IMG/VR virus record: IMGVR_UViG_3300028591_000074
Coordinates: 128,001 to 192,000 of that record
Length of the DNA: 64,000 nucleotides
Reading direction: 5' to 3' (one strand)
Origin: a virus
Taxonomy: Duplodnaviria > Caudoviricetes
The position numbers and the translations under genes were made by a program. The notes under the pieces are model-generated. The model had not been told where the DNA came from. It ran no database searches and saw only the letters and a program-made list of their open reading frames with translations. How positions within the stretch are numbered: position 1 is the first letter of the stretch; every line of letters starts with the position of its first letter. Below, piece after piece: positions 1 to 64,000 of this stretch.

Positions 1-50
1 TGTTGAACTGTAAGAGTTCGTTAGTATTACACAATTCATTCTTTAAGATT

Positions 51-449
51 TTAATTACTTTCTTCTTTCTCATTTAGGATCTCCTTAACCAATATGTACT
101 CTATGTAACCATATCTTAAGGTGCTGCCGTGTATGGTTGGAGGTACATATTCGGAAGCGCGTAAAAATTCGTATCCAGAATCAAATGCTTCTTGTAACTC
201 CATTGTTTTAACTCCACCCTCACCATATGACCTAACTACTTTATATTGTCTCATACTATTCTTCATCCTCTAAATCAATAAGTTGTCCTGTATTTATCAC
301 ATAACCAGTTTCACCGCATTTACAATGTAGATCTTTTAACCATGTTCCGCTTGGATATACTGCTATCCATCGTTTCAAGCATTTTAGACAGATTACTTCT
401 GACACTTCATGTGGCAAATTACTTTCGAATTCTACAATGTCACCCATAA
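51..449 (-). CDS. Two small hypothetical phage proteins (51-~254; 256-~449, CxxC/CxC Zn-binding)
   Basis: ORF track; GGAG RBS before MGDIVEF. Confidence 0.5.
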
Positions 450-488
450 TGAAATTAACTCCGTTCTGAAATATCCGGTGTATTGGTT

Positions 489-652
489 CCGTTACCAAAA
501 ACTTACAAAAGATTATAAATTTCTAAAAATCTTTATGTTTTGTTCCTGTTTCATTGAATCCGATTTTGCCAAAGCTACTTTCGTTTGATATAACTCTCCA
601 CAGGCTTAACTTCCCGATTAACGCTCGGTAGGATATGATTATCAGCATTTAA
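489..652 (-). ncRNA. Putative TnpB omegaRNA scaffold at the IS607 right end
   Basis: Non-coding 3' of tnpB. Internal CGTTA can pair with terminal TAACG (pseudoknot-like). The predicted guide is the flank, starting AACCAATACACCGG. Confidence 0.6.
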
Positions 653-1915
653 TTATACTAAATGAAGTTCACCATAAGATTTTAGGTTCTTCGCAGCATT
701 TACATCCCTATCTTCTGAATATCCGCAATCACATCTGAATATTCTGTCAGATAATTTTAAATCTTTTTTAATCGTTCCACAGCAATTACATGTTTTTGAA
801 GATGGATACCATCTATTTGCAACTATTAGCGGAATATTATACTTATCTGAGTTATACTCAAGAAGTCTTCTGAAGTCATAAAATCCTTGATTCTGAACAG
901 ATTTAGACAAATGTTTATTTTTCATCATACCGGATATGTTCAAATCTTCTATACATATAAACCTTGGTTTTCGGTTTATAATATCACTAACAATATGACT
1001 TCGTTGATTTCTACGGATATTGCGTAATCGTTTATTAAGTTTCAATAAAGACTTTTCAGACTTTATAATATTATTAGTCTTTTGGTAACTTCCTCCTTTC
1101 CTATTACTTACATATTTTCTCGATATAGATTTCTGTAATCTACGTTTACGTTTCTCTAATCTACGGATTTTAGAAGATTTGTTTATATTAGCATACTTCG
1201 TAGAATCACTTAATATAGCAAAATCTTTAATTCCTACATCAAGTCCTATACCATCAGATTCTGGCACATATTTCGTAACATCCGTACTATCCTCAACAAC
1301 GACAGATACCCACCAATGCAATCCATCGAAAGTTATTCTAGGATTCATATAAGATGCCAATATCGGAATCCTACCAACTTCCGCAAGTCGAACATTACAC
1401 TTCACATTCCGTCTTGAACGATTTCCAGAATCACATAATTTTTCTATACGAACAGTTGAATCTGTAAATTGGATCTTAAAATTATCTTGGAAGAAACCAC
1501 AATCTGTATGATTCTTCCGGCTTTTATATTTCGGATGTCCTTGCTTATCATATTCAGTAAGTTGTTTACCAATTCGTTTCGCATGTTCAATCTGCTTTTT
1601 CGTATATGGTTTATAATTTTCAGATTTTCGTAGATTGAAGTATCTAATATATGATTTTACAAGATCCTTTATTGCTTGTTTTGTAACATTATTAGATATC
1701 GACTGCAGCCAAGAATATTCTTCTGAATTTCTCAGTTTTGTAAACTCCTTACGTAGTACACTGTCTGAAATAAACCAATTTCCTGAATTAAGACTTTCCA
1801 TTTCCTTGTGTAAAGCCCAATTATAAGCGAACCTTGATGCACCAGCAAATTGGAATAATCTGGATTTCTGCCAGTTATTCGGAAGCAACATCACTTTGAT
1901 CGCTTTGTACTTCAT
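653..1915 (-). CDS. tnpB: TnpB RNA-guided nuclease, catalytic triad intact
   Basis: N-terminal HTH-like region (FAGASRFAYNWAL), RuvC-I GLDVG, RuvC-II IEDLN, PSSKTCNCCG..CDCG Zn finger, RuvC-III DRDVNAAKN. Confidence 0.95.
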   Translation of the reverse strand: MKYKAIKVMLLPNNWQKSRLFQFAGASRFAYNWALHKEMESLNSGNWFISDSVLRKEFTKLRNSEEYSWLQSISNNVTKQAIKDLVKSYIRYFNLRKSENYKPYTKKQIEHAKRIGKQLTEYDKQGHPKYKSRKNHTDCGFFQDNFKIQFTDSTVRIEKLCDSGNRSRRNVKCNVRLAEVGRIPILASYMNPRITFDGLHWWVSVVVEDSTDVTKYVPESDGIGLDVGIKDFAILSDSTKYANINKSSKIRRLEKRKRRLQKSISRKYVSNRKGGSYQKTNNIIKSEKSLLKLNKRLRNIRRNQRSHIVSDIINRKPRFICIEDLNISGMMKNKHLSKSVQNQGFYDFRRLLEYNSDKYNIPLIVANRWYPSSKTCNCCGTIKKDLKLSDRIFRCDCGYSEDRDVNAAKNLKSYGELHLV

Positions 1916-2519
1916 CTTCTGTCAACTCCTTTATCATCTTGCGGGTTTTGTTTGCCAGCTTACCTCGAAGTTTGCAACTAAATGCAGTTATAATTTGAAC
2001 TAAATCTTCTACAAGCTCTTGTTGCTCTGTCTTCTCCGTAGTATCTACTACCTCAATATCACAACCATGTAAACTTGCAACATATTCAATAAGTTCAAAC
2101 CCAAATCGAAGTAATCTGTCTTTATATAATACAACTACCTTAGATACTTGGTTCATAGTTATCTGTCGAATAAGTTCTTGCAATCCCTTCTTATTGTAAT
2201 TTATACCAGATCCTATATCTGATATAATTTCAAACGGATGACCTTGTGCAGTAAGATACATAGTCATATTTTCTATCTGCCTGTCTAAATCATCTTTCTG
2301 CTTTGCACTGCTTACACGACAATAACCAATGACATGTTTCTGAATATTGTTTGTACGAATCCCAATCACTTGATTTATCTGATCTTGAGAATAATACCGA
2401 AATCCAGATTCAGCAACATGATGGGGTTTCAATTTGTCTTTCTTATCCCAATCTCTAAGTGTCTGAACAGTTACACCAATAAGTTTAGCTGCATCTCCTA
2501 TCGCATAATATTTAGCCAT
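1875..2519 (-). CDS. tnpA: IS607 TnpA, MerR-type HTH + serine recombinase
   Basis: IGVTVQTLRDWD HTH, GYCRVSS catalytic Ser motif, DIGSG, KDRLLRFGFE, ELVEDL. Confidence 0.95.
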   Translation of the reverse strand: MAKYYAIGDAAKLIGVTVQTLRDWDKKDKLKPHHVAESGFRYYSQDQINQVIGIRTNNIQKHVIGYCRVSSAKQKDDLDRQIENMTMYLTAQGHPFEIISDIGSGINYNKKGLQELIRQITMNQVSKVVVLYKDRLLRFGFELIEYVASLHGCDIEVVDTTEKTEQQELVEDLVQIITAFSCKLRGKLANKTRKMIKELTEDEVQSDQSDVASE

Positions 2520-2554
2520 AGTATATTGTACCTACTTTCTAATCAAGATATGTA

Positions 2555-2585
2555 TATTATACAACAGGATATATAAATTTGTCAA
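2555..2585 (-). promoter_or_regulatory. Sigma-A-type promoter of IS607
   Basis: TTGACA-N18-TATAAT on the minus strand upstream of tnpA. Confidence 0.6.
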
Positions 2586-2613
2586 CAGAAATCATTACAT
2601 ATTTATAGAATTA

Positions 2614-2940
2614 TCACATCAGCTTAGACCCTTCCATAATCGATCCGCACCATCTGCAAAACCTATATTTAACAATTTCGTCTGCATCCGGTGTATATCG
2701 CTCATAGACTGGACTGCACCCACACTCCGAACATTCATATTCGCCAATGTGTGTATTCCATACCCATTTTCCAGAATTTCGTTCTGGTTCTACAGACGGT
2801 AAGGCTTTCAAATCATCTACATTTATTTCTGCTACAGTGTGTTCGTTTCTTGCATCACTGGAAATAGATATTTCCTGTGTTTCGTTATAAAGCAAGTTAA
2901 TTACTGATTCTCGATTTATCAAATCACCCATACTATTCAC
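2614..2940 (-). CDS. Small Zn-ribbon phage protein (MxDLIxR...PERxxGKW...CxxC...CxxC type), 3' end altered by IS607
   Basis: CSECG and FCRWCG motifs; shares the PSxExERNxGKW motif with 9065-9538. Confidence 0.65.
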   Translation of the reverse strand: MNSMGDLINRESVINLLYNETQEISISSDARNEHTVAEINVDDLKALPSVEPERNSGKWVWNTHIGEYECSECGCSPVYERYTPDADEIVKYRFCRWCGSIMEGSKLM

Positions 2941-4341
2941 CTATATAATCTTTCCTACTACTCCATTCAAAATTTCTACAACAATGAAAATATTGACGTT
3001 TATTGTCACACCACTTAGATTCAGGATTTACACAATTCGAAGTCCATCCGAAACCGTAACCATCCCAGTATTGACAATTTGCGCAACGTCTATTTGATTT
3101 CTTTGTTTTATTTATTGGTCTATGGTTCATGTAATTTTCTCACTTTCGAATCACAGTTAAGACAATCCCAAGGTGGGTATTTTTTCTCATTCCTAAATAG
3201 GTAACTTGTCTATGACACACAGTACATTCAAACAAATATATGCAATCATTATATTCAATTGGAATCGGTGTCACTTTCTTCCACAGATTCATTTAATGCC
3301 TCCAACATCTCTACTACCTGTTCAAAGTATCTGCCAGTCGGTTTTACAGAATCTGGCGAAACTCTCAATAAAGAACCGCCAGTAGCATTTAGTAGCCACA
3401 ATGTATCACCACTGCCATCATTAGATCGTTTTGTTATAATGTATGGTTCGCCATAGTAAATTACTTCAGAGCCAACTTTAATCGAATCCTTTAATTCCTC
3501 ATATGCAGTTATTTTTGATACGACTTCATCATACGTATTATGTGTTATTATCCCAATACCTTTCGAAGTATTTAAATCCAAACATCCGAAACAACTTTCA
3601 CGTTCATTCGGTAACATATGGAATACTTTTCTTACCAATTCCCAAGCATCATTGATACCACGATGATATTGAATTTTACAATCACCTGTATATTCTGCGA
3701 AATTTTTATTCCATTTAAGTGCATCAGATCTACCATTTTCATATCCTGAATTATACATTAATTCAGAAATTTCATTTACTTTATCTTTAAGTTCAAAATA
3801 TCTCATCATTTACACCAAACCTTTCACAGAAATTATTACAATATCAATCTCTAAGTATTTTAACGATTTTTGGATTCAAAAAGTGCAGAACATCCTAGTC
3901 TGCACTTATGTTATTCGAAAATTCAGTTAGTTCTTCTACTAAATCAATATACAAGTCTATCAGATCAACTATGAAGTTAAAATTCTTCTCTTTCATCGGA
4001 TAGCCCTGCATATCCATTACATTTCCTCTATAAAAGAATAGTTCGTGCGGTTGTTCAAATAGACTCATTATCAATCCCCTTTATCATCCACATCTTGCAC
4101 CTAAGATATGTGTTTTAAAATGTATCGCTTAAACCAATTACATTCACCATCTGAGAACTCTACACGATATGCCCATGTATCTCCTGGATCAATTTCAACA
4201 ATCTCACCAATCTCACCAAGTCTACGTTTGCAATAATCATCATATTGATAATCTACAACTATCATAACTTTATCACCTATATGTAGTTCTTCGTATTCGT
4301 ACCCCTCAACATAAATATCCATTTCTTAATCCCCTCAGTTA

Positions 4342-4719
4342 TCACTGTTCATCTGTTTGTTCTTTGGTTAAAGGTTCATCTATCAAATCTCGTTCAGAAT
4401 TGTATTCAAACCAATCACCTATTTCACACTTGTCAAAAGTATCTTTATCTGTGTAGAACCGATTTGTTACATACTTATTGTCAGATTCATTATACTTACG
4501 AATACGGATGATGTACTCGTCCGGATGATGATGCCAGATAGGAACCATCTGCGTCCAAGAGTATTTACCAGTGTAATGCACTATCGGAATTATTTGTACC
4601 CAAGATTTTTCAGGAACAAATTCTTTATCGTATACTTCTCCATCTGTGATACCCTTACTACACCCAGACAGTAATACTACACACAGTGAAATTAGAATTG
4701 CTGCAAGCCTTTGTTTCAT
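4342..4719 (-). CDS. Predicted lipoprotein
   Basis: Signal peptide with lipobox LLSGC. Confidence 0.7.
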   Translation of the reverse strand: MKQRLAAILISLCVVLLSGCSKGITDGEVYDKEFVPEKSWVQIIPIVHYTGKYSWTQMVPIWHHHPDEYIIRIRKYNESDNKYVTNRFYTDKDTFDKCEIGDWFEYNSERDLIDEPLTKEQTDEQ

Positions 4720-4942
4720 TCATTATTACCTCTATCTTCAGCTTCAATCCATACATCTAAGCAATCTTCATATTCCTTACGATAATCCAATGGGATATGA
4801 ATTGGGTTCAATGCAAATATCTTTCGTGCAAGATACTTGTATGGAATCTCGCCACTCTTACCTTCCCAAGATGCTATGCTGTCCGGATCATTGATTCGTA
4901 CTTTCAAATTAGGGTTTATCAATAACTGTAACTTTCGTATTT

Positions 4943-5659
4943 TCATACAGCCGTTCCTTTCTGCCTTCCTCTGAATGATGTCTTAGTATCAAATCCATGC
5001 ATTTCAATCTTATCATCATTTGTTGCGCCGATAGGATCAATGCGTTCAGATTCTGTCTTAAGTAATGAAAAGTGTTCTTCAATGGCAGTAAATATTGAAA
5101 CAGGGTCGATAATGTCAGCGATACCACAAGCTGTCAAGATAGGAATTGTCCTGATCTCACTGATCCATTTATTCTTGCAAGACTTACTTACTTCGTAACC
5201 GTTCAAGTTTTGTGTGGTTGAAAGATTGTTTGACTGTATAGCTGCAATCATCCTAGGTACATTCGACTTGATGAACTCGTGATAAGTCTCGTTCTTTTTC
5301 TGCTGAATGAGCGTGCCATACATGAACGAAATTTCGGTCAGTTTGAGTACTTCTCGAGATTTACTGTAGTCCTTCCAGGTGGACAACAGTTCCATCTTGT
5401 AATCTGATGGTCTTCCATAGTTGTTATATTGTACATCGTACAATAGTATCAGCCAGAAAGTAGTACCGCACTGAAGTACCACATACTTATATCTGTATTT
5501 GTGCTTGTCTCGGGTGTAGATTGTACAGTATCCAGGTACAAGAACTTCACAAAGACGATCTTTCGTCAGAAGATACGATCCTCTTCGGTCAAATACAATG
5601 CTGTCCTCTGAATTCTGTAGATAATCATAGTAATCAGTATTCTTATCAATTATTCGCAT
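4943..5659 (-). CDS. Hypothetical phage protein
   Basis: 238 aa; MRIIDKNTDYYDY N-terminus and KIEMHGFDTKTSFR C-terminus. Confidence 0.6.
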   Translation of the reverse strand: MRIIDKNTDYYDYLQNSEDSIVFDRRGSYLLTKDRLCEVLVPGYCTIYTRDKHKYRYKYVVLQCGTTFWLILLYDVQYNNYGRPSDYKMELLSTWKDYSKSREVLKLTEISFMYGTLIQQKKNETYHEFIKSNVPRMIAAIQSNNLSTTQNLNGYEVSKSCKNKWISEIRTIPILTACGIADIIDPVSIFTAIEEHFSLLKTESERIDPIGATNDDKIEMHGFDTKTSFRGRQKGTAV

Positions 5660-8600
5660 AATCCTGTTCCCTCCTTTCCAAACACTTTATCTATGTACAC
5701 CATATCTATTAATCTGTAAACTAAATCTTTAATAGTTTCACACATACTACTAAACTTTTGTTCATCAATGATATAGTATAGTGTATTCCCGGCGTCACGA
5801 AGATCTTGAAGTGAATACAAAATATGTCTTGCCGTGTAACCATTAAGTTGTATATTTGATGCCTTACCGCCCTTTACCTGCTGTAACGGTTCATATAATC
5901 CGAACATGGATCGCTCAAAGGCGATCTGCCCCTCTGGATCGTCGATGACATCAGAATAAATTACATTTAATCTTATAGCATCATATACAATATCAGCTTC
6001 CGCTTTTGTTAATTCAAAATCAACTGTCTTCAATATGTTTACCTCGCATATCTGAATACTATTTTACCCAAAAGTAATTACTCCACCTGGATACATTTTG
6101 AAAAATCGACTTACATCTTCAAGTTGTTTTTCCGTGAGATCAAAATACTTTTTGCCCATTTTCTTACGCAGTTCATGGCGGTTGTGAATAACCCATGTAG
6201 GATAGTTCCCTACTCTAAAATTGTCATGGAATGGTTCTTGTATATCACAACAGAATACGTTACCATGCTGTAATCTAATTTCCCGATCAGCAAGATCCAC
6301 ATAAAATTTATCATCTATCTCGCATATAAAATCTGCATAAGTATACAATCCGGATTTTAACCATAGATCGGTATCGTTATCCACAGATTCCAAAAATCGT
6401 TTAATCTCAAATTCATCTAGAAACACAGGTTCTTCAAAAATAGATTCTTTTGCAGTCTGTCGAAGTTTCTCTCGTTCTTCTTTTGTTATAGGTCGTTGAA
6501 ACCATGTATGGCATCCCATAATTCACCTCATAAATTAAAATTAAATTTATTTACAATTTACAAAACTTTGATTTTCAAGCATTTTAAAGAAGTCAACCGC
6601 AGAACTTCTTGGTATTGTGATAGTAATCATATTATCCATAATTAGTCATTCTCATTTCCACATAAGGCATACGGACAATCTACACAGGCCGAAACAAGTT
6701 CACCTGTGTCCGGATCAACATAGTAATCATCCCCATATCCAGTACATTCGTAGCAATAATCATCATAATCCATAATGTAATTTTCCCCATTATCGCACAT
6801 CGCTATTACTCCTTCGGTAAACTGTCTAGTATGAATACAGGAGAACAGATACCTTCCTCCATATCTTTCTGCAACTTGGAATACTTATCCATCATGCGTC
6901 TGCGTAGAAGAATCTGCGATCTAGATGCACGAATCATCATTTCAACGGAATCATTATAAACACCTAAGGTGGCATGATCAAAAAACTCATACATCATATA
7001 CATCTCCAATTTAGAATCATCCATCTTCACCCTCCTTAAAAACATCAGATTCAATTATATCTAACAATGCTACAAGTGCATCGTGTGACATAGGTTCATT
7101 AGGCTTACAATAAGTGGAAATAAACCCATTCTCTGCATAAGTTAATGGTTTACCTTTGTATGTGGTTGCTCTGTAAGGATATTCCCTTGCGCACCACATG
7201 AGATAGAATTTGATGGAGTCATACAGTCCGGATTCTTCATCTGTCAGTTGTGCATTAGAATTGCTTATGAGCGAATTGATGAACTTAATGCATTGTTCTG
7301 GTGAGTTCATGTAACATATCCTCCCTATGAGATTTCTTTTATCATGTTATCCACAATATACCATCTATTTCGGATATACACTAAACTCTTGATATTTACC
7401 ATTTTCATAGAACTTAATGTAAACATCTGCATTTATACCGTCAATATCAAAATCACTCAGTTTCAAATCTTTACCATCTACACAATATCCAATTCCTATT
7501 TCTGCGAACACCGCAGTAAGTTTATCAAAATCAGTCATATTGTTATCACCACCCTATTTCACATATTATAATGATTCATCGGAAGATTTATCTTGTAGAA
7601 CTGAATCCTTATCTTCAAATTTATTGTAAATTTGCTCCCAGATAGATTTCTGAATCTCCTTCAAGTGATCATGCGATTCACTACTACCCATTCCATACAT
7701 CATCTGGACCACAGAATACATTGCGTGACAGATTGCTTCAGCAACTGTTTCAGTTATCTCCACACTGATAGATTTGAGACAGTCACAAAATTTAATCTCA
7801 TCGAGCATAGATATAAGTTTCCTAGCATCTCTGTATTTTATAAGCCTGTCATTGTAGCCCATCTTACCAAGTGATGACAAGAGTATCTGCAATGAGTCCC
7901 TTAGAAACCCTGACTGTATAACGTCCAATGTGATTGTGATAGTCTTTTCAGATTTCGCCATTAGGTTGTTCCTCACTTTCTGAGTTATTCATATACACAG
8001 TATCATCTGCATTCCTAGGTACAGTTACAACCATAGGCTTCCCATCTTCAGGATATATTGTAGTCGTGTATCTAACATCACCAATACCACTGACATGCAC
8101 ATGGTCATTACTTGTTATAGTTGCAGATTTTATCTTTATCCACTTTTCACCAGTCGATACATTATCTTTATCCGGAAGTTTATCTTTTACAGATACCCAA
8201 TCATCCTTTGTCATACTATTCCTCACCTATCTTCATAATTTCTTTACACAGATCGGATTTCAAAAACTCCCGATACTTCTGTAATCGTTCTTGCATGTAG
8301 GTTTCATCAGGATTGAAATCTTCTCCTATCTGAGATTCTATGTCCAATTTAAGATTCCCAGAATTAAGATCTGCCATGAAACCTTTCGCACCTTTAATTG
8401 CTTCCTCTGAGTTTATGATTCGCATAGTGTCACCTCAAGTTAAATCTACATAGTCAAATTCAGGCTTGTCATAAGGGTGGTTAGTATGTACCCAAGTTCT
8501 TTGTGTTATTTCAATTTCACTCTTACCACCAGAGTAGATATCTTCATAAACAGCTACAGGCATATCTAGTGGAAACTTCTGTAATTCTGTTATAAGTTCT

Positions 8601-9534
8601 CCTACAGTCATCCATCTTTACCCCCATGATCCTGTAATTTTCTATCTGGTTTTAAATCACATACCAACAGAATCAGAGATACAGCAAGTGGTGTTGCGGC
8701 TACACCTAAAATGATTAAAATTGCTAAGTATATTTCAGTCATTGTTAGGAATCTCCTCATTGAAATCTACACCTGTTGGTTTAGAAATGGAATCTATATA
8801 ATCATTGGTGCTCTTTAACTCTTCCGAAGTAGCATCACGCATCATTTCTGCAACAAGTCTGTCAGTACGTTCCTGAACTAAAATAGTACTGATAACTTCT
8901 AATTGATGTACTATCTTATCCAGTTTTTCGACAATTAAATCTTCTGCCAATTCCTGGTGGCTTTCCCTCTTGTGACCATTGAGGTATTCAACAAGTTCTT
9001 CATCAGATACCATATTAAATATAAAATCATCTTTATTTCGCATAAATATAATCACACCTTATCACTACTTCTGTTTGATTATTTGATCGTTCAGATATCC
9101 TACCATCTGCTTTGTACGTAGTGCCTCATCACTAATCTCTATTGCATCCAGGTCAGTAACATCTGAAATAGCATGTGTAAGAACGAGAAGAAGATCAGAT
9201 ACATTATCTCTTGGAACCCTTAATAAAATATCATATCCCGGAGTCTTTTCACCTTCTATCCACTTCCCTGGGTTTCTCTCCGATTCGGCAGATGGAATAT
9301 CGCTCAAATCCGTCCATTCTTTTCGGTATTCCTCTTTCAGCTTAAAGCAATCGTTTCTCTCGAATCCTGGACACTCATTTGCATATCCGTCTATCCCATG
9401 GTCACAATCGTATTCGCACAAACCGCACACAGAATCATCAACATTCTTTTCCCGAATATCTGCAAATATCAGAGACATTTCATCTACAACTCTTTTCAGC
9501 TTTTCCAGTGCCACTCTTCTACTGATTAAATCAC

Positions 9535-9858
9535 TCATTCCTTATCCTCGCCTTCTGTCTGTGACTCAATGTACAAAATCCTCAGAACGTAGTATTCTAT
9601 CCCATGTTCTGCTCCCCATTCAGGCCTACCTGTTTTAACATCGAGGGAACAAAGTGCTTCAAATGACGGTGAATTTTCTGCGTATCCGTTGCGAAACAAG
9701 ACCTTTCCTTGTTTGATAGTGGGCAGCCCGTATTGGTCGAGAAATCCTTCGTTTCGGAACCGGCTTCTGTAATACTGCTTTAGTTCTCTGTATTCTTCCT
9801 TCTTCTCGCCGGAGAGAATCATATCAAACCACTTTTTCTTTATTGGTAAAATCAGCAT
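9535..9858 (-). CDS. ASCH-domain protein
   Basis: LPIKKKWFDMILSGEKKEEYR...FRNGY...GRPEWGA motif. Confidence 0.8.
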   Translation of the reverse strand: MLILPIKKKWFDMILSGEKKEEYRELKQYYRSRFRNEGFLDQYGLPTIKQGKVLFRNGYAENSPSFEALCSLDVKTGRPEWGAEHGIEYYVLRILYIESQTEGEDKE

Positions 9859-11020
9859 ATTATTTCTCACTTTCTGCATTAAGTTGATGATCTCGACATG
9901 CTATTGCAGTTGCAAAACAATGGTAACAATCTCCATAAAATTTTCTTTGTTCACATTCTTCTTCAGGAAATGTATTTTCAAATATCGGCTCTCCTAAAAG
10001 AAATTGATTCAAGTCATGCGGACATTTAATCTCAGTCATTCCTTATCCTCACTTTCTTTAGCGACAAAGAACTCACAAGCGAAAAAGAACTCACAATCGT
10101 TTCTGTATCCATATATACCTGACTGCATTACACATTGTTCATTAGCACACTGATTACATAAATTGGTTGCATCCTCACTTTCTGCCTTGTACTTGTCGAT
10201 AATTGCTAATAAGTGATTTTTACTAACATCTACATACTCAATCTCAGGATAATCATCATCAGGACAGCACCCATTCCAATTTGTTCTCGTATTTGTAGGT
10301 AACTGCTCAATCTCGACTCTTATCTTGTCAAGCACGTCATTAACAACAATTGTCTTTTCTTCATCTGTCAGAAAATCTAAATCATCATGGTCTTTGTCGA
10401 ACCACCTGTCTTTGTCAAATACCATCAAAGGTATGATTCCTTTTTCGGTCACATCGACTATATATTCTTTCCCCAATTCAAAAATCATGCCTTATCCTCG
10501 CTTTCTGCCTTGAATCTACCGTCATATATCATCTTTGACAACTTATCAAGGTTTCTTTTTGCATGTCCGTACATAGTGTCAAACTCTGTCAATTCCTTTG
10601 TGACACACATTCTATTGATTTCTCCTTTGATAGTGTCCGCAAGTATCATCATCGTTTTTCTTTCGTTCTCGTTCATTCCTTATCATCGCTTTCTGCCTTA
10701 TATGGCTTTATGAAGAACGGCATCCATGCTATTACACACCAATTCTTGTACCAACACCCGTTACAGGCATAATTTTGAATACATTTGCTGTTCCAAACAA
10801 CATCATGTATTTTTCCAGTTACTGTGCTGATAAATACATGTTGACCATCTTGTGGGTACTTAGTTCTTCTCATTGGAATCCATCCCGGAACGATTTCTTG
10901 ATTGAGTGGTGTAATCATCTTTTCATATTCGCCGAGTGTTATTTTATTGGCATTTATTTTACGATAGGCACTTATGATTAACTCATAGTATGTCATTATT
11001 TATCCTCGCTTTCCGTCTTA
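9535..11020 (-). repeat. Six dispersed ~25-bp gene-junction repeats (GCAGAAAGCGAGGATAAGGAATGA-like, encoding AESEDKE*)
   Basis: Copies near 9538, 10039, 10172, 10489, 10676 and 10997. Confidence 0.8.
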
Positions 11021-13533
11021 TCTAACATATACAGCAACTCTAGATATCTCCGTTTCCAACGCTTTGCTTTCTTCCGGGCCTTGTGGAGTTGTTTCATGAG
11101 TTTGTCTGTGTTATCAACAGTATCATCAAATGAATTACGATTTACTCCAAAAATCATTCCATCGCTACGGATGAAACCTACATCATATACATTATCATTA
11201 ACAAAGAATTTTATCTCTGTATCCGAGGAAATGTCATCAATTTTCTCTAAATATTCAATCAAAACTTTGGATTTCATAAATTGTCCTCCGCATCAAACTG
11301 GTTTTATTTATCTGCTATGAAAATATGGGAACTGAATCCACACATCATTTCGTCCGTTGTTGTATTCTTCCACATTAACTACAATATCATCATCCGAATG
11401 TCGCATATGTACTTCTTCATATTTCTCTTCCAATGCTTTTCCAACAAATTCCCTTAATTCATCTACATTTTTAGGCAACGGCTTTTTAGGTTCATCTTTT
11501 TCTTTGTCTTCATAAAACTTCTTGATATCAAACCATTTATCTTTCGTGATATGTCCTATACACTTAACAGTGCTGCCCCATCCATCATCACGAACCCTAA
11601 CGTATTTTCCAACTAATCCTTCCCATGTATCGGATTCCAATGTATCCATGATCCGCATGATGCATTCCATACCAGTTGCAGAACCTTTGAATTCATCTGC
11701 ACCAACATATCCATGCCCCAACACATACCCACCAAAGTTACATCCGACTCCGCTACCATCAAGTGTAATACTGAACGTCAGGCAGCCATGATCTGCCATT
11801 GACAATGATACATTTGTTATTTTACCATTCCATGTTTTAAAATCTAAATCTCTCATTTGCATCCCTCCTGATTAAATTATTTACAATTACAATCCAGTTT
11901 GCGCACCAATCCAATTTATATTACCTGTACCAAATAATTCTAAGGAGCTGTCTTCATAAGTATCCCCCTTATGCCAACCAAATAGATCATCCGGGTCACT
12001 GTCATCAAGATGTGTATATTCACGATCAAACTGAACCATCTGCACCTTGCCTTTGAACCCTTCGATCACAGTAGCACACCAAGGATGCGTCTTTACAAAC
12101 TCCTCAGCTTCCGGATTAACTTCAAGAAGTTGATTGTAGTTTGCAACAATGACCATCCCGCTATCGGCGCAGAACTCACCGATTACGTTAGACTCAACAC
12201 AGTCTGTATAATCAGATGCTTTCCATACATGGCAGGACCAGTCACCATACAAGGTATTATTTATGATACAGTCTACACCGATGAAAGAATAATCACCATT
12301 CCTGATGTAACACGGATCTGTTATGATGATGTCACAATCAAAATTCATTTCTTTTATAACTTTTGTCGCTAGTAATTTTTCTGATACTTCCATGTAGTTC
12401 TCCTCTTATTTATTCGAATCTAAATACTACAACGAAACAAACATGATGGAATATGATCGCTTATGTGATTCTTATAATCTTCTTGAATCTGCTTTGTTAT
12501 CTGTTTTGATTTCTCCAGATATTCGTCGCTATATGTGATTTTATGTTTTGTAACATCATTTATGCCGTTTTTCATAGCTTCTGTGATTATCAGCTTTGCC
12601 ATCTACCTGTCCTCCTCAACGCTTTGATAAGGTGTATTTCCGTTTCAACTTTAGAGGAATTTCATCGTATTCTTCACCAATCAATTTGTATAGATCCTGA
12701 AGAACATATCCGACTTTGATTCCATCGGTTTCTGAATACCGTTCTTCAATCTTCAGGATTAACTGTTCAATTTGTCTTTGAAGTTTCTTTTTGCCTAACA
12801 TTTTTCGCCTCCATGTACAATGCTTTGATGGAGTTTATTATTCTTGTCGTTTTCAAATCTTTGTTTCCATATCGGATAACTAACTTCTGCAAGATGTTCG
12901 TATTTTTCCTGAATCTTAATAATTTCCCGCATTTGCTCTAAAATATCAGTATGTTCCATGTTCTGTCTCCATAACGCTTTGATAGAATTATTTGATATAT
13001 ATCGGGAATATCAAATGATATAACAGTTTCTTAGGTGTTGCATACATCCTTACTAAAAACCAATGTTTAGATATTCGCTTGTAGATGAATCCACAATCCG
13101 TTAATCTTTTGATTCGTGTTTCTCTTTCACCATTCACAATCATGTCTATCACTTCTCACTATTCAATATATCAATAATTGCCATTGCTTGATCTACAGTA
13201 AGATCGGACTTTTCACATTTTCGCATCATATTCATTGCCTTATGAATAATATTTGATTCGGCTATTGCTTTTGCATGACCTTCAGAATATTCAATAACAT
13301 GAGATGTATTCCATCGGTCACTTCCACGAGCATGTCCATATCTATCCCACAATGTCTTACCAGTTTTATCTGTGGCAAAATTACCTGCTGGAGTTACTCT
13401 TGTTACAGTTGCAATAGCATCGTTTCCCCAACCTGGAATATATATTACCTTATCTCCTACCTTAATGTTATCGAATGTTGCCATATTTAATATCCTCCAA
13501 TCTGTACAGTAATCATATGCTCCTTACACACAT

Positions 13534-13562
13534 ATAGTAACATATGTAGTACAATATGTCAA
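13534..13562 (-). promoter_or_regulatory. Sigma-A-type early promoter
   Basis: TTGACA-N17-TACTAT upstream of 13484. Confidence 0.65.
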
Positions 13563-13925
13563 CATATTTAAGATAAATTTTTCAATAATTTTATCTCATT
13601 ATGTAGATAATTAAATCTCATCTTTCATATATTCTTCAGATAGGTATCCACCGCAATCTATTACAACTTGCAGCAGAAAATGCTTTGCATTCATCCTGAG
13701 TTCTTTCCCTTCAGTAGTAGTTTCCAAGCATGATTCATAAGGTTTATCGTACATTACGCTTGCGATTAAACTATAAAGATCATGTTCATCCAGATAATCC
13801 GGAGTGTTCAGTTTGCTTACAATCTCTTCGAATCTTTCAGTAATTGTATCAATCAATTTTTGATTATATTTCATATGGAAATCCTCCATTACATATTTAT
13901 GTATTATAACGATTTTGAGTATAAG

Positions 13926-13952
13926 AAAAGCAGATGACATATCATCTGCTTT
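13926..13952. terminator. Intrinsic terminator-like hairpin
   Basis: aaagcagatga-cata-tcatctgcttt. Confidence 0.6.
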
Positions 13953-14741
13953 AATTCTACACTATTCGCCAAATGGATCTGGACACCATGCTAAAACCTT
14001 CTGACCGTTATACATCCACTCATAGTTAGGGTCCCCATCTGGATTGTAAACCATTGTAGTTGCTTCACCGATTGCATTATAACAGCAAACCCTTTGACCA
14101 ACATACGGATATTCACCACCATCATGCAATACACACCAGGGCTCCATTGTGAACTGTCCATTTAACTCTTTGAGATAGTAGGATATGCTTTTTAGCATTT
14201 TTATTTCTTCAGTAGATTTGGTAGATTCCAAAAGTCCGTCAATGTATTGAATACAATCCAATTTAGAATTTAATGTAAAATCATATTCAGCAAGTCTATG
14301 TAGTTTCTCTTCCTCTGTTACATTCTTGATCTGTTCCATAATCATTTGTCTCCTTATCATTTTATTCCAATTCAGTTTTGCATCCTCAGTATTCTTACCA
14401 AAGGCTTCCTTACCGCATCTTGCACACTTGTAACCATACATGGACATACTGCATTACTCCTTCAGATTATTTTTCAATAAAACCATTCCGTACTACAGCT
14501 AAATGGGACGTCTTTAACAACAGTATCAGGTACATCAATAGTACACTCTATACGTTCTGGATCGGCATAATGACTAACAGAACTAAACTCCCCAGCAGTA
14601 AATTTCTCAGCAACCACAGAAACAAAGTTATCCCAACATTCCTCTGAATATACCACACCATTCTTCTTTGGTTTCATGAAATCAGATTTCAAAAATGTGA
14701 CAGTTGCTTTTGCCATGACGAATCACCTCTAAAAGAATACA

Positions 14742-14963
14742 TTACTCTGTATCTGTATCCGTATCGTCTTTACTCTTCTCATAGAACTTAATCGCACCTA
14801 AAATATACTTAGATGCCGACATTCCACTATCTTTTGCGCTTTTCATAACACTCTCTTTTGTTCCCTTCGGAGCAATAATAGTGATCTTATCGTAGTGTTC
14901 CTTTGTGTAATTACTAATGTAAACATTGGCATCAAATTTTTCTTTCTTATTGATATCTTCCAT
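14742..14963 (-). CDS. Ribbon-helix-helix (Arc-like) DNA-binding protein
   Basis: YDKITIIAPKGTKE...GMSASKYI pattern; own TTGACA-N17-TATAAT promoter at ~14992-15020. Confidence 0.65.
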   Translation of the reverse strand: MEDINKKEKFDANVYISNYTKEHYDKITIIAPKGTKESVMKSAKDSGMSASKYILGAIKFYEKSKDDTDTDTE

Positions 14964-15270
14964 ATATATGTCACCTCACTTTCTACATAATATTATATAG
15001 ATATTCATAACATTTGTCAACATATTTTGATATATAAAACTGAACAAAAAATTAAGCCGGATGTTACTCCGACTTAATCATGGGTTCATTACTTGAACTG
15101 CTTAAACACGAACTTACCACCGCATTCGCACCTCAAGTTCGGATCATAAGCATTCCAATTCTCATTTGACTTCTCTTCAAGTATTGGCTGTGGTTTACCA
15201 CAGTTTTCACATACACGAATTATCTTAAGTTTCTTTGCCATATTCATACCACTTTCGTAAAATTAAAATA

Positions 15271-17474
15271 TTAAAATTGATCTCTATCATATCCGCAGGA
15301 TTCTACATAATCCCAATCATCATCGGTAAAGCCTTTCTCATCATACCATGCATGGAATATGTTCCACTCTACTTCGGACCATACTTGATCGTCTTCAATC
15401 ACATTGACCAAATCCTGTGCCATCTGTTGAAGAGAATCATAGTAATCAAAATTTACGGTATGTTGAAGTTGATCCCAATCAGCATCAGATACATCATCCT
15501 TTGTTACTTTATGTTCTGCGAAATCTATTACTTTTGAACACTTGATAGATGTAGAAGATTCTACATACTCAGATATAATTTTATCGTAGAATGGTTGCCA
15601 ATATGCAACAAGTGTATCAACACATTCATCTGCATTATTAGGTTTAATCTCAACTTCTGTGTCAACTACATTTCCATTAGCATCTACAGGAAATTCCCAA
15701 TCATCATAATGATTTGGAAGACCACCAATATTAGGAGTACATGCAACTTTACCATACAGACGGTTAGTATCTGCCCAAGTAAATATCGCACCGTAAATAT
15801 CACCTTTGTATTGACCTAAATACACATATACTGGAACTCCATAATCCACATCAGAATCATTCAGCATGTATGAAATCTTACTGCGGATATTTTGATATGC
15901 TCTATTTGGAAACTCAGAACAAGTTATTTTTGAACTACGAATATACTTCTTCATAATTATACTCCCCATACTAAATGTACTATATTATCCAAGCCTACCT
16001 TCTTTGTAAGCCTGTATATATGCTTTAACTACTGTATTAGCAATCTTCTTAGTATCACCTGTTAATGTACCAAAATCAGTTTCTACCTGCATATCACCAA
16101 GGTTTAAGCGGTTTAATGCTTTTATCAACTCATTTGTGAATGTATCTTTATACTGTTCCAGATCTTCTTCAACAAAGTTGGTTTCATCAAATGCTTCATC
16201 AATAGCATCATAGATATACTCTGTCAGTTCTTCCGGTGAACTGTTTACAGGATCGAATCGCTCTGCACAGGAAATGTAATTTGATCTTACACAGCTGTTT
16301 CGTTTAGAACGATCAGTAGATGTAGAAGATTCTACATCTATTGACTGCGGTTTCATATCCCAAAGTTTTCTATGCAATTTATTAACATTAATATCTCTAT
16401 CAATAAAATCCCCATTTACATCCAATAAAATGTATTCTGAAGATCCAAAATGATCTGTTATTTTCACAATCTTTCCAACACCTTTACGTGATTCATATAC
16501 AATGTCTTTTATTTGTTCAAAACACTTAATATATCTCTTCATAATCATACTCCTTTTATTTTAGCCCCAAATATCTACGCCAAGATACGTAAGCAAATCC
16601 TCGAACCATACGGAATCTTCATAGGATTTATTTGGAACAGCTTCTCGCAATACATGCTTGTCACCTACATATACATCCCAAATAGGATCATCATTTGCAG
16701 GTACATCTGCATCTGGACTATTCCAAGCATCGACAATATCATCAACAGATTCGAATCTCCATGTTCTTGTATCTCCATCTGCATTTAGGCTTTTGAATGT
16801 AATTGATCCATTGGAATTTGCTTTAATACACTTCTTCATAATTATACTCTCCCTTACATACTATTCATACCTGCCAATAGATTCATACTTTCCACCGGAA
16901 GTATACAATTCATTGTACATATCCATAACGATATAATATTGTTCATTGGTAAAGTTTTTACTATTATATTTAAGATTACCTATGGCTTCACGGACCGCAA
17001 TAGTTGAACCACTATCTACTGCATCACTTAAATCTGAAAGAATTTCGTCCTGTCGTTTGTTTAGATTACGATTATGCCACTCAAAATAGTCCAATAGCTC
17101 TCTTGCATCTGAAAATAATTGTAATGATAAATCACCTGTGGCACTTCTAATATATTTCTTCATAATTATACCTCATAATCGAATTCTTTCCATCCACCAG
17201 AATCACGGACGTATTCTACGAGTTCGTCTACATCAATCATACCGTCTTCAGTGAATATGTTATATCCGTATTCTTCGCCTTGTTCTTCAAAGAAATCAGT
17301 AGCAAGTGCAACTACATTTTCTTCATCTGTTTCTGGCTTATATCCACTTTTACGAAGTGCCTGTAATACTCTTCCGTAGTCACTATCTGTTGGTGGGTTG
17401 AAATTAGTTTGTTCAAAACACTTAATATACTTCTTCATAATTATATTCTCCTTTATATAAATCAATCTATGCAA
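15271..17474 (-). CDS. Five small acidic proteins with a shared MKK/RYI(K/R)(S/C/A) N-terminus; candidate internal head proteins
   Basis: ORFs 15271, 15985, 16561, 16861 and 17166 start MKKYIRSS, MKRYIKCF, MKKCIKAN, MKKYIRSA and MKKYIKCF. Confidence 0.6.
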
Positions 17475-18004
17475 CTAACTTTAACCTTATACACATGTCC
17501 CATATATCCGAACACAATTTCAGATTTACCACGATCCACGTACTGTGTTTCTCCAGTCTCGTCATCAATTTCTGTGCAAAGGTCTGGATCAAACTGTGGA
17601 AATTGTGTATTTCCAAACAGGGTGTCAAATATAAGATCAGCCATTTCTTTTGAATCTCCTGATTCTAATCTATTCTTAGAATCGTAAGCAATCTCAGAGT
17701 TTAAATCTGAACACTCGATAGATGTAGATGATTCTATAAAATCCCTATCCAATTTAAGTTCAAGGGCATAGTCTGAATCATAATTGTCCGTTACTCCCCA
17801 CCCATTAAGATAGGAACCATCTTCATCTACACCAGTCCATTCAATATCACTAATAATATCATCAACTGTTGGAAGATTTGTTTCATCAGCAGTGTCTTTC
17901 CCGGCATCAAGAATTTCTTTACGCTTTGCATTTAGTTCTGCTAAATATCTTTTAACTTTTTGCATACCACGATCTGTCAATTTATACATAATATTGTACC
18001 TCAC
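17462..18004 (-). CDS. Acidic hypothetical protein with IESSTSIECS motif
   Basis: Motif shared with 15271 (VESSTSIKCS) and 15985 (VESSTST). Confidence 0.55.
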   Translation of the reverse strand: MRYNIMYKLTDRGMQKVKRYLAELNAKRKEILDAGKDTADETNLPTVDDIISDIEWTGVDEDGSYLNGWGVTDNYDSDYALELKLDRDFIESSTSIECSDLNSEIAYDSKNRLESGDSKEMADLIFDTLFGNTQFPQFDPDLCTEIDDETGETQYVDRGKSEIVFGYMGHVYKVKVSCID

Positions 18005-18131
18005 TTTATACTCACTATAACGATTTACAACAAATAATTACCTAAATATAAATAAGGTTGAAAGCCGGAAGATGAAGTTTATGAATCTTTCAATAGTATA
18101 ATTTAGTGTTATTTAGAATATTTAGGATATT

Positions 18132-19653
18132 TTACTGTTCTATAAATTCATATCCAATTAGTGTTCAATTATTAGATATAGATACTGATGTGTTGTGGAG
18201 TTCTGCTATATCTTCTGTGGTTAATACGGTTGCATACATTCGGAAGTCGGATAGTTGACCTGAGAAATATGCAGTAAATGCAGTTCCTGCGGAATTATTA
18301 CTTCTAGCCCCGACAACTAAGTTTGACCTTTGTTTTAAGGCAGCTGTGATAGTTGTAGTATCTACAAGTGCACCGTCTAAATAAGTTTTCATGGAAGAAC
18401 CATCATATGTACAGAAATAGTGATGCCAATTTGTATCATGCAGTAATGCAATTTGAGAATTGTAAGAACCATTAGCCGTGCTTTGTAATCTGTTTTGAGA
18501 ATGGTTTGTATAGAAACCTAATTGTGTATCTGCATCACCACCGGAAGTATTTAATAATAATACAGATTGCCAACCGGAACTAAGATCTGCACTTTTATAC
18601 CACATACCATAACTCCATTGATTTCCGATACTAAATTCTGATTTACTGATAGCAGAATTTGATCCATTAAATATTGTACTATGAGTATATCTTGGAGTAT
18701 CAGTACTTACAGTTAATGATGCACTATTTGTTCCATTGTATTTATATCCACTTACGTCATAACAAATGCTTGGAGTTCCAACTACTGATCCCGCAGTAAA
18801 AGCAGTATTAGCAGATACAGTAAATGTATTATTTACAACATCACACATGTCTACATTATAATATTTTACAGGCATGTTCAATTCCATACCATACAACTTA
18901 CTTAGATAATATTGTTGGTATGAGGTTGCAACTGCACCATTATGATATTTCGTATTAGATTGCTTTTCACGCAATTCTGGTGATTGCATTGTATACAAAA
19001 CACCATAATTCTTAAAAAGAGTTTCTTGCTTCTTTTTCTTAATGTTATCCAATTTGGATACATTATCTACACCATAACGTGCAAAAACGGTTTCAATGCA
19101 TTTTTGCTTTATTTCAGCATTTTGAAATGTGTATTCAACACCATATCGTTCCAAACAAGTATTTCTAGTTTTTTTCTTTAACTTGATCCGATTTTTGTGT
19201 GCTATCTACACCATATTTTGAAATCAAAATTTGTTTTATCTTTTCACGATGATTCGGATCTTGAAATACATAATCTACACCATAATGATTTTTAGTAGTT
19301 ATCCTTGATTTTTCTTGAATTGATTCCAAACACATTGGGGATGGTACACCGTAATTAGACATATTACATTCACGAAGTTTTACACCAGAACAATCCCTAC
19401 ATGCTAATTTCTTGATTACAGTATGATTCATCTCCAAAACATATGTTTTATATGACATTTCAAGTTATTTACCACAATAATCACACGCACAAATTATTAC
19501 AGCATGGCTACCTTTTGACAAATGTTCAATACTAACATCAATTATGTCACCAACTTTATAACCAATGTAACCCTTAGATTCCAAATATTTCCTATTCGAA
19601 TTTGCAATCCGAACTTTTGCAGTCTTTGATATCAACATATTCAATTTCTCCAT
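18132..19653 (-). pseudogene. Decayed Zn-finger/YGV-repeat endonuclease-type gene fused to a LamG/ConA-like domain
   Basis: In-frame TAA at 19465, A-run frameshift near 19170, abrupt switch to LamG (WHHYFCTYDG...GQLSDFRMY) near 18845, in-frame TGA at 18165 followed by TLIGYEFIEQ*. Confidence 0.75.
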
Positions 19654-19828
19654 TCGATTTTTGTACTTTGTATAAATTTATAAGTTCTTCGATTTTTGTT
19701 GTATTATCAAATAAATAAACATTTCTCCAACGTCTACCTAAATTAGTTTCAATTCTACGAATAGGAATCCCATGCATCATTAAAAATCCTGCAAGGCGTA
19801 AATTATAAATACACTTATAGTTATTCAT
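19592..19828 (-). CDS. DUF5659-like small protein
   Basis: IYNLRLAGFLMMHG...NVYLF pattern. Confidence 0.55.
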   Translation of the reverse strand: MNNYKCIYNLRLAGFLMMHGIPIRRIETNLGRRWRNVYLFDNTTKIEELINLYKVQKSNGEIEYVDIKDCKSSDCKFE

Positions 19829-19837
19829 ATGTGCACC

Positions 19838-20278
19838 TTAGTGTGTTGTAAACACAAGATTCCCAGGTTGTGATTCATCTACATAACAACGAACCTTATT
19901 GTTCCAATTATCTTTGTCTTGTTGTGTTACGTGAATTACATCATTGTCAACATGTGCTTGATAATAATCTTCAATGAAGGGCATATCAATTAGATAGCTT
20001 ATTCCATCCCCAATCTTAAGTCCAGGTATAAGTGTTCCATCTAAATCATGATGATCAGAATATACATAGACTGTACCTTTCATAGACTTTAATTTTGGAG
20101 TAGCATTCCAATTAGCGGTAGTGTCTATCAAAACCCTACCGCCGAATTGTTGTGTTCCTAAAAAGATTTGTCCGGTTTGTTCAATGAAGTATAAACCATT
20201 TTGATTTATATCTTTTGGAAGATGATCAGACTTGACGTAATAATGTTTGACAAGTTCTTGATCTTGTGGTTCTGGCAT
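19838..20278 (-). CDS. Tail-associated small protein (putative)
   Basis: LKIGDG..YLIDMPF and HVTQQDKDNWN motifs common in tail-fibre-associated proteins. Confidence 0.5.
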   Translation of the reverse strand: MPEPQDQELVKHYYVKSDHLPKDINQNGLYFIEQTGQIFLGTQQFGGRVLIDTTANWNATPKLKSMKGTVYVYSDHHDLDGTLIPGLKIGDGISYLIDMPFIEDYYQAHVDNDVIHVTQQDKDNWNNKVRCYVDESQPGNLVFTTH

Positions 20279-20291
20279 ACACTACCACCTC

Positions 20292-20756
20292 TTATAAGAA
20301 ATCGTTATCTTTCAATGCTTTCTGATATGCAGAATTGATATTTGCTATTGCATGAACAGCCTTGTTATTCTTGTATCCTGGGTGCTCATCACAATAGTGT
20401 TCATATTCTGTAATATCCTCATTCGTTTGATCAAACCATTCTTCAGAATGACGCACTTTTAATTTAATTTCATCCGAACCTCTGAGAATACGAACTCTAC
20501 GAGTATCAGCAACTGTTTTAAGATGTTCTTGACGAATCTTCTCATCATTTTCATTCATCTTTTCAGATAAATCTTTTATGCTTTGATGCATTTCATCTTT
20601 CATAGTATTCACATTCTCATTTACAGATTTAATCTCTTTTGTTAATTCTTCTAATTTGGAATTCTTAGTATCTTTTCTGGTTATAAGGAACTGAATGAAT
20701 GTGAATACTGCTGAACTACCTATAATGGATAGTACTATAGTTAATACAGGTCCCAT
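20292..20756 (-). CDS. Membrane-anchored coiled-coil protein, holin-like
   Basis: N-terminal TM helix, coiled coil, RVRILR...YEHYC..HPGYKNNKA C-terminus. Confidence 0.55.
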   Translation of the reverse strand: MGPVLTIVLSIIGSSAVFTFIQFLITRKDTKNSKLEELTKEIKSVNENVNTMKDEMHQSIKDLSEKMNENDEKIRQEHLKTVADTRRVRILRGSDEIKLKVRHSEEWFDQTNEDITEYEHYCDEHPGYKNNKAVHAIANINSAYQKALKDNDFL

Positions 20757-20793
20757 TGCATCACCTCCTTACTAATATTGATAGTCATCAGGA

Positions 20794-21999
20794 TTATTCA
20801 CCTGCAACAGTCGATGCAAATACATAACCAACTGCCTTTCTACCATTTCCTGGAAGTGTATATTCGATTCTTCTAAATTCTACATTTGTATATGGATCTA
20901 TGTATCCACCATCAAATACTTTAACTGCGCCAATAATATCAGTAAGTGGGAACTTAATATTTGGTATGGAATAAACACGTGTAACTTTTGTAAGTGCAAT
21001 AGATGTAGAATCTTCTAAAGTTTCACTCGTTAATGCATCTTGTGCTGAGCTAAGGAAGATTGTAGGCGATGTCTGTTCAGGTTTTTCCGGTTTAGTTTCT
21101 ACTACAGGTTCTACTTCTTCAATCGATTCTTCTGTAGATTCTTCTACTGATTCATCAGTGGAATCTTCTACTGGTTCAGAAGCAAGTTCTTCCTCTGCAT
21201 CTTCAGTATCAGAAGTGATATCACTATCGGTATCAATAGGTTCAGGTACAACATCTGTATCGGAATCTACAATATCAACATCGGAATCATCATCAGATTT
21301 CGATTCAATTTCCGTAACAGTATAAACGCCATTTTCATCTTGTTCTGAAATTTCGTAAGTGTCGGTATCTACAGAATCATCTGGAATAGTACCCTTGAAT
21401 GATCCACCAGTTACTGTAACTATAGTTGCGGTATCATCTTCTTTCGAAATTGCTTTGGAGAATGAGTAGATTCCACCACCTTGAACTTCTACGATACCCT
21501 TCTTCGCTACATTTACACCGTGATAATCACCATAAGCTGAAATAGAACCGTCTATAAGAACTAACTTACTATTTGCTTTTGCATTTGTGTAACCTTCTAC
21601 AGATACAACTGCACCTTCACCGGAATCTGGATTCGTCCCAATTACTGCACCATCGATTGTAAGTGTAGATTTCTTTGTTACAGATGCAATTGTTCCAGAA
21701 CCACCTGCCTGTAAACCTTCACCAAATGTAACATGTGTATCTGCACCATCTAAAATGATAGATGGAGAAGCGTTGCAGATAATGTCACCACCGATAAATG
21801 TAATATTACCGGATGTAATGGTAAGTGGAGATTCAATTGTTAAGTTGTAGGAATCAAGATTGATTGTAAGATTATTATTTGTTGAAATATCAATAGATTC
21901 TGAGACTGTGATATTATCGGAAAATACAATACTATCACCATCATTAGAAGAAGCAATAGATTCAAGCAGTTCTTGAAGTGTGCTTACAGTAAGTATCAT
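20794..21999 (-). CDS. Highly acidic beta-helix-like protein
   Basis: Repetitive beta-strand/GG motifs and a long D/E-rich linker. Confidence 0.5.
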   Translation of the reverse strand: MILTVSTLQELLESIASSNDGDSIVFSDNITVSESIDISTNNNLTINLDSYNLTIESPLTITSGNITFIGGDIICNASPSIILDGADTHVTFGEGLQAGGSGTIASVTKKSTLTIDGAVIGTNPDSGEGAVVSVEGYTNAKANSKLVLIDGSISAYGDYHGVNVAKKGIVEVQGGGIYSFSKAISKEDDTATIVTVTGGSFKGTIPDDSVDTDTYEISEQDENGVYTVTEIESKSDDDSDVDIVDSDTDVVPEPIDTDSDITSDTEDAEEELASEPVEDSTDESVEESTEESIEEVEPVVETKPEKPEQTSPTIFLSSAQDALTSETLEDSTSIALTKVTRVYSIPNIKFPLTDIIGAVKVFDGGYIDPYTNVEFRRIEYTLPGNGRKAVGYVFASTVAGE

Positions 22000-22028
22000 T
22001 TTGAAATCCTCCTCGATTGATTATAAAT

Positions 22029-22460
22029 TCAAATCATGTTTTCCAAACGAATCTGTCTCATTTCATCCCAAATTAAGTTAGACAGTATTCTAACTCTTGC
22101 TTTACGAGATTCGTCTAAAACATCCTTGTACTTATATATAAGGTGTTTTTCCTTTTTTGACACTAAAATGGTTTCTCTTGTGGATTCACGTACATCTATA
22201 TCATCTATATATAACAATCTATCGTTTGCGTAAATGAGGTCAAGATTCTTTCTTGTTTCTGCATATTCCAATTTCTGCTGAAGATGTTTCGGTTCTACAC
22301 CAGTAATGACCCAAGATATGGCTTCGGATTCTGAAATACAATTATTGACACGTTTCATTCTTCTACGTGCCACACCGCATATATACAGAATGGCAGCATA
22401 ATTGCTGCCAAGTGCCTGTACATATATATTAAATTTTGAATCATATATCCAATGTTTCAT
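22029..22460 (-). CDS. Hypothetical protein, N-terminus weakly RNA polymerase omega (RpoZ)-like
   Basis: SNYAAILYICGVARRR...EAISWVITG resembles omega S-x-Y...AR...ALEEI..G; weak. Confidence 0.3.
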   Translation of the reverse strand: MKHWIYDSKFNIYVQALGSNYAAILYICGVARRRMKRVNNCISESEAISWVITGVEPKHLQQKLEYAETRKNLDLIYANDRLLYIDDIDVRESTRETILVSKKEKHLIYKYKDVLDESRKARVRILSNLIWDEMRQIRLENMI

Positions 22461-22530
22461 AAATGAACATTATTCAACTTTCTTGCGTATAAGATTATTT
22501 CATATTTGTGGTTATACTTCCCACGGCCTT

Positions 22531-22886
22531 GTTTGACACCTATGTAAGTTAGCATTTCATCAAAACTTCTACCATGTATCAAGCATTTTGACACCTATGT
22601 AAATTAACATGACACCAAAACGATATCGTGATTTCACCGCGTATCTGGCTTGTTTGATACCTATGTAATTTAACATGACATCAAAACAGTAGCAGTTACA
22701 TTCATGATACTTCCTCCAGTTTGATACCTATGTAATTTAACACTGTATCGAAACTAATAGCACGCTTTTGTTTCGATTCGCTTTGTTTGACACCTGTGTA
22801 ATTTAACATTGTATCGAAACTAATATCGGATTTGGAAGTCAGTTGGCAAGGTTTGATACCTATGTAATTTAACATGACATCAAACC
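22531..22886 (-). CRISPR. CRISPR array 1: six 36-nt repeats, spacers 19/30/31/30/30 nt
   Basis: Repeats at 22531, 22586, 22652, 22719, 22785 and 22851; plus-strand consensus GTTTGAYACCTATGTAATTTAACATGACATCAAAAC. Confidence 0.93.
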
Positions 22887-22997
22887 CCAAATCACACACG
22901 TATTCAGTTTTGATAGCATATTTACAAAGGTTTAGTGAGTGCTTTGTGGAAATCATTATAGATTTCCTACCTCACTATAAGGTTGTCAAATCAACCC
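22887..22997 (-). ncRNA. tracrRNA-like scaffold, copy 1
   Basis: Two hairpins plus anti-repeat ACCTTTGTAAATATGCTATCAAAAC; homologous to 23586-23697 and 23881-23961. Confidence 0.8.
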
Positions 22998-23043
22998 TTA
23001 TATATAAATATTTCAATTACATGTAACAACCGATCCTTCTGAT

Positions 23044-23585
23044 GTTTGACACCTATTGAATCCCATAGCTCAACAAAACTGTATTAACTGTCATGTTTTC
23101 TTCGCTTAGATTTGACACCTGTGTAATTCCGCAGTTCCTCAAAACTATAATGTATTACCCTTGAGTTTGACTATGTTTGATACCTATATAATTTTGCAGT
23201 CTGTCAAAACCGGTATCTCACCTAAGCCGTTTTCCACAGGTTTGATGCCTATGTAATCTCACAATCTAACAAAACCAAGATGTTCTTGTCGATGCCATCA
23301 AGGAAGTTTGACACCAATGTAATTTCGTAGTCCAACAAAACAGAAACTGATATATGAGAATCCCATGTATTAGTTTGACACCTGTGTAATTCCATAATCC
23401 ATCAAAACTTAGCGAATGTCTGTTCACTTTTGACACCTATGTAATCTCACAATCCAACAAAACAATGAATTGTGTTCTTTCATCTTGATTGTTGTTTGAC
23501 ACCAATGTAATTTCATAGTCTATCAAAATCTTCAGACAAATACCTAATAAGTTTGACACCTATACAATTTACAGTCCGACAAAAC
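23044..23585 (-). CRISPR. CRISPR array 2: nine degenerate 35-36-nt repeats, spacers 30/29/29/30/31/19/30/21 nt
   Basis: Repeats at 23044, 23110, 23175, 23240, 23306, 23373, 23428, 23494 and 23551; approximate consensus GTTTGACACCTRTGTAATYYCRYARTCYAWCAAAAC. Confidence 0.92.
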
Positions 23586-23697
23586 ATCAAATCACACATA
23601 TTCAGTTTTGACAGATCATATTTTACAAAGGCTTAGTGAGTGTGTTACGTGAATCATTTCAGATCACTACCTCACCATAAGGTCGTCAAATCGACCC
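23586..23697 (-). ncRNA. tracrRNA-like scaffold, copy 2
   Basis: Same two hairpins with compensatory changes; anti-repeat GCCTTTGTAAAATATGATCTGTCAAAAC. Confidence 0.8.
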
Positions 23698-23736
23698 CGT
23701 ATATTAAATTTTACGTTACGATTATATTTAGCATAA

Positions 23737-23812
23737 GTTTGATGTATTTGTAATTCCATACACCACCCGGGCCTGTAGTTTGATGTCCTTATAATTCCAT
23801 ACAGTTCAAATC
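23737..23812 (-). CRISPR. Two degenerate repeats (array 3 remnant)
   Basis: gtttgatgtatttgtaattccatac at 23737 and gtttgatgtccttataattccatac at 23778. Confidence 0.55.
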
Positions 23813-23838
23813 AAAAGTATAATCATCCAACCTTTTAT

Positions 23839-23961
23839 GTTTGACATCTATGCAATCACATATAGGATCGTTGATCCGTATGAAATTACAAAGGCTTGGT
23901 GAGTGTGTTACGGATAATTCTGAGACTATCCTACCTCACTTTACGGCTGTCAAATCAACCC
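23839..23961 (-). ncRNA. Fused scaffold+repeat (omegaRNA/sgRNA-like) overlapping the cas12f stop codon
   Basis: Scaffold copy 3 whose anti-repeat joins a repeat through GGATC-AAC-GATCC, ending ...AGATGTCAAAC. Confidence 0.75.
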
Positions 23962-25295
23962 ATTATTGTAATATTCTTTGCCTTGTTATAGGCATGACTG
24001 ATTGTTTTTCCACAATGAGGGCAAGTAAACGATACTTCCTGTGTCCATTCAAATACCTTCGGAATTACTTCTTCTGTACAGAATACTTCACCGCAAGAAC
24101 TGCATACATTCCGGACTGTCCGAAGAACATCTGTCTTTTTATCCTGCTTATCAGTCATCTTACTTGTTGTTACAACAATACCTTCACGTTCTGCCTTATA
24201 AGTAATGAACTGTACCAACTGGTAATAGGACCAATTCCGAAGAAGTACGGGGTAATCATCAAGATCTGACTTCGTTACATCTTCTACCACAATAGCGGAT
24301 ACCTTGTTATCTTTTGCAAACTCAACAACCATCTTACTAAGATTATGATTGTATGTCTGCACATAATTTTTCTCATAGGACTTATGTGTTTCAAGTTTTG
24401 CTAACTTCTTCCCACGACCATGCCCACCATTGGAATACTTCAAAGCTCTCTGAAGATTCTCAAAGTGGATCTGAATATCTTTTCGTTTTGCTACAAGATC
24501 ATTCTTTATTGATCCGCCAATCTCATGTTCATCATCATCTGTAGAAAGTGCGGCAACAAGACATTTATCATATCCAAGTGCAAGCCCCATAATCTTTCCA
24601 TGCTCTGGGATATATTCTTCTGCATCACGCTCAATCTTGACAGACAGATTAAATATAATCTTACCCTTGTTCGTAATCTGAATCGTGCTACCGCAGACTT
24701 TATAATGTTCCGGATCAGTTACAATAGATTCCAAAAGTGACGGAAGGAACTTGTCCGGACCCTTATTCTTACCTGCACCAAGATACAGTTTGAAATGGAT
24801 TCCGTTTACAAACTTAAAGAAGTAGGCATTTACGGTATTTTCCGTTCCATCATCCGTAGTGTAGGTATCATCCCCGGTATAAATAGTAATGAACCTGCTT
24901 GGAACCATAAGTGGGAAATCTCTTTTATAAAATGGTAGATTCCGTTCACCCTTTGCAAGACCATTCTTCAAAGCTGTGGAAAAGTCCTGTTTTACTTTCA
25001 TACCACAGTTCCCGGCCATACCCAAACCCTTCGCCTGTTTCATATCATGTATGGCAGTATTTGTATTACGGAATATCATCTTCATTTCTTCCTTGAAGTT
25101 AGGATCATTGAAGTTCTTATCATACTTATAGTATAAGCACCCAACCTGTGACATGTAAGTATTCAAGATACAATACTGATTATAAATCCCGTCACGAAGG
25201 TACTGATATACTCTATCTCGTTCTTCTTTATCACCTACCGGGAATAACTGAATCTTCTTTGTTGTGATTGTAGTTGTTTTCTTCTGCATACCCAC
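23955..25295 (-). CDS. cas12f: Cas12f/TnpB-family effector, predicted nuclease-dead (dCas12f)
   Basis: 446 aa; LRNWSYYQLVQFITYKAEREGI helix and CSSCG/CPHCG Zn finger typical of clostridial Cas12f. RuvC-I MGLALG (D>A), RuvC-II VVEDV intact, RuvC-III SHAYNKAKNI (D>A). Likely ATG start at 25289. Confidence 0.88.
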   Translation of the reverse strand: MGMQKKTTTITTKKIQLFPVGDKEERDRVYQYLRDGIYNQYCILNTYMSQVGCLYYKYDKNFNDPNFKEEMKMIFRNTNTAIHDMKQAKGLGMAGNCGMKVKQDFSTALKNGLAKGERNLPFYKRDFPLMVPSRFITIYTGDDTYTTDDGTENTVNAYFFKFVNGIHFKLYLGAGKNKGPDKFLPSLLESIVTDPEHYKVCGSTIQITNKGKIIFNLSVKIERDAEEYIPEHGKIMGLALGYDKCLVAALSTDDDEHEIGGSIKNDLVAKRKDIQIHFENLQRALKYSNGGHGRGKKLAKLETHKSYEKNYVQTYNHNLSKMVVEFAKDNKVSAIVVEDVTKSDLDDYPVLLRNWSYYQLVQFITYKAEREGIVVTTSKMTDKQDKKTDVLRTVRNVCSSCGEVFCTEEVIPKVFEWTQEVSFTCPHCGKTISHAYNKAKNITIMG

Positions 25296-25338
25296 ATACT
25301 CCTGTACTTTTGATTTTCGTATGTTTCACGTTCCATGT

Positions 25339-25350
25339 ATTATAACGATT
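25339..25350 (-). promoter_or_regulatory. Phage promoter motif AATCGTTATAAT upstream of cas12f
   Basis: One of about 9 copies of the motif found upstream of minus-strand genes. Confidence 0.65.
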
Positions 25351-25381
25351 CTAAAATAAAAAATTCTAATCAAAATCACCA

Positions 25382-26233
25382 CTAAAAATTAGTTATCAAC
25401 ACTTCATCCAATCCAATATTTTCTGAACCCTCTGAACGATACCGCCAATGATTACTATAATTACCTAACTGAATCACATTGTACTTACTGCTCCAGTTAA
25501 TTAGCAAATCATTTGACTTTTCACCATGTTTTAATACATTAGACAATGCAAACTTGACATTTTTCTGATTTAAAGTATCAAGTATATTTAATAAATCAAT
25601 ATCATCCTGTTCCAACCAACCACCAAATCCACGTTTACCATCACTGTAAGATCCTAAAGTGATACTATATGGTGGGTCACAATATACAAGTGAATCAGAA
25701 GTTAAATCTGTAAAATCAAATTCCCTGAAATCTAAACTTGTTAATACATACTTCTTTTCCTTCAGAAGTTTTGAAAAGTCCATAAGATTTTTCGCAGCGG
25801 TTGACGTAAAACATTTTTTTCCAAAGGAGGTATTAAATTCCATAGAATTATTGAACCGGAGTACATTGTTAAATGCGTAGAATGATAAGACTAATAGTAG
25901 CATAGGTTCTTTTGTCTTATTATATTCATCGCGTAATTCCATATATCCATCAGCATTTGCTTTACTTAATTTGAATCGATCAATCGTAGAATTGATATCT
26001 TCAAATATTGTAGATGTTGGTGTAGTCATAATATAATTATAGACTTCAATGAGATATGTGATTCTATCATTTGCATAAATGATGTCAGCATCTACATTTA
26101 CTGCAACATTCATACCACCTGTAAATAAATCAACGAACTTATCAATATGTTTTGGAAAAACCGGAATAATCTTTCCAAGTATTTCAAACTTACTACCCAT
26201 ATAGTTTAATGGGGATTTTACAAAATCTAGCAT
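25382..26233 (-). CDS. dam: DNA adenine methyltransferase (D12/Dam class)
   Basis: SPLNYMGSK, DLFTGG SAM motif, RFN...FN, YCDPPY, EVLITN. Confidence 0.9.
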   Translation of the reverse strand: MLDFVKSPLNYMGSKFEILGKIIPVFPKHIDKFVDLFTGGMNVAVNVDADIIYANDRITYLIEVYNYIMTTPTSTIFEDINSTIDRFKLSKANADGYMELRDEYNKTKEPMLLLVLSFYAFNNVLRFNNSMEFNTSFGKKCFTSTAAKNLMDFSKLLKEKKYVLTSLDFREFDFTDLTSDSLVYCDPPYSITLGSYSDGKRGFGGWLEQDDIDLLNILDTLNQKNVKFALSNVLKHGEKSNDLLINWSSKYNVIQLGNYSNHWRYRSEGSENIGLDEVLITNF

Positions 26234-26422
26234 TATGTCCCCTAAATTATCACTTCTGCATTGTCAACAGAATAGGCCGCCCGGTTATTGTAGAAAGTTC
26301 TTGCAATATAGAATAGTATCGCTCAACATCTGATACTTCTTTCAGATCAATATGGGACATATCTATGACATTATCAGATTCACCATAAGATGGTTTAACC
26401 TGTCCCCCAACTAATTCCACGG

Positions 26423-26887
26423 TCATGTTCTTACCTCCTTATGTGTATCTGCATAATTTTTCAACCGACTCTCAATTTTATCAAGAATATGTTTACGATT
26501 TTCAACAGAATCCTGACTCCAAACAATGTTTTCTTCTTCATACTTCCGGTTCTCTGCAAATGTATTGATTGCCCAATCAAGGAACTGCGGCATCGGATGC
26601 TTTGAAATGCTATCAAACAAATCACCATAGCCGTAAAGATACTTAGCCCCTCTACTGAATGTATCTGCACGATTTACAAGGATTTCAAAATCAACTCCAT
26701 TCAAAGACATATCAATTAGTTCTACGATCAAGAATACATCTGAATAAGAAGCATCTTTATCGCTCATATGTTCAATGTAATTATCAATGAACGGAACAAG
26801 TTCTGTTTCTACATTCAGTTCCTCAATATCGTACATACGATCAAGCGCATTATCATTACAAAGTATTCCGGTGTCCCATGTTCCCAT
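26423..26887 (-). CDS. Hypothetical protein (MGTWDTGILCND.ALD N-terminus, DUF4259-like)
   Basis: N-terminal motif; GGGGG RBS. Confidence 0.45.
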   Translation of the reverse strand: MGTWDTGILCNDNALDRMYDIEELNVETELVPFIDNYIEHMSDKDASYSDVFLIVELIDMSLNGVDFEILVNRADTFSRGAKYLYGYGDLFDSISKHPMPQFLDWAINTFAENRKYEEENIVWSQDSVENRKHILDKIESRLKNYADTHKEVRT

Positions 26888-27344
26888 AACCAACCCCCCT
26901 AAATATGATTTATGATAAAATCTACAAGTATTATAACGATTCACATATCCTTTAACTGATGCTGCATATCGTCTATCTGACGAGCATCCCTTGGTGCATA
27001 ATTATTTGCAGGTCCAAATCCACCTTTACGTCTGTAGTTAGAATGACCTTTTCGAGTATTAGTTTTTGTACTTGTACCTTTACTCATTATAGCGTTCATC
27101 TCGTTGTTGTTTGCAAGTTTGCTGTAACAGTAATCTTTATCTAACCACCATTCCAACGCTCCAAGTAGATTTGATCTCTGTGCTATTTTCTTCTTTCTAC
27201 TGTTTCTTCGATCTTCACGTGTTCTCATACACAACCTCAATCTAATATATTGCTTAAACGTAACAACAGTTCAGCATCTTTACATACATATTATAACGAT
27301 TTACTGTTTCCAAATTGGTGTATCGTCATATGCTTTGAAATTAT

Positions 27345-28019
27345 CTAATCTAGATGTATCTTTGAAAACTTTTCTATATCTTGCGGATTATCTATATCGC
27401 AGGTGTAATCATTGATAGCAATGTAGTTATGATAATCAATCTTATTGATCGGTGTTCCTTTTACAACTTGCCAAAATTCCCAAGCAATTGGTCTCCGTCT
27501 AAACTTATTTTCATCAGCAAGTTTTCTACATTCTTCCTGTGCCTTTCGAAGATGGTTATGATTTACAACCTTAAATGCAAATGGTTCTGCGTATGGTTTC
27601 GGATAATTTTCAGCAAATGGTGGTGCAGATGCAAAGAATTCAATATCATCTGTATCTGTATTTACAATTGTTTCTATTGCATTCTTTGAGAAAACAACAT
27701 CACCCATAAGATAACAAGTAGGTTCATCTGTAGGGTAAAAAGCATCACACCAATATCCTGTAGATTTTCCAGGTCTAAGTACAACCCAACTATTTTTATG
27801 AACAAGTAGTGGTGCTCCTGCATCAATACATGGTTTAAAATGTTCGTAATTCGATTTTCCACTACTAATGCTTACAGATATATCAGTAACACCACATTCC
27901 TTTAAAAGTCGAATTGTTCTTAGTACAATCGGCTCACCATTCAGCGGAAGCATCTGTCTAGGTGTTCTCCAATGTTCATATATTCCACCGCACATGATAA
28001 TGTATTTATAGTTATGCAT
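27345..28019 (-). CDS. Nucleotidyltransferase/GT-A fold protein
   Basis: IIMCGG...PRQML...GEPIVLRT, GDV, DIDNPQD motifs. Confidence 0.75.
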   Translation of the reverse strand: MHNYKYIIMCGGIYEHWRTPRQMLPLNGEPIVLRTIRLLKECGVTDISVSISSGKSNYEHFKPCIDAGAPLLVHKNSWVVLRPGKSTGYWCDAFYPTDEPTCYLMGDVVFSKNAIETIVNTDTDDIEFFASAPPFAENYPKPYAEPFAFKVVNHNHLRKAQEECRKLADENKFRRRPIAWEFWQVVKGTPINKIDYHNYIAINDYTCDIDNPQDIEKFSKIHLD

Positions 28020-28049
28020 TTTTCAAAGTCTCCTTTAGTATGTTAGATA

Positions 28050-28553
28050 CTAATTTCCATAGAAATTTACAATATTTTTATCCCTACAAAATGATTCCAA
28101 ATTTTCAACAGTATGAATTTTATCAAGATCATCTGAATATTCATCATAAAAATCAAATTGTTTCACCATATCATCAAAATCAATAGTCCCAACAAAATAA
28201 TCCTCAACAGTACCATCATCAATCTGTTCATCCCACACAGCACAAAATAACACAAGATACCTTCTAAAAAAGTTCTTCATTTCCTGTACAGCTTTTGAAT
28301 CTACATGCTTGTCATCTTTTCCAGGAACAAATTCCCAATCATCGCAAAGTTTCAATGTACCAGTTGCACTAAATTTCATTCGATCTGGATTAAACACAGG
28401 TTTTACCCGTATAGTATGACCAGCATCTGCATTTGCTGAAAAGTAAAATGAAAATGGAAGTTTACCAGGATTCTTCACATATTTTCCACGAATATTAGAC
28501 ATGCACAATATTGCGTCTTGTTCATAAGTATCAGTTCTAAGTAGTTTCTTCAT
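28050..28553 (-). CDS. Hypothetical protein (possibly DUF4160/toxin-like)
   Basis: FYFS...H.IRVK pattern; directly downstream of an HTH gene. Confidence 0.35.
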   Translation of the reverse strand: MKKLLRTDTYEQDAILCMSNIRGKYVKNPGKLPFSFYFSANADAGHTIRVKPVFNPDRMKFSATGTLKLCDDWEFVPGKDDKHVDSKAVQEMKNFFRRYLVLFCAVWDEQIDDGTVEDYFVGTIDFDDMVKQFDFYDEYSDDLDKIHTVENLESFCRDKNIVNFYGN

Positions 28554-28558
28554 AGCAA

Positions 28559-28765
28559 TTATACCTCCAAATTATCGATGATATTAAAATCAATCCTCAC
28601 TAATCTGTTCAATATATACAAATAGCACTCAGGAATATTTCGTCTTCCCTGTTCCCAAGTCTGTACTTGTTGCGTAGATAGATGATATAACTTAGCAAAT
28701 TTTGCTTGGGATAATCCTGTAATTTGCCGTAATTCTTTAACTGTCAGCATCTGCATTATGTACAC
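28559..28765 (-). CDS. XRE-family HTH regulator
   Basis: LRQITGLSQAKFA...VQTWEQGRR; own TTGACA-N18-TATAAT promoter at ~28784-28813. Confidence 0.85.
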   Translation of the reverse strand: MYIMQMLTVKELRQITGLSQAKFAKLYHLSTQQVQTWEQGRRNIPECYLYILNRLVRIDFNIIDNLEV

Positions 28766-28858
28766 CGTCCTCTCTTACTATGTATTATACTACTGTGATA
28801 TACAATTTGTCAACCACAAAAATAAGACCATCGGATATTATCCAATGGTCTTATCTAC

Positions 28859-30238
28859 CTATGCATCAAATCTTGCAAGTGTATAATTCAATTCTGTATT
28901 AAACATATCTTTCATATCGATCAGACACTGTTGAAGTACGCCTTCGAAATTGCAGTAATATAAATCAATTGTACTAACAATGTTATAAATATCATCTTGA
29001 AGAATCTTAATTGCGGAATCTTCTGCGGAATAGAAGTTATAATCCTCCATAAAATATACTGGATGTGGTGCGTAATTAAACTGAGCAAAATGCTCAATGG
29101 AAAGCTGATCGATCATACCTCGCACTGTCCACATATAGGTGTCAGCAAGTGTTACAATCGCAGGATACTCTGCACCTTTTGCATTCCATGTGAGACTCAT
29201 ACTATCAAAGTATAGTGCATAAAGTGGTTTTAGTACCTTCATAATACAATCTGACATATCTGTGCAGAAACCATCACATGGATCTACATCATAACAATCA
29301 TCACCTACGCAAACCTCATAGGATGCAGGTGTCATTTCTGGAAGGGATGATACAAAGTCCGGTTCACCAACAATATCATTGATGATTTCATTTGTCTTAT
29401 CCACTTCATAAGGTGAATTAATGGACATCAATTGTAAATCAATTTCATCATCTGCAACTACTTTCTGCAATGTGAATGAAAGTTTCGTAGATGATTTAAT
29501 AAACTGCATATCTTCTACGGTACCATCTACACCGATTTTTTCTAAGAGTTTTTCAACTTCTTTTGCGGAAAACTTTTCAAATGCATCATCAACCAGTTTA
29601 CGGTAATCTTCTACTGACATATCTTCTGCGTTTAAAGATTCCTCATCAAATGCAAACTTCACACCACGATCTTTTACAGACTTTGTTTCATCTTCTGTAG
29701 ATTTAAGTTCAAAATCAAAGATAGCATAATCCGGTGCAATGGCATGTTCTACTGCATACAGACGATATGGATAATTTCCAGGTTTTGTACTTTCCTCAGG
29801 ATAATCCCCAGCCGGAAGAATCTCAATCGTTGCATCAAATTCACCAGTTTTAAGTTCTAATTCTTTTCCAGAATCAAGCATCTTCTTAATGGTATTATCA
29901 TCCAGATTCTCATTGATTGTATCCGTTAACTGATTTAAAATCTTCTTACCAACTTGAACAAGTGTCTGTAAAAGACTACCAGATTCAACAGGTTCTTTAT
30001 CATCTATATTTTCAGATGAATAAAATTCATCTGGATAGTTTTCACGCATATAGTCGGATTCATATTCATCATCTTGCCATGCAAAATTAAGTCGTTCCTC
30101 AAGATCAGCAATTTCCATAGCATAATCATCATAATCATACGGTTCAAGTTCACCGAGTTCTTTCTTCTTATGAAATTCTTCCTTTACTGCATCCAACCGC
30201 TTTTGAAGTTCATATGGATCTTCGTATTGTCTATACAT
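28859..30238 (-). CDS. Large acidic hypothetical protein, possible head/internal protein
   Basis: 459 aa; EPVESG motif shared with 42448-42819. Confidence 0.5.
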   Translation of the reverse strand: MYRQYEDPYELQKRLDAVKEEFHKKKELGELEPYDYDDYAMEIADLEERLNFAWQDDEYESDYMRENYPDEFYSSENIDDKEPVESGSLLQTLVQVGKKILNQLTDTINENLDDNTIKKMLDSGKELELKTGEFDATIEILPAGDYPEESTKPGNYPYRLYAVEHAIAPDYAIFDFELKSTEDETKSVKDRGVKFAFDEESLNAEDMSVEDYRKLVDDAFEKFSAKEVEKLLEKIGVDGTVEDMQFIKSSTKLSFTLQKVVADDEIDLQLMSINSPYEVDKTNEIINDIVGEPDFVSSLPEMTPASYEVCVGDDCYDVDPCDGFCTDMSDCIMKVLKPLYALYFDSMSLTWNAKGAEYPAIVTLADTYMWTVRGMIDQLSIEHFAQFNYAPHPVYFMEDYNFYSAEDSAIKILQDDIYNIVSTIDLYYCNFEGVLQQCLIDMKDMFNTELNYTLARFDA

Positions 30239-30281
30239 AGAAATATCCTCCGTTATCTATTATAACGATACAAATCTGAAA

Positions 30282-30316
30282 AACCCTTTGGATGATATTT
30301 CACCATCCAAAGGGTT
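30282..30316. terminator. Terminator hairpin
   Basis: aaccctttggatg...catccaaagggtt. Confidence 0.65.
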
Positions 30317-30349
30317 CATCCTTTACCAATCTATCAAATTGATTGTAGA

Positions 30350-30793
30350 CTATTTCTGCTTTGACTTTGGTACTACACGGATAGACTTGGAAGCCTTAAC
30401 CGGAGTAGCAGCCTTCTTAGTAACAATAGAACGACGAGATGCCATCGGCTTACGGGATGCAGAAACCGGACGACGTGCTTGCATAGGTCTGCGAGATGCT
30501 ACAGGTCTGCGAGATGCAGCTACAGTTCTCTTACCACGCATGTATCTGCTAGATGCTTCAAGAATCTCCTCATCACCTTCAGCAGTTACTTCGTACTCTT
30601 CGATATCCTCACCTGCTTCAGCATCACCAACTGCGAAAGTTACGGTGTCACCCTCAGCGGTTACTTCTACAACCTTATCGGTTACTTCTGCTACAAGATT
30701 TGCAACGTCCTCAGCTTCAAAAAGCAGGTCAGTAGCCTCGGGTGCTACTGCAACTTCTTCTTCAGCAACGATTCTACGCCTATTCTTATACAT
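30350..30793 (-). CDS. Acidic/basic bipartite protein with RRPVAS repeats; candidate head core/scaffold protein
   Basis: Acidic N-half, Arg-rich repetitive C-half; lies among head/neck genes. Confidence 0.55.
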   Translation of the reverse strand: MYKNRRRIVAEEEVAVAPEATDLLFEAEDVANLVAEVTDKVVEVTAEGDTVTFAVGDAEAGEDIEEYEVTAEGDEEILEASSRYMRGKRTVAASRRPVASRRPMQARRPVSASRKPMASRRSIVTKKAATPVKASKSIRVVPKSKQK

Positions 30794-30824
30794 ATCAGTT
30801 GTCTCCTTTTCTATCAGAATATTA

Positions 30825-31535
30825 TTAATTTAATGCAACGAATTTGTTTTTCCTTGCTTCAAGTTCTTCACGAATCTGCTCTAGTTCTGCATTTGCTTCG
30901 GAAAGTAATGCTTCACCATCCAGACTCACATTAGAACCTTCTACCTTATATTTAGACCTCGAACGACCCAATGCTTTTTTCATATTGGCTTCGCTCATAC
31001 GGATTAAATAATTGATCCAAGTCTCGTTCTTTATCTCAGATACATCCTGATAGTCAGGTACATATCGAACAGTTACTACTGAAGGACGTGGATCACGATG
31101 GGTTAGGTAAATCACTTGGTTATCTGGATCATACTTCCATTGGAAGTCGGTACTAAGTGTATTTCGTACCTGTGCCATCGCCATTTCAGTCATAATCGGA
31201 TCGATGTTAATGGAACTTGTGTTCCCTATAGCACTGTAAACATTTACAGCTGCGGCTACTTGAAATACATTTCCGCTATCAATAGAACTCATTGTCAATC
31301 CGATACGAGGATATGCAGCTTGAACATTTAATACATTTACAGTATGTATTCCAACAGACAATAAATCTATTCGTGTGCTAAACGGCACTGTCTTTTCCAC
31401 AGGCGTTTTCATGTATCGCTTCAGTTCCCTGAATGCAATCATTACAGCTTTTTCAACCTGCATTTCCTCAATGTTATCGTTAGCCGGAAAGCCAAGCATA
31501 AAACTTACCTGGTCGACTATCTCTTCCATTCGCAT
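30825..31535 (-). CDS. Neck/head-completion protein (T4 gp13-like)
   Basis: LGRSRSKY...LDGEALLSEA C-terminal motif. Confidence 0.65.
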   Translation of the reverse strand: MRMEEIVDQVSFMLGFPANDNIEEMQVEKAVMIAFRELKRYMKTPVEKTVPFSTRIDLLSVGIHTVNVLNVQAAYPRIGLTMSSIDSGNVFQVAAAVNVYSAIGNTSSINIDPIMTEMAMAQVRNTLSTDFQWKYDPDNQVIYLTHRDPRPSVVTVRYVPDYQDVSEIKNETWINYLIRMSEANMKKALGRSRSKYKVEGSNVSLDGEALLSEANAELEQIREELEARKNKFVALN

Positions 31536-31569
31536 GATGCTCGGCCTCCTATGCTAAAGATTTTTTAGA

Positions 31570-32037
31570 TTACTGAGAATCAGTATCTGTGTCAGAATCA
31601 GAAGTCGGCTCTGTACCATACTTCTTATCACCAACCTCGATGTAGAAACCATCCTGATACATATTCTGAGCCATCTGATTCCAATAAATCTCATCCTCAT
31701 AACCGTCAATCTCAAAAGAGATTCCAGTATTCTCAGCACCGGACTTCTTAGCCTCTGCTGCTGCAAGGATTGCACGTTCAAACTGAACGAACTTATTGGT
31801 AGCAGATGCAGATGGAAGCAGACCAGGACAATTTCCCCAACCATCAACATTAGTTGCATAGATGGACTTGCCATAGGACTCCTTATCACCTACTGCATCT
31901 TCATTAGCATAGCCCTTAGTAAATACAGGGGTATCTACATAGGAATTATTCGGATAGAAGTAACGAGCAATCTGCTCACCCTGACGAACCTCGTCAAACT
32001 TCGCACCGATGTAAATAATCTTTACTGCTACTGACAT
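31570..32037 (-). CDS. Putative structural protein
   Basis: Late-promoter motif at 32112-32126 upstream; co-transcribed with the neck gene. Confidence 0.45.
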   Translation of the reverse strand: MSVAVKIIYIGAKFDEVRQGEQIARYFYPNNSYVDTPVFTKGYANEDAVGDKESYGKSIYATNVDGWGNCPGLLPSASATNKFVQFERAILAAAEAKKSGAENTGISFEIDGYEDEIYWNQMAQNMYQDGFYIEVGDKKYGTEPTSDSDTDTDSQ

Positions 32038-32543
32038 ATTATCTCCTTTCCGCATTTCTGCGAATTGTGTTGTAATTGTATCAAGCTCTCACCCTCGTTC
32101 AATTACCTACAATTATATATAAGGTTAATGCATCAGCAGAGAATTTTATTAGTCAAATTCTGGTTCTCTTGCATATTGTGATGGAGTTAAATCAGTTTCA
32201 GATTTCCACTCTTCCCAGTCATCTTTAAGTATATATGGTAAAGTTCCACCACAATCATATGTTCCTTCATCCTCATTGATTTCGAAGTAGAAATCATTGT
32301 CCTGATTCCACCCCCAAAACGTGCAGGTATCATCATCTGCACTATCAGCGATTTCCTTAAATGCATTAAGTTTCTCTTCGAAACCATAGTAGTTGTCAAG
32401 TTCGTCCTGAACACATTCCCACATATAATCAGAAATTGCAGCATACTCGCCGTAGGACATATTATAACCTTCTTCATCTGTGTCATAAATATATCCTTCA
32501 TCAATCAAATCATAGAAAACATCTGTAAGATTTAACATAGCAA

Positions 32544-33200
32544 TCACCCCTCCATGCAATTGGATAATTTTAATTCTAAATTATCAGCCACAGATGGATC
32601 AAAGAACTTTGCTCTGGATGGATACTTCCTTGGTGCTTTTACTTTTGAAGTGGACCAACCAAGCAGATAATCCACATGATCTACTAAATTAGGCTTTGCA
32701 TTTATATAAGGTGCGGATGGACAACTCTTTTTAAGAAATGTCCGAAATACCATATCATCACCACGATTTGTCTGTTTCCACTTCTCATATCCGGCACAAT
32801 GATTAAAACTAAATGCACAACTTCTTGCTAATACATCTGGTATGCGAATACATGGAAAAGATAACCACATTTGATTCCTTTCTGTGGCAGGTGTATTATA
32901 GACAGGTTTCTTACCATCATCATATCTAGTACAGATTCCGCAAACAATACCATCAAACCAATCATAAGATTCTGCAAGTTCCCTAAAATTAGGTGCAATA
33001 ACTACATCATCCTGAAGATGCCAAGTATGTCCATCACCAGTGCATAAACTAAATGCTTTCATACAGGCATAGACACATCCAAGATGATTTATATCTAAAA
33101 ATATATTTACATCATCAATACCCTGTGCCTTTAAAGACGGAACAAGGTATTTATGCACATACCAAAGTCGTTGGTTACATGCATGAATCATTACTTTCAT
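32544..33200 (-). CDS. Glycosyltransferase-like protein
   Basis: HLQDDV DxD-like motif, DDMVF, PNLVDH. Confidence 0.65.
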   Translation of the reverse strand: MKVMIHACNQRLWYVHKYLVPSLKAQGIDDVNIFLDINHLGCVYACMKAFSLCTGDGHTWHLQDDVVIAPNFRELAESYDWFDGIVCGICTRYDDGKKPVYNTPATERNQMWLSFPCIRIPDVLARSCAFSFNHCAGYEKWKQTNRGDDMVFRTFLKKSCPSAPYINAKPNLVDHVDYLLGWSTSKVKAPRKYPSRAKFFDPSVADNLELKLSNCMEG

Positions 33201-33651
33201 ATGATAATCTTCTTTTCTGCTGGCGTATCTTTTACAATGGAAATTTTTGCTTTCATACCATCAAGCATCTTTAATGCGTCATCAGCTTGTTGCACAAGGA
33301 TATCCATATCTGAAAGTATACCTATTTTCGGAACGCCCGGGTATATAGCATCCAAGTATTGAATTACACTACTGACACCTTCAGCATAACCATCTTTATC
33401 TGGGAACATAATAGCAATCGTATCACCTTCTGATAATTCAAAGGTATCTAATGTCGCACACTCATCATCTGACAATTTCTCAAGTTTGTCTTTCACTTCC
33501 CAAGTCGAAACACATTCGTCAAGAAGTTTATTGATAACTACATCTGAATATAATCTATGCAAATATAACACCCCCAATCGTTATTATATTAGTATTCTAC
33601 CATTCAGATGTAAAATTTTCAATAATTTGCAAAATTTTTCAAGAATAGTTG

Positions 33652-33730
33652 TTGACATATATACTTATATGCTATATACTTATAAGTGTAAAGAACAGAT
33701 CAAGTATCCAAAAGGAGGGTTCTATTATGT
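33652..33730 (+). promoter_or_regulatory. Sigma-A early promoter + leader (copy 1)
   Basis: TTGACA-N17-TATACT then ATCAAGTATCCAAAAGGAGGGT, repeated at 35118-35196. Confidence 0.7.
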
Positions 33731-34583
33731 TTACACTCACAGTTGTTTGGTTAGATGGTGACAAGTCTGAATACAGATATGACAATGAGCAGGATGCTCG
33801 TAATGGTGAAAGAAATATGATTACTGCTTTCGGTAGTCAGATTTCCTGGACTGGAATCCGAAAAGAAGTTTCAGTAGCATTCTAACCAATAATAGGATTC
33901 TGCAAATTTATAAGTATTAGCAAAAAAATGGAAGGAGTAAACAAAATGAGAAGTGAAGAACAAATCAAAGAAAAACTTGCAGTACTATATGACATAGCTA
34001 AGGAAGATGACCCAACTTTGCAAAAATATGTTGAACCACCACTTATCAAAATCAAGCGTGATTCACTTAGACTAGCAATTTACGAATTGTTATGGTGTTT
34101 AGATATACTATGATAAGAAAGGAGAACGGAAATGAGATCAATTTTTGATGACTATATAACAGATGAGTGCAAAAACTGCCCATGTTGACATGATGGAAGC
34201 GACTTGAAAAGTTACGGATGCGGGACACCAACGAAAATTGATTTGTGTCCGGCATTTAAGGAAACAATGGAACTATATGAGCGAAAGGAGAGATGGATAT
34301 GAAAAAGAATTTAACATACATATACAGAAAACTTAACAAACCCATCACACAAGAATTATCTGCTGAAGAGGAATATGAAGTGTTGTCTGAAACGGAGAAA
34401 AGTTTGTATGTACTTCGTGAACAGATGTTAACAGGAAAGATACCGCTTAGTGCAAATGGAAATGAAACTTGTTATCAAGATGCTATAAGTTTTACATTAC
34501 ATTTGGCAGTACAGGACAATTTAATCACACAGGATGAAAGTGACAGACTGTATGAGAAATATATCTAAAGGAGGAATTGTAAT

Positions 34584-34835
34584 TTGGCAACATCAGAAGC
34601 ATTAAAGAAAGCTATTAGAAAATATGACAAGGAGCATACTAAGCAGATCCTACTAAAACTGAATAAGGGTACGGATGCAGATATACTACAAAAACTGGAT
34701 GAAGTCGATAATAAACAGGGATATATAAAGGGCCTGATCCGAGATGACATTAAATCCGGAACGCAGAAGCAGGATGTGAATACACATTCAGAAAATGAGG
34801 TGGTCAATGATGGGGACAAACAGGACAACATTTGA
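34584..34835 (+). CDS. Ribbon-helix-helix-like small DNA-binding protein
   Basis: KYDKEHTKQILLKLN..TDADIL..L....NKQGYIKGLIR. Confidence 0.65.
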   Translation: MATSEALKKAIRKYDKEHTKQILLKLNKGTDADILQKLDEVDNKQGYIKGLIRDDIKSGTQKQDVNTHSENEVVNDGDKQDNI

Positions 34836-35117
34836 AAAGCATTACGACTACATTACAAGAGTTGCACCTAAACTTATAGAAGCTGAACGTACTGTAGACG
34901 AGATCAAGCATTCAAAAGAATGGAAAGAAGCCTACGGATACTTCCAGACGCTATATAACCGTGGACATCTAAAAGAACGTCCTACTCAGAAAAACGGATA
35001 TAAGATAATCGCCGGACACAATATTGTAAGTATATCTGACATAGAAGATATACTTACCGAAGAACAGTTGCAGATCATCCGTGAAAGAATTTTGTAAAAA
35101 TATTTTCATTATAGGTA

Positions 35118-35196
35118 TTGACTTTTTATACATATTAGTATATACTTATACTTGTAAGGAACGAATATCAAGTATCCAAAAGGAGGGTATCAAATA
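35118..35196 (+). promoter_or_regulatory. Sigma-A early promoter + leader (copy 2)
   Basis: TTGACT...TATACT then ATCAAGTATCCAAAAGGAGGGT. Confidence 0.7.
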
Positions 35197-35882
35197 TGTG
35201 TACAGAGAATATGGATAAGATGATTGAAAAGATCAGTAACCTGCTTGATTTGGCAAACAATAATCCGAATGAACATGAAGCGTTGGCAGCTGCTCTGAAA
35301 GCACAGGAGCTTATGGCTAAATATCACATCGAACTTGCAGATTTGGATCATGATGCAGGAGTTGAAATTGTGGAAGAATCTTGTGGAGTTGATGTTTCCG
35401 GTCCATCCAAATGGAAAGTAAAGTTGGCAAATATCATTGCAGAAAACTTCTGTTGTAAGGTATACCATAGGGAAGAACGTAGCATCTTTAGTCGCACATC
35501 CAGGAACTATGTTGTATTCTACGGATATGAGCATGATGCAAAGATTGCAAAGGAAGTATTTACCTTCCTGTTCAATACCGGAATCAAATTGGCAAGACAT
35601 GAATACTACGAAGCAAAGAAAGCCGGAAAGTACACAAAATATGTAATGAATACATATCTCATGGGATTCTGTGATGGAATCGGTGAAGTTCTTGCAAAAC
35701 AGTGCACAGCACTTATGGTAGTAACTCCGAAAGAAGTAATTGACTCTTATAATGAAATGTCACAGGGATTTAAGGTACAAAAATCAAGAGTAACTATCAA
35801 TAGTGATTCTGGTGTTTATGAGCGAGGAATCCGAGATGGTAAAGATGTTGCAAATGCAAGATCAATAGAAAAAGCATGTTGA
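35196..35882 (+). CDS. DUF2786-domain protein
   Basis: KISNLLDLA..NPNEHEALAAALKAQELMAKY. Confidence 0.8.
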   Translation: MCTENMDKMIEKISNLLDLANNNPNEHEALAAALKAQELMAKYHIELADLDHDAGVEIVEESCGVDVSGPSKWKVKLANIIAENFCCKVYHREERSIFSRTSRNYVVFYGYEHDAKIAKEVFTFLFNTGIKLARHEYYEAKKAGKYTKYVMNTYLMGFCDGIGEVLAKQCTALMVVTPKEVIDSYNEMSQGFKVQKSRVTINSDSGVYERGIRDGKDVANARSIEKAC

Positions 35883-36092
35883 AAGGATGTGAATTCATAT
35901 GAATAGATATACAGTAGAATTCAAATATGCAGATATCCTGTCAGGTTGGGAATGGAGAAATCAGAGTTGTTCTGTATATGCAGATAATGAATCCGGAGCA
36001 AGAAGAGAATGCATAAAGATTTACGGACTTGGTGTAGATTGTGACTATCAGATCACAAAAGTCACGATGGAATAGAAAGGGGTGTAAATGTT

Positions 36093-36686
36093 ATGACGAA
36101 GAAAGAACTGTGTAAGATTTTTACAGATAAAGTTACAGAATATATCAGAAATGGGTATGTAATCACTCCAAATAGTTTCTCCGGGTCTGATGGGACAAGC
36201 CGTGTGGACTTGGTTAAAGATGATAGTTTCACCAGAATTTATATGGATGAAGAACCTGATTTTGATTCATATATGGATAGAATCTACATTAGGGTTGCAG
36301 AAAGAAAACTGATCGGACAAGAAAAGAAAAATATCTACAATATGGATATTATCTGGACAAGTGAACTTACAACAATCTATGAACTTAGTTTCATCGTCAT
36401 CAGTAAGTATAGGCATCCATACTACGTTACAGAGGAAGAATATGCGGAACTTAAAGATAAGATTGCGGAAAGAAATAGACGCAGATATGATAAGTATGCA
36501 TCCGCATTACGAAAGATCTATACATTCCCGGATAGTGCAAAGAAAATTGTTCTACCATTCATTCAGAGTAAACCAAAATGCAAATCCGTAAAACTGAAAG
36601 ATATTGGAAAAGTTGAAAAGTATGTATATGATGACTTCGTAACCTACAAAGTTTACTGCAAAGGTAAAACTTATACACTTCACTGA
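36093..36686 (+). CDS. Hypothetical phage protein
   Basis: ORF with RBS; GY..N..SGS.G...VDL motif. Confidence 0.55.
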   Translation: MTKKELCKIFTDKVTEYIRNGYVITPNSFSGSDGTSRVDLVKDDSFTRIYMDEEPDFDSYMDRIYIRVAERKLIGQEKKNIYNMDIIWTSELTTIYELSFIVISKYRHPYYVTEEEYAELKDKIAERNRRRYDKYASALRKIYTFPDSAKKIVLPFIQSKPKCKSVKLKDIGKVEKYVYDDFVTYKVYCKGKTYTLH

Positions 36687-36783
36687 TGTAACTTAAATTC
36701 ACTATATAAAAATAGCAAATCAATACGGAAAGAATATGTATTGGATTATGACCAAATCGAAACTACAGTAGTACTTATATAGT

Positions 36784-36823
36784 AAAATAAAACCCTTTGA
36801 AAATCTCCAAAGGGTTTTATTTT
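36784..36823. terminator. Bidirectional terminator-like hairpin
   Basis: aaaataaaaccctttg...caaagggttttatttt. Confidence 0.7.
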
Positions 36824-36894
36824 TATATTGACTGTATATTCAATACATTGTAAAATGATTGTAGTGAATAATTTAATTAGGGAGGATATTTAAT

Positions 36895-39222
36895 ATGAAT
36901 AGGGTATGTGCATTATGTGGTAACACATTTGAAACCAATAGTCCAAGACAGAAATATTGTAATGCGGATATCATAATAAATTGCATAGTATGTGGAAAGC
37001 CGATACATACGAAGTGTAATCCTAAAAGAGTTTCTGTATGTGGTAGGTCCTGTTCTGCTAAAGCATCTACTAAGAAACTATTCACCTGCGCTATCTGTGG
37101 TAGTAAATTCACACCAGCATCTTCAAGACAGAAATATTGTAAGAAACCTATAAAAAAGATATGTGCAGTTTGCGGAAACACATATGAATCATTCTGCGGA
37201 GATATTGACAGAAATACATGCGGCAAGAAGGCATGTAAAGTTGAATATACACATAAAATGTCAGTAAATCACTATTTAGCAACAAATAGGATATGTGCTA
37301 TTTGTGGAAAAGCATTTCATCCAGTAAACAACACACAAAAATATTGCAAAGTAATGCATGAAATTAACTGTGTAGTATGCGGAAAAGAATTTATAACAGA
37401 CACAAGTAAACAAGATTTTGCAAAAACATGCTCTATGGAGTGCCACTATAAATTGGCAAGTGCAAATAAATCTGAAGAAACAAAGAAAGCTGCAATTATA
37501 AAAGCACGAAAAACATACAAAGATCGTACTGGATATGATATGCCTATGCATAATCCAAAAGTGATAGAAAAGATTAAGCAGACGAATGTAGATAGATACG
37601 GTGATACTGCATTTGTTCGTACAGATGCATATATAGAAAAAGCAATACAGACAAATCGTGATAGGTATGGAACAGATTGGCCTGGACAATCCGATCAAGT
37701 AAAGGAAAAACGTAGAAACACAAATATGAAAAAATATGGTGTCGAAAACCCGGCATCTTTGGAAGTCTATATTCAAAAAGCAAGGGAAACTTATTTTAAG
37801 AAAACTGGGTATATCCACCCATCAGTTAATCCGGATGTTATTGAAAAACGAAATCAGACTAATATCAAAAAATATGGTAGTGTAGGTATTCTAAATAATC
37901 CGGATGTAAAATCAAAATACCAAAAAACTATGATTGAACACTATAATGTTACAAGTCCCCAATTATCTGAAGAAATTCGCAATAAGACTTATGAAACAAA
38001 TTTACAGAGATATGGGAATATATCGTACTTAGGTTCAAAACAAAATCAAGATTATGTCCAACATGTGATGATGGAACTCCATGGAAAGAGACGATATTCA
38101 CAGACTGCTGATTGGAAATCTGATAGGATGGCTGATCCATCGAAAGTGGATGAATGGGTGAAATTTTTAGACGATCCTAAAGGATATTTATGCAGATATG
38201 ATGAACTACCTACAATGCACAAATTGGAATTAGACTTAGGTGTTACAGAAACAACTATCGGATACTGGGTCAATTATTACAATCTTTCTGAGTATATAAA
38301 ATATACATTATCCGGTATGGAAGATGAACTTGTAGATTTCATAAAATCTGTAGATCCAACCATATATGTAAAACGGCATGAACGAAAATTGATTAGTGGA
38401 TACGAATTGGATTTATATCTACCAGACTACAAATTAGCAATCGAATGCAATCCAACTTGTACACACAATTCAAGTATGTCTGATCCTTGGGGTAGTAGTC
38501 CAAAATTACCTTCATACCACAAAAAGAAAACAGATTTATGTGAAGAACATGGTGTATTCTTATTTCACATTTTTGGCTATGAATGGAAATATAAACGGGA
38601 TATTATTAAATCAATGATTCGAGGATTACTTAGTAAATCTGAAAATAGAATTTATGCCAGAAATTGTGATATACGAAATGTATCCGCATCAGACGCAAAT
38701 AAGTTTTTAGACAAAAATCATAAGCAGGGTGCATCCGGTTCATCCATACGATTAGGATTATATTACAACAATGAACTTGTAAGCCTAATGACATTTGGAA
38801 AAATGAGGTACACAATAGGCACATCCAAAAGAGAAGATTTATCAGATTGTTGGGAGCTTATAAGATTCTGTTCAAAATTAAATACATCTGTAGTTGGTGG
38901 TGCAAGTAAATTATTCAAACATTTTATAATAAACACCAAACCTAAAAGAGTTAGATCATTTTCTGATAGGGCACATACAAAAGGTACATTATATTCAATA
39001 TTAGGATTTACAGAAATAAGAAGAAGTAAGCCATCATATGTTTGGGTAGATAGCAGAACAGATGAAAGTTACCACAGATACAATTCTCAAAAGAAAAATT
39101 TAATTAGGTTTCTGCACGATGATGCAATTGATTTAACAAAATCAGAAAAACAAATTATGGAAGAACATGGATTCCTACAGGTCTATGATTCTGGTACAAT
39201 TACATGGGAATGGAAAAAATAA
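36895..39222 (+). CDS. Hef-like homing endonuclease with CxxC Zn-finger repeats and YG repeats
   Basis: Multiple CxxCG repeats; YG repeats; ELDLYLP...AIECN PD-(D/E)xK-like core; IYARNC..FL..NH.QG...WELIRFC...GGASKL Hef-type C-terminus. Confidence 0.75.
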   Translation: MNRVCALCGNTFETNSPRQKYCNADIIINCIVCGKPIHTKCNPKRVSVCGRSCSAKASTKKLFTCAICGSKFTPASSRQKYCKKPIKKICAVCGNTYESFCGDIDRNTCGKKACKVEYTHKMSVNHYLATNRICAICGKAFHPVNNTQKYCKVMHEINCVVCGKEFITDTSKQDFAKTCSMECHYKLASANKSEETKKAAIIKARKTYKDRTGYDMPMHNPKVIEKIKQTNVDRYGDTAFVRTDAYIEKAIQTNRDRYGTDWPGQSDQVKEKRRNTNMKKYGVENPASLEVYIQKARETYFKKTGYIHPSVNPDVIEKRNQTNIKKYGSVGILNNPDVKSKYQKTMIEHYNVTSPQLSEEIRNKTYETNLQRYGNISYLGSKQNQDYVQHVMMELHGKRRYSQTADWKSDRMADPSKVDEWVKFLDDPKGYLCRYDELPTMHKLELDLGVTETTIGYWVNYYNLSEYIKYTLSGMEDELVDFIKSVDPTIYVKRHERKLISGYELDLYLPDYKLAIECNPTCTHNSSMSDPWGSSPKLPSYHKKKTDLCEEHGVFLFHIFGYEWKYKRDIIKSMIRGLLSKSENRIYARNCDIRNVSASDANKFLDKNHKQGASGSSIRLGLYYNNELVSLMTFGKMRYTIGTSKREDLSDCWELIRFCSKLNTSVVGGASKLFKHFIINTKPKRVRSFSDRAHTKGTLYSILGFTEIRRSKPSYVWVDSRTDESYHRYNSQKKNLIRFLHDDAIDLTKSEKQIMEEHGFLQVYDSGTITWEWKK

Positions 39223-39223
39223 A

Positions 39224-39262
39224 AAAATAAAGCCTTCAGATTTCTCTGAAGGCTTTATTTTT
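39224..39262. terminator. Bidirectional terminator between convergent genes
   Basis: aaaataaagccttcaga-tttc-tctgaaggctttatttt. Confidence 0.8.
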
Positions 39263-39310
39263 ATATTGAGACGAGGGTGAGAGTTTTCGTCTTATAAAAT
39301 TTGGTAGGTC

Positions 39311-40849
39311 TTAGAATACACCAAGAATCTTACCCTTTACTACAGTCGCGGGATTCACGATTTCCATAGCCATCATGCTTGCAAATCCCTGCTGTACTGA
39401 AGCATTTGCAAGTCCGATTGCATCTGTATTCGTAATCGGCATATATTCACCGAACAGACCGGAGTTTCTACGAAGGTCGTTACTCTTGCAGCACATTACC
39501 CATGTATCCGGATTGTAGTTCGGGTCGCAGTAAACTTCAAACTGATCCAGCTTACCGGACTTGAACGGACCAACATTATCAGTTGTGCTATCTGCCTGGA
39601 AGCCATTAATCTGCTTGAGGTAGGAGTTTACATTTGTACCAACAATCAGACGGTTCGGCTGAGAAAGACGAGTTGCCTGATAGATAGAAGCAGCTGCCTG
39701 ATCCAGTTTCAGCTTGAACATCTGGAGGTAATCAGACGGAACAACTGCACCTGTCAGTACCGGAGATGCATCCCAGTTGAAGTTCGGATTGTAAGTAGCA
39801 GCCTCAGCCATCTTTGCAAAACCTCTGGAGTTGATTTCTGCGGTCAGCTCTGAGAAAGCGGCATCCTTAGACATCTCAGCGATGTTTGCGCCATATTCCT
39901 GACTAGCTGCAAATGCAGAATATACAGACCAGTAGCAAGCAAGTTCATATGCTTCTGCTACAAGGTTAATCTCATCCAGCTGCAGGTAGCCCTTAGCCAT
40001 CTGTGCACCATAGTCATAACCATAACCACCGTTGCCAGGTGTTCTAGGTCCAACATTCTCGTTGTCATACTGATAAGTGATCTTTACATCATTACCAGCT
40101 GCCGGAGTAAACAGACCGGATGTGCTAACAGTACCTGTAGAGTAATCAATGTAACCAACCGGAGTTGTGGAACCTGCTACTACAATGTTACCGTTTCCAT
40201 CATCAACATAGTCAACAGTAGCTGTACCATCGAAGTACTTGATAGTTACGGACTTCGGAAGAACCGGAGTATAAACGATTGCAAGGTTGTCGGTAATCTC
40301 AGTACCTTCAGCCATAAGCTCGTTCTTTACTACACGTCCTGTGAAGTTCGGATCAAGACCCTGACGGTTTACGAACGGACTATTCAGGATATCGCCAGCC
40401 TTTGTCTCACCCTTTGTGTTCTCAGCGATGAACTTGAAGTAAGGGATCAGCTGTTGACGAGACTTCATTGCTACAGAACCATATACATCAAGTACAAGCA
40501 GCTTCTGAACGAACATAGGAAGCAGTTCGATGAAGTCGGGGCGAGCCATGATGTTAGTTGTATTTGTTGCGGCAGTTACTGCCTGAGCGGAACGTCTCAT
40601 GTTCTGCTGAAGTTGACGGGTAAACATCTTCTGCTCAGGTGTCAGACCTGCAAGTGGAGCATTAGACAGAGATGCCTTACGATTCTGAACACCAGCTGTA
40701 ATGCTTGTTCCAGCAGTAATAGGACGACGCATAGCCGGACGAGCCTGTGCTACACTCTTAAATGACGGACGAGCCTGTGCTACACCACGGGAAGCGGTAA
40801 TCTTCCGTGAAGATGGAGTAGCCCTATGGATTGTCTTTTTAATAGCCAT
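39311..40849 (-). CDS. Major capsid protein (T4 gp23-like) with basic N-terminal propeptide
   Basis: 512 aa; directly downstream of the prohead protease; ELTAEIN, VYCDPNY, GEYMP motifs; strongly biased codon usage. Confidence 0.8.
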   Translation of the reverse strand: MAIKKTIHRATPSSRKITASRGVAQARPSFKSVAQARPAMRRPITAGTSITAGVQNRKASLSNAPLAGLTPEQKMFTRQLQQNMRRSAQAVTAATNTTNIMARPDFIELLPMFVQKLLVLDVYGSVAMKSRQQLIPYFKFIAENTKGETKAGDILNSPFVNRQGLDPNFTGRVVKNELMAEGTEITDNLAIVYTPVLPKSVTIKYFDGTATVDYVDDGNGNIVVAGSTTPVGYIDYSTGTVSTSGLFTPAAGNDVKITYQYDNENVGPRTPGNGGYGYDYGAQMAKGYLQLDEINLVAEAYELACYWSVYSAFAASQEYGANIAEMSKDAAFSELTAEINSRGFAKMAEAATYNPNFNWDASPVLTGAVVPSDYLQMFKLKLDQAAASIYQATRLSQPNRLIVGTNVNSYLKQINGFQADSTTDNVGPFKSGKLDQFEVYCDPNYNPDTWVMCCKSNDLRRNSGLFGEYMPITNTDAIGLANASVQQGFASMMAMEIVNPATVVKGKILGVF

Positions 40850-40896
40850 AATTCTATTGTCTCCTTTGATAAATATTTTATAAATCTCGACTGATT

Positions 40897-42420
40897 TTAC
40901 AATGTAACGAGGTCTCCATCAGTACCATCATCGATAAAGTCAATATCAGCAAGTTCAGTTGCCTGAATTGCTGTCTGATTTGTACCTAATTGGGTATTCC
41001 CAATGATGGTCTGTAATTCTTTTACTGATGTAGATGCAGTCACACGCACATCTTCGAGGTGGACGCCAATTGCGTTTGCATATAAATTAGCATACGCATC
41101 CTGATATTCTTGTATCAGTTTAGTTGCCGCCGACACCTCTTGTTTAAGTTTCTGAATCTTTGCATCCAGGTTAGATGTCCGATTTTCCGCATCCGTAGCT
41201 GCCATGACGGTTTCATGTAACTCGGAACGAAGATCGGAAATGACAGAATCTTTTTCAGTAATGTCATTAGCGGTGGCTTCAATCCTCTGCTTATATATAA
41301 GGTTAGAACTTGTGAGCGATTTATTTTCTGATTTCAAACGCTCGTTTGCAAGAATCAATTGCTTGTTCTTATCAGAAAGTTTTAAAGATTCGCTCTTTAA
41401 TCTGTCACTGGATGCCTTAATTGTTTGATAACGCATCTTGGACTTCTTAAGTTCCTCCTTCATAGAATCCATCTGAGAAGCAGTGATTCGTTCCATAGTT
41501 TTCATCTTTCTTCCAGATGCGGATTCCATAATAGCAATATGATTATTTAATGTAGAAACTTCTGAAGTAAGGGAAGCATTGATTTTCTGTAATTCTGCAA
41601 TCTTACTTCTGGAAGATGCATGAAGTTTCTTGTATCTATCTTTTGTACGCATAAGATCATTCTTTGTATCCAGATAAAGTTGTGTCATACCATCAACTCT
41701 TTGATCACGAATATCTACTTCTTCGCAATCTTCACAATCTTCAGTAGATTCAATCTTGTTGCACTCACGAATCTGATTCTTCTTATCTTCAATCATCTGA
41801 TATTCTTCAGATTGCTTTGCAAACTGTGCCTGAATTACATCAAGTGCTTCTGCGGAAGTAATAGAATCAAGATTTGTACGAACTGCGGCACATACTGCCT
41901 TATACTTCTTTTGAGTTTCAATGTCTGTAGATGCAGCAATTGCAGTAAACTCCGGTATAGATTCTGGATATGCAGGGAATGCTACAAGGTCAAATCCACG
42001 GAATACAAATGTATCCGGATCAACGGAATTGTTATAGATGTCACCTGCACCACGTACAGAGATACCAAACTTTACTCCGGCATCAATAAACTTCTTTACG
42101 ATTTGACCAACGGGTGTATCAATCAGATTGAATTTACCATAGATTTTTCCATCATCTTCTAGGTGTCCTTCGGTCATTACGATACATCCATTGCGGAAAT
42201 CCATGCAATTCGGATCTTTGGGATGTCCACAGAATCCAATGTACCACCCATTTGCAATTCCTTCAGCATATTCTTCAGATGCAAAGACAGTTTCCCAAAC
42301 TTCCCGTGTAATATCCAATCCATTCTTATTGGTGATATTTGCATCTGCGCATTCACCATCAAATGTTCCAATAATTACCGGGGAATTTACATCTGTTGCT
42401 TTAATAGTTGACTTCAACAT
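40897..42420 (-). CDS. Prohead protease (T4 gp21-like) with C-terminal coiled-coil scaffold region
   Basis: NKNG, GHP, DTPVGQI, GISVRGAG, FDLVAFPA. Confidence 0.88.
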   Translation of the reverse strand: MLKSTIKATDVNSPVIIGTFDGECADANITNKNGLDITREVWETVFASEEYAEGIANGWYIGFCGHPKDPNCMDFRNGCIVMTEGHLEDDGKIYGKFNLIDTPVGQIVKKFIDAGVKFGISVRGAGDIYNNSVDPDTFVFRGFDLVAFPAYPESIPEFTAIAASTDIETQKKYKAVCAAVRTNLDSITSAEALDVIQAQFAKQSEEYQMIEDKKNQIRECNKIESTEDCEDCEEVDIRDQRVDGMTQLYLDTKNDLMRTKDRYKKLHASSRSKIAELQKINASLTSEVSTLNNHIAIMESASGRKMKTMERITASQMDSMKEELKKSKMRYQTIKASSDRLKSESLKLSDKNKQLILANERLKSENKSLTSSNLIYKQRIEATANDITEKDSVISDLRSELHETVMAATDAENRTSNLDAKIQKLKQEVSAATKLIQEYQDAYANLYANAIGVHLEDVRVTASTSVKELQTIIGNTQLGTNQTAIQATELADIDFIDDGTDGDLVTL

Positions 42421-42447
42421 ACTATCTCCTTTCGAACATACATTCGT

Positions 42448-42819
42448 CTATAGTAGTTTCTTTGCTGCCCCAGCAGAAAGACGAACTAAACCGCCGACAA
42501 GTAATGTCTTTGCAATCTCCTTGATAATTCCAGATTCCACAGGTTCTTCCCCATCACCCGGAAGGATAACATCTACGGAATCATCTAAATTATCATATGC
42601 TTCAAAATTTGTATCTTCTACTTGTTCGACAGTATGTTCATCTACTGGAACATCTGTTGCATTATTGGTTTCTATTATATACAAAGAATCTCCTACATTC
42701 AATTGGATCTTGTTATCAATTGTTTCGGAAATACCAACATCTAAATCCTGTAGTTCTTCTATTTTCGATAAAAGATCGATGAGTGATGCAGGAGTAAATA
42801 CAATACTGTCCATAAACAT
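42448..42819 (-). CDS. Acidic head-region protein
   Basis: Upstream of the protease gene under a late motif; EPVESG motif. Confidence 0.5.
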   Translation of the reverse strand: MFMDSIVFTPASLIDLLSKIEELQDLDVGISETIDNKIQLNVGDSLYIIETNNATDVPVDEHTVEQVEDTNFEAYDNLDDSVDVILPGDGEEPVESGIIKEIAKTLLVGGLVRLSAGAAKKLL

Positions 42820-42921
42820 TTGTCCTCCATATAAAAAATCTAACCTATATATTATACAAGGTTATTTTGTAAATACAAAAAAGTGGCAGATATAATCTGC
42901 CACTTAAATAGTTATTAATTA

Positions 42922-43737
42922 TTAAATTTGTTGCAATCCTAATTCTTCGAGTGTACAATTACCACCCTGCCGTTCAGGAGCATTACCACCTAGTATTTCC
43001 GCTACATCAAAATCGTCAAGTAATTTATTTACACGTATTGCACCTGTGATTACCCATGGAACTGTATCAGGATTCGGATTTGTTCTATATCGATAATACC
43101 CATTCTTCGGTAATTTTGGAAGTCCAGCTAATGAGTGCTGGTATTTATCAGATCTATATTGGCTACCATCTGGGTTTGTTCTCATATATCCTTGTTCGTA
43201 TGCTTCGTCATTATAATCAATATCCATGACGTAATCGCACTCTGCCCAAATGAAATCATATGGAAAATATGGTGCGTTATTATCAACAACTTGTAAATAC
43301 TCATCAATGTCTTTTACATAGAATATTTTCCCAATGTTTGATTGTTTAGCAACAGAATTTATGAATGTTCTATAAGCATTTACAGTTTTAGATATCTCAG
43401 TAGAATCATCAATATCAACTATTTCCCAACTAAATGAACGATCAAATTGCTTTGCTCTTGGGATGTCACCAAGATGCCATCCAGGTCTATATGCCAAATC
43501 CCCACCGCCAGTAGACTTAACCTTCTTTCTACCAGTTTTTGACAATCCAGCAAATTCACCCTCTTCGGCATCAAGCCATACACCTACTGGTGTATCTTCC
43601 CCACCTGGATTTGCCACCATAGGTGGATACAATTTGCCATTCTTTATGCGAAACACTTTGTAAGCCTTACCTGTAACGGAATTTGAATAATCATTCGTGG
43701 AAATTCCTGACATAATCGGTCTTAAATATCGATACAT
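42922..43737 (-). CDS. Hypothetical protein (LAYRPGWH / YRYRTNPNP domain)
   Basis: Domain resembles ones I recall from phage large polyvalent proteins; late motif at 43772-43784. Confidence 0.45.
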   Translation of the reverse strand: MYRYLRPIMSGISTNDYSNSVTGKAYKVFRIKNGKLYPPMVANPGGEDTPVGVWLDAEEGEFAGLSKTGRKKVKSTGGGDLAYRPGWHLGDIPRAKQFDRSFSWEIVDIDDSTEISKTVNAYRTFINSVAKQSNIGKIFYVKDIDEYLQVVDNNAPYFPYDFIWAECDYVMDIDYNDEAYEQGYMRTNPDGSQYRSDKYQHSLAGLPKLPKNGYYRYRTNPNPDTVPWVITGAIRVNKLLDDFDVAEILGGNAPERQGGNCTLEELGLQQI

Positions 43738-43781
43738 TTTCGCACCTCGCCAAAGTAAAAAAATTATATAGATATACAAGG

Positions 43782-44777
43782 TTACGCAATCTTATGTTCA
43801 GCAAAGAACTTTCCAATATTTGCATCCCGTGTTAAATCAGAATAAATCTGCAACATACTAGCAGAATCCCAGTTTACCATATCTTGAATAATGTCGATAG
43901 GAACATTCTGCTTAATCAGCATAGTAGTAAAATAATGACGGATCGAATGCCAATAGAAATCTTTACCTAAGATTTTTGTAAAATATCTCGCCCATTCATT
44001 CAGAGATTCTATAGATAATGGTTTATTATGAAATTTATAGGAAACAAACATGCAATCGCCACGGATATTATGTTTCTTGTAATCTTCTAGTAGCAAATCA
44101 AGATACGGTTTGAACTGATCTTTTAAAACATATAGATGGATAGGTTTTCCATTTGCCCCTCTACCTTTTGTCTTTATCGGTTCACTGGATTTCCACAAAG
44201 AATCATAAATGATGTTTTCATCTTTGAAATCGGAAATGCGAAACCTGAACAACTCTGATTTTCTTCTTCCGGAATACATCGCAAGGGCAAGAGCAGTTGC
44301 TTGCCGGATCTTATCATTCTTTACAAGATGCTCCAATAATCCATTTAATTCTTCTTCAGTAAATACAGATTTTGTCAGGACCTTACGTTTTGTAGGAGAA
44401 TCAATCTTCTGAATTACATTCTTATATCCAGGATATTCATCATCTAAGATGTTCTCTATATAGTTCGACATAGTAGATAATGAAGATTTCACTGTATGTA
44501 ATCTATTTGAAGACCAATTTAACGTATGTAAGGCATGATCTTGAAACCGGATAAAATCCCTCTTTGTAATTTCTGTAAAATCCTTATTCTGATTATGTAT
44601 CAGATTGTAAACAAAAAATGCTTCGATGTTTTTCTGATATATATGAATTGTAGATGGTGCCCTGTCTATGGATTTAAGGTAGGATAGAAAATCCCTCAGT
44701 AGTAATTTGTTTTCTGATTTTATCATTTTTATAGATTCATCATCTGTTAGAATATTTTTCTGTACTTTTCTTGACAT
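43782..44777 (-). CDS. Tyrosine recombinase/integrase (Xer-like)
   Basis: SGRRKSEL, KTKG, HSIRH, C-terminal catalytic Tyr (QIYSD). Confidence 0.88.
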   Translation of the reverse strand: MSRKVQKNILTDDESIKMIKSENKLLLRDFLSYLKSIDRAPSTIHIYQKNIEAFFVYNLIHNQNKDFTEITKRDFIRFQDHALHTLNWSSNRLHTVKSSLSTMSNYIENILDDEYPGYKNVIQKIDSPTKRKVLTKSVFTEEELNGLLEHLVKNDKIRQATALALAMYSGRRKSELFRFRISDFKDENIIYDSLWKSSEPIKTKGRGANGKPIHLYVLKDQFKPYLDLLLEDYKKHNIRGDCMFVSYKFHNKPLSIESLNEWARYFTKILGKDFYWHSIRHYFTTMLIKQNVPIDIIQDMVNWDSASMLQIYSDLTRDANIGKFFAEHKIA

Positions 44778-45650
44778 AGCATTACCTCCTATTGGATTCT
44801 TGATATTGTAATATCCTTAAATATTATAACGATTTACTACATGAAATTTTGGTAAATACTAAAAATGACAGTTCACCATTTATGATGGACTGTCACAGTA
44901 TCTTTTGATTTATCTTTAAATTTCAAAAGATAATCAAAAGATAAGATATATTATATTATCTCTCATTTATTCTATGATAATAATCATGCTGGAAACTTAA
45001 GGAAAGTTAAATCAATTTACTATCAACTTAGAAAACGCCATGTTTTAGCCATTTTTCATTTTTACCATTCTCATAAAACCCTGTTTTGGAAAGTTACCGG
45101 AAAGTTAAAATAACCATCTCGCCAATTTCCCACAAGTTGTAGGCGATTTGTTCTGTATATAATTGCTGATACATTCAAAAGATAGTCAAAAGTTATTCTG
45201 TTTCAAATATTGATTCAACTTCATCCTTACATCTTCTGCTCGGTTTTCTAATGCGCAATAATCTGGATAAGGTGATTGTAAGATGCTATCAACAATATGA
45301 TTGTACATATCTTTCGGAATATCCATAGACAAAGAATACCTGATACCAGTTTTCTTATATGTTGGATACAATAGATGTTTTCCATAGGCTTCTGGTGTGT
45401 AGTAATCAAAATTGGACTTTATCATAATAGATCTCCATAATGATTTTATGCTGGTTTATTTTCTGTGTATTTTGTGATGATTTTTAATACATCCTCAATT
45501 CTTACAACTCCGTCAATCGTAAGGCTATTTCCGATACAAACCGAGCCTTCCATTTCTAAAATTTCATTTTTAATTTTAGATGATTCCTCTTTGGTCATAT
45601 TTGTACCTCCCCATATATTCATTATATACATTATAACGATTCCAATCAAG

Positions 45651-45686
45651 AAAAAGAACAGCCCACCCTTCCGGATGGACTGCTCT
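45651..45686 (-). terminator. Intrinsic terminator
   Basis: GAGCAGTCCATCC-GGAA-GGGTGGGCTGTTC-TTTTT on the minus strand. Confidence 0.7.
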
Positions 45687-45976
45687 AATTAAGTGGGACA
45701 CCGTGGTCCGCTGGATCCAGCGTGATGCCCTCATTTTTACATTTTCTCCCCCATGAAATAACGGTTTGATGGGGTTTATCCGTTAGAATTCTGTTTATCA
45801 AAATATGCCTTACAAGTGTCATATCTGTAACACTCAATGCAATCATCGTGAACTTTATCTGCAATATAATCACAATCTGTGTCGAATATCATAATATTAT
45901 CCATTGTGCCACCTCAATTATTTGATGTGGTTTTTGTTCTCCCGTTTTGCTCCGTAAATCTCCGCTAACGGGTCGA

Positions 45977-47713
45977 TTATACCTTTTTCGGGTACATTTT
46001 AATAAACTGCGCCATCATTTTTCCCATCTTAACTCCCATCTGACTGTTCCAGTGCAATCCATCGCTTGTGTAGCTTGAAATGTTGATACTGTTCATTCCA
46101 CTGCACCCCCACAAGTCAAGAACAGGAATGCTATATTCTTCGCACATTTCAATAATTACATCACGGTAATCTTTCAATGTGTGTCCGGCGGCGTTGATGC
46201 CAGATATCGGATCGGTTGAATAATTTCGCTTTGTCGGAGTAAAGAAAACAAGTGTTGATGTTGGTTTTCTCGTTGTCAATTCTTCGATAATATGTTTTAC
46301 TGCTCCATAGAATGTGGTCAGATCGGTGTCTGTTTTTACTCCTATGGGGATATTCGAGCCGAAATCATTAGTTCCGCCCATAACGGTAATCAATGTCACC
46401 CCGGCTAAATCAACGGAATCCACACGGACACAAAATGCGGAAGTGTCAGATTCGCTTGCTTTCGCCATTGATGTTCCTGAAACTCCGTAATTGTACAATA
46501 ACGCAAGTTCAAGATTATTTTTCATGGTATTTATATATGTTGCCTGTGCTGTAATGCTATCACCGATGGATGCTCCCATCATTCCTTTATACCATGATGT
46601 TGCATTTATCTTTTCGTTTACAAGTGCTTCGACTTGTTCGATACCTTTGGAATAATCATTGAATATCGTCTGCATCACTGTTCCATCTGCGTAATAATTG
46701 CTTGCTATACCACCCAAGCACCACTTCATATTATTTTCAGCAACATCGGAACGCTGTGAAATATCAACAGAAAATGTATTAGTGCCATCAGACAGAACAA
46801 ATGTCCCGTCCTGATTATTCGTAACGGTCAACTTTGACATATCAAACGAAGGTATTCCGCTTACAGCCGCCCCATCAAATGTATATGTCCCAGAATTAAA
46901 CAAAACAAACTTTCCATAAGATGATCCGGATGCAAGACATAATGCTAATGCCTTGAATGCGCCAGTGTAATAATCCGTATATGCCATTGTAACATATTTG
47001 TTTGTGGAATAATTGCAACTGATTTTATATATTCTATCGAATCGGTAATATCCCCATACTGTTGTCGGTTTCGTGGTCTGTATGACATTCTGCCCACTGA
47101 TATCCATTACAAGATCCACACCACGATATATAATTTTGATTGCTAATCTATTATAATCGACATCAGATTGTACCACATCAATTTCGCCCTGAAGTTTAGT
47201 ATCACACCCTTGAACCATTGCTGCCGGAGACGAATATTCTTTGCCATCAAATCCTGTTTTCATGTCATAAAGCTGGTTTGCGTTTGCCCTAATAGCATCA
47301 CCTGCGGAGTTATAAGTCTGACCATGAACACCAATATGGGTGTCTGCTAATTCTGCATCTCCTGTGGTAGAACCTTCTGGAAGTGCTATAATGTTATCAA
47401 TACGGCTATTTGCAGTTGCAAGACCACTTGTTAAGTTATCAATGTCACTACTAAGATCATCAATCTCACTATCGACATCATCAAACTTCGCATTATAGTC
47501 ATTTGCTACTGTATCGAACTTATCTTTCAAGTCTGTCTGATCATTCAGTGTACCGGAGATAGTTCCCCATGCTACACCATGTTTTGTGATTTCTTCTGTC
47601 AGGTCATCCCCTGTCATGTAATAGGATTCACCGCCACCGACAATGTATGTTTTGTCAGTAGACTCTAAGGTTCTTTTCCGTCTTAATTCGCCTAATTTCT
47701 TATCTTCTGCCAT
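45977..47713 (-). CDS. Tail spike/fibre-like protein with C-terminal SGNH/GDSL esterase
   Basis: WGTISG.L..QTDL and GSTTGDAEL virion motifs, coiled coil; GDSIT, GTND, DGLH catalytic blocks. Confidence 0.8.
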
Positions 47714-47734
47714 TGATAAATTACCTCCGTTTTC

Positions 47735-49354
47735 TTATAACAGTAGAAGTCCACCATCTTCTAATAATAGATTTCCACCTTCTTCTAATTCCATATATCT
47801 TACGTATTCATACCAATCTGTTAAATCCGCTGATGTTACATTTAAACCGTCAAACATATCTTCTACATATGGATCCTCGTAATGTACTTTTCCAGTTTGT
47901 GTCCACCAGTAGATGATTTGTTCATTTTCCGATACGGTGAAGTATAAATACAATGGTTCTTCTGTATTAAATATTGTGTAGGGAACTAAACATCCCTGTT
48001 TATATTTCGATTTTACAAAAGATACAGGTCCAGATTTATTTGGAAGTTTCTCCGTTAGTAACTGGTTTAGTGCATTTGGATAATCTGATGTATCTCCTAA
48101 TAATGCATAAGGTATGTTATCATTGAATGGGTAAGTTACCTTTGTTGCAAATTCGGAAACACTACCAATTTGTATTTTCCATACTACCTGTACTACTTGA
48201 TTTACACCAACCTTTAAGACATTTTCCTTTAATATCTTCCGGTTTTCTGGAACATGCATATCCCAGTTTTCCTGATTGGGTGGAACAATACGATATCCAG
48301 CAAGTAGTCCGTTTTCATTACCTGATTGGAATGTTTTCTTAGACCAAAGACCTGCTTCTGTGATGAAGATATAGTCATTGTCTTTCGGTCTAAATTGCTT
48401 TAATGCACCTGTACTTATAATGGAACTAAATACAATGTCTATGGTTTTAGGTACTTCTGCTTCGTATTCTGGAACTACATCCCGGTAGGAAATGTCCATT
48501 CTTGGGAAGGTTGGACTAATCAGTTCCATATTGATTGTAGTATCTAAAGATGGTTGGTAGACATCATCTTCCTGTTCCCATAAATTGGTATCAAATACAC
48601 TTGCCGGAATTGGTGTATCAGAAGTACATTTATATAAAATACCTTTATAGGTTACTTCATCACCAACACGATAATTGGATGTCACATCATAGGAACTCCA
48701 AGGCCAACCTAATCCGAACCATTTTCGGTTATTGTTCTTATCCGCAGAATAACCATCAGCACCATAGCCAGGAACATGTTCCATATATTCAACAAATCGT
48801 GCTTCTTCATTATATTGAAGAAATGCATTTCTTGCTAAATCATAATTTTCCTTCGCACGTTCGACTGCGCGTTTCTTCCTTTGGATTCTATCAGAACATA
48901 TCGTACAATTTGCACATTCTTCGGTTGCAGGCCAATATTTACATTCATTCGACATAGCAACATTGGCTGCATCTAAAACTTCTTTGGCTTCGTTCATTGC
49001 CTGAAGAAGTGCCTGATATTCTGGATCGGATGAGTTTGGAACAGAATCACCAATACCTGCCGGAAGTCCTTCTGAATCTTGATCTTGATTGATAAGTCCC
49101 ATTGTACCGAGGGAAATATATCTTGGTACAAAATTAGACAGCATAGAATAACCAGGATTCAGTCCATGTGTTTCATTTGGAAAGAAATCACCAATCAGAT
49201 GATGTGCTATGCCAAATAACATGGAATTGGTAGCCTGATTATGTCCAATATGTTCTTGAACTACCTTTCCTGTAATTCGATCTATTACCTGTATGGAAAC
49301 ATTTTGCTTAATGCTAAGATGCTTTGCGGCATCTAATATTCCTTGCTTAGTCAT
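47735..49354 (-). CDS. Baseplate/tail-fibre attachment protein with CBM5/12-like insert
   Basis: YRVGDEVTYKGILYKC...W; ITEAGLW; VVWKIQI. Confidence 0.55.
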   Translation of the reverse strand: MTKQGILDAAKHLSIKQNVSIQVIDRITGKVVQEHIGHNQATNSMLFGIAHHLIGDFFPNETHGLNPGYSMLSNFVPRYISLGTMGLINQDQDSEGLPAGIGDSVPNSSDPEYQALLQAMNEAKEVLDAANVAMSNECKYWPATEECANCTICSDRIQRKKRAVERAKENYDLARNAFLQYNEEARFVEYMEHVPGYGADGYSADKNNNRKWFGLGWPWSSYDVTSNYRVGDEVTYKGILYKCTSDTPIPASVFDTNLWEQEDDVYQPSLDTTINMELISPTFPRMDISYRDVVPEYEAEVPKTIDIVFSSIISTGALKQFRPKDNDYIFITEAGLWSKKTFQSGNENGLLAGYRIVPPNQENWDMHVPENRKILKENVLKVGVNQVVQVVWKIQIGSVSEFATKVTYPFNDNIPYALLGDTSDYPNALNQLLTEKLPNKSGPVSFVKSKYKQGCLVPYTIFNTEEPLYLYFTVSENEQIIYWWTQTGKVHYEDPYVEDMFDGLNVTSADLTDWYEYVRYMELEEGGNLLLEDGGLLLL

Positions 49355-49363
49355 TACTACCCC

Positions 49364-49765
49364 CTACGGAATCTCTGTAGTTGTAGATTCTTCATCATGT
49401 ACTGTAATTGTTGTAGTCCTATATGAATTTGTTCCCTTGATCTCTAATGTATATTCTCTTGGTGCAAGTTCTTGATTCAGTTGATTATCCTCATGTTCCG
49501 GTTCATGCGCATCAACACGTCTATGTAAATTTGGATTGGTGAAACCTGTTACAATATCGTTATCATATTCAAATTGATTTAATATATTACCATCGGAATC
49601 TTGAACAACAGATGATTTCTGATAAACAGTAGATGGATACGGCTTATATATCGGTGTTGGTGGATTAGTGAAAGTGTCATATCCTGCAATATATTGTAGA
49701 TTTTCAAAATCAGATCGAGTCCAATGTTTGTCATCACCACTTGTAGTTGTTTGCGTATTTGGCAT
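49364..49765 (-). CDS. Hypothetical structural protein
   Basis: ORF in the tail cluster under a late motif at 49804-49817. Confidence 0.45.
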   Translation of the reverse strand: MPNTQTTTSGDDKHWTRSDFENLQYIAGYDTFTNPPTPIYKPYPSTVYQKSSVVQDSDGNILNQFEYDNDIVTGFTNPNLHRRVDAHEPEHEDNQLNQELAPREYTLEIKGTNSYRTTTITVHDEESTTTEIP

Positions 49766-49971
49766 AAACTTTGAACCCCCTTCTGCATAGTTTTCCCTAT
49801 AAGATTATAAAAGGTTTGGTTAAGCAAAATAGAAAGTAGATACAATGTCAGAAATATTTCTTCACTGTATCCACTTTCTATGTGTTGTTATTTAATTATT
49901 TTTTCTCACTATAGTGTTTGTGTTATGGTAGTTTTGTGTTACTTTTATCTTATGTTTACGATTATTGTTGG

Positions 49972-50808
49972 TTATAAGCAGCACGCGGGTGCAAGGCCAC
50001 GAGCAATGGACGCGAAGCTGTCGACGGCATCCCCGTCGTTATAGACAGCACAGAAGCGACCGGAACCGCTACCACGAGGTGAACGCTCCCACCAGCTATC
50101 GGACACTAAACTACTATTCCATTTCGGTAATTTGTATCTATTTGCTGTGGCATTAGCAAACCAAGCATATTGACTACCTTCACCCGCCTTGCTATAAGTC
50201 ACACTACCAAAAATCTCAATTTCTGATAATAAGAAGCAATAATTACTGTCTGTGTTTATAATAGAACTTTGATTTCCTGCACTAGTTAATTTATCAACAG
50301 GCTTAACTAAATTCTTAAAGTAAGAAGGTAATGCATTATAGAATACATTATTACACCATGTTCTTCTAGCGCATGAAGTCCAACCGCCGACATTAGTATT
50401 ACTACTATTCATGTAACCATGTTCTGTATTAGATGAACCTGTTGTATCAGTAACCGTAGCATCTCTCAAACAATTCTTTAAATCAACCGTAATCAATGCT
50501 TTTGTAATATTACCTACCGGAGTAGTTAAGGTATCATGATCGAAATCTAAAATCTGAAACTCTACTGTCTGTGCTCTATGGCTTTCCCCAACTCCAGTAG
50601 CTTCCATAGCTGCAAGGTCAACACTTCTCGTATCACCCAAATCCCAAACAGACTTAATCTCATCTAAACTTAGTATTCCATTATAATAAGCATTCACCAT
50701 AGCAGTTATTTCATCATTTGTTCCGGTAGCCCATGAAACAAGTGCAGGTTTCTTTGGTTCATATGCCTTACGAGTATAATTTACACCATTATACATGATA
50801 ACGCCCAT
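49972..50808 (-). CDS. DUF6273-type (C-lectin-like) protein with a DGR variable region
   Basis: FLLSEIEIFG...Y..F...WWERSP...GLAPACCL; C-terminal codons nearly all NNY. Confidence 0.75.
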   Translation of the reverse strand: MGVIMYNGVNYTRKAYEPKKPALVSWATGTNDEITAMVNAYYNGILSLDEIKSVWDLGDTRSVDLAAMEATGVGESHRAQTVEFQILDFDHDTLTTPVGNITKALITVDLKNCLRDATVTDTTGSSNTEHGYMNSSNTNVGGWTSCARRTWCNNVFYNALPSYFKNLVKPVDKLTSAGNQSSIINTDSNYCFLLSEIEIFGSVTYSKAGEGSQYAWFANATANRYKLPKWNSSLVSDSWWERSPRGSGSGRFCAVYNDGDAVDSFASIARGLAPACCL

Positions 50809-50830
50809 AATGTTATTCTCTCCTTTATTA

Positions 50831-53419
50831 TTAAACAGATTTTGTGTATCTAAGTACTACATATACTGGGCAAGATACAAAATCATTTCCTACTTGGTAG
50901 TCAAATGATGTTGAATTTACTGCACCTTGGAACCAATCATTTCCTGTCAATCCACCAACCGGAGCCATTTCCTGTGTATAAGATGATCCAACAACAAATG
51001 CTTTTTCTACATAGATCATAGATACATTTGCAATACTATGTGCTACACTTGCCAATGTATCTGCGGAACTTGTAGATGTAAATTGTAATGTTTTTTCGTA
51101 TATCGTCTCACCGTCGATCCATGTTCCCACAACCTGTTCCTCAGTAGAGTAGGTGTGCATATTGGATGCTTCCGGGATCAGGTCAATCAGCGGTTGCTCC
51201 TTTGCAGGGAAGTATTCAATCCCCATCTCTCCAGTACTGCTCTCTATGTGGTTATAACCAAATAGTGATTTGATGGGTAGGTTGGTGGGAGTGACGGATG
51301 AGGTGGTGGGGGTGGCGAGTTCGTAGGCAACCACAGTGTTATATTGACTTATCAATGCCTTGGCGGCGGTTACATCACTGCCAATGGACGTAGGCAGATA
51401 AAACTCAATAGCACCTATATTGTTTCTACCCATCATAGAATACGGATTGTCGTTAATTTTTGTAACGCTAAAAACATTCGATATAAAGTTATCCATGCCG
51501 GGTTTTTTCCCGGTAGGTGGTGTCCAGATAAAATGGCTTGACGCACTGCTAGTTCCGTTGTGACTTAATGTGCCGTCTATCGCCGGATCGGCAACTGCCC
51601 ATTCTTTCCTCACTTCCCCATTCACCACATCCTCACTTCCTCTGTATATAGCAGAGGGGTAGGTGGTGGTGTGGGTGGTGGAGGTGTAGGGTTCGTAGGT
51701 GGTTGGTGTTGTTCCCTTTTCACATTGATGATATTGATATGTATCAGTGGCTCTAAAAATCACATAACCCGTGATGGGTGCTGTGAAAGTTTTTGCTCCA
51801 ATTTCACGGCGTCCATTGTATGTTATTGAACCCAAAGAAGGCATTGACGTGAAAAACCCGCCCACAAATTCTGCTTCGTCTGTTGTTACAGTATATTTTT
51901 GACCGCTTATAACAGGGGCAACACCAAACGAATACCCTGAAGCTGTTACAATTTCACCGTGCCCACTTATATTGACACCTGTTAATACTTCAAAAACAAA
52001 GTTTTTCCCTACCACTGAAATCGTACTTTGAGTGTATGCGTGAATCGGTCGCACATTGTCGGGGGACGGCGTTCCTGTGCCTTCCTGATATCCCTGAATC
52101 GTGGTGGTACACTTGACAAGCGGTGCGTCTGCTCCGTCCTCAAACTCAATCGGGTTGCCGCTTGCAGTCTTGGTCACGTCTGCATCCGGAAGGTCGGAGT
52201 TGTGCCACTTGTCAGAGGTTGGATCATAGAGCAGAGCCTGTCCGTCGGTAGGGTTGGTTATTTCGGTATCGGTCAAACCGGAAAGTGTTCTTATAATTTC
52301 TGAGTTTGTTTTAGAACTACTCCATACAGTATCAACATCCGTATCACTATCGTTGATGATATCTGTTGGATCTACTTCTTCTGCTGCTACCCATTCACCA
52401 TTTACAACTTTAAGGATTTTTCCATCATCTTCTGAATCAACTTCGGGAAGTTCCGCCGGAACATAGTAAATAACACCATCAATAGAAAGTTTTACTAATG
52501 GTTGTTCTGGATCATCTTCTGGATTTGCAGTTACTTCAAGTGCAGGTGCATCATAAATGAAGTAGATTGTTCCATTATGGATTTCTTCATCAGTAAGACT
52601 ATCATAAGTTTTCTGCGAAATTGGCATAAAATGTGCATTACCTACGGAGTAAACATCGTCAAAGATTTTCAGTTTATTCAGTTCAGCAGTAGCATCTTCT
52701 GCTGGATTTGCTTCTACCGGAGTTGCATTTTCCAATTCATATGCAATAGATGTTTCATTCCACTTTGCAGAATCCCAAGTACCTGTTGTACCATCTGTAT
52801 TACACTTATACAGTTTCTTGTTATGAATAACAAGTCTGCCCTCATCATAGGATTCAGATGGATTGTAGGTTTCAGAGATAATAGCAAGTATTGCCTGAAT
52901 ATCTGCGGAAAGTAAATCTACATCACCTTCAATCTCAGACAGAATCTGCGTAATGGTAATCTGATCCCATTTTGCTGGATCAAAGTCACCTGTTACATTA
53001 TCATCGTTGCATTCATATAATACATTGTTGTTGTAAACCCTGTCACCTGTATTGTATTCTTCAGATGAAATGTATTGTGGTGCGATACTGGACATAACTG
53101 CGACAACAAGTTCAAGATCGCCAAGTTCTTGCCAAGCATCTCCATTCCATACAAATTCTTTTCCATCGTAGGCAACAAAATCACCTTCTTTTGCTTCTAC
53201 TTCCTGACCATCAATTACAATCGGATTCGTAGTAGAACCATCGGTAAGTTCGGTAGTTGTTACACCTTTGTAAGTTACACCACCAAGACCTTGTTGTAAG
53301 ATTTCAAGTAGGAGTTCTTCTACTCTTGTCTGTGGTGGATAAAGTTTATTTTCTTCTCCAAGGATATTTTGCAGAATTGCTTCTATCCTTGTCTGCGGAT
53401 CATCATGTCTTTTTCCCAT
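50831..53419 (-). CDS. Tail fibre/receptor-binding protein with CBM5/12-like repeats
   Basis: 862 aa; two Y..G..V.....LY.C...W repeats; GTPSPDN.RPI, TTYEPY, YELATP and YSTEEQVVGTWIDG..IY modules. Confidence 0.75.
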   Translation of the reverse strand: MGKRHDDPQTRIEAILQNILGEENKLYPPQTRVEELLLEILQQGLGGVTYKGVTTTELTDGSTTNPIVIDGQEVEAKEGDFVAYDGKEFVWNGDAWQELGDLELVVAVMSSIAPQYISSEEYNTGDRVYNNNVLYECNDDNVTGDFDPAKWDQITITQILSEIEGDVDLLSADIQAILAIISETYNPSESYDEGRLVIHNKKLYKCNTDGTTGTWDSAKWNETSIAYELENATPVEANPAEDATAELNKLKIFDDVYSVGNAHFMPISQKTYDSLTDEEIHNGTIYFIYDAPALEVTANPEDDPEQPLVKLSIDGVIYYVPAELPEVDSEDDGKILKVVNGEWVAAEEVDPTDIINDSDTDVDTVWSSSKTNSEIIRTLSGLTDTEITNPTDGQALLYDPTSDKWHNSDLPDADVTKTASGNPIEFEDGADAPLVKCTTTIQGYQEGTGTPSPDNVRPIHAYTQSTISVVGKNFVFEVLTGVNISGHGEIVTASGYSFGVAPVISGQKYTVTTDEAEFVGGFFTSMPSLGSITYNGRREIGAKTFTAPITGYVIFRATDTYQYHQCEKGTTPTTYEPYTSTTHTTTYPSAIYRGSEDVVNGEVRKEWAVADPAIDGTLSHNGTSSASSHFIWTPPTGKKPGMDNFISNVFSVTKINDNPYSMMGRNNIGAIEFYLPTSIGSDVTAAKALISQYNTVVAYELATPTTSSVTPTNLPIKSLFGYNHIESSTGEMGIEYFPAKEQPLIDLIPEASNMHTYSTEEQVVGTWIDGETIYEKTLQFTSTSSADTLASVAHSIANVSMIYVEKAFVVGSSYTQEMAPVGGLTGNDWFQGAVNSTSFDYQVGNDFVSCPVYVVLRYTKSV

Positions 53420-53524
53420 AATTCACCTCGTTATGATATGTTTTATAAAATTATATAAGGTGTGGAATAAAAAATGTAGGGCAGATATAATTAGATTACA
53501 TCCACCCTACGGACATAGAAGGAA

Positions 53525-54667
53525 TTATTTGCTGATTACATATCCATCCTTATCGAACTCGTATTCGATTTTATCAATCTTCATACTACGATTCTTAGGA
53601 TACCAACTGGTTTCTGTCTTGAACCGCTTACCATTAGAAGTTGTAACCCATGAACCCTTCTTGCTATACATCTGCTTACCGGACATATCAAGTGCAAGTC
53701 CATCAATCCATTCACCGTAAGCCCTATGACCATCTGGATAGAAGAAATACTTGAACTTATCTACTTCCTTCCAACCTGTGTACATTATACCATTTGCACC
53801 TAAATAATAGTAATCGCCTTTGTATAGTACCCAAGAGGAAGTTACCATCTCACCGTCCTGATTGTAGTAGTACCACTTACCGTTCTTCTTAACCCATCCG
53901 GTCTGAATCGGATTCTGACCGATGTAACGCTTTGCACCTTCATGTGCACAACTCCATCCTGCCTTATGTTGCATCCAAGTTCTATTAGAACTGTCAGAAG
54001 TAAGCGCCTTACATTCTACTCTATCACCCTTATTCAGAGTACCGATAGATGAATAGTTGTTTCCAGGTCCTTTACGAATCTGTAAGTCATCATACATTAC
54101 ATTGTATGTATCACCTACTTTGTATCCATCAAGTTCCTGCGGTCCGGGTTCTGGACTTTCATCATAAACAGGATATCCATAATCAAGAATATCATTACTA
54201 GACCGATTGTAACTTTTTGCTTTTACACCAGATACTCCGTTGGATACATAACAGTTACCTTCATAGGTGTAAATCATCTTGTCAGTTACTTTGTAAACAA
54301 ATCCAATGTGTCTTGGATATGGTAAATCTCCAAAGTAAACTGCACAACCTACTTTCGGGGTGTTACCTACTCTACCGATTGATTTCAGATATTCTCTTGA
54401 ATATCTTACACCAGCACCCATGGAATTCTTCGGTCTGTTTAGAACTTCTCTTGCTCTATCTACACCTAGGGCTTGTATGAAATTCCAGTCGAAAAACACA
54501 GTACACCAATCGTAGCCGTATTTTCTACCGTTATACCACTGCCAAGAATCCATATGCTCATCAATATCGAGAGCATACTTCGATTTCTTGTCCTTGCAGG
54601 TGTATCCGGTATCAACTTGAGTAGCAAATGATTTTATTACTCTTTCAAGTTCTGTCAATACTGTCAC
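53525..54667 (-). CDS. Endolysin: CHAP + SH3b + choline-binding/CW repeats
   Basis: WCTVF...HIGFV...EGN; IRKGPG.NY SH3b; GWVKKNGKWYYY repeats. Confidence 0.85.
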   Translation of the reverse strand: MTVLTELERVIKSFATQVDTGYTCKDKKSKYALDIDEHMDSWQWYNGRKYGYDWCTVFFDWNFIQALGVDRAREVLNRPKNSMGAGVRYSREYLKSIGRVGNTPKVGCAVYFGDLPYPRHIGFVYKVTDKMIYTYEGNCYVSNGVSGVKAKSYNRSSNDILDYGYPVYDESPEPGPQELDGYKVGDTYNVMYDDLQIRKGPGNNYSSIGTLNKGDRVECKALTSDSSNRTWMQHKAGWSCAHEGAKRYIGQNPIQTGWVKKNGKWYYYNQDGEMVTSSWVLYKGDYYYLGANGIMYTGWKEVDKFKYFFYPDGHRAYGEWIDGLALDMSGKQMYSKKGSWVTTSNGKRFKTETSWYPKNRSMKIDKIEYEFDKDGYVISK

Positions 54668-54703
54668 CTTCCTTTCTATTTAATTATTATATGATAAAGG
54701 GGA

Positions 54704-55246
54704 TTATCCCTCTCTCCATTCAAATACCTTTGTGAATCCTTGTCCTGCCGGAACTACAATAGGTTCTTCGAGAACATGATGGACAAACATAAAGTGGTAA
54801 ATATATTCTGAATCCCCAGGTATTGAATTGTGTACATTTTTGTAGATTCCAAGTTCTCGAATAGTTATCTCCGAATCAGTATTATTATCCCCACCAAATT
54901 CAATAGTTGTTACCATCTGATTACCACTAGAATTGACACGTATTTCTGTAGTATAGTTGTCAAACGAACTTGTAATATCTGCATTTAAATCTGTATCAAG
55001 TGCAGTAGGTGCAGCATCACTTGATCCAACTTTACTGTATAATTTATATCTAAGAGACCTATTTTCTGTTATTCCTTTAAATGCATCATTGTCAATTTGT
55101 GTAGAACTATATCCAACCATAACATCCGAATATGATGGACCTTCTACACTTACACAACCAGGAATTGTTATAGATGAAGTAGATCCGAGCTGAGGTGCAG
55201 TTTTCTCCATATACTGTTTATATGCCCAATAGTTACTTAATATCAT
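54704..55246 (-). CDS. Tail/baseplate protein (putative)
   Basis: VG.....PT..D..L, ITIRELGIY, L.EPIVVPAG motifs. Confidence 0.55.
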   Translation of the reverse strand: MILSNYWAYKQYMEKTAPQLGSTSSITIPGCVSVEGPSYSDVMVGYSSTQIDNDAFKGITENRSLRYKLYSKVGSSDAAPTALDTDLNADITSSFDNYTTEIRVNSSGNQMVTTIEFGGDNNTDSEITIRELGIYKNVHNSIPGDSEYIYHFMFVHHVLEEPIVVPAGQGFTKVFEWREG

Positions 55247-55271
55247 AATTATGTTCCTCCTACTAACTATG

Positions 55272-55625
55272 TTATGCATCATGTACTGATATTGTAGATG
55301 TGCTACGTTCAATTTCTGTGATTGTAACTGCACTTATAGTTGATCCACCACCCTTAGGGAGTGGAACCCATTCACCATTCACCTTGTTATACATTGCTAC
55401 AATCTTGTTATTTATATCATACTGTGTATAGAAATCACCATTATTTCCAAATGGATCGGATGTATCATCAGGTGCATCCATACCACTAAATGTAAATGTA
55501 CCTCGCACGTTTGCGTAAGATGTTTTTCGTGTTCCTAGTTCTTCATTGTCAATTAGTACTACATCGTCTTCAGTTAGTTCATACTCTGCCGGAACGTCTG
55601 GATAGTTACAAATGCGTCTGCCCAC
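55272..55625 (-). CDS. Small tail-associated protein
   Basis: G..AP....GNNGDFY...Y.KV.GEW motif. Confidence 0.5.
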   Translation of the reverse strand: MGRRICNYPDVPAEYELTEDDVVLIDNEELGTRKTSYANVRGTFTFSGMDAPDDTSDPFGNNGDFYTQYDINNKIVAMYNKVNGEWVPLPKGGGSTISAVTITEIERSTSTISVHDA

Positions 55626-57073
55626 TATTCACTGCCTCCTTCGTCATCATTGTTATAATTTGTAGCTCTTACATAAGAATTGTTTTCATCAAGTACAACA
55701 ACATCCTCGTTGTCAAGTATTGCATCTTCCGGTTCGTGAATGTTTGGAATTTCTTCATCCATATGTAAATCACCTACCGCAATTTCACCATTCTGAATAT
55801 GTGGTGTAATTTCGCCATTGATAGAAATATTTTCATCTGTAATTGGATAAGATCCATCATGGTTATATGCAATACCGAATCTCCTGTTATCTGGTTGCAA
55901 TGAAAGTGCATCACCGATAACACGCATGATAGGATTAACTGCCGGACGTGGATTGAGAATATCTTTGGATCGTTCAGAATCAATTGTATACACTTCATCA
56001 CTAACTGATTCTTCACGTGCCTTATCATATCTAAGATTCCAAGGTTTATTTCTCCCACCTGGTAAATCATCCATTTCTACATCTGGAAGAACATAATCAT
56101 CAGGATATTCCATTGTTACATCCTGTGGGTTCCACCCAAGTCCGAAAATGGGTTTCTTCATTGGAATAAGAGATTTCATAATATGTTCATTATTACAAAG
56201 TTGCAGAGAATATAATGTTCTATACCCAGGGTTTATATCATTTGATCTTGCCTGAACTGGATCATCATCTAATCCACCTTCATAATCTGCATTACGATAC
56301 CAAACATCCCTACGTGTATCTGACAAATGTTCTGGATATTTTGGATTACGAACCATAGAATCTTCATGACCATATACTAAGTCACTCGGTTTTAATCTTT
56401 GCATCCTTGCATAATCAGTTCTACTATAGTGTCCAACATGAGTAGAACCGATAGAAAGTCCAACATCATTCCTATTTGTAAGTCTTGCATCAATGGATAA
56501 CTTTGTTCTTGCGTCCATACGTACACCGGAATTTTGGAAACAATACATACCTAGTGGTCGTACATATTCAATACAAGCATCTACAGGAATCTTTTCTGAA
56601 AAATAGACTACATCAATATATCCTTCCGCAGTATGTGGTGTAACAGATACTGTATTTATCGGAAGGGACGTATCTTCCAATCTATCGTATAGTATTTCAT
56701 TCGGTTCTACAGTTTCTCCATTATTATTTACGTATCCTGTACCTGCAACTAAATCAATGTCAAACTGTTTCAAGTTTGCTTCTGCTGCAAGCGTAACACC
56801 ATCTTTGCTTCCACGATTTCGAATCATGGACATGAAATATACAAGTACAAATCGATTAAAGGAAGTGGGAAGTCTATCATCATATTTAAATCCCATAGTA
56901 TCTGCAAGCATCCAAAGAAGATTCGCAGGACACCGAAGCGGATCATACAAATCAAGTCCATTTTCCGTATCATAATGGATTTTCTCAAGACTTGTTGCTA
57001 TCCAGTTTAGAAAAAATCTGAAGTCCTGACTATCTGTATAAATGTCAGGTACAGATATATCTTTAATCTGCAT
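55625..57073 (-). CDS. Baseplate wedge protein (P2 gpI/T4 gp7-like)
   Basis: LYDPLRCPANLLWMLA..MGF...RNRGS. Confidence 0.7.
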   Translation of the reverse strand: MQIKDISVPDIYTDSQDFRFFLNWIATSLEKIHYDTENGLDLYDPLRCPANLLWMLADTMGFKYDDRLPTSFNRFVLVYFMSMIRNRGSKDGVTLAAEANLKQFDIDLVAGTGYVNNNGETVEPNEILYDRLEDTSLPINTVSVTPHTAEGYIDVVYFSEKIPVDACIEYVRPLGMYCFQNSGVRMDARTKLSIDARLTNRNDVGLSIGSTHVGHYSRTDYARMQRLKPSDLVYGHEDSMVRNPKYPEHLSDTRRDVWYRNADYEGGLDDDPVQARSNDINPGYRTLYSLQLCNNEHIMKSLIPMKKPIFGLGWNPQDVTMEYPDDYVLPDVEMDDLPGGRNKPWNLRYDKAREESVSDEVYTIDSERSKDILNPRPAVNPIMRVIGDALSLQPDNRRFGIAYNHDGSYPITDENISINGEITPHIQNGEIAVGDLHMDEEIPNIHEPEDAILDNEDVVVLDENNSYVRATNYNNDDEGGSE

Positions 57074-57076
57074 ATG

Positions 57077-59146
57077 CTATCTCCTTGTACTTACTAAACA
57101 TTCCGGTGCGATTGTAAGATTTGTTGCAGAAGTACCTGGGTCAAGAAACCTCGCGAACGAAATTAAATTGAAGTAGGATGGGTCACAATTACTCCAAACT
57201 ACAACAGGATTGGTTGCGGAACCTGCATCAAAGTAATCAATTCTGGTATCTGAGTTCTGCACAATCTTAACAATTTCCATAGTAGTCGGCTTCTGCCCCA
57301 TACTACGATTTGCAGGTGAAAAATATAATGCTAAGTTTTCTTTTACCTGTGCAATAATTGTTTTTGCTACATCATTTGATACAGGTTTCTTTGTATATAT
57401 CTGACCTGCAACATAGAAATTGAATACTCTAACATCACCGAACTCAAGTTCGACTGACATAGCCTGTAATGGTCGATAATCACGTTTTATCGCTTCAATA
57501 AACTGTGCTGGTGGTTTATACTTAATGAACACCTGTCGATTTGAAAACTTTGCGGTAGATACTTGACTTCTTCCCCACGTAGATGAAGTTGCAAAATCAT
57601 TATGAATTGCAAAACACATTGCTGTGTATGTCTTAAAGTTTGATACGAATTCCTGTGTAGGTACAGTATTTACACTTACCGGAATCTTAATCAAATATCC
57701 AGGATATACTACGCTATCTTCTGTCAGATTGTTATATGCAAGAAGTTCTGCATAGGATACACCGTATATTTCTGCAATCTGCAATAATGTCTGACCTGCT
57801 ACAACTCTATGTGTTGTCTGTGTTGTAAGAAGTTCAGTATTAACTTTTGAAATCCAATCAATATTTTGATCTCCGGCAGGAAAATCATAATTTGTAAGAT
57901 ACATCTTGCGTTTTTCGGTATCTGTTAAGTTGGTATCCTGATAGATAGCAAGATTTGTTTCCATTGCCTTTTGGCAATCAAGCACGATACCACAATCAAC
58001 CCCAGCTTCACGATTTAAGAATCTTGTAAAGTCTGGAAGTGTAATAAGACTATCCCAAGTATTGATGTAATTTCTACTATTCAGATATGCTTCCTTAGCA
58101 GTTTCAGGACTTCTACCTGTTACAGTATAGGTATTTGGAAGTTCTACTGTATTGGAAAGATTTGAAATCGACCATTCGTTTGAAGTTTCATCCGGTAATA
58201 ATGCGGAATCCTTTGCCTGAAGGTAATTTGATAAAACATCCTGACCGACACATCCAATCACACCAGAACAATCAATCCAATAAACCATAAGATAAGAATT
58301 GGCATCATAATTTTCCAACTGATCCAAATAATTACTAATCTGAATCTGTGCATTGGAATATGAATCATAAGTTACTGCGAATCTAGGCTCAGGTGTAATA
58401 AAATCTGATGGGCTTGCTACTTGCACCCACTGAGTTGCTAAGAAGTCATCATCATCTTTTGATGCCTTTGCCTTAATCCAAATAGCAGTAGTATCAATAT
58501 GCTGAGAAGGGATGTTGATGATATAATTATTCTTCTTAATGTAATCAACTGATACAGAGTAGTATCTAAACTCACCTTCAATAGCAACACGTGTAACGCT
58601 TTCACCGCCCTGAAGTGTTACTTCATCTGTATCTACAAACACGTTGATATTATCAGACACTACGGATCTATGACTTCTGGAATTCGTAGAACCATAGGTA
58701 CTTGAAAGTGGAAGGATGTTATAAGTGATAATCCTTGACTGATTTGTAATATCGGTATAGGCATTGAGTGTTGCAAAATTAGCACCATTGAATCCAAAGT
58801 CAAATGTAATTGGATTATCTGTATTATTTGTAAAGGTTACTTCTGTTCTTGCGGCTGTATACCATCCAAGTTCATAACCAATCAAAGAGAACAGACGTTC
58901 GGCATCTTTTCTTTGACGAACCGTAGGTGCAAACATTTCTGTAGCAAGTGAATCAAGGTTTACACCAAGCATATCTGCTACACTTGCTAAAAACTTACCA
59001 AGAACTACACCAGGATCAGCATCTGCTTCCGGTTTCCAAAGTTCAGTCATCTTTGGAACAAGATCCCAAAAATCTTCCATAATGGATGTATAGTCCCTAC
59101 TTGTATATTTCACTATACCCTTTTCAATGTAATCTTCTGAAGCCAT
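57077..59146 (-). CDS. Baseplate wedge protein (gpJ/gp6-like) with inserted LysM
   Basis: YTSRDY..I, DPGVVL, L..LIGY, GRSPET; HRVVAGQTLLQIAEIYGV LysM. Confidence 0.8.
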   Translation of the reverse strand: MASEDYIEKGIVKYTSRDYTSIMEDFWDLVPKMTELWKPEADADPGVVLGKFLASVADMLGVNLDSLATEMFAPTVRQRKDAERLFSLIGYELGWYTAARTEVTFTNNTDNPITFDFGFNGANFATLNAYTDITNQSRIITYNILPLSSTYGSTNSRSHRSVVSDNINVFVDTDEVTLQGGESVTRVAIEGEFRYYSVSVDYIKKNNYIINIPSQHIDTTAIWIKAKASKDDDDFLATQWVQVASPSDFITPEPRFAVTYDSYSNAQIQISNYLDQLENYDANSYLMVYWIDCSGVIGCVGQDVLSNYLQAKDSALLPDETSNEWSISNLSNTVELPNTYTVTGRSPETAKEAYLNSRNYINTWDSLITLPDFTRFLNREAGVDCGIVLDCQKAMETNLAIYQDTNLTDTEKRKMYLTNYDFPAGDQNIDWISKVNTELLTTQTTHRVVAGQTLLQIAEIYGVSYAELLAYNNLTEDSVVYPGYLIKIPVSVNTVPTQEFVSNFKTYTAMCFAIHNDFATSSTWGRSQVSTAKFSNRQVFIKYKPPAQFIEAIKRDYRPLQAMSVELEFGDVRVFNFYVAGQIYTKKPVSNDVAKTIIAQVKENLALYFSPANRSMGQKPTTMEIVKIVQNSDTRIDYFDAGSATNPVVVWSNCDPSYFNLISFARFLDPGTSATNLTIAPECLVSTRR

Positions 59147-59149
59147 CTA

Positions 59150-59587
59150 CTATCCCCTTCCAAATAATTTCTTTTGTTCATCTTGCAAATCGATGGTAAC
59201 ATCTACAGTATCTTTATAGATTGTCTGTAATCCGACTGTCATCTTTAATGTATTCATATCTTCTACAACACTGGAAGTATGATCCATATCTGTAAATAAA
59301 AGTCCATCTGCAAATTTAGTTTGTTCTGCATCTACACAAGGTTCATGTTCGCTTAATTGTGCTTTAATTCGTTCCCGAATAATTGCTTTCGTATTTGGCG
59401 TATTATATTGCCACAAATACTGTTTCAATCCTACACCAAAGGTAGGATTATTATATAATTCTGTAGGTTCAGTAAGAATCAGTAACCTCGTCCTATTGAC
59501 AATTGATTCATTTCCGCGTTTTACAGCAACAGTATTTCTTGCCAAGTCAATCATATTTGGAAAACTTAAACTTGTAGTATTATCCAT
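59150..59587 (-). CDS. gp25-like baseplate protein
   Basis: LILTEPTELYNNPTFGVGL...HEP. Confidence 0.85.
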   Translation of the reverse strand: MDNTTSLSFPNMIDLARNTVAVKRGNESIVNRTRLLILTEPTELYNNPTFGVGLKQYLWQYNTPNTKAIIRERIKAQLSEHEPCVDAEQTKFADGLLFTDMDHTSSVVEDMNTLKMTVGLQTIYKDTVDVTIDLQDEQKKLFGRG

Positions 59588-59889
59588 TAGCCATTACCCC
59601 CATCTGTAATTATAGATGAATATGATCCACCAGTTAATCCTAAAACTAAAAATTTAGAGTTCTTGTCATTCGTAGATATGAGTGCAACTACTTCACCATC
59701 ATTCGGAATATGTGGCAACAGCAATGATGGATAGTATGGAAGATTTTCATCTGTAACATAGTTACGAACCTGTTGCCCCTTATATTCTCTTTGGCTTACA
59801 GGACCATGGATAGATGGGATTCTAACCTGTAACATAAGAGTTCCATCACCAGCATATTTATAAGTTTTTACATATCCATTTACAATCAT
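59587..59889 (-). CDS. Baseplate spike N-terminal OB-fold-like protein
   Basis: LQVRIPSIHG...LP...P..GEVV...VLG. Confidence 0.6.
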   Translation of the reverse strand: MIVNGYVKTYKYAGDGTLMLQVRIPSIHGPVSQREYKGQQVRNYVTDENLPYYPSLLLPHIPNDGEVVALISTNDKNSKFLVLGLTGGSYSSIITDGGNG

Positions 59890-61752
59890 CTAAGATACTC
59901 CTAATTTAGGGAAGAAACTTTCTGGATTTAACGCATACTTATTTCTCCAAGATTGGTAATTATTATCATACCATTGACCATTTAATTCACCACCGCTTAA
60001 TGTTTCCATGTGAAGATGTGGTGCCATTCCGGAAAGTCCAGTTGCACCGACATATCCAATCACCTGACCTGCTGAAACAGATGCTCCAACTGATAAAGTG
60101 GATGCAGATTTCATATGCTGATATAAAGTATAAAAGGTGTTTCCGCTTGAGTCTGCTCCATGATCTATAATGATGTAATATCCACGTGCATTTGTACTTG
60201 ATTTTTTATGTACTTTACCGGCCATACAACATTTAATCGGTGTTCCAGATGGTGCACCTATATCAACGCCACTATGATATTTTGTTGCACCACTTACACC
60301 TACATATCCACGATAACCAAAACCAGATGAATATTTTCCAACTGCAACAGATTCTATCGGCCATACTAAATAGGTTGGATTGGTTGTTGGTGATTTTTGG
60401 ACTGTAATGTTATTTGAATAATCTGCACTTTCGGATGTAGATGTAGTTGAAATCTGATTCCAAAAATATTCTGCATTTTGTTGACGTTTTTGGGATGACA
60501 CATCTACATTCGCAGGTCGTTCGAATACACGCACAAACCGATCAGCCGCTTGTTTAGCACCTGCTAATGTGTTAGGTACAGATTTCAATTCTGATACAAG
60601 ATTAGGATAACTTGTATTCAATTCATGCAAAAGATAATCGATCTGACCGGATAAATTCGTTGCCCAATCTTTTCCAACATAATTTTTCATAGCAGTTCCA
60701 CGGGCATTGTGCCATTGGCATATTCCAAATGAAGTTCCTTTATCACCAACACAATCTGTTCTAAAATCACTTTCCTGCTTTATATTTGCAATAATGCCTA
60801 TCGCACCAGCGGTATTGTACCCATGTTGCTTCAAATAAGTAACTATTGTTCGTGGAATACTTGCAAGTCCATCTACATTATCAACAGAACCACCAACTGA
60901 TGTTGTTCCACCACCAAGTCTATAAATACTGCCAAGTAGCCCAGTATAATTCACTACTGCAAGTTTTACATCAGTTTTCTTGGTAGATGGCTTACCTGTT
61001 GAATCTAGGAATGATACTTCACGGATAGATGCATCTGCTTTTGTGCTTTCTGTAGTATATAACTGTGTAGAATAGACTTGATCTACCATATAGGTAGATT
61101 GTTGTGGTTCTGCACCATCTACTACTGTTCCAGATGTTTTTGTAGTATAGGGTACTACACCACCAGACTTAGACCAATCAGGTCTTGCATAAAATGCTAT
61201 ATTTTCGCTATTCCAACTATAGGATGATCTTCGAATCTTATTACTGTTATTTCCTTCAATTGTATGTACCGTGTATTTTGCAGGTGTTTTTGTTGGATCA
61301 CCATTTTGTACTTTTTCCACAGATTCAACAATACCAACATGACTTCCAGACCAATACCGTTTCTTATTACCATTTCGAAATGCAGATAAAGTCTCACTAC
61401 GAAATGCACTCCACAGGAATACAATTAAATCACCTTTAGTTGGTACAAAACTACTTCCCCACGCAGGACCATCATATCTTGTTCCACCATATGTCTTGAC
61501 TATGCTTTCACAAACACCACCTGCACATGCAATACTGGATTGAAAATCGCTCGGTGTACTTTGCCCACGTACAGGGAATGATTTACCTGCAAGACCGGAA
61601 CTAATACCCATAGCAACCATAGTTGCAGCACACCAATCACTATGGACACCAGTAGTTGGACCAACCCAATCTTCTCTACTTTCACCCATATGAGAACTAA
61701 GTGTATTTATTGCAACATTTGCAGGATGTAATGGATTTGAAATATCATACAT
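59890..61752 (-). CDS. Tail lysin: CHAP + phage tail lysozyme + M23 peptidase
   Basis: WCA...HVGIV...IEGN; GIIANIKQES...GICQW...FERP; HSGVD...YQHM...HLH. Confidence 0.85.
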   Translation of the reverse strand: MYDISNPLHPANVAINTLSSHMGESREDWVGPTTGVHSDWCAATMVAMGISSGLAGKSFPVRGQSTPSDFQSSIACAGGVCESIVKTYGGTRYDGPAWGSSFVPTKGDLIVFLWSAFRSETLSAFRNGNKKRYWSGSHVGIVESVEKVQNGDPTKTPAKYTVHTIEGNNSNKIRRSSYSWNSENIAFYARPDWSKSGGVVPYTTKTSGTVVDGAEPQQSTYMVDQVYSTQLYTTESTKADASIREVSFLDSTGKPSTKKTDVKLAVVNYTGLLGSIYRLGGGTTSVGGSVDNVDGLASIPRTIVTYLKQHGYNTAGAIGIIANIKQESDFRTDCVGDKGTSFGICQWHNARGTAMKNYVGKDWATNLSGQIDYLLHELNTSYPNLVSELKSVPNTLAGAKQAADRFVRVFERPANVDVSSQKRQQNAEYFWNQISTTSTSESADYSNNITVQKSPTTNPTYLVWPIESVAVGKYSSGFGYRGYVGVSGATKYHSGVDIGAPSGTPIKCCMAGKVHKKSSTNARGYYIIIDHGADSSGNTFYTLYQHMKSASTLSVGASVSAGQVIGYVGATGLSGMAPHLHMETLSGGELNGQWYDNNYQSWRNKYALNPESFFPKLGVS

Positions 61753-61758
61753 AATTCA

Positions 61759-63846
61759 TCACTTCTTCCAGTTATCAATTATATTTACAATTCGGTCACA
61801 ACCGGAATATACCTTTGTTTTACGAACACCCAGATTTTCATTTGCGGCTTCAATAAGTTCATTATTCCCAAGGTACATAGCAACATGGTGTGGATAGTGC
61901 ATTACGTCCCCCGGTTGTGCCTGTTCTAAAGTAACAACTTTTCCAAAGGATGTTGTAAGTGTAGTTCTTGCACCGGATAAATTCATACCAAAATGTTTAT
62001 ATACTGCGCAGATAAAGCCGGAACAATCGAAACCATCCCCAGGCTTTGTACCCATAGCACCCCAAACATAAGGTGAACCAATAAACTCTAAGGAATAAGT
62101 CACTAATTGTTCTCTTAAAGTTTTTCCCTTTGTATTCTGTGTAACTACGGATGCATTATTCATTGTCACAAGTTGATTTGTTGCAACAACACCGTCCTCC
62201 GGCTTTGTTCCATCTACATCAAATAAGGATGGATCTAATAAATTATCAAGTACAGATAAATCTTTTACATGGTCAACTAAATACAGATAAAATTCATCTT
62301 GCCATTTATCCCACGATATATTATTTAATGTATTTCTGGAACATATCAATCCCATCCTACCGCTAAATCCTAAATCGGATAATGAAGTATTGTACTGTGT
62401 TAACAATGAATCATTTAATTTCTTGCTATTTCCAAAACTTGATATATCCAACCATGCACCAAACTTAGGTGGATGCCTATATAATTGATATTGAAAATAA
62501 TCGATTTCTGTTTTGGCATCTGCTACAGTTTTTGCTCTGCATACCGTATACAATCCGTATTCTATTTTAGAAGACTCTAATTTTGATAATTGCTTTTCTA
62601 AGTCAGGATTATCGAACTTTTGCGTTCGCTTCCCCTTAGAATCAAATCTATATCCGGCTTCCACGATTGCACTAACAACACCGAGATTAACCAAATGCTT
62701 ATAATTAACTTCTGCACCCCTACCGAACATAGCAACATATGGATCAAAGTTTGTAGGATTCAGATTTAATGATTCTACAAGATTAATCCCACCAGATAGC
62801 CTTGATGCCTGTGCAATAATTGTTCCATACAATTCCTTATTTGTATTTGTATCATACTGTAGCCCATCCGTAGTAACATATGTGGATAGTATGGATGAAT
62901 AGGCATCTATGTATCCAACACCTGTCATAAGATTTTTCTGTATAGACTTATTGAAGGATACAATATCTTTATTTGTTACATTCTTATATCCACCATCACC
63001 AACAGGTGTTATAGAGGTGAAGTAAATTGCACACCCAACGGATATACATACGGCAACAAGTTCGTTTATCTTATTTGCATATTCCTTAGGTTTTATCGTA
63101 GTTGTATCAAGCCAACTACCCATAATACATACTGCGGAATTATTGTCAATAGAATTGGCAAATGGTAATGTAGATGATAACCAAGTGCATGTTGCACCTT
63201 TATGTGTGAACCATAGATTCAAATCTGTGCCAACTACATTATGTAATTTTGTTGTTCGCTCATCACCAACAAATATAATCTTCCTCATATTATTTCTATC
63301 CACACCAAGTTGTGTGTTAACTACGGTAACAATATCGGAAAGATTATTTTCTACCCAAGTTCCTGGATCTTTCTTCTTTGAATTAAACCATTTATGTATT
63401 AGAATATTCTGTTTTGCTACAGATCCACCAGAACCGGACTTTACACCATAGTCCTTATCATCAAGCCACTTTAGTTCTTTTATATTATTCCGAATACAAA
63501 TATCCACTAATAAATCTTGAAGTGCCTTTACAGATGCGTTACTAAGTGGATAGGGTGATTGATCCGTAGATGCAGAAATCTGTATTGCAATAGACCGATT
63601 ATCACCACCAGTACTTGATAGAGACATAGCAGCATTGGATTCATCTACAAATACTGCAATATTTCCCTTTACATCAATACCATAATGGCATGATGATTTA
63701 TTCTTTGGATCTTTATAGATTTTACCCATACTATCCAATGATAATACAGAACATGGACAATGAATGGATATAGCATCTATATCACGTTTTCTTTCTGTAT
63801 AGTTTGGTGAGATAATTGCTTTCTTTGCTAAACTACTATATGCCAT
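61759..63846 (-). CDS. Tail lysin: Amidase_2 + degenerate SGNH + GH25-like + NlpC/P60
   Basis: ISIH..SCHY..H..KKDPG; FVGD..DGL; WLDI TIM-barrel-like region; PYVWG..FDCSG..HVAMY. Confidence 0.8.
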   Translation of the reverse strand: MAYSSLAKKAIISPNYTERKRDIDAISIHCPCSVLSLDSMGKIYKDPKNKSSCHYGIDVKGNIAVFVDESNAAMSLSSTGGDNRSIAIQISASTDQSPYPLSNASVKALQDLLVDICIRNNIKELKWLDDKDYGVKSGSGGSVAKQNILIHKWFNSKKKDPGTWVENNLSDIVTVVNTQLGVDRNNMRKIIFVGDERTTKLHNVVGTDLNLWFTHKGATCTWLSSTLPFANSIDNNSAVCIMGSWLDTTTIKPKEYANKINELVAVCISVGCAIYFTSITPVGDGGYKNVTNKDIVSFNKSIQKNLMTGVGYIDAYSSILSTYVTTDGLQYDTNTNKELYGTIIAQASRLSGGINLVESLNLNPTNFDPYVAMFGRGAEVNYKHLVNLGVVSAIVEAGYRFDSKGKRTQKFDNPDLEKQLSKLESSKIEYGLYTVCRAKTVADAKTEIDYFQYQLYRHPPKFGAWLDISSFGNSKKLNDSLLTQYNTSLSDLGFSGRMGLICSRNTLNNISWDKWQDEFYLYLVDHVKDLSVLDNLLDPSLFDVDGTKPEDGVVATNQLVTMNNASVVTQNTKGKTLREQLVTYSLEFIGSPYVWGAMGTKPGDGFDCSGFICAVYKHFGMNLSGARTTLTTSFGKVVTLEQAQPGDVMHYPHHVAMYLGNNELIEAANENLGVRKTKVYSGCDRIVNIIDNWKK

Positions 63847-64000
63847 AACTATTCACCTGAATTGTCGGTCATTTCTGATAATGTAGACTCATCCACCGGA
63901 GCATCCCAATCAGATATGTAATCTTCTTTATACGCATATTCATACTTTGTCTGCAAGCCACCGTAAATTAAAAGATTTGCATCTGCCTTATACCAAGTTT

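Follow-up and report, generated by a model that had tools for sequence, protein, structure and literature searches.

A jumbo phage genome of 253,527 bp from a ruminant-gut source encodes a Cas12f protein that has lost both catalytic aspartates of its RuvC domain, and follows it with a guide apparatus that is intact and structured. We consider it probable that this phage-borne, type V-F-derived locus works without cutting, its Cas12f binding and silencing host or rival-element genes, possibly including defense genes. If this is true, the locus represents a natural virus-encoded CRISPRi system, in which a compact effector of 444 aa, already dead and tuned for DNA binding, is supplied together with multiplexed guide cassettes, each of them a promoter-tracr-array unit. 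It would also add an independent Firmicute/phage lineage to the naturally dead Cas12k, Cas12m, TldR and dCas12f-sigmaE, and would provide a concrete, testable case of phage RNA-guided silencing of a gene in a host defense island. To our knowledge, RNA-guided silencing by huge phages was raised in 2020 and has never been followed up. Positions refer to the window, i.e., the whole 64-kb stretch of this genome that was analyzed, and the features are collected in Table 1.

Table 1. Features of the dead Cas12f locus, in window positions.
Feature	Position	Strand	Remarks
TATAAT box 5' of Cas12f gene	25339-25344 (feature 25333..25344)	(-)	
10-nt match to 5' end of spacer A2_g4	25333-25342	(-)	overlaps TATAAT box
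Dead Cas12f gene	23955..25295	(-)	446 aa from GTG; Pfam TNB domain (PF07282)
A239 codon, RuvC-I Asp position	24579..24581	(-)	GLALG vs GVDLG in active relatives
E338 codon, retained RuvC-II Glu	24282..24284	(-)	motif VVEDV
Zinc-finger (TNB) region	24012..24104	(-)	C398/C401/C425/C428; Pfam and clade alignment
A435 codon, RuvC-III Asp position	23991..23993	(-)	SHAYN vs NADYN
Module 1 scaffold	23839..23961	(-)	overlaps Cas12f stop codon; short hairpin leading to degenerate repeat
Module 1, two truncated repeat remnants	23736..23803	(-)	
Module 2 tracr-like scaffold and first repeat	23551..23697	(-)	AT-rich -10-like box 5' of scaffold
Array 2	23044..23586	(-)	9 repeats of 36 nt; 8 spacers (21, 30, 19, 31, 30, 29, 29, 30 nt)
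Spacer A2_g6	23211..23239	(-)	matches GHKL ATPase gene
Conserved promoter-like stretch 5' of module 3	about 22998-23043	(-)	
Module 3 tracr-like scaffold and first repeat	22851..22997	(-)	
Array 3	22531..22886	(-)	6 repeats; 5 spacers (30, 30, 31, 30, 19 nt)

The gene product is a Cas12f without both RuvC aspartates, in which the zinc finger and E338 are intact. A preliminary description had reported alanine at both positions together with an undamaged glutamate, zinc finger and reading frame, and this is borne out by HMMER alignments to solved Cas12f structures, in which the triad reads A239/E338/A435 instead of D/E/D. The probable true start is the ATG at 25289, two codons into the annotated frame, which is where the homologues begin. 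The best solved relatives are RhCas12f (9nzp, 2.7e-49) and CnCas12f1 (8hr5, 1e-40), with which the protein shares its fold, domain order, zinc finger and long tracr-plus-crRNA guides, whereas these two Clostridial-type Cas12f1 enzymes possess the D/E/D triad and cleave DNA. As dimers, these active nucleases open R-loops of 20 bp (PMC13186708), and identity to the nearest active relatives is only 35-40%. An AF2 model of the protein has a pLDDT of 83, and the top 24 Foldseek matches to it are all Cas12f chains. The dCas12f-sigmaE structure 9n9c is also matched, at 8.5e-18 by Foldseek and 2.1e-16 by sequence, while Cas12m2 is found at rank 39 or lower (2e-8, TM about 0.3) and TnpB structures score far below Cas12f.

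The loss of the aspartates is clade-wide and old. All 61 relatives without both residues (61/61) form one clade, spanning 35-98% identity, and a single branch, with a support of 95, sets them apart. Across this clade the RuvC-I position is occupied by A, S or V and the RuvC-III position by A, S, R or G, a variety which shows that the "precise" D>A changes proposed previously are not two recent events; the RuvC-II position is E in most members and D, Q or K in some. Strong purifying selection is indicated by dN/dS values of 0.02-0.05 (0.019-0.045) at a dS of 0.34-0.58, and the expectation that homologues would share the loss at low dN/dS has therefore held. Among 26 clade members 49 columns are invariant, including the four zinc-finger cysteines. 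The identical protein is encoded at nine loci drawn from different samples, and their arrays agree in every contig long enough to include them; one of the nine appears to miss one spacer.

Three copies of a tracr-like scaffold are situated downstream of the Cas12f gene, on the same strand as the gene. Three guide modules had been claimed, and the three same-strand tracr-plus-repeat modules, with 9 and 6 repeats in the second and third, are confirmed, but module 1 contains three repeat remnants (a single full-length but degenerate repeat and a truncated pair) instead of two. Module 1 represents a natural single-guide form, which recurs in the related loci L007, L008 and L010, and the scaffold of module 2 runs straight into its first repeat. 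The sequence following array 2 coincides with the conserved promoter-like stretch 5' of module 3. All clade loci examined share one tracr core, and all have 36-nt repeats except L009, in which a single tracr core is present and repeats were not detected. Two to four modules per locus are found in the present locus (WIN), L001, L003, L005, L007, L008, L010/L047 and L012. When 16 modules were folded jointly by RNAalifold, 23 consensus pairs were obtained, 8 of them with compensatory changes, including the duplex between anti-repeat and repeat, in which GCCTTTGTAA pairs with TTACAyAGGy. No Rfam family was matched.

Boxes resembling a -10 element are conserved upstream of the modules, as read by eye from the aligned upstream regions; a consensus promoter scan performed no better on these sequences than on shuffled ones. 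A sheep-gut sample with two metatranscriptome runs yielded contigs at least 99% identical to the window over positions 22521-23957, and hence over the arrays, and none were found on 24052-25077 or 22000-22455; for contigs of RNA libraries, coverage cannot prove transcription, nor does an uncovered part prove anything, so that higher expression of the arrays than of the gene is not claimed. The previously noted absence of cas1, cas2 and cas4 from the window extends to the whole 253,527-bp genome, in searches whose controls matched. Searches of the phage genome for Sigma70_r2 and TniQ were likewise negative, as were the neighbors of the Cas12f gene for Tn7-like partners, rpoE or HTH genes. No partner gene is conserved across distant loci, the neighbors being only phage-syntenic, and the position of the cassette differs between related phages.

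The arrays contain 13 true internal spacers of 19-31 nt, and the earlier figure of about 18 guides is reached only if terminal and degenerate ones are counted. Across relatives, the arrays are mosaics in which some spacers are shared and others are confined to one lineage. Locus L011 equals L010 plus one tracr-proximal (leader-end) spacer with an exactly duplicated repeat, and in a goat-gut strain that is 95-99% identical, positions 22687-22882, comprising three units of array 3, are swapped for 193 other letters. Such gain and loss among relatives makes the locus resemble a binding-interference CRISPR system more than a fixed regulator. At the same time, A2_g5, A2_g6 and A2_g8 are common to the present locus and L007 with 1-2 differences per ~30 nt, and A2_g6 is common to these two, L046/47 and L008; phages encoding the identical protein P0386 lack it. 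Since the dS of the adjacent Cas12f gene is ~0.5, the near constancy of the shared spacers places these guides under constraint beyond neutral expectation. A bias of spacers towards ribosome-binding sites gave no signal (2 forward vs 1 reverse among 55 spacers).

A search for targets of the spacers, as had been suggested, was successful for A2_g6, but the other guides are without a target in the sets searched, so that 1 of 13 spacers has a credible target. In L099, A2_g6 matches the coding strand of a GHKL ATPase ORF, ~95 nt from its start, at 25/25 PAM-proximal bases and 26/29 overall; this match came from a degenerate 24-nt scan, for which roughly 0.1-0.2 chance matches are estimated under an assumed collection size, and the chance of a full 25-nt match to the locus's own A2_g6 allele is estimated to be far lower, about 1e-3 per spacer. 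The native flank of the protospacer is CGATTACT. The same site is present in L100 at 24/25 PAM-proximal bases, and there the GHKL gene adjoins a Dnd/Pbe phosphorothioation defense island in Clostridia, lying directly downstream of the genes for DndA/SspA, PbeA (1e-244), PbeC/DndD, dnd_assoc_4 and HNH. The peptide encoded at the site, SVENGLGEI, is conserved in 100 of 120 homologues. The GHKL protein is only weakly MzaB-like, and is a candidate, not an established, defense gene. Agreement with this target is poorer for the A2_g6 variants carried by L007 and L008.

Exact-pattern scans of IMG/VR with six spacers revealed no protospacer, only related arrays or nothing; for A2_g6, the only pattern scanned there spanned all 29 nt, and even the known target of this spacer does not satisfy it. 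The whole array region gave nothing beyond noise against 50,697 phage records. Among 401 sampled Lachnospiraceae genomes, with two candidates scored per genome, the matches were weak and fell mostly on repeat or AT-rich parts, and 399 sampled Clostridia genomes contained no close homologue of the GHKL protein. A self-search of the MAG carrying L012 produced noise only, and the L003 spacers did not match the neighboring GlyRS and other genes. The spacer A3_g3 resembles a Shine-Dalgarno site with an ATG start, and its 26/31 match to the region around the rpsB start in a single Lachnospiraceae genome was not counted (E about 0.4 over 401 genomes), in view of multiple testing and of the start-site features common to both.

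In the mechanism that we propose, each of the three cassettes would be transcribed from its own promoter, to which the conserved -10-like boxes point, as a tracr scaffold followed by a repeat-spacer array. The scaffold is predicted to pair with each repeat via the anti-repeat and a 3' CAAAAC segment, a pairing with covariation support, and host RNases may then trim the units to ~20-nt guides, by analogy with Cas12f biology. The dead Cas12f, probably a dimer like its active relatives, would load these guides, form R-loops and stay bound, by which transcription would be blocked. The targets would be host genes or those of competing mobile elements, and the single one identified, near the 5' end of the GHKL ATPase gene that neighbors a Dnd/Pbe island, suggests the silencing of defense genes during infection. 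New spacers might occasionally be gained at the tracr end, presumably through host Cas1-Cas2 acting in trans, as the one repeat-duplication event suggests. The earlier proposal of a programmable repressor or activator is supported in part by the conserved Cas12f without both aspartates and its intact guides, but its activator part is disfavored, since no sigma factor or other activator partner is encoded in the genome. We advance only tentatively the wider possibility that jumbo phages and related mobile elements of gut Firmicutes share an adaptive, heritable form of CRISPRi based on the dead Cas12f, comprising spacer capture by host enzymes, long-term retention of useful guides, of which the one against the conserved motif of the GHKL ATPase would be an example, and programmable, virus-encoded anti-defense silencing of host or prophage genes at the transcriptional level.

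The strongest competing explanation retains binding without cutting, and assigns to the locus the main task of blocking transcription or replication of rival phages, plasmids and prophages, as Cas12m does, rather than manipulating host genes. The mosaic arrays, leader-end gain and replacement of units between near-identical strains resemble an arms race, and the arrays of huge phages are often aimed at other phages (PMC7162821). In addition, the GHKL gene of L100 adjoins SNF2, PolA and D5-primase genes, which indicate that it is carried on a mobile element, and that of L099 adjoins an IS transposase gene. However, the negative searches of IMG/VR and of the phage records speak against rival phages as the targets, and several spacers that are nearly constant at a dS of about 0.5 fit conserved targets better than fast-evolving rivals; we therefore regard this explanation as unlikely, though it deserves serious attention.

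It is considerably less probable that the locus mainly regulates the phage itself, either at its own promoter through partial matches or in the timing of other phage genes. A weak lead in this direction is the match between the 5'-terminal 10 nt of A2_g4 and the region of the TATAAT box, at 38-47 nt 5' of the GTG start, and own-promoter matches reach 9 nt in L005 and 8 nt in L046/47, while spacers compared with the promoters of other loci reach 8 nt at most, in 6 of 90 pairs. Autoregulation by short matches with a long tracrRNA is known for Cas9. However, with up to 5 mismatches allowed, no spacer has a further match in either the window or the full 253-kb genome, every guide has prefix matches of 8-10 nt as expected by chance, and the 10-mer of A2_g4 occurs three times in the genome. 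This spacer is, moreover, absent from all relatives, and at most one guide would be explained.

About as improbable, or slightly more so, is the idea that DNA is still destroyed, through residual or alternative catalysis near the retained glutamate or through a phage or host nuclease or helicase recruited in trans. The conservation of E338 in most clade members might permit some metal-dependent activity, and other effectors that lack a nuclease, among them those of type IV systems and Cas12k, act together with partners; against this, both aspartates of the two-metal site have been replaced throughout the clade by varied small or basic residues, and a conserved partner gene is lacking across distant loci. 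We consider it very improbable that the locus is an anti-CRISPR decoy, whose dead protein and tracr/repeat RNAs would disable an active type V-F system of the host, either through mixed dimers or by sequestering host components, with the spacers irrelevant. Phage-encoded repeat mimics that inhibit CRISPR do exist, and Cas12f works as a dimer (PMC13186708), but the distance to the nearest active relatives noted above, the long and maintained arrays, and the conservation of shared spacers far beyond neutral expectation, one of them with a specific target, are difficult to reconcile with such a role. Finally, although the repeats have diverged within each array and module 1 is degenerate, a functionless decaying pseudogene with an array remnant, the scenario in which homologues retain the aspartates and this copy simply decays, is refuted by the clade-wide loss and the selection analysis, as well as by the intact frame, the confidently predicted fold, the conservation of the clade down to 35% identity and the nine loci with an identical protein.

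The silencing that we favor has partial precedents, and the presumed novelty of the triple tracr/array architecture on a phage is tempered by two of them, the "dCas14" of a huge phage (PMC7162821) and the CRISPR-associated clusters of dCas12f (PMC13472631). The former, from the groundwater phage RIF_PHAGE_CU_29_17 (Al-Shayeb et al. 2020, PMC7162821), is also a Cas14/Cas12f-type effector of a huge phage that lacks catalytic residues and is unaccompanied by adaptation genes; a spacer of that phage is directed against a host gene, for which the authors proposed repression instead of cleavage. It lacks one catalytic residue, whereas both aspartates are gone here, and it differs in habitat and subtype label (cas14K), in a comparison made by description only. 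It was noted in one sentence, with no analysis of a clade, of selection, of a tracr or of multiple modules (PMC7162821).

The dCas12f-sigmaE proteins (Hoffmann et al., PMC13472631) are likewise naturally nuclease-dead Cas12f homologues with RNA-guided DNA binding, which for the present protein is predicted, and a distinct side cluster of them is located close to CRISPR arrays, its guides being directed to promoter regions. However, they are C-terminally truncated, with part of RuvC gone, use a single gRNA without tracr and adjoin rpoE and HTH genes in Bacteroidota, whereas the present protein retains the full zinc-finger C-terminus with four cysteines, and its locus has a tracr and arrays, is phage-borne in Firmicute-type communities and lacks a sigma factor. 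The far closer sequence match to RhCas12f (2.7e-49) than to 9n9c (2.1e-16) points to an independent inactivation. TldR proteins (Wiegand et al., 10.1101/2023.11.30.569447) are dead-RuvC relatives of TnpB/Cas12 that also carry out RNA-guided repression, some of them prophage-borne and acting on host genes, but they are derived from TnpB and use a single omega-like guide for one fixed target, with neither array nor tracr, in contrast to the 13 spacers with turnover found here. Cas12m (type V-M; PMC10442227) is array-guided and silences transcription by tight DNA binding without dsDNA cleavage; it differs in its non-canonical but present RuvC site, the lack of a tracrRNA and its host-encoded immune function, and the present protein, with its tracr, is only a distant fold match. 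Cas12k of CAST elements is associated with the Tn7-like partners TniQ, TnsC and TnsB, while in this phage TniQ is absent from the genome and no such genes are neighbors.

The protein, together with the single-guide form of module 1, may interest builders of small CRISPRi tools. Gut metagenomes of sheep, goats and cattle commonly contain this family and thus offer material for tests.

The protein encoded by the Cas12f ORF matched the Cas12f TNB domain, and its homologues start at an ATG (25289) lying two codons inside the GTG-started frame. The nearest solved structures were RhCas12f (9nzp, 2.7e-49) and CnCas12f1 (8hr5, 1e-40), both active nucleases, and an AlphaFold2 model built on an alignment of 26 clade members (mean pLDDT 83) gave best Foldseek matches that were all Cas12f chains. 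In HMMER alignments, A239 stands against the Asp of GVDLG, E338 against the Glu, and A435 against the Asp of NADYN, which bears out the residue calls and codon coordinates of the preliminary description; the zinc-finger cysteines are invariant (4/4). The protein is a Cas12f fold without its two catalytic Asp residues, and it is under strong purifying selection, with dN/dS of 0.019–0.045 against relatives at dS 0.34–0.58. Both Asp residues are absent from 62 proteins among the 120 best homologues and the window protein, the first position holding A, S or V and the third A, S, R or G, and D/E/D is carried by the more distant relatives. In the tree, the 61 such proteins that were placed all fall to one side of a single branch with support of 95, a pattern consistent with one ancient loss. 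This clade-wide loss, together with the low dN/dS, excludes the alternative raised at the outset that the copy is simply decaying.

Roughly 15–20 of the best 150 representatives in a library clustered at 50% identity belong to the dead clade, and other lineages there show different replacements of the first Asp. Among them, the Cas12f-like proteins P0247–P0253, P0259, P0269 and P0272 carry K, R, H or C at this position, often with shortened C-termini, and may represent further independent inactivations. In IMG/VR, close relatives occur on only two contigs, and the phage homologues at 34–39% identity all have D/E/D in the 16 representative loci examined out of 51. P0027, which belongs to the dead clade, has RecO, GlyRS and PPDK genes as neighbours (L003:1332-7425), on a contig that may come from a bacterial chromosome or from a further huge phage; this locus has an extra tracr-repeat unit 5' of the gene (L003:5824-5929), and its spacers did not match the neighbouring GlyRS gene.

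Coordinates of the Cas12f gene and of the guide-module scaffolds that follow it
Feature	Position	Strand	Remark
Cas12f ORF	23955-25295	-	446 aa from GTG
Module 1 scaffold	23961-23839	-	overlaps Cas12f stop codon
Module 2 scaffold	23697-23551	-	continues directly into first repeat, 9-repeat array
Module 3 scaffold	22997-22851	-	continues directly into first repeat, 6-repeat array

The guide RNA system is conserved and structured. Repeats in the arrays of modules 2 and 3 are 36 nt long, and in module 1 a short hairpin links the scaffold to a degenerate repeat followed by two truncated ones, a form like that of a natural single-guide RNA. The consensus of 16 aligned modules from six loci contains 23 pairs, 8 of them with compensatory changes, and includes a 5' stem (GGGyyG/CrrCCy), a second stem (GGTGAGG/CACTCAC) and an anti-repeat/repeat duplex of scaffold GCCTTTGTAA with repeat TTACAyAGGy. 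CAAAAC at the scaffold 3' end can pair with the complementary GTTTTG at the 5' end of the repeats, and the invariant loop ATTTGA is complementary to the invariant 3' end of the repeats, where a pseudoknot is possible, invariance itself being no test of pairing. Such scaffold-repeat pairing accounts for the conservation of the repeat ends while their middles drift. An AT-rich, -10-like box lies a few bases 5' of the GGG of each scaffold. Of the preliminary reading of three modules with about 18 guides, the modules stand and the count needs correction; it may include the stretch after array 2, which belongs to module 3 as its conserved promoter-like region. Two to four modules per locus are usual in the clade (L001, L003, L005, L007, L008, L010/L047 and L012), and L009 has a single tracr core, with no repeats detected at the locus. 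Two metatranscriptomic libraries from a single sheep-gut sample yielded contigs of at least 99% identity over 22521-23957 and 25145-25400. Such cover fits transcription of the modules but is no proof of it, since contigs show neither strand nor ends. Three spacers are 19–21 nt long against the usual ~30 (window 23530-23550, 23409-23427 and 22567-22585), and odd lengths of 16, 24 and 33 nt are seen in relatives too; the 19–21-nt spacers could still be functional if mature guides are ~20 nt.

The guides show partial conservation and partial turnover, the arrays of related phages being mosaics. Spacers g5, g6, g7 and g8 of array 2 are common to subsets of the window and the related loci L007, L046/L047 and L008, with g6 present throughout, and the remaining spacers are lineage-specific and mostly tracr-proximal. 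Those common to the window and L007 (g5, g6 and g8) differ by 1–2 bases per ~30 nt at a dS of ~0.5 in the adjoining gene, and hence they are either constrained or recently exchanged. Locus L011 equals L010 plus one additional tracr-proximal spacer between two identical repeats, all other repeats having diverged; such a pattern is the hallmark of polarised spacer acquisition in which a repeat is duplicated, a deletion in L010 being the less likely alternative. Nine loci from different samples encode an identical protein and keep the same spacer order to the limit of each contig, so that turnover is slow, on the scale of dS ~0.4; one of them, L108, apparently lacks a spacer, possibly through parsing. 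A goat-gut strain at 95–99% identity has 193 other letters in place of 22687-22882. A canonical TnpB gene (OrfB_IS605 1.3e-26, plus TNB domain) lies within the CRISPR locus at L011:528-1817, and the same insertion occurs between array 2 and module 3 in the two IMG/VR relatives L046/L047. BLAST shows no relationship between this gene and the dead Cas12f, and it looks like an IS605-type element inserted in the dCas12f array region.

One credible target was found, in a host or mobile-element gene. JGI metagenome contigs were scanned once with the conserved portion of A2_g6, and this identified the locus L099, which matches the window spacer at 25/25 PAM-proximal bases and 26/29 overall, with 5' flank CGATTACT. 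By our estimate, which assumes ~1e12 bases on both strands for a collection whose size in bases is not stated, ~0.1–0.2 matches to the degenerate 24-nt pattern and ~1e-3 exact 25-nt matches to a given spacer are expected by chance. Since R-loops of active relatives are 20 bp, the match spans the full guide. The site lies ~95 nt into a GHKL ATPase ORF (HATPase_c_3, 1.6e-19; weakly MzaB-like), on the coding strand. Its translation, SVENGLGEI, is retained by 100 of 120 homologues, and MAGs of Clostridiales and Lachnospiraceae commonly carry full-length homologues (576–587 aa). A second GHKL gene (L100) has the site at 24/25 and lies immediately 3' of DndA/SspA, PbeA (1e-244), PbeC/DndD, dnd_assoc_4 and HNH genes, with SNF2, PolA and D5-primase genes coming after; the gene thus sits in a defence island carried by a mobile element. 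All remaining target searches found no target, and no spacer matched the phage's own genome. Spacer A2_g4 matches, over its first 10 nt, the TATAAT box that lies upstream of the Cas12f gene, and own-promoter prefixes match over 9 nt in L005 and 8 nt in L046/L047, with cross-locus controls reaching at most 8 nt (6/90); this is a weak lead, suggestive and no more. Spacer A3_g3 (window 22688-22718) resembles a translation start, with GGAGG, 7 nt, ATG and an open frame. Its best match, the rpsB start of a Lachnospiraceae genome (L035:1504-1534, 26/31), was rejected as not significant after multiple testing.

There is good support for the locus being a real system under selection, and from its features we infer its function: guides would be processed, a dimeric RNP would form, and stable R-loop binding would block transcription. 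As the guide has the sequence of the coding strand, its crRNA would base-pair with the template, the orientation reported to be effective for dCas12a roadblocks within genes. The lack of a sigma factor in the genome argues against activation. TldR and Cas12m likewise act by binding. A huge-phage 'dCas14' that is missing one of its catalytic residues, and is accompanied by a spacer against a host tRNA synthetase, has been proposed to act by repression (Al-Shayeb et al. 2020, PMC7162821), and a CRISPR-associated dCas12f cluster in Bacteroidota is mentioned in work on dCas12f-sigmaE (Hoffmann et al., PMC13472631). Our literature search found no description of the dead clade, its multi-module architecture or the defence-gene target, which are new relative to the literature searched; phage 'dCas14' and binding-only relatives were already known.

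The source genome, of 253,527 bp (the window being bases 128001-192000; GC 35.8%; CheckV completeness 100%), is a jumbo phage, and large ORFs near the Cas12f locus matched phage head, protease, tail-fibre and tape-measure/lysin families. The stretch is present in sequencing runs of gut samples taken from sheep, goats and cattle, and the 90%-identity cluster of the Cas12f protein has 40 members on contigs of up to 234 kb. A whole-genome search found one Cas12f locus and one gene copy, and no cas1, cas2, cas4, TniQ or sigma70 region 2, with search controls matched. The upstream neighbour of the Cas12f gene is a Dam-like methyltransferase, the other neighbours had no Pfam match, and no conserved neighbour gene was seen across distant loci. 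The cas12f-array cassette is placed differently within the same gene neighbourhood in close relatives. In the window, it follows the genes at 26250-27240 and the methyltransferase (window 25382-27240 vs L046:9739-11129), and L046/L047 lack the methyltransferase and have the counterparts of the 26250-27240 genes downstream of the arrays. Given these different positions, the cassette seems to move as one block. Recurrence of the first 100 bases of the genome at 236,020, and of the last 50 at 16,870, indicates that ~17 kb is present at both ends (bases 1 to ~16,900 and ~236,020 to 253,527) with small differences. This could reflect either a long terminal repeat or, if the genome is circularly permuted, an overlap in its assembly. 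A 775-aa ORF on the plus strand (window 36895-39222) resembles homing/HNH endonuclease families (phrog_3339, 3.8e-111) and is opposite in strand to the surrounding minus-strand structural genes.

Follow-up and report, generated by a model that had tools for sequence, protein, structure and literature searches.

The stretch of DNA analysed, referred to here as the window, comprises 64 kb (bases 128001-192000) of a 253,527-base IMG/VR virus record, which is rated complete by CheckV. The relatives of this rumen phage come from rumen and bovine metagenomes. An effector gene, three scaffolds and their arrays are all located on the minus strand of the window, in the order effector gene, cassette 3, scaffold 2 with array 2, and scaffold 1 with array 1. 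The features are listed below in this order, with the scores of the covariance model (CM) of the scaffold.

23955-25295, minus strand: effector gene, Cas12f-like with an inactivated RuvC site; the GTG frame at 25295 encodes 446 aa
23839-23962, minus strand: cassette 3, adjoining the effector gene; scaffold core 23887-23962 (CM 89.7 bits, E = 1.8e-18)
23814-23838, minus strand: cassette 3 guide, beginning ATAAAAGGTTGG..., directly after the repeat-like end
23737-23813, minus strand: cassette 3 repeats at 23778-23813 and 23737-23772, both degenerate or truncated and 5 nt apart
23587-23698, minus strand: cassette 2 scaffold; core 23624-23698 (CM 83.9 bits, E = 4e-17; MFE fold)
23044-23586, minus strand: array 2, with nine repeats of 36 nt and eight spacers that are 19-31 nt long
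22887-22998, minus strand: cassette 1 scaffold; core 22923-22998 (CM 86.7 bits, E = 8.7e-18; fold z-score -4.9)
22531-22886, minus strand: array 1, with six repeats of 36 nt and five spacers, of which four measure 30-31 nt and one 19 nt

The likely start of the effector is the ATG at 25289, located 9 nt after AGGAG, which gives a protein of 444 aa. Its stop codon TGA (23957-23955) lies inside hairpin 1 of scaffold 3, so that scaffold and coding sequence overlap. In cassette 3, a closed hairpin (GGATC-AAC-GATCC) connects the core with a repeat-like 3' end (...GATGTCAAAC), and judged by this arrangement the cassette appears to be a natural single-guide or omegaRNA-like form; it contains three degenerate repeats in all, beside six in array 1 and nine in array 2. 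The anti-repeat of cassette 2 ends at about 23605 (...GATCTGTCAAAAC) and is followed by a linker (23587-23604), and that of cassette 1 ends at about 22907 (...ATGCTATCAAAAC), likewise followed by a linker (22887-22906). In array 2, the 5' half of the repeats is variable and the 3' half (ATTACAYAGGTRTCAAAC) is conserved.

The 253-kb genome contains a single Cas12f-like gene and no Cas1 or Cas2, and a pattern scan of the whole genome returned no further scaffold or array. No Rfam family was found in the 21-26 kb region of the window, and none of the ten neighbouring ORFs scanned belongs to a sigma-factor family at the Pfam threshold used. As to a conserved partner gene, neither of the downstream ORFs, of 401 aa and 143 aa, is conserved in the distant locus L006; for the longer one, conservation was seen in the sister phage L004 only. 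A scan for sigma-70-type promoters did not rise above background (17 found as opposed to 14.5 expected from shuffles). By eye, an AT-rich box, ATATA(T/C) or ACATA(T/C), stands directly 5' of most scaffolds; no promoter is claimed for it.

Effector protein and its relatives

In Pfam, the effector matches only the Cas12f1-like_TNB zinc ribbon (PF07282, 1.3e-7). Comparison with the PDB sequences using phmmer gave RhCas12f (9NZP, deposited under the name TnpB) with 2.7e-49 and CnCas12f1 (8HR5) with 1e-40. An AF2 model of the protein (pLDDT 83) contains the compact Cas12f/TnpB fold with its WED, REC, RuvC and zinc-ribbon TNB parts, and the top Foldseek matches are all Cas12f (CnCas12f1, AsCas12f) with a probability of 1.00, while TnpB, TranC, Cas12k, Cas12m and Cas12p rank lower.

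The canonical D-E-D triad of RuvC is absent from this protein. According to the HMMER alignment, the RuvC-I motif reads GLALG as opposed to GVDLG, which places Ala239 at the position of the aspartate, and the RuvC-III motif reads SHAYNKAKNI as opposed to NADYNAARNI, with Ala435 in place of the second aspartate. Glu338 of RuvC-II and the zinc-ribbon cysteines are kept, and the protein is full length. The loss is clade-wide: both aspartates are replaced in 19 of 20 aligned sequences, down to 41% identity, the exception being a protein annotated as ‘IS605 OrfB’ (39% identity) with a canonical triad, and the IMG/VR phage relatives at 34-39% identity also keep the D-E-D triad. In a tree of 235 homologues, of which 133 keep D-E-D, 70 of the 76 proteins without aspartate at both RuvC-I and RuvC-III fall into one clade of 71 members with a support of 0.98. 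This monophyletic clade contains no D-E-D protein, and all but one of its members lack both aspartates. As a point against a firm loss of cleavage, some TnpB relatives are reported to have RuvC sites with a rearranged layout (PMC10691335).

The tree thus adds a large, presumably nuclease-dead Cas12f clade of about 70 cluster representatives, in which the full-length architecture and CRISPR-like arrays are kept; those members that could be traced to long contigs are phage or phage-like. A binding-only function is favoured because the pattern indicates one old inactivation, after which the protein, the scaffold and the arrays were conserved for a long time.

Scaffolds, repeats and their pairing

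The first-pass annotation had described three paralogous tracrRNA scaffolds on the minus strand, and this was borne out: the covariance model has exactly three matches in the 64-kb window, each with an E-value of about 1e-17 to 1e-18. Hairpin 1 (P1) was found as quoted, with GGTTG-ATTTGA-CAACC, GGTCG-ATTTGA-CGACC and GGTTG-ATTTGA-CAGCC in the three copies. The second hairpin (P2), said to combine a constant outer GTGAG/CTCAC with inner stems that differ in sequence and still pair, is likewise confirmed by the sequences and by covariation. The latter was evaluated on 25 copies of the scaffold, taken from the window and from ten related loci with effectors of 44-98% identity, using a structure of 5 bp in P1, 7 bp in the outer P2 including a bulged A, and 5 bp in the inner P2. 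In this alignment, 94.5% of the base-pair cells pair, as opposed to 82.7% in shuffles and 32-45% when the partners are slid, and changes on both sides occur in 11 of the 17 base pairs. None of 500 shuffles reached any of the five covariation measures; as the sequences are related, this count is not to be read as a probability. The structure is nevertheless convincing because of the slid controls and the replacement of whole stems in the inner P2. The model also finds a copy in locus L063 that had not been used to build it, as well as more weakly scoring homologues of the scaffold in loci that are less closely related.

The MFE folds of the three cassettes agree in P1, P2 and a long imperfect stem, in which a conserved CCUUUGUAA and the variable anti-repeat pair with approximately the first 27 nt of the first repeat, leaving the last 7 nt of the repeat unpaired. 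In cassette 3 the anti-repeat/repeat stem is contiguous. Scaffolds 1 and 2 are linked to their first repeat by 18-20 nt, scaffold 3 by the closed hairpin. These elements have the features of guide-RNA scaffolds of the tracrRNA/omegaRNA kind. The term “tracrRNA” may be too narrow, since a primary transcript that runs from a scaffold into its attached first repeat would already be a natural single guide.

A pseudoknot between the P1 loop and the 3' end of the repeat, as had been suggested from the complementarity of TTTGA and TCAAA, is supported by the related loci. Within the window, both sides of this pairing are invariant. In loci of the dead clade (L062, L064 and L005), the loop is TTTGG and the repeat end CCAAA, and active relatives have the loop/repeat-end combinations TTTTG/CAAAA, TTTTA/TAAAA, ATTTTG/CAAAAT, TTCAG/CTGAA and CCTTT/AAAGG, so that at least six complementary variants occur across cassettes and loci. 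In the two relatives examined in detail, L012 and L034, the array directly behind each scaffold is the one with a repeat end that matches the loop of that scaffold. Within the dead-clade loci, the letters of the pseudoknot do not vary between cassettes.

The claim that each anti-repeat tracks its adjacent array holds for cassette 3, for cassette 1 by Watson-Crick pairing, and for cassette 2 only if G-U pairs are admitted. Over the distal 13 nt, the mean number of Watson-Crick pairs formed by the array-1 repeats is 10 for anti-repeat 1 as opposed to 7.2 for anti-repeat 2, and all six repeats form more such pairs with their own anti-repeat. The array-2 repeats form 8.4 Watson-Crick pairs with anti-repeat 2 and 8.9 with anti-repeat 1; when G-U pairs are counted, anti-repeat 2 prevails with 11 as opposed to 9.6. 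In duplex energy, which is calculated over a longer stretch of the anti-repeat, cassette 3 proves specific for its own repeats, these reaching -17 to -18 kcal/mol with anti-repeat 3 and -6 to -13 kcal/mol with the other two, and cassettes 1 and 2 tie on array 1. The motif TCTRTCAAAA, which had been given for array 2, fits only two of its nine repeats.

These results bear on the possibility that the three copies are redundant and merely supply scaffold RNA for about 15 guides, with no specialisation of a cassette for its array. We hold this to be the strongest of the alternatives, albeit still somewhat unlikely. All three copies have the same P1 loop, outer P2 stem and proximal anti-repeat, so that the proximal duplex and the pseudoknot are the same throughout and only the distal anti-repeat differs; the equal energies of anti-repeats 1 and 2 on array 1 and the uniform pseudoknot letters within dead-clade loci point in the same direction. 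However, the clear specificity of anti-repeat 3 for its own repeat class and the consistent Watson-Crick preference of the array-1 repeats argue against full redundancy, as does the nuclease-active relative L012, in which the cassettes have diverged into pairing-specific sets and the energy matrices of both anti-repeat:repeat and loop:repeat-end pairing are strongest on the diagonal. In L034, each cassette likewise does best with its own array, but by small margins, and the loop:repeat-end matrix is only partly diagonal. Of the proposal that duplicated scaffold and array cassettes have co-diverged around one effector, the duplication and the single gene are thus upheld, and the co-divergence is modest in the window. 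Because L012 is diagonal, the margins in L034 are small and the cassettes of the window are largely alike, co-divergence of scaffold and array is best regarded as a family property that appears to be weakly expressed here.

The number of cassettes is also characteristic of the family. Each related locus has one Cas12f-like gene and two to four scaffolds, which sometimes flank the gene on both sides, and fused, single-guide-like forms occur side by side with split forms. Two to four scaffold and array cassettes per effector hence seem, from the loci compared, to be a conserved design of this phage Cas12f family, including its nuclease-active phage relatives. A literature phrase search for multiple or paralogous tracrRNAs found no description of natural type V loci with several such cassettes per effector. 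The data are compatible with a supply of scaffolds for many guides as well as with an independent evolution or expression of guide sets.

The repeats themselves are unusually heterogeneous, being only about 60-90% alike within arrays 1 and 2, and together with the truncated repeats of cassette 3 this could reflect partial decay. It was therefore considered whether the cassettes are self-contained omegaRNA-like single guides, an “omegaRNA array” in which only the first guide is used and the remainder is duplication debris or rarely used. The covalent connection of every scaffold to its first repeat, the closed hairpin of cassette 3 and the heterogeneity of the repeats in arrays 1 and 2 are in keeping with such an arrangement, for which there are precedents in the duplication of whole omegaRNAs in sigma-associated inactivated TnpB/Cas12f (PMC10691335) and in the several full-length gRNAs per dCas12f locus (PMC13472631). 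Yet none of the 15 repeats in arrays 1 and 2 has lost its 3' half (ATTACAYAGGTRTCAAAC), whose pairing partners in the scaffold are the conserved CCTTTGTAA and the P1 loop. In addition, the relatives L062 and L063 have arrays of identical repeats, and spacers turn over between close relatives, all of which makes this explanation doubtful to us.

Spacers and candidate targets

Three array-2 spacers are shared, with point changes, with the phages L002 and L003, and one of them also occurs in L004. The arrays differ between phages with 97-98% identical effectors, L002 and L003 carrying extra spacers proximal to the scaffold, so that the spacer content turns over between close relatives despite the lack of Cas1 and Cas2 in the genome. 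A search of the full spacers against the phage's own 253-kb genome with blastn-short gave matches at chance level only, and the arrays had no match in the INPHARED phages. Scans for exact seeds of 20-22 nt, covering five spacers in IMG/VR, four in the GTDB genomes and one in the JGI metagenomes, yielded no target. They led back to the arrays themselves as present in sister phages, or else to chance matches of 22 nt in Devosia and others, in which the similarity ends where the search pattern ends (21-25 of 30 positions identical). Accordingly, no protospacer, and hence no PAM/TAM or target class, emerged from any collection searched. A match of 19 of 21 positions between the distal part of a spacer and a site near a distant TnpA (E = 0.06) was rejected, because the seed is not part of it and chance would be expected to produce such a match among 18 queries.

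Shorter matches within the phage genome raise the question of self-regulation. The first letters of the cassette 3 guide, ATAAAAGGTT, are also the core of a promoter-like motif, which has nine sites and reads AACCTTTTATAtTAT on the gene strand. The first 10 nt of this guide have seven copies in the genome (nine as a 9-mer), all on one strand and embedded in a longer shared motif, and each site is located 30-55 nt upstream of the start of a minus-strand gene, one of which encodes a holin. An array-2 spacer starts with TAATACATGG, and a match to these letters overlaps a TATAAT box that precedes the effector start by about 40 nt. This site is one of 18 genome-wide 10-nt seed matches, with about 0.007 expected in that 100-nt stretch, and L002 has another spacer with an 8-nt match at the homologous place, its register shifted by one base. 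These observations led to an explanation in which guide 3 would bind a class of promoters (core AACCTTTTAT) and the array-2 spacer the effector's own -10 region. Both would act through 10-nt seeds, in the manner of TldR or of autoregulation by long-form tracrRNA; we consider this explanation unlikely. About 0.9% of composition-matched 10-mers reach seven or more copies in the genome, which amounts to a family-wise chance of about 12% over 14 spacers for the seed of the single-gRNA-like cassette 3; the result was not replicated in the sister phage G001, which has the motif and no spacer matching it. Moreover, the letters flanking the candidate self-sites differ (ADT, GTTA, CGTT) and fit no single TAM, and these readings were made after seeing the data.

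Proposed function and related systems

We assign a probability of about 0.7 to the reading that the locus is a phage-borne RNA-guided DNA-binding system derived from a type V-F Cas12f, with one effector and three downstream cassettes on the same strand. In short, it would be a phage dead-Cas12f with modular scaffold and array cassettes. In the transcript, the anti-repeat would pair with roughly 27 nt at the start of a repeat and the P1 loop would form the pseudoknot with its last 5-6 nt, which would leave the guide at the 3' end, the arrangement known from the guide RNAs of Cas12f and TnpB. As the first repeat is covalently joined to the scaffold, at least one natural single guide per transcript would result, and the later repeats of each array would need a scaffold in trans. 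For an effector that lacks two RuvC aspartates, the expected output is binding instead of cleavage; its complex would occupy matching DNA and block transcription or replication without cutting. Since none of the 30-nt spacers matches the genome of the phage itself, the targets are probably rival mobile elements or host genes.

The miniature Cas12f-type protein most likely binds chosen DNA without cutting it, judging from its loss of two of the three residues that cut DNA. That it is still a nuclease with a non-canonical active site, serving ordinary phage Cas12f interference, is very improbable: Glu338 is conserved, the protein is full length with an intact zinc ribbon, and Asp243 (in GYD) and Asp339 are close to the lost positions, but in several clade members Asp243 is replaced by Asn or Ser and Asp339 by Asn, Ser, Glu or Tyr, none of the 19 aligned clade members without both aspartates has an acidic replacement of the RuvC-III residue, and the nearest active relatives keep the canonical D-E-D.

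Candidate biological roles of the DNA-binding system include the silencing of rivals, control of the host and self-regulation. More speculatively, and in our opinion rather improbably, the dead Cas12f could be a multiplexed RNA-guided transcription regulator of the phage's own programme. The fused guide nearest the gene would then bind the promoter class that includes the holin promoter, an array spacer would act back on the -10 box of the effector, and the 30-nt spacers would silence rivals, in a family that would have evolved partner-specific scaffold/repeat pairs sharing one protein. Given the covarying pseudoknot and a relative in which pairing is cassette-specific, a single small protein may be able to work with several scaffold/repeat pairs; this is directly testable and would be useful for multiplexed tools of the CRISPRi type.

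Binding-only precedents among type V systems are Cas12m (PMC11013384), TldR (PMC13622181) and dCas12f (PMC13472631). For dCas12f, sigma-E partners have been described, and a “distinct cluster” beside CRISPR arrays is briefly mentioned (Hoffmann et al., Nature 2026, PMC13472631). The phage locus resembles dCas12f (PDB 9N9C) in its inactivated RuvC site, in the RNA-guided DNA binding that is proposed or shown, in its several gRNAs, and in that mixed loci with full-length gRNAs and CRISPR repeats occur there as well. However, the known dCas12f proteins are C-terminally truncated and bacterial (Bacteroidota), and most of them lack arrays and are paired with rpoE or HTH genes, whereas the phage protein is full length with point substitutions, has no sigma-factor family among the ten neighbouring ORFs scanned with Pfam, and matches 9N9C only at 2.4e-16. 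TldRs (Wiegand et al. 2024; PMC13622181) are also nuclease-dead TnpB-family proteins with an adjacent scaffold and guide; some of them are encoded by phages, repression works through obstruction of RNA polymerase, and a short guide is enough. They differ from the phage locus in having one gRNA and no CRISPR array, in belonging to other TnpB branches and in their linkage to fliC, csrA or oppF. Cas12m and Cas12c (PMC11013384) share interference by binding without DNA cleavage and arrays of ordinary spacers, but are larger proteins of unrelated Cas12 branches, which process their crRNA themselves and have no tracrRNA.

At the RNA level, omegaRNA arrays (Altae-Tran et al. 2023, PMC10691335) and TranC intermediates, as far as the latter are described in the accounts of Jin et al. 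(Cell 2025) given in PMC13565253 and 10.64898/2026.03.27.714800, are comparable in that whole scaffolds are duplicated and fused and split guides coexist. Set against these accounts, the phage locus differs in that both forms lie side by side in one locus and each scaffold heads a CRISPR-like array. With fused and split guides coexisting, the locus would work like a TranC-type intermediate in its RNA, and the presence of omegaRNA-like and split tracr/crRNA forms in one locus bears on the origin of type V arrays from omegaRNAs without Cas1-Cas2. Membership in the TranC family itself was rejected, as the nearest proteins are characterised Cas12f and LaTranC (9JFQ) takes only rank 31 in Foldseek. 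Cas12p (“Cas12 hacker”, 500-700 aa) was ruled out by its size and fold rank, and a TnpB transposon of the IS200/IS605 type by the single copy, the inactivated RuvC site and the position of the only Y1 TnpA of the genome, about 62 kb from the effector.

The closest match among characterised systems, in sequence as in fold, is type V-F Cas12f (RhCas12f 9NZP, CnCas12f1 8HR5), with a protein of about 420-500 aa made of the same WED, REC, RuvC and zinc-ribbon parts, a multi-stem tracrRNA with an anti-repeat, 36-nt repeats with complementary ends, a guide 3' of the repeat, and an array downstream of the gene without an adaptation module. A CRISPR array stands next to the gene here too, with unusually heterogeneous repeats, and the pairing of the anti-repeat and a second short tracr:repeat contact beside the guide, which belong to the Cas12f gRNA architecture (PMC13186708), were found computationally in folds, energies and covariation. 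Differences from RhCas12f and CnCas12f1 are the replacement of both RuvC aspartates, the presence of three scaffolds, every one of them with an array of its own attached in cis, and the jumbo-phage host. In addition, R117 of RhCas12f, one of its two PAM-contacting arginines, corresponds to a proline in the phage effector, and the PAM is therefore probably different from that of RhCas12f.

Linker, repeats and spacers of the two arrays

In cassettes 1 and 2, the anti-repeat is joined to the first repeat of the array by a short linker, which, together with the array elements discussed here, is located in the window as follows.

22887-22906 (cassette 1) and 23587-23604 (cassette 2), minus: linker from anti-repeat to first repeat, TGAATAYGTGTGATTTGRK
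22586-22621 (array 1) and 23428-23463 (array 2), minus: CAAAA-ending repeats
22689-22719, minus: array-1 spacer 3

The 3' end of the linker is formed by a TTTGAG(G)-like motif, which stands just before the first repeat and is absent before later repeats in most of the loci examined (the window and the related effector loci L010-L066), and this restriction to the first repeat extends to nuclease-active relatives with about 35% protein identity. The motif may mark where the RNA is processed, or it may form an apical loop that is conserved.

Both arrays contain a repeat ending in CAAAA, not CAAAC, followed by a short spacer of 19 nt, which suggests a common duplication history or a deletion-prone junction. 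With GGAGG placed 7 nt ahead of ATG..., array-1 spacer 3 resembles a region of translation initiation, and no match to it was found in IMG/VR or GTDB. If its protospacer is a gene start, silencing at the 5' end would fit.

Genes and scaffolds around the effector

Two genes in the neighbourhood of the effector and the scaffolds of the related locus L062 are listed below.

25382-26233, minus: D12-class N6-adenine DNA methyltransferase (1.2e-32)
20794-21999, minus: 401-aa ORF
L062:3495-3570, 5321-5396 and 7736-7796: L062 scaffolds

The methyltransferase gene adjoins the effector gene on its upstream side, a position in which it was not seen in more distant loci. The 401-aa ORF, which has no family in Pfam or PHROG, contains a long, acidic middle region rich in Asp, Glu, Ser and Thr, and shares 40% identity with its positional counterpart in the sister phage L004.

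In L062, the effector is flanked by scaffolds both upstream and downstream, the third copy being truncated and situated past a UvrD-type helicase gene. Such helicases are also found close to the effector in the L006 and P0059 loci and probably belong to the phage replication module.

Promoter-like motif and distant TnpA gene

The following sites lie in the window or elsewhere in the phage genome (G000).

49807 and 60130 (window, + strand coordinates, motif read on minus): promoter-like motif AACCTTTTATA(T/C/A)T
G000 25571, 36213, 77003, 103944, 107089, 119497 and 206436: same motif
G000:C1:214137-214499, minus, outside the window: Y1 (IS200/IS605) TnpA gene (E 5.7e-37)

Read on the minus strand, all nine motif sites are located 30-55 nt upstream of a minus-strand ORF start. 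Since a holin is among these ORFs (downstream of the site at 107089), the motif may constitute a late-promoter class of the phage.

The distance between the TnpA gene and the gene of the dead Cas12f is about 62 kb. One spacer of array 2 matches, in 19 of its 21 distal nt, a site that lies some 380 nt upstream of the TnpA gene (E 0.06), which is probably due to chance.

Follow-up and report, generated by a model that had tools for sequence, protein, structure and literature searches.

TnpB is guided by an omegaRNA whose scaffold overlaps the 3′ part of the open reading frame (~100 nt) and ends at the right end of the transposon, the guide being flanking DNA. Among Cas12f proteins, the dCas12f effectors of Bacteroidota rely on single chimeric guides, which are encoded directly behind the gene and in some cases in tandem, and one locus was found to mix gRNAs with CRISPR-like arrays (Hoffmann et al. 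2025, PMC12259090). The route proposed in that study leads from an omegaRNA to a dual guide and from there to a re-collapsed single guide. [quoted passage not shown] Two further systems are tracr-L of S. pyogenes Cas9, a natural single guide (Workman 2021, as cited in PMC12259090), and TranC, described in the statements that cite them as TnpB-to-Cas12 intermediates that arose via guide splitting (Jin et al. 2025, as cited in PMC13565253; 10.64898/2026.03.27.714800).

The DNA analyzed here (the window) is a stretch of 64,000 nucleotides belonging to a virus record of 253,527 bp, rated 100% complete by CheckV and carrying head, tail, and lysis genes. It encodes a Cas12f-like effector followed by several guide modules, the first of which, T1, adjoins the effector gene. 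In our view, T1 is a guide module that has collapsed, within a Cas12f1-type system that is phage borne and nuclease dead (probability roughly 0.6).

A nuclease-inactivated Cas12f1 lineage in a large phage

The effector gene is present in a single copy in the genome:

23955-25295, minus strand: dcas12f (P0001), 446-aa Cas12f1-family effector (Pfam PF07282)

Pfam detects the Cas12f1-like TNB domain (PF07282) alone in P0001; the OrfB_IS605 domain was not detected. The best solved relatives are RhCas12f (9NZP, 2.7e-49), the CnCas12f-like 8HR5 (1e-40), and AsCas12f (1e-19), and the homology spans the WED, REC, RuvC, and zinc-finger (TNB) domains of the characterized Cas12f1 members. In an alignment of 20 homologs, the RuvC-I motif GVDLG is changed to GLALG and the RuvC-III motif NADFN to SHAYN, each involving an Asp-to-Ala substitution, while the RuvC-II Glu and the zinc-finger cysteines are retained.

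Homologs of the effector number roughly 570. The loci compared encode proteins 98, 97, 81, 77, 62, 60, 58, 52, 51, and 47% identical to P0001, plus many at 35 to 39% identity. Both RuvC aspartates are absent in all 11 sequences of the window clade (47 to 98% identical; window, L001 to L005, L078, and L158 to L162) and present in all nine sister-group sequences (35 to 39% identity), a long branch (1.33) lying between the nuclease-dead clade and the nuclease-active sister group. The gene is under strong purifying selection (dN 0.012, dS 0.572, dN/dS ~0.02 for the window versus L001). With both RuvC aspartates missing, RNA-guided DNA binding is the likely role of the protein, as judged from its sequence.

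No match to cas1 or cas2 (PF01867 or PF09827) was found across the 253-kb genome, and the eight ORFs flanking dcas12f are devoid of a sigma-factor domain, the upstream neighbor encoding a D12 methyltransferase. A mechanically called ORF of 142 aa (23841-24269, plus strand), antisense to the effector and T1, is most likely no gene.

Guide modules downstream of dcas12f

Three scaffold copies (T1, T2, and T3), all close paralogs, lie downstream of dcas12f and are the only ones in the 253,527-bp genome (87.0 bits for T1, 86.0 for T3, and 85.4 for T2). The second and third lead CRISPR arrays:

23608-23699, minus strand: T2 scaffold (CM, 85.4 bits)
23551-23699, minus strand: T2 module head (scaffold, 27-nt anti-repeat, 19-nt linker, first full repeat)
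23044-23585, minus strand: array A2, nine heterogeneous repeats of 35 to 36 nt, spacers of 19 to 22 or 29 to 31 nt
22907-22999, minus strand: T3 scaffold (CM, 86.0 bits)
22851-22999, minus strand: T3 module head (scaffold, anti-repeat, linker, first repeat)
22531-22886, minus strand: array A3, six repeats
23586-23604 (T2) and 22887-22907 (T3), minus strand: linker before the first repeat, TGTGATTTGAG-like

In both modules, the anti-repeat is followed by a linker of 19 to 21 nt, a full first repeat of 35 to 36 nt, and then the array, as laid out in the preliminary description of this DNA. Several of the window spacers are common to L001, L002, and L003, with point differences, indicating that the arrays are inherited and drifting rather than actively renewed. 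Across 22531-23585 (minus strand; A2 and A3), repeats belonging to the same array diverge at many middle positions, and the spacer lengths are bimodal (19 to 22 and 29 to 31 nt). A mechanically called 84-aa ORF inside A3 (22702-22956, minus strand) is most likely no gene. A terminator-like hairpin at 22391-22410 (minus strand; 8 bp, 5 GC, T-rich tail), ~120 nt past the last A3 repeat, plausibly marks the end of the guide transcription unit.

Anti-repeat, linker, and repeat 1 fold in cis as one long interrupted hairpin, with the linker as apical loop, in T2 (−14.3 kcal/mol), T3 (−19.8 kcal/mol), and L005 (−22.0 kcal/mol), and nothing terminator-like was found between scaffold and array of the modules. 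Together, these two features mean that every module starts with a single-guide topology, and that a scaffold in trans is required by repeats 2 to n alone. Conservation of the linker motif TGTGATTTGAG reaches down to 38% protein identity (L005, L019, L078, L159, L160, and L162), although the linker is predicted to be a mere apical loop; it may correspond to a processing site or a protein contact.

The structure of the family was derived by RNAalifold from 20 units, which gave stem 1, the long GUGAGG/CACUCAC stem, and stem 2. Applied to 49 CM matches from phage and Bacillota loci, 96.2% of the cells are paired, and 15 of the 18 scaffold pairs show compensatory change among the 49 members, a figure that none of 500 shuffles reached; slid controls pair at 33 to 46%. 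Covariation extends to the stem-1 loop and the 3′ end of the repeat (TTTGA/TCAAA, TTTGG/CCAAA, TTCAG/CTGAA, TTTTA/TAAAA, and CCTTT/AAAGG), of which T1 keeps a matching pair. Complementarity to the repeat (TTACAYAGG...) is also seen in the stretch directly following the scaffold (GCCTTTGTAA...), and the two sequences covary, as read by eye, in L159, L160, L162, and L078. The basic module of the family begins with a ~66-nt structured scaffold, continues with an anti-repeat and a conserved linker, and passes into repeat 1 of a short array. In the predicted structure, the stem-1 loop of the scaffold pairs with the 3′ end of the repeat beside the guide, forming a pseudoknot, and the anti-repeat pairs with the remaining repeat. 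T1 carries all of these family elements, i.e., scaffold, pseudoknot pair, and anti-repeat/repeat complementarity; no Rfam family matches the T1 region.

T1 is a trimmed and closed version of the module

The T1 unit and its immediate surroundings comprise the following:

23896-23961, minus strand: T1 scaffold (CM match 23871-23963, 87.0 bits)
23960-23956 paired with 23949-23945, minus strand: scaffold stem 1, loop AUUUGA
within 23896-23961, minus strand: long scaffold stem GUGAGG/CACUCAC, enclosing stem 2
23895-23873, minus strand: anti-repeat arm, 23 nt, 5′ arm of the closing hairpin
23872-23870, minus strand: apical loop AAC (from the fold)
23869-23839, minus strand: repeat-like arm, 31 nt (from alignment to T2/T3 and the fold)
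23838-23817, minus strand: guide, 22 nt (from reading of the sequence)
23816-23778 and ~23772-23737, minus strand: two degenerate repeats, with almost no spacer between them

The letters of the unit (23961-23817, minus strand) agree with the order of scaffold, anti-repeat, AAC, repeat arm, and guide originally quoted for it. T1 does begin inside the last codons of cas12f, at G23961, GGGTTGA being the last Gly codon and the TGA stop, and anti-repeat and repeat are indeed joined via a 3-nt AAC loop (23872-23870). The final 8 to 9 nt of the repeat-like arm (..UGUCAAAC) are complementary to the stem-1 loop and constitute the pseudoknot strand. The proximal anti-repeat (GCCTTTGTAA) matches that of T2 in every position, and T1 retains TGTGATT, part of the linker motif of the array-leading modules.

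RNAfold, the check suggested in the preliminary description, was run on 23839-23895 (minus strand). The hairpin forms, with 16 interrupted base pairs (7+4+5) at −14.2 kcal/mol; it accounts for 51% of the ensemble (z −3.09), only 1 of 200 shuffles is as stable, and folding of the whole unit recovers the identical hairpin. Among three orthologous units, the closing hairpin is stable in just one (z −2.57 in L002, compared to z ~+0.9 in L001 and in L003-U1). T1 is without the distal part of the duplex and the linker, and the short hairpin GGAUC-AAC-GAUCC closes the proximal duplex that remains. Its predicted product is a single ~145-nt RNA comprising scaffold, closed repeat:anti-repeat stem, pseudoknot strand, and 22-nt guide. 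The modeled folds thus support a single-guide topology (scaffold, closed repeat:anti-repeat hairpin, guide) for T1, although the two degenerate repeats downstream mean that it is not strictly a lone guide.

Since T2 and T3 are contiguous with their first repeat and adopt the same cis fold, T1 is a trimmed version of these modules, not another kind. The suggestion that the locus keeps fused and split guides side by side holds for the arrangement, T1 adjoining array-leading modules, but the contrast is only one of degree, given the cis hairpins of T2, T3, and L005. Tail length was tried and rejected as a criterion for fused and split units: the array-leading tails of L160 and L162 (50 to 59 nt) are as short as that of T1 (57 nt). 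It is the truncated first repeat that distinguishes T1.

A GC-rich element (ACNGGCCCNGGNGGTGTAT) lies between the degenerate repeats in the window (23755-23775, minus strand), L001 (5655-5675), and L002 (5628-5648). It is conserved across the three phages, unlike the guide that precedes it.

Probable origin of closed units from array-leading modules

Loci with multiple scaffold plus mini-array modules are the rule among the relatives (two modules in L005, in the stretch shown, four in L078, two each in L159, L160, and L162, and three in L019). In L078, a Lachnospiraceae MAG contig whose effector is 47% identical and whose scaffold modules number four, tRNA-like sequences (GGTTCGATTCC motifs) are interspersed among the guide modules at 3850-4120.

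The full-repeat state is found across the protein tree in L162 (basal), L159, L160, L005, L078, and the active sister group (L019 and L079), and closed units are restricted to L004 and the subclade that includes the window. In L004, a single compact unit of the closed type lies 850 nt downstream of the gene, with no array in the stretch examined. In L001 and L002, an extra, decayed closed unit, T0, occupies the gene end and T1 comes second, the order being T0, T1, T2 plus array, an inserted IS605-type tnpB, and T3 plus array. The absence of T0 from the window is due to the loss of 156 nt between two scaffold starts. The tnpB insertion sits between array A2 and the T3 module; it is a canonical IS605-type gene (OrfB_IS605 plus TNB, 429 aa; 6717-8006 in L001, with an equivalent in L002) and is absent in the window.

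L003 has four units, of which the gene-proximal U1 is closed. The last, U4, is closed and degenerate, and its upstream flank is common to T3 of the window and T3 of L001, making it the positional ortholog of an array-leading module. U4 being closed where its ortholog leads an array, the change went from array-leading to closed. The presence of the full-repeat state in the deeper branches and in the sister group points, by parsimony, in the same direction, and the comparison (12 loci, incompletely resolved tree) favors a closed state that would be derived and would have arisen at least twice. These data, together with the L003-U4 conversion, do not support the earlier interpretation of T1 as an ancestral omegaRNA-like form that persists next to split forms descended from it.

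Nor is there support for the proposed resemblance to an omegaRNA that overlaps the end of its gene. The overlap amounts to 7 nt and is lineage specific, the scaffolds of L003, L005, L078, L159, and L160 starting 12 to 50 nt past the stop codon, which makes the overlap of T1 with the gene end a local accident. The position of T0 at the gene end in L001 and L002, with T1 second, also counts against it.

Conservation and drift of T1

The dS of 0.57 between the window and L001 predicts a neutral difference of ~40%. Over the same comparison, the T1 scaffold differs at 10 of 65 positions and the 3′-terminal 23 nt of the tail at 2; drift of the apical hairpin (23865-23880) is unrestrained, as would be expected of a dispensable loop. 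Where the window has TGTAATT, L002 has TGCAATC, the partner GATTGCA being unchanged, so that two G-U pairs have become G-C pairs. Retention of the closed gene-proximal unit spans the window, L001, L002, and L003, with effectors 81 to 98% identical. The T1 guide, on the other hand, is wholly different among phages with 97 to 98% identical effectors. T0 is decaying in L001 and L002 (64.7 to 77.8 bits, with a mutated GTGAGG motif), and this unit, together with the degenerate repeats after T1, indicates that the gene-proximal zone does accumulate dying units.

Guide matches and a promoter-like motif

Matches of the 18 guides to the 253-kb genome are in no case better than those of shuffled guides, over the full length or the first 16 nt. 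In cultured phages, guide matches occurred at chance level only, and the 20-mer of the T1 guide is absent from IMG/VR. Three matches in metagenomes had unrelated flanks and no extension and were not beyond chance, and two weak matches among 401 Lachnospiraceae genomes were both to scaffold/anti-repeat sequence, not to spacers.

The T1 guide opens with a 10-nt word (ATAAAAGGTT) that recurs seven times in the genome, always on the plus strand after TAnAAT (TAnAAT-ATAAAAGGTT at genome positions 25571, 36213, 77003, 103944, 107089, 177807, i.e., window position 49807, and 206436). On the minus strand (AACCTTTTAT ATTAT..), the motif lies ~25 to 35 nt upstream of an RBS and ATG, three sites having been read to the start codon, and this position makes it a candidate phage promoter. 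Composition-matched permutations reach the count of seven recurrences in 1.7% of cases, uncorrected for 18 guides, and the matches to the T1 guide end after 10 to 11 nt. L002 also has the motif (three copies), and its T1 guide matches neither the motif nor any repeated word. With matches of 10 to 11 nt and an L002 guide without a match, aiming of the T1 guide at the promoter-like motif is suggestive and unproven.

Origin and function of T1

If T1 is a collapsed module, it would be secondarily derived from an array-leading one by internal deletion and drift. Transcription might start at a −10-like TACAAT within the final codons of dcas12f, or T1 might form the 3′ end portion of the effector mRNA; a promoter scan was not enriched over shuffles (17 found versus 14.5 expected). 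The RNA would need neither pairing in trans nor an RNase III cut and, once loaded onto the dead effector, would direct DNA binding (transcription block) rather than cleavage.

The same unit could be a tracr-array module in the process of dying, half of its first repeat deleted and the remainder drifting without guide function, with T2/A2 and T3/A3 doing the work. The degenerate repeats that follow T1 fit such a scenario, as do the nonconserved guide with no target found, the instability of the hairpin in L001 and L003-U1, and the visible decay of the neighboring T0 in L001 and L002 and its deletion in the window. So does the divergence of the T1 tail, which reaches 29% between L001 and L002, close to the neutral rate, as against 1 to 3% for the tails of T2 and T3. 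The T1 scaffold, however, scores on par with those of T2 and T3 and has diverged far less than synonymous sites have. Conservation extends to the pseudoknot strand and the hairpin base, compensatory substitutions are present in L002, and the unit persists across 81 to 98% protein identity, all of which makes a dying T1 rather unlikely. Far less likely still is that T1 represents an ancestral omegaRNA-like guide at the gene end, with T2 and T3 as split descendants and the locus as a record of the omegaRNA-to-tracr/crRNA transition. T1 lies next to the gene, in contact with its stop codon, the tracr anti-repeat region is similar in sequence to the 5′ half of the repeat, as expected if repeats came from the last stem of a single RNA, and TranC are reported, in the citing statements, as intermediates through guide splitting (PMC13565253; 10.64898/2026.03.27.714800). 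Against this stand the full-repeat state of all deeper branches and the active sister group, an ORF overlap of 7 nt that is absent in the relatives, and the array-leading linker motif that T1 keeps within a set of three closely paralogous scaffolds. L003-U4, moreover, displays the orthologous change from array-leading to closed directly, and there are no transposon ends or tnpA, the sole true TnpB nearby being the IS inserted in L001 and L002. The least probable of the explanations is that T1 acts mainly as an extra tracrRNA in trans on the A1, A2, and A3 repeats, its closed hairpin being incidental: the GCCTTTGTAA segment is the same as in T2 and could pair with the TTACAYAGG segment of any repeat, but the cis partner holds the anti-repeat in 51% of the ensemble (MFE fold), and tracr scaffolds are already supplied by T2 and T3.

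Returning to the collapse of an array-leading module as the origin of T1, we advance a wider proposal more tentatively, at somewhat less than even odds. An independently inactivated Cas12f1 lineage in large phages of gut or rumen Bacillota would be collapsing dual into single guides, closed units having formed repeatedly (T1, T0, L003-U4, and L004) from tracr-array modules, and T1 would be a working, effector-linked repression guide. Were this proposal true, the locus would be a natural convergent replay of the route proposed for Bacteroidota dCas12f and of laboratory sgRNA design. If T1 is loaded and active, dual-guide modules would coexist with collapsed single-guide derivatives beside one effector in several lineages, and the direction and mechanics of type V guide fusion and splitting would become testable on natural rather than engineered sequences. 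The locus would also offer a compact natural DNA-binding effector (446 aa, ~120-nt scaffold) with a ready single guide. There is a caution in this as well, in that a gene-proximal fused guide need not be ancestral; the evidence here favors refusion. The idea of single-guide collapse has already been published for dCas12f (PMC12259090); the clade described here is a separate, point-mutated dead Cas12f1 lineage, found in a large phage.

Comparison with known systems

T1 resembles the TnpB omegaRNA/reRNA in being, by structural prediction, a single RNA with a scaffold and a pseudoknot beside a 3′ guide, associated with a small, TnpB-sized protein, and the pairing of the stem-1 loop with the repeat end is of the pseudoknot type known from Cas12 tracrRNAs and omegaRNAs. 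It differs in the absence of transposon ends or tnpA, in a gene overlap of 7 nt versus ~100 nt, and in a guide that is followed by repeat remnants, not flanking DNA. Effector size, arrays, and the absence of cas1/2 would be compatible with TranC, as far as they are characterized in the statements citing them, and the idea of an interconversion of single and split guides is common to both; P0001 is closer to Cas12f1 structures than to TnpB, and the polarity here would be from dual to single. In TldR (TnpB-like nuclease-dead repressors) and tracr-L, the latter as cited in PMC12259090, natural single guides direct binding without cleavage for gene regulation, which by analogy might also apply to T1, and TldR genes are phage borne in some clades. 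Both belong to other protein lineages, and their targets are known, whereas none was found for T1.

The closest solved proteins are those of type V-F1 Cas12f (RhCas12f, the CnCas12f-like 8HR5, and AsCas12f), with whose guides the family shares a tracr scaffold, a pseudoknot to the 3′ end of the repeat, and a repeat:anti-repeat duplex. Arrays A2 (nine repeats) and A3 (six repeats), each with an adjacent scaffold and anti-repeat, are likewise as in a type V-F locus. Unlike type V-F1, P0001 is nuclease dead, the genome has no cas1/cas2, the repeats are heterogeneous, and the tracr is present in several copies, every one of them joined head-on to a mini-array of its own. T1 itself is like an engineered Cas12f sgRNA, with both strands trimmed and closed by a short loop.

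dCas12f-sigmaE likewise combines a dead Cas12f with a scaffold-guide RNA encoded immediately downstream. P0001 nevertheless represents a different lineage (2.4e-16 against structure 9N9C, compared to 2.7e-49 against RhCas12f), was inactivated by point substitutions and not by C-terminal truncation, has no sigma factor (in dCas12f-sigmaE, the adjacent rpoE, an ECF sigma with a C-terminal extension) among its eight neighboring ORFs, and resides in a Bacillota-associated 253-kb phage, where full tracr plus array modules persist beside T1. The sequence and predicted structure of T1 are consistent with a single scaffold plus guide RNA being bound by a dead effector, as in dCas12f-sigmaE.
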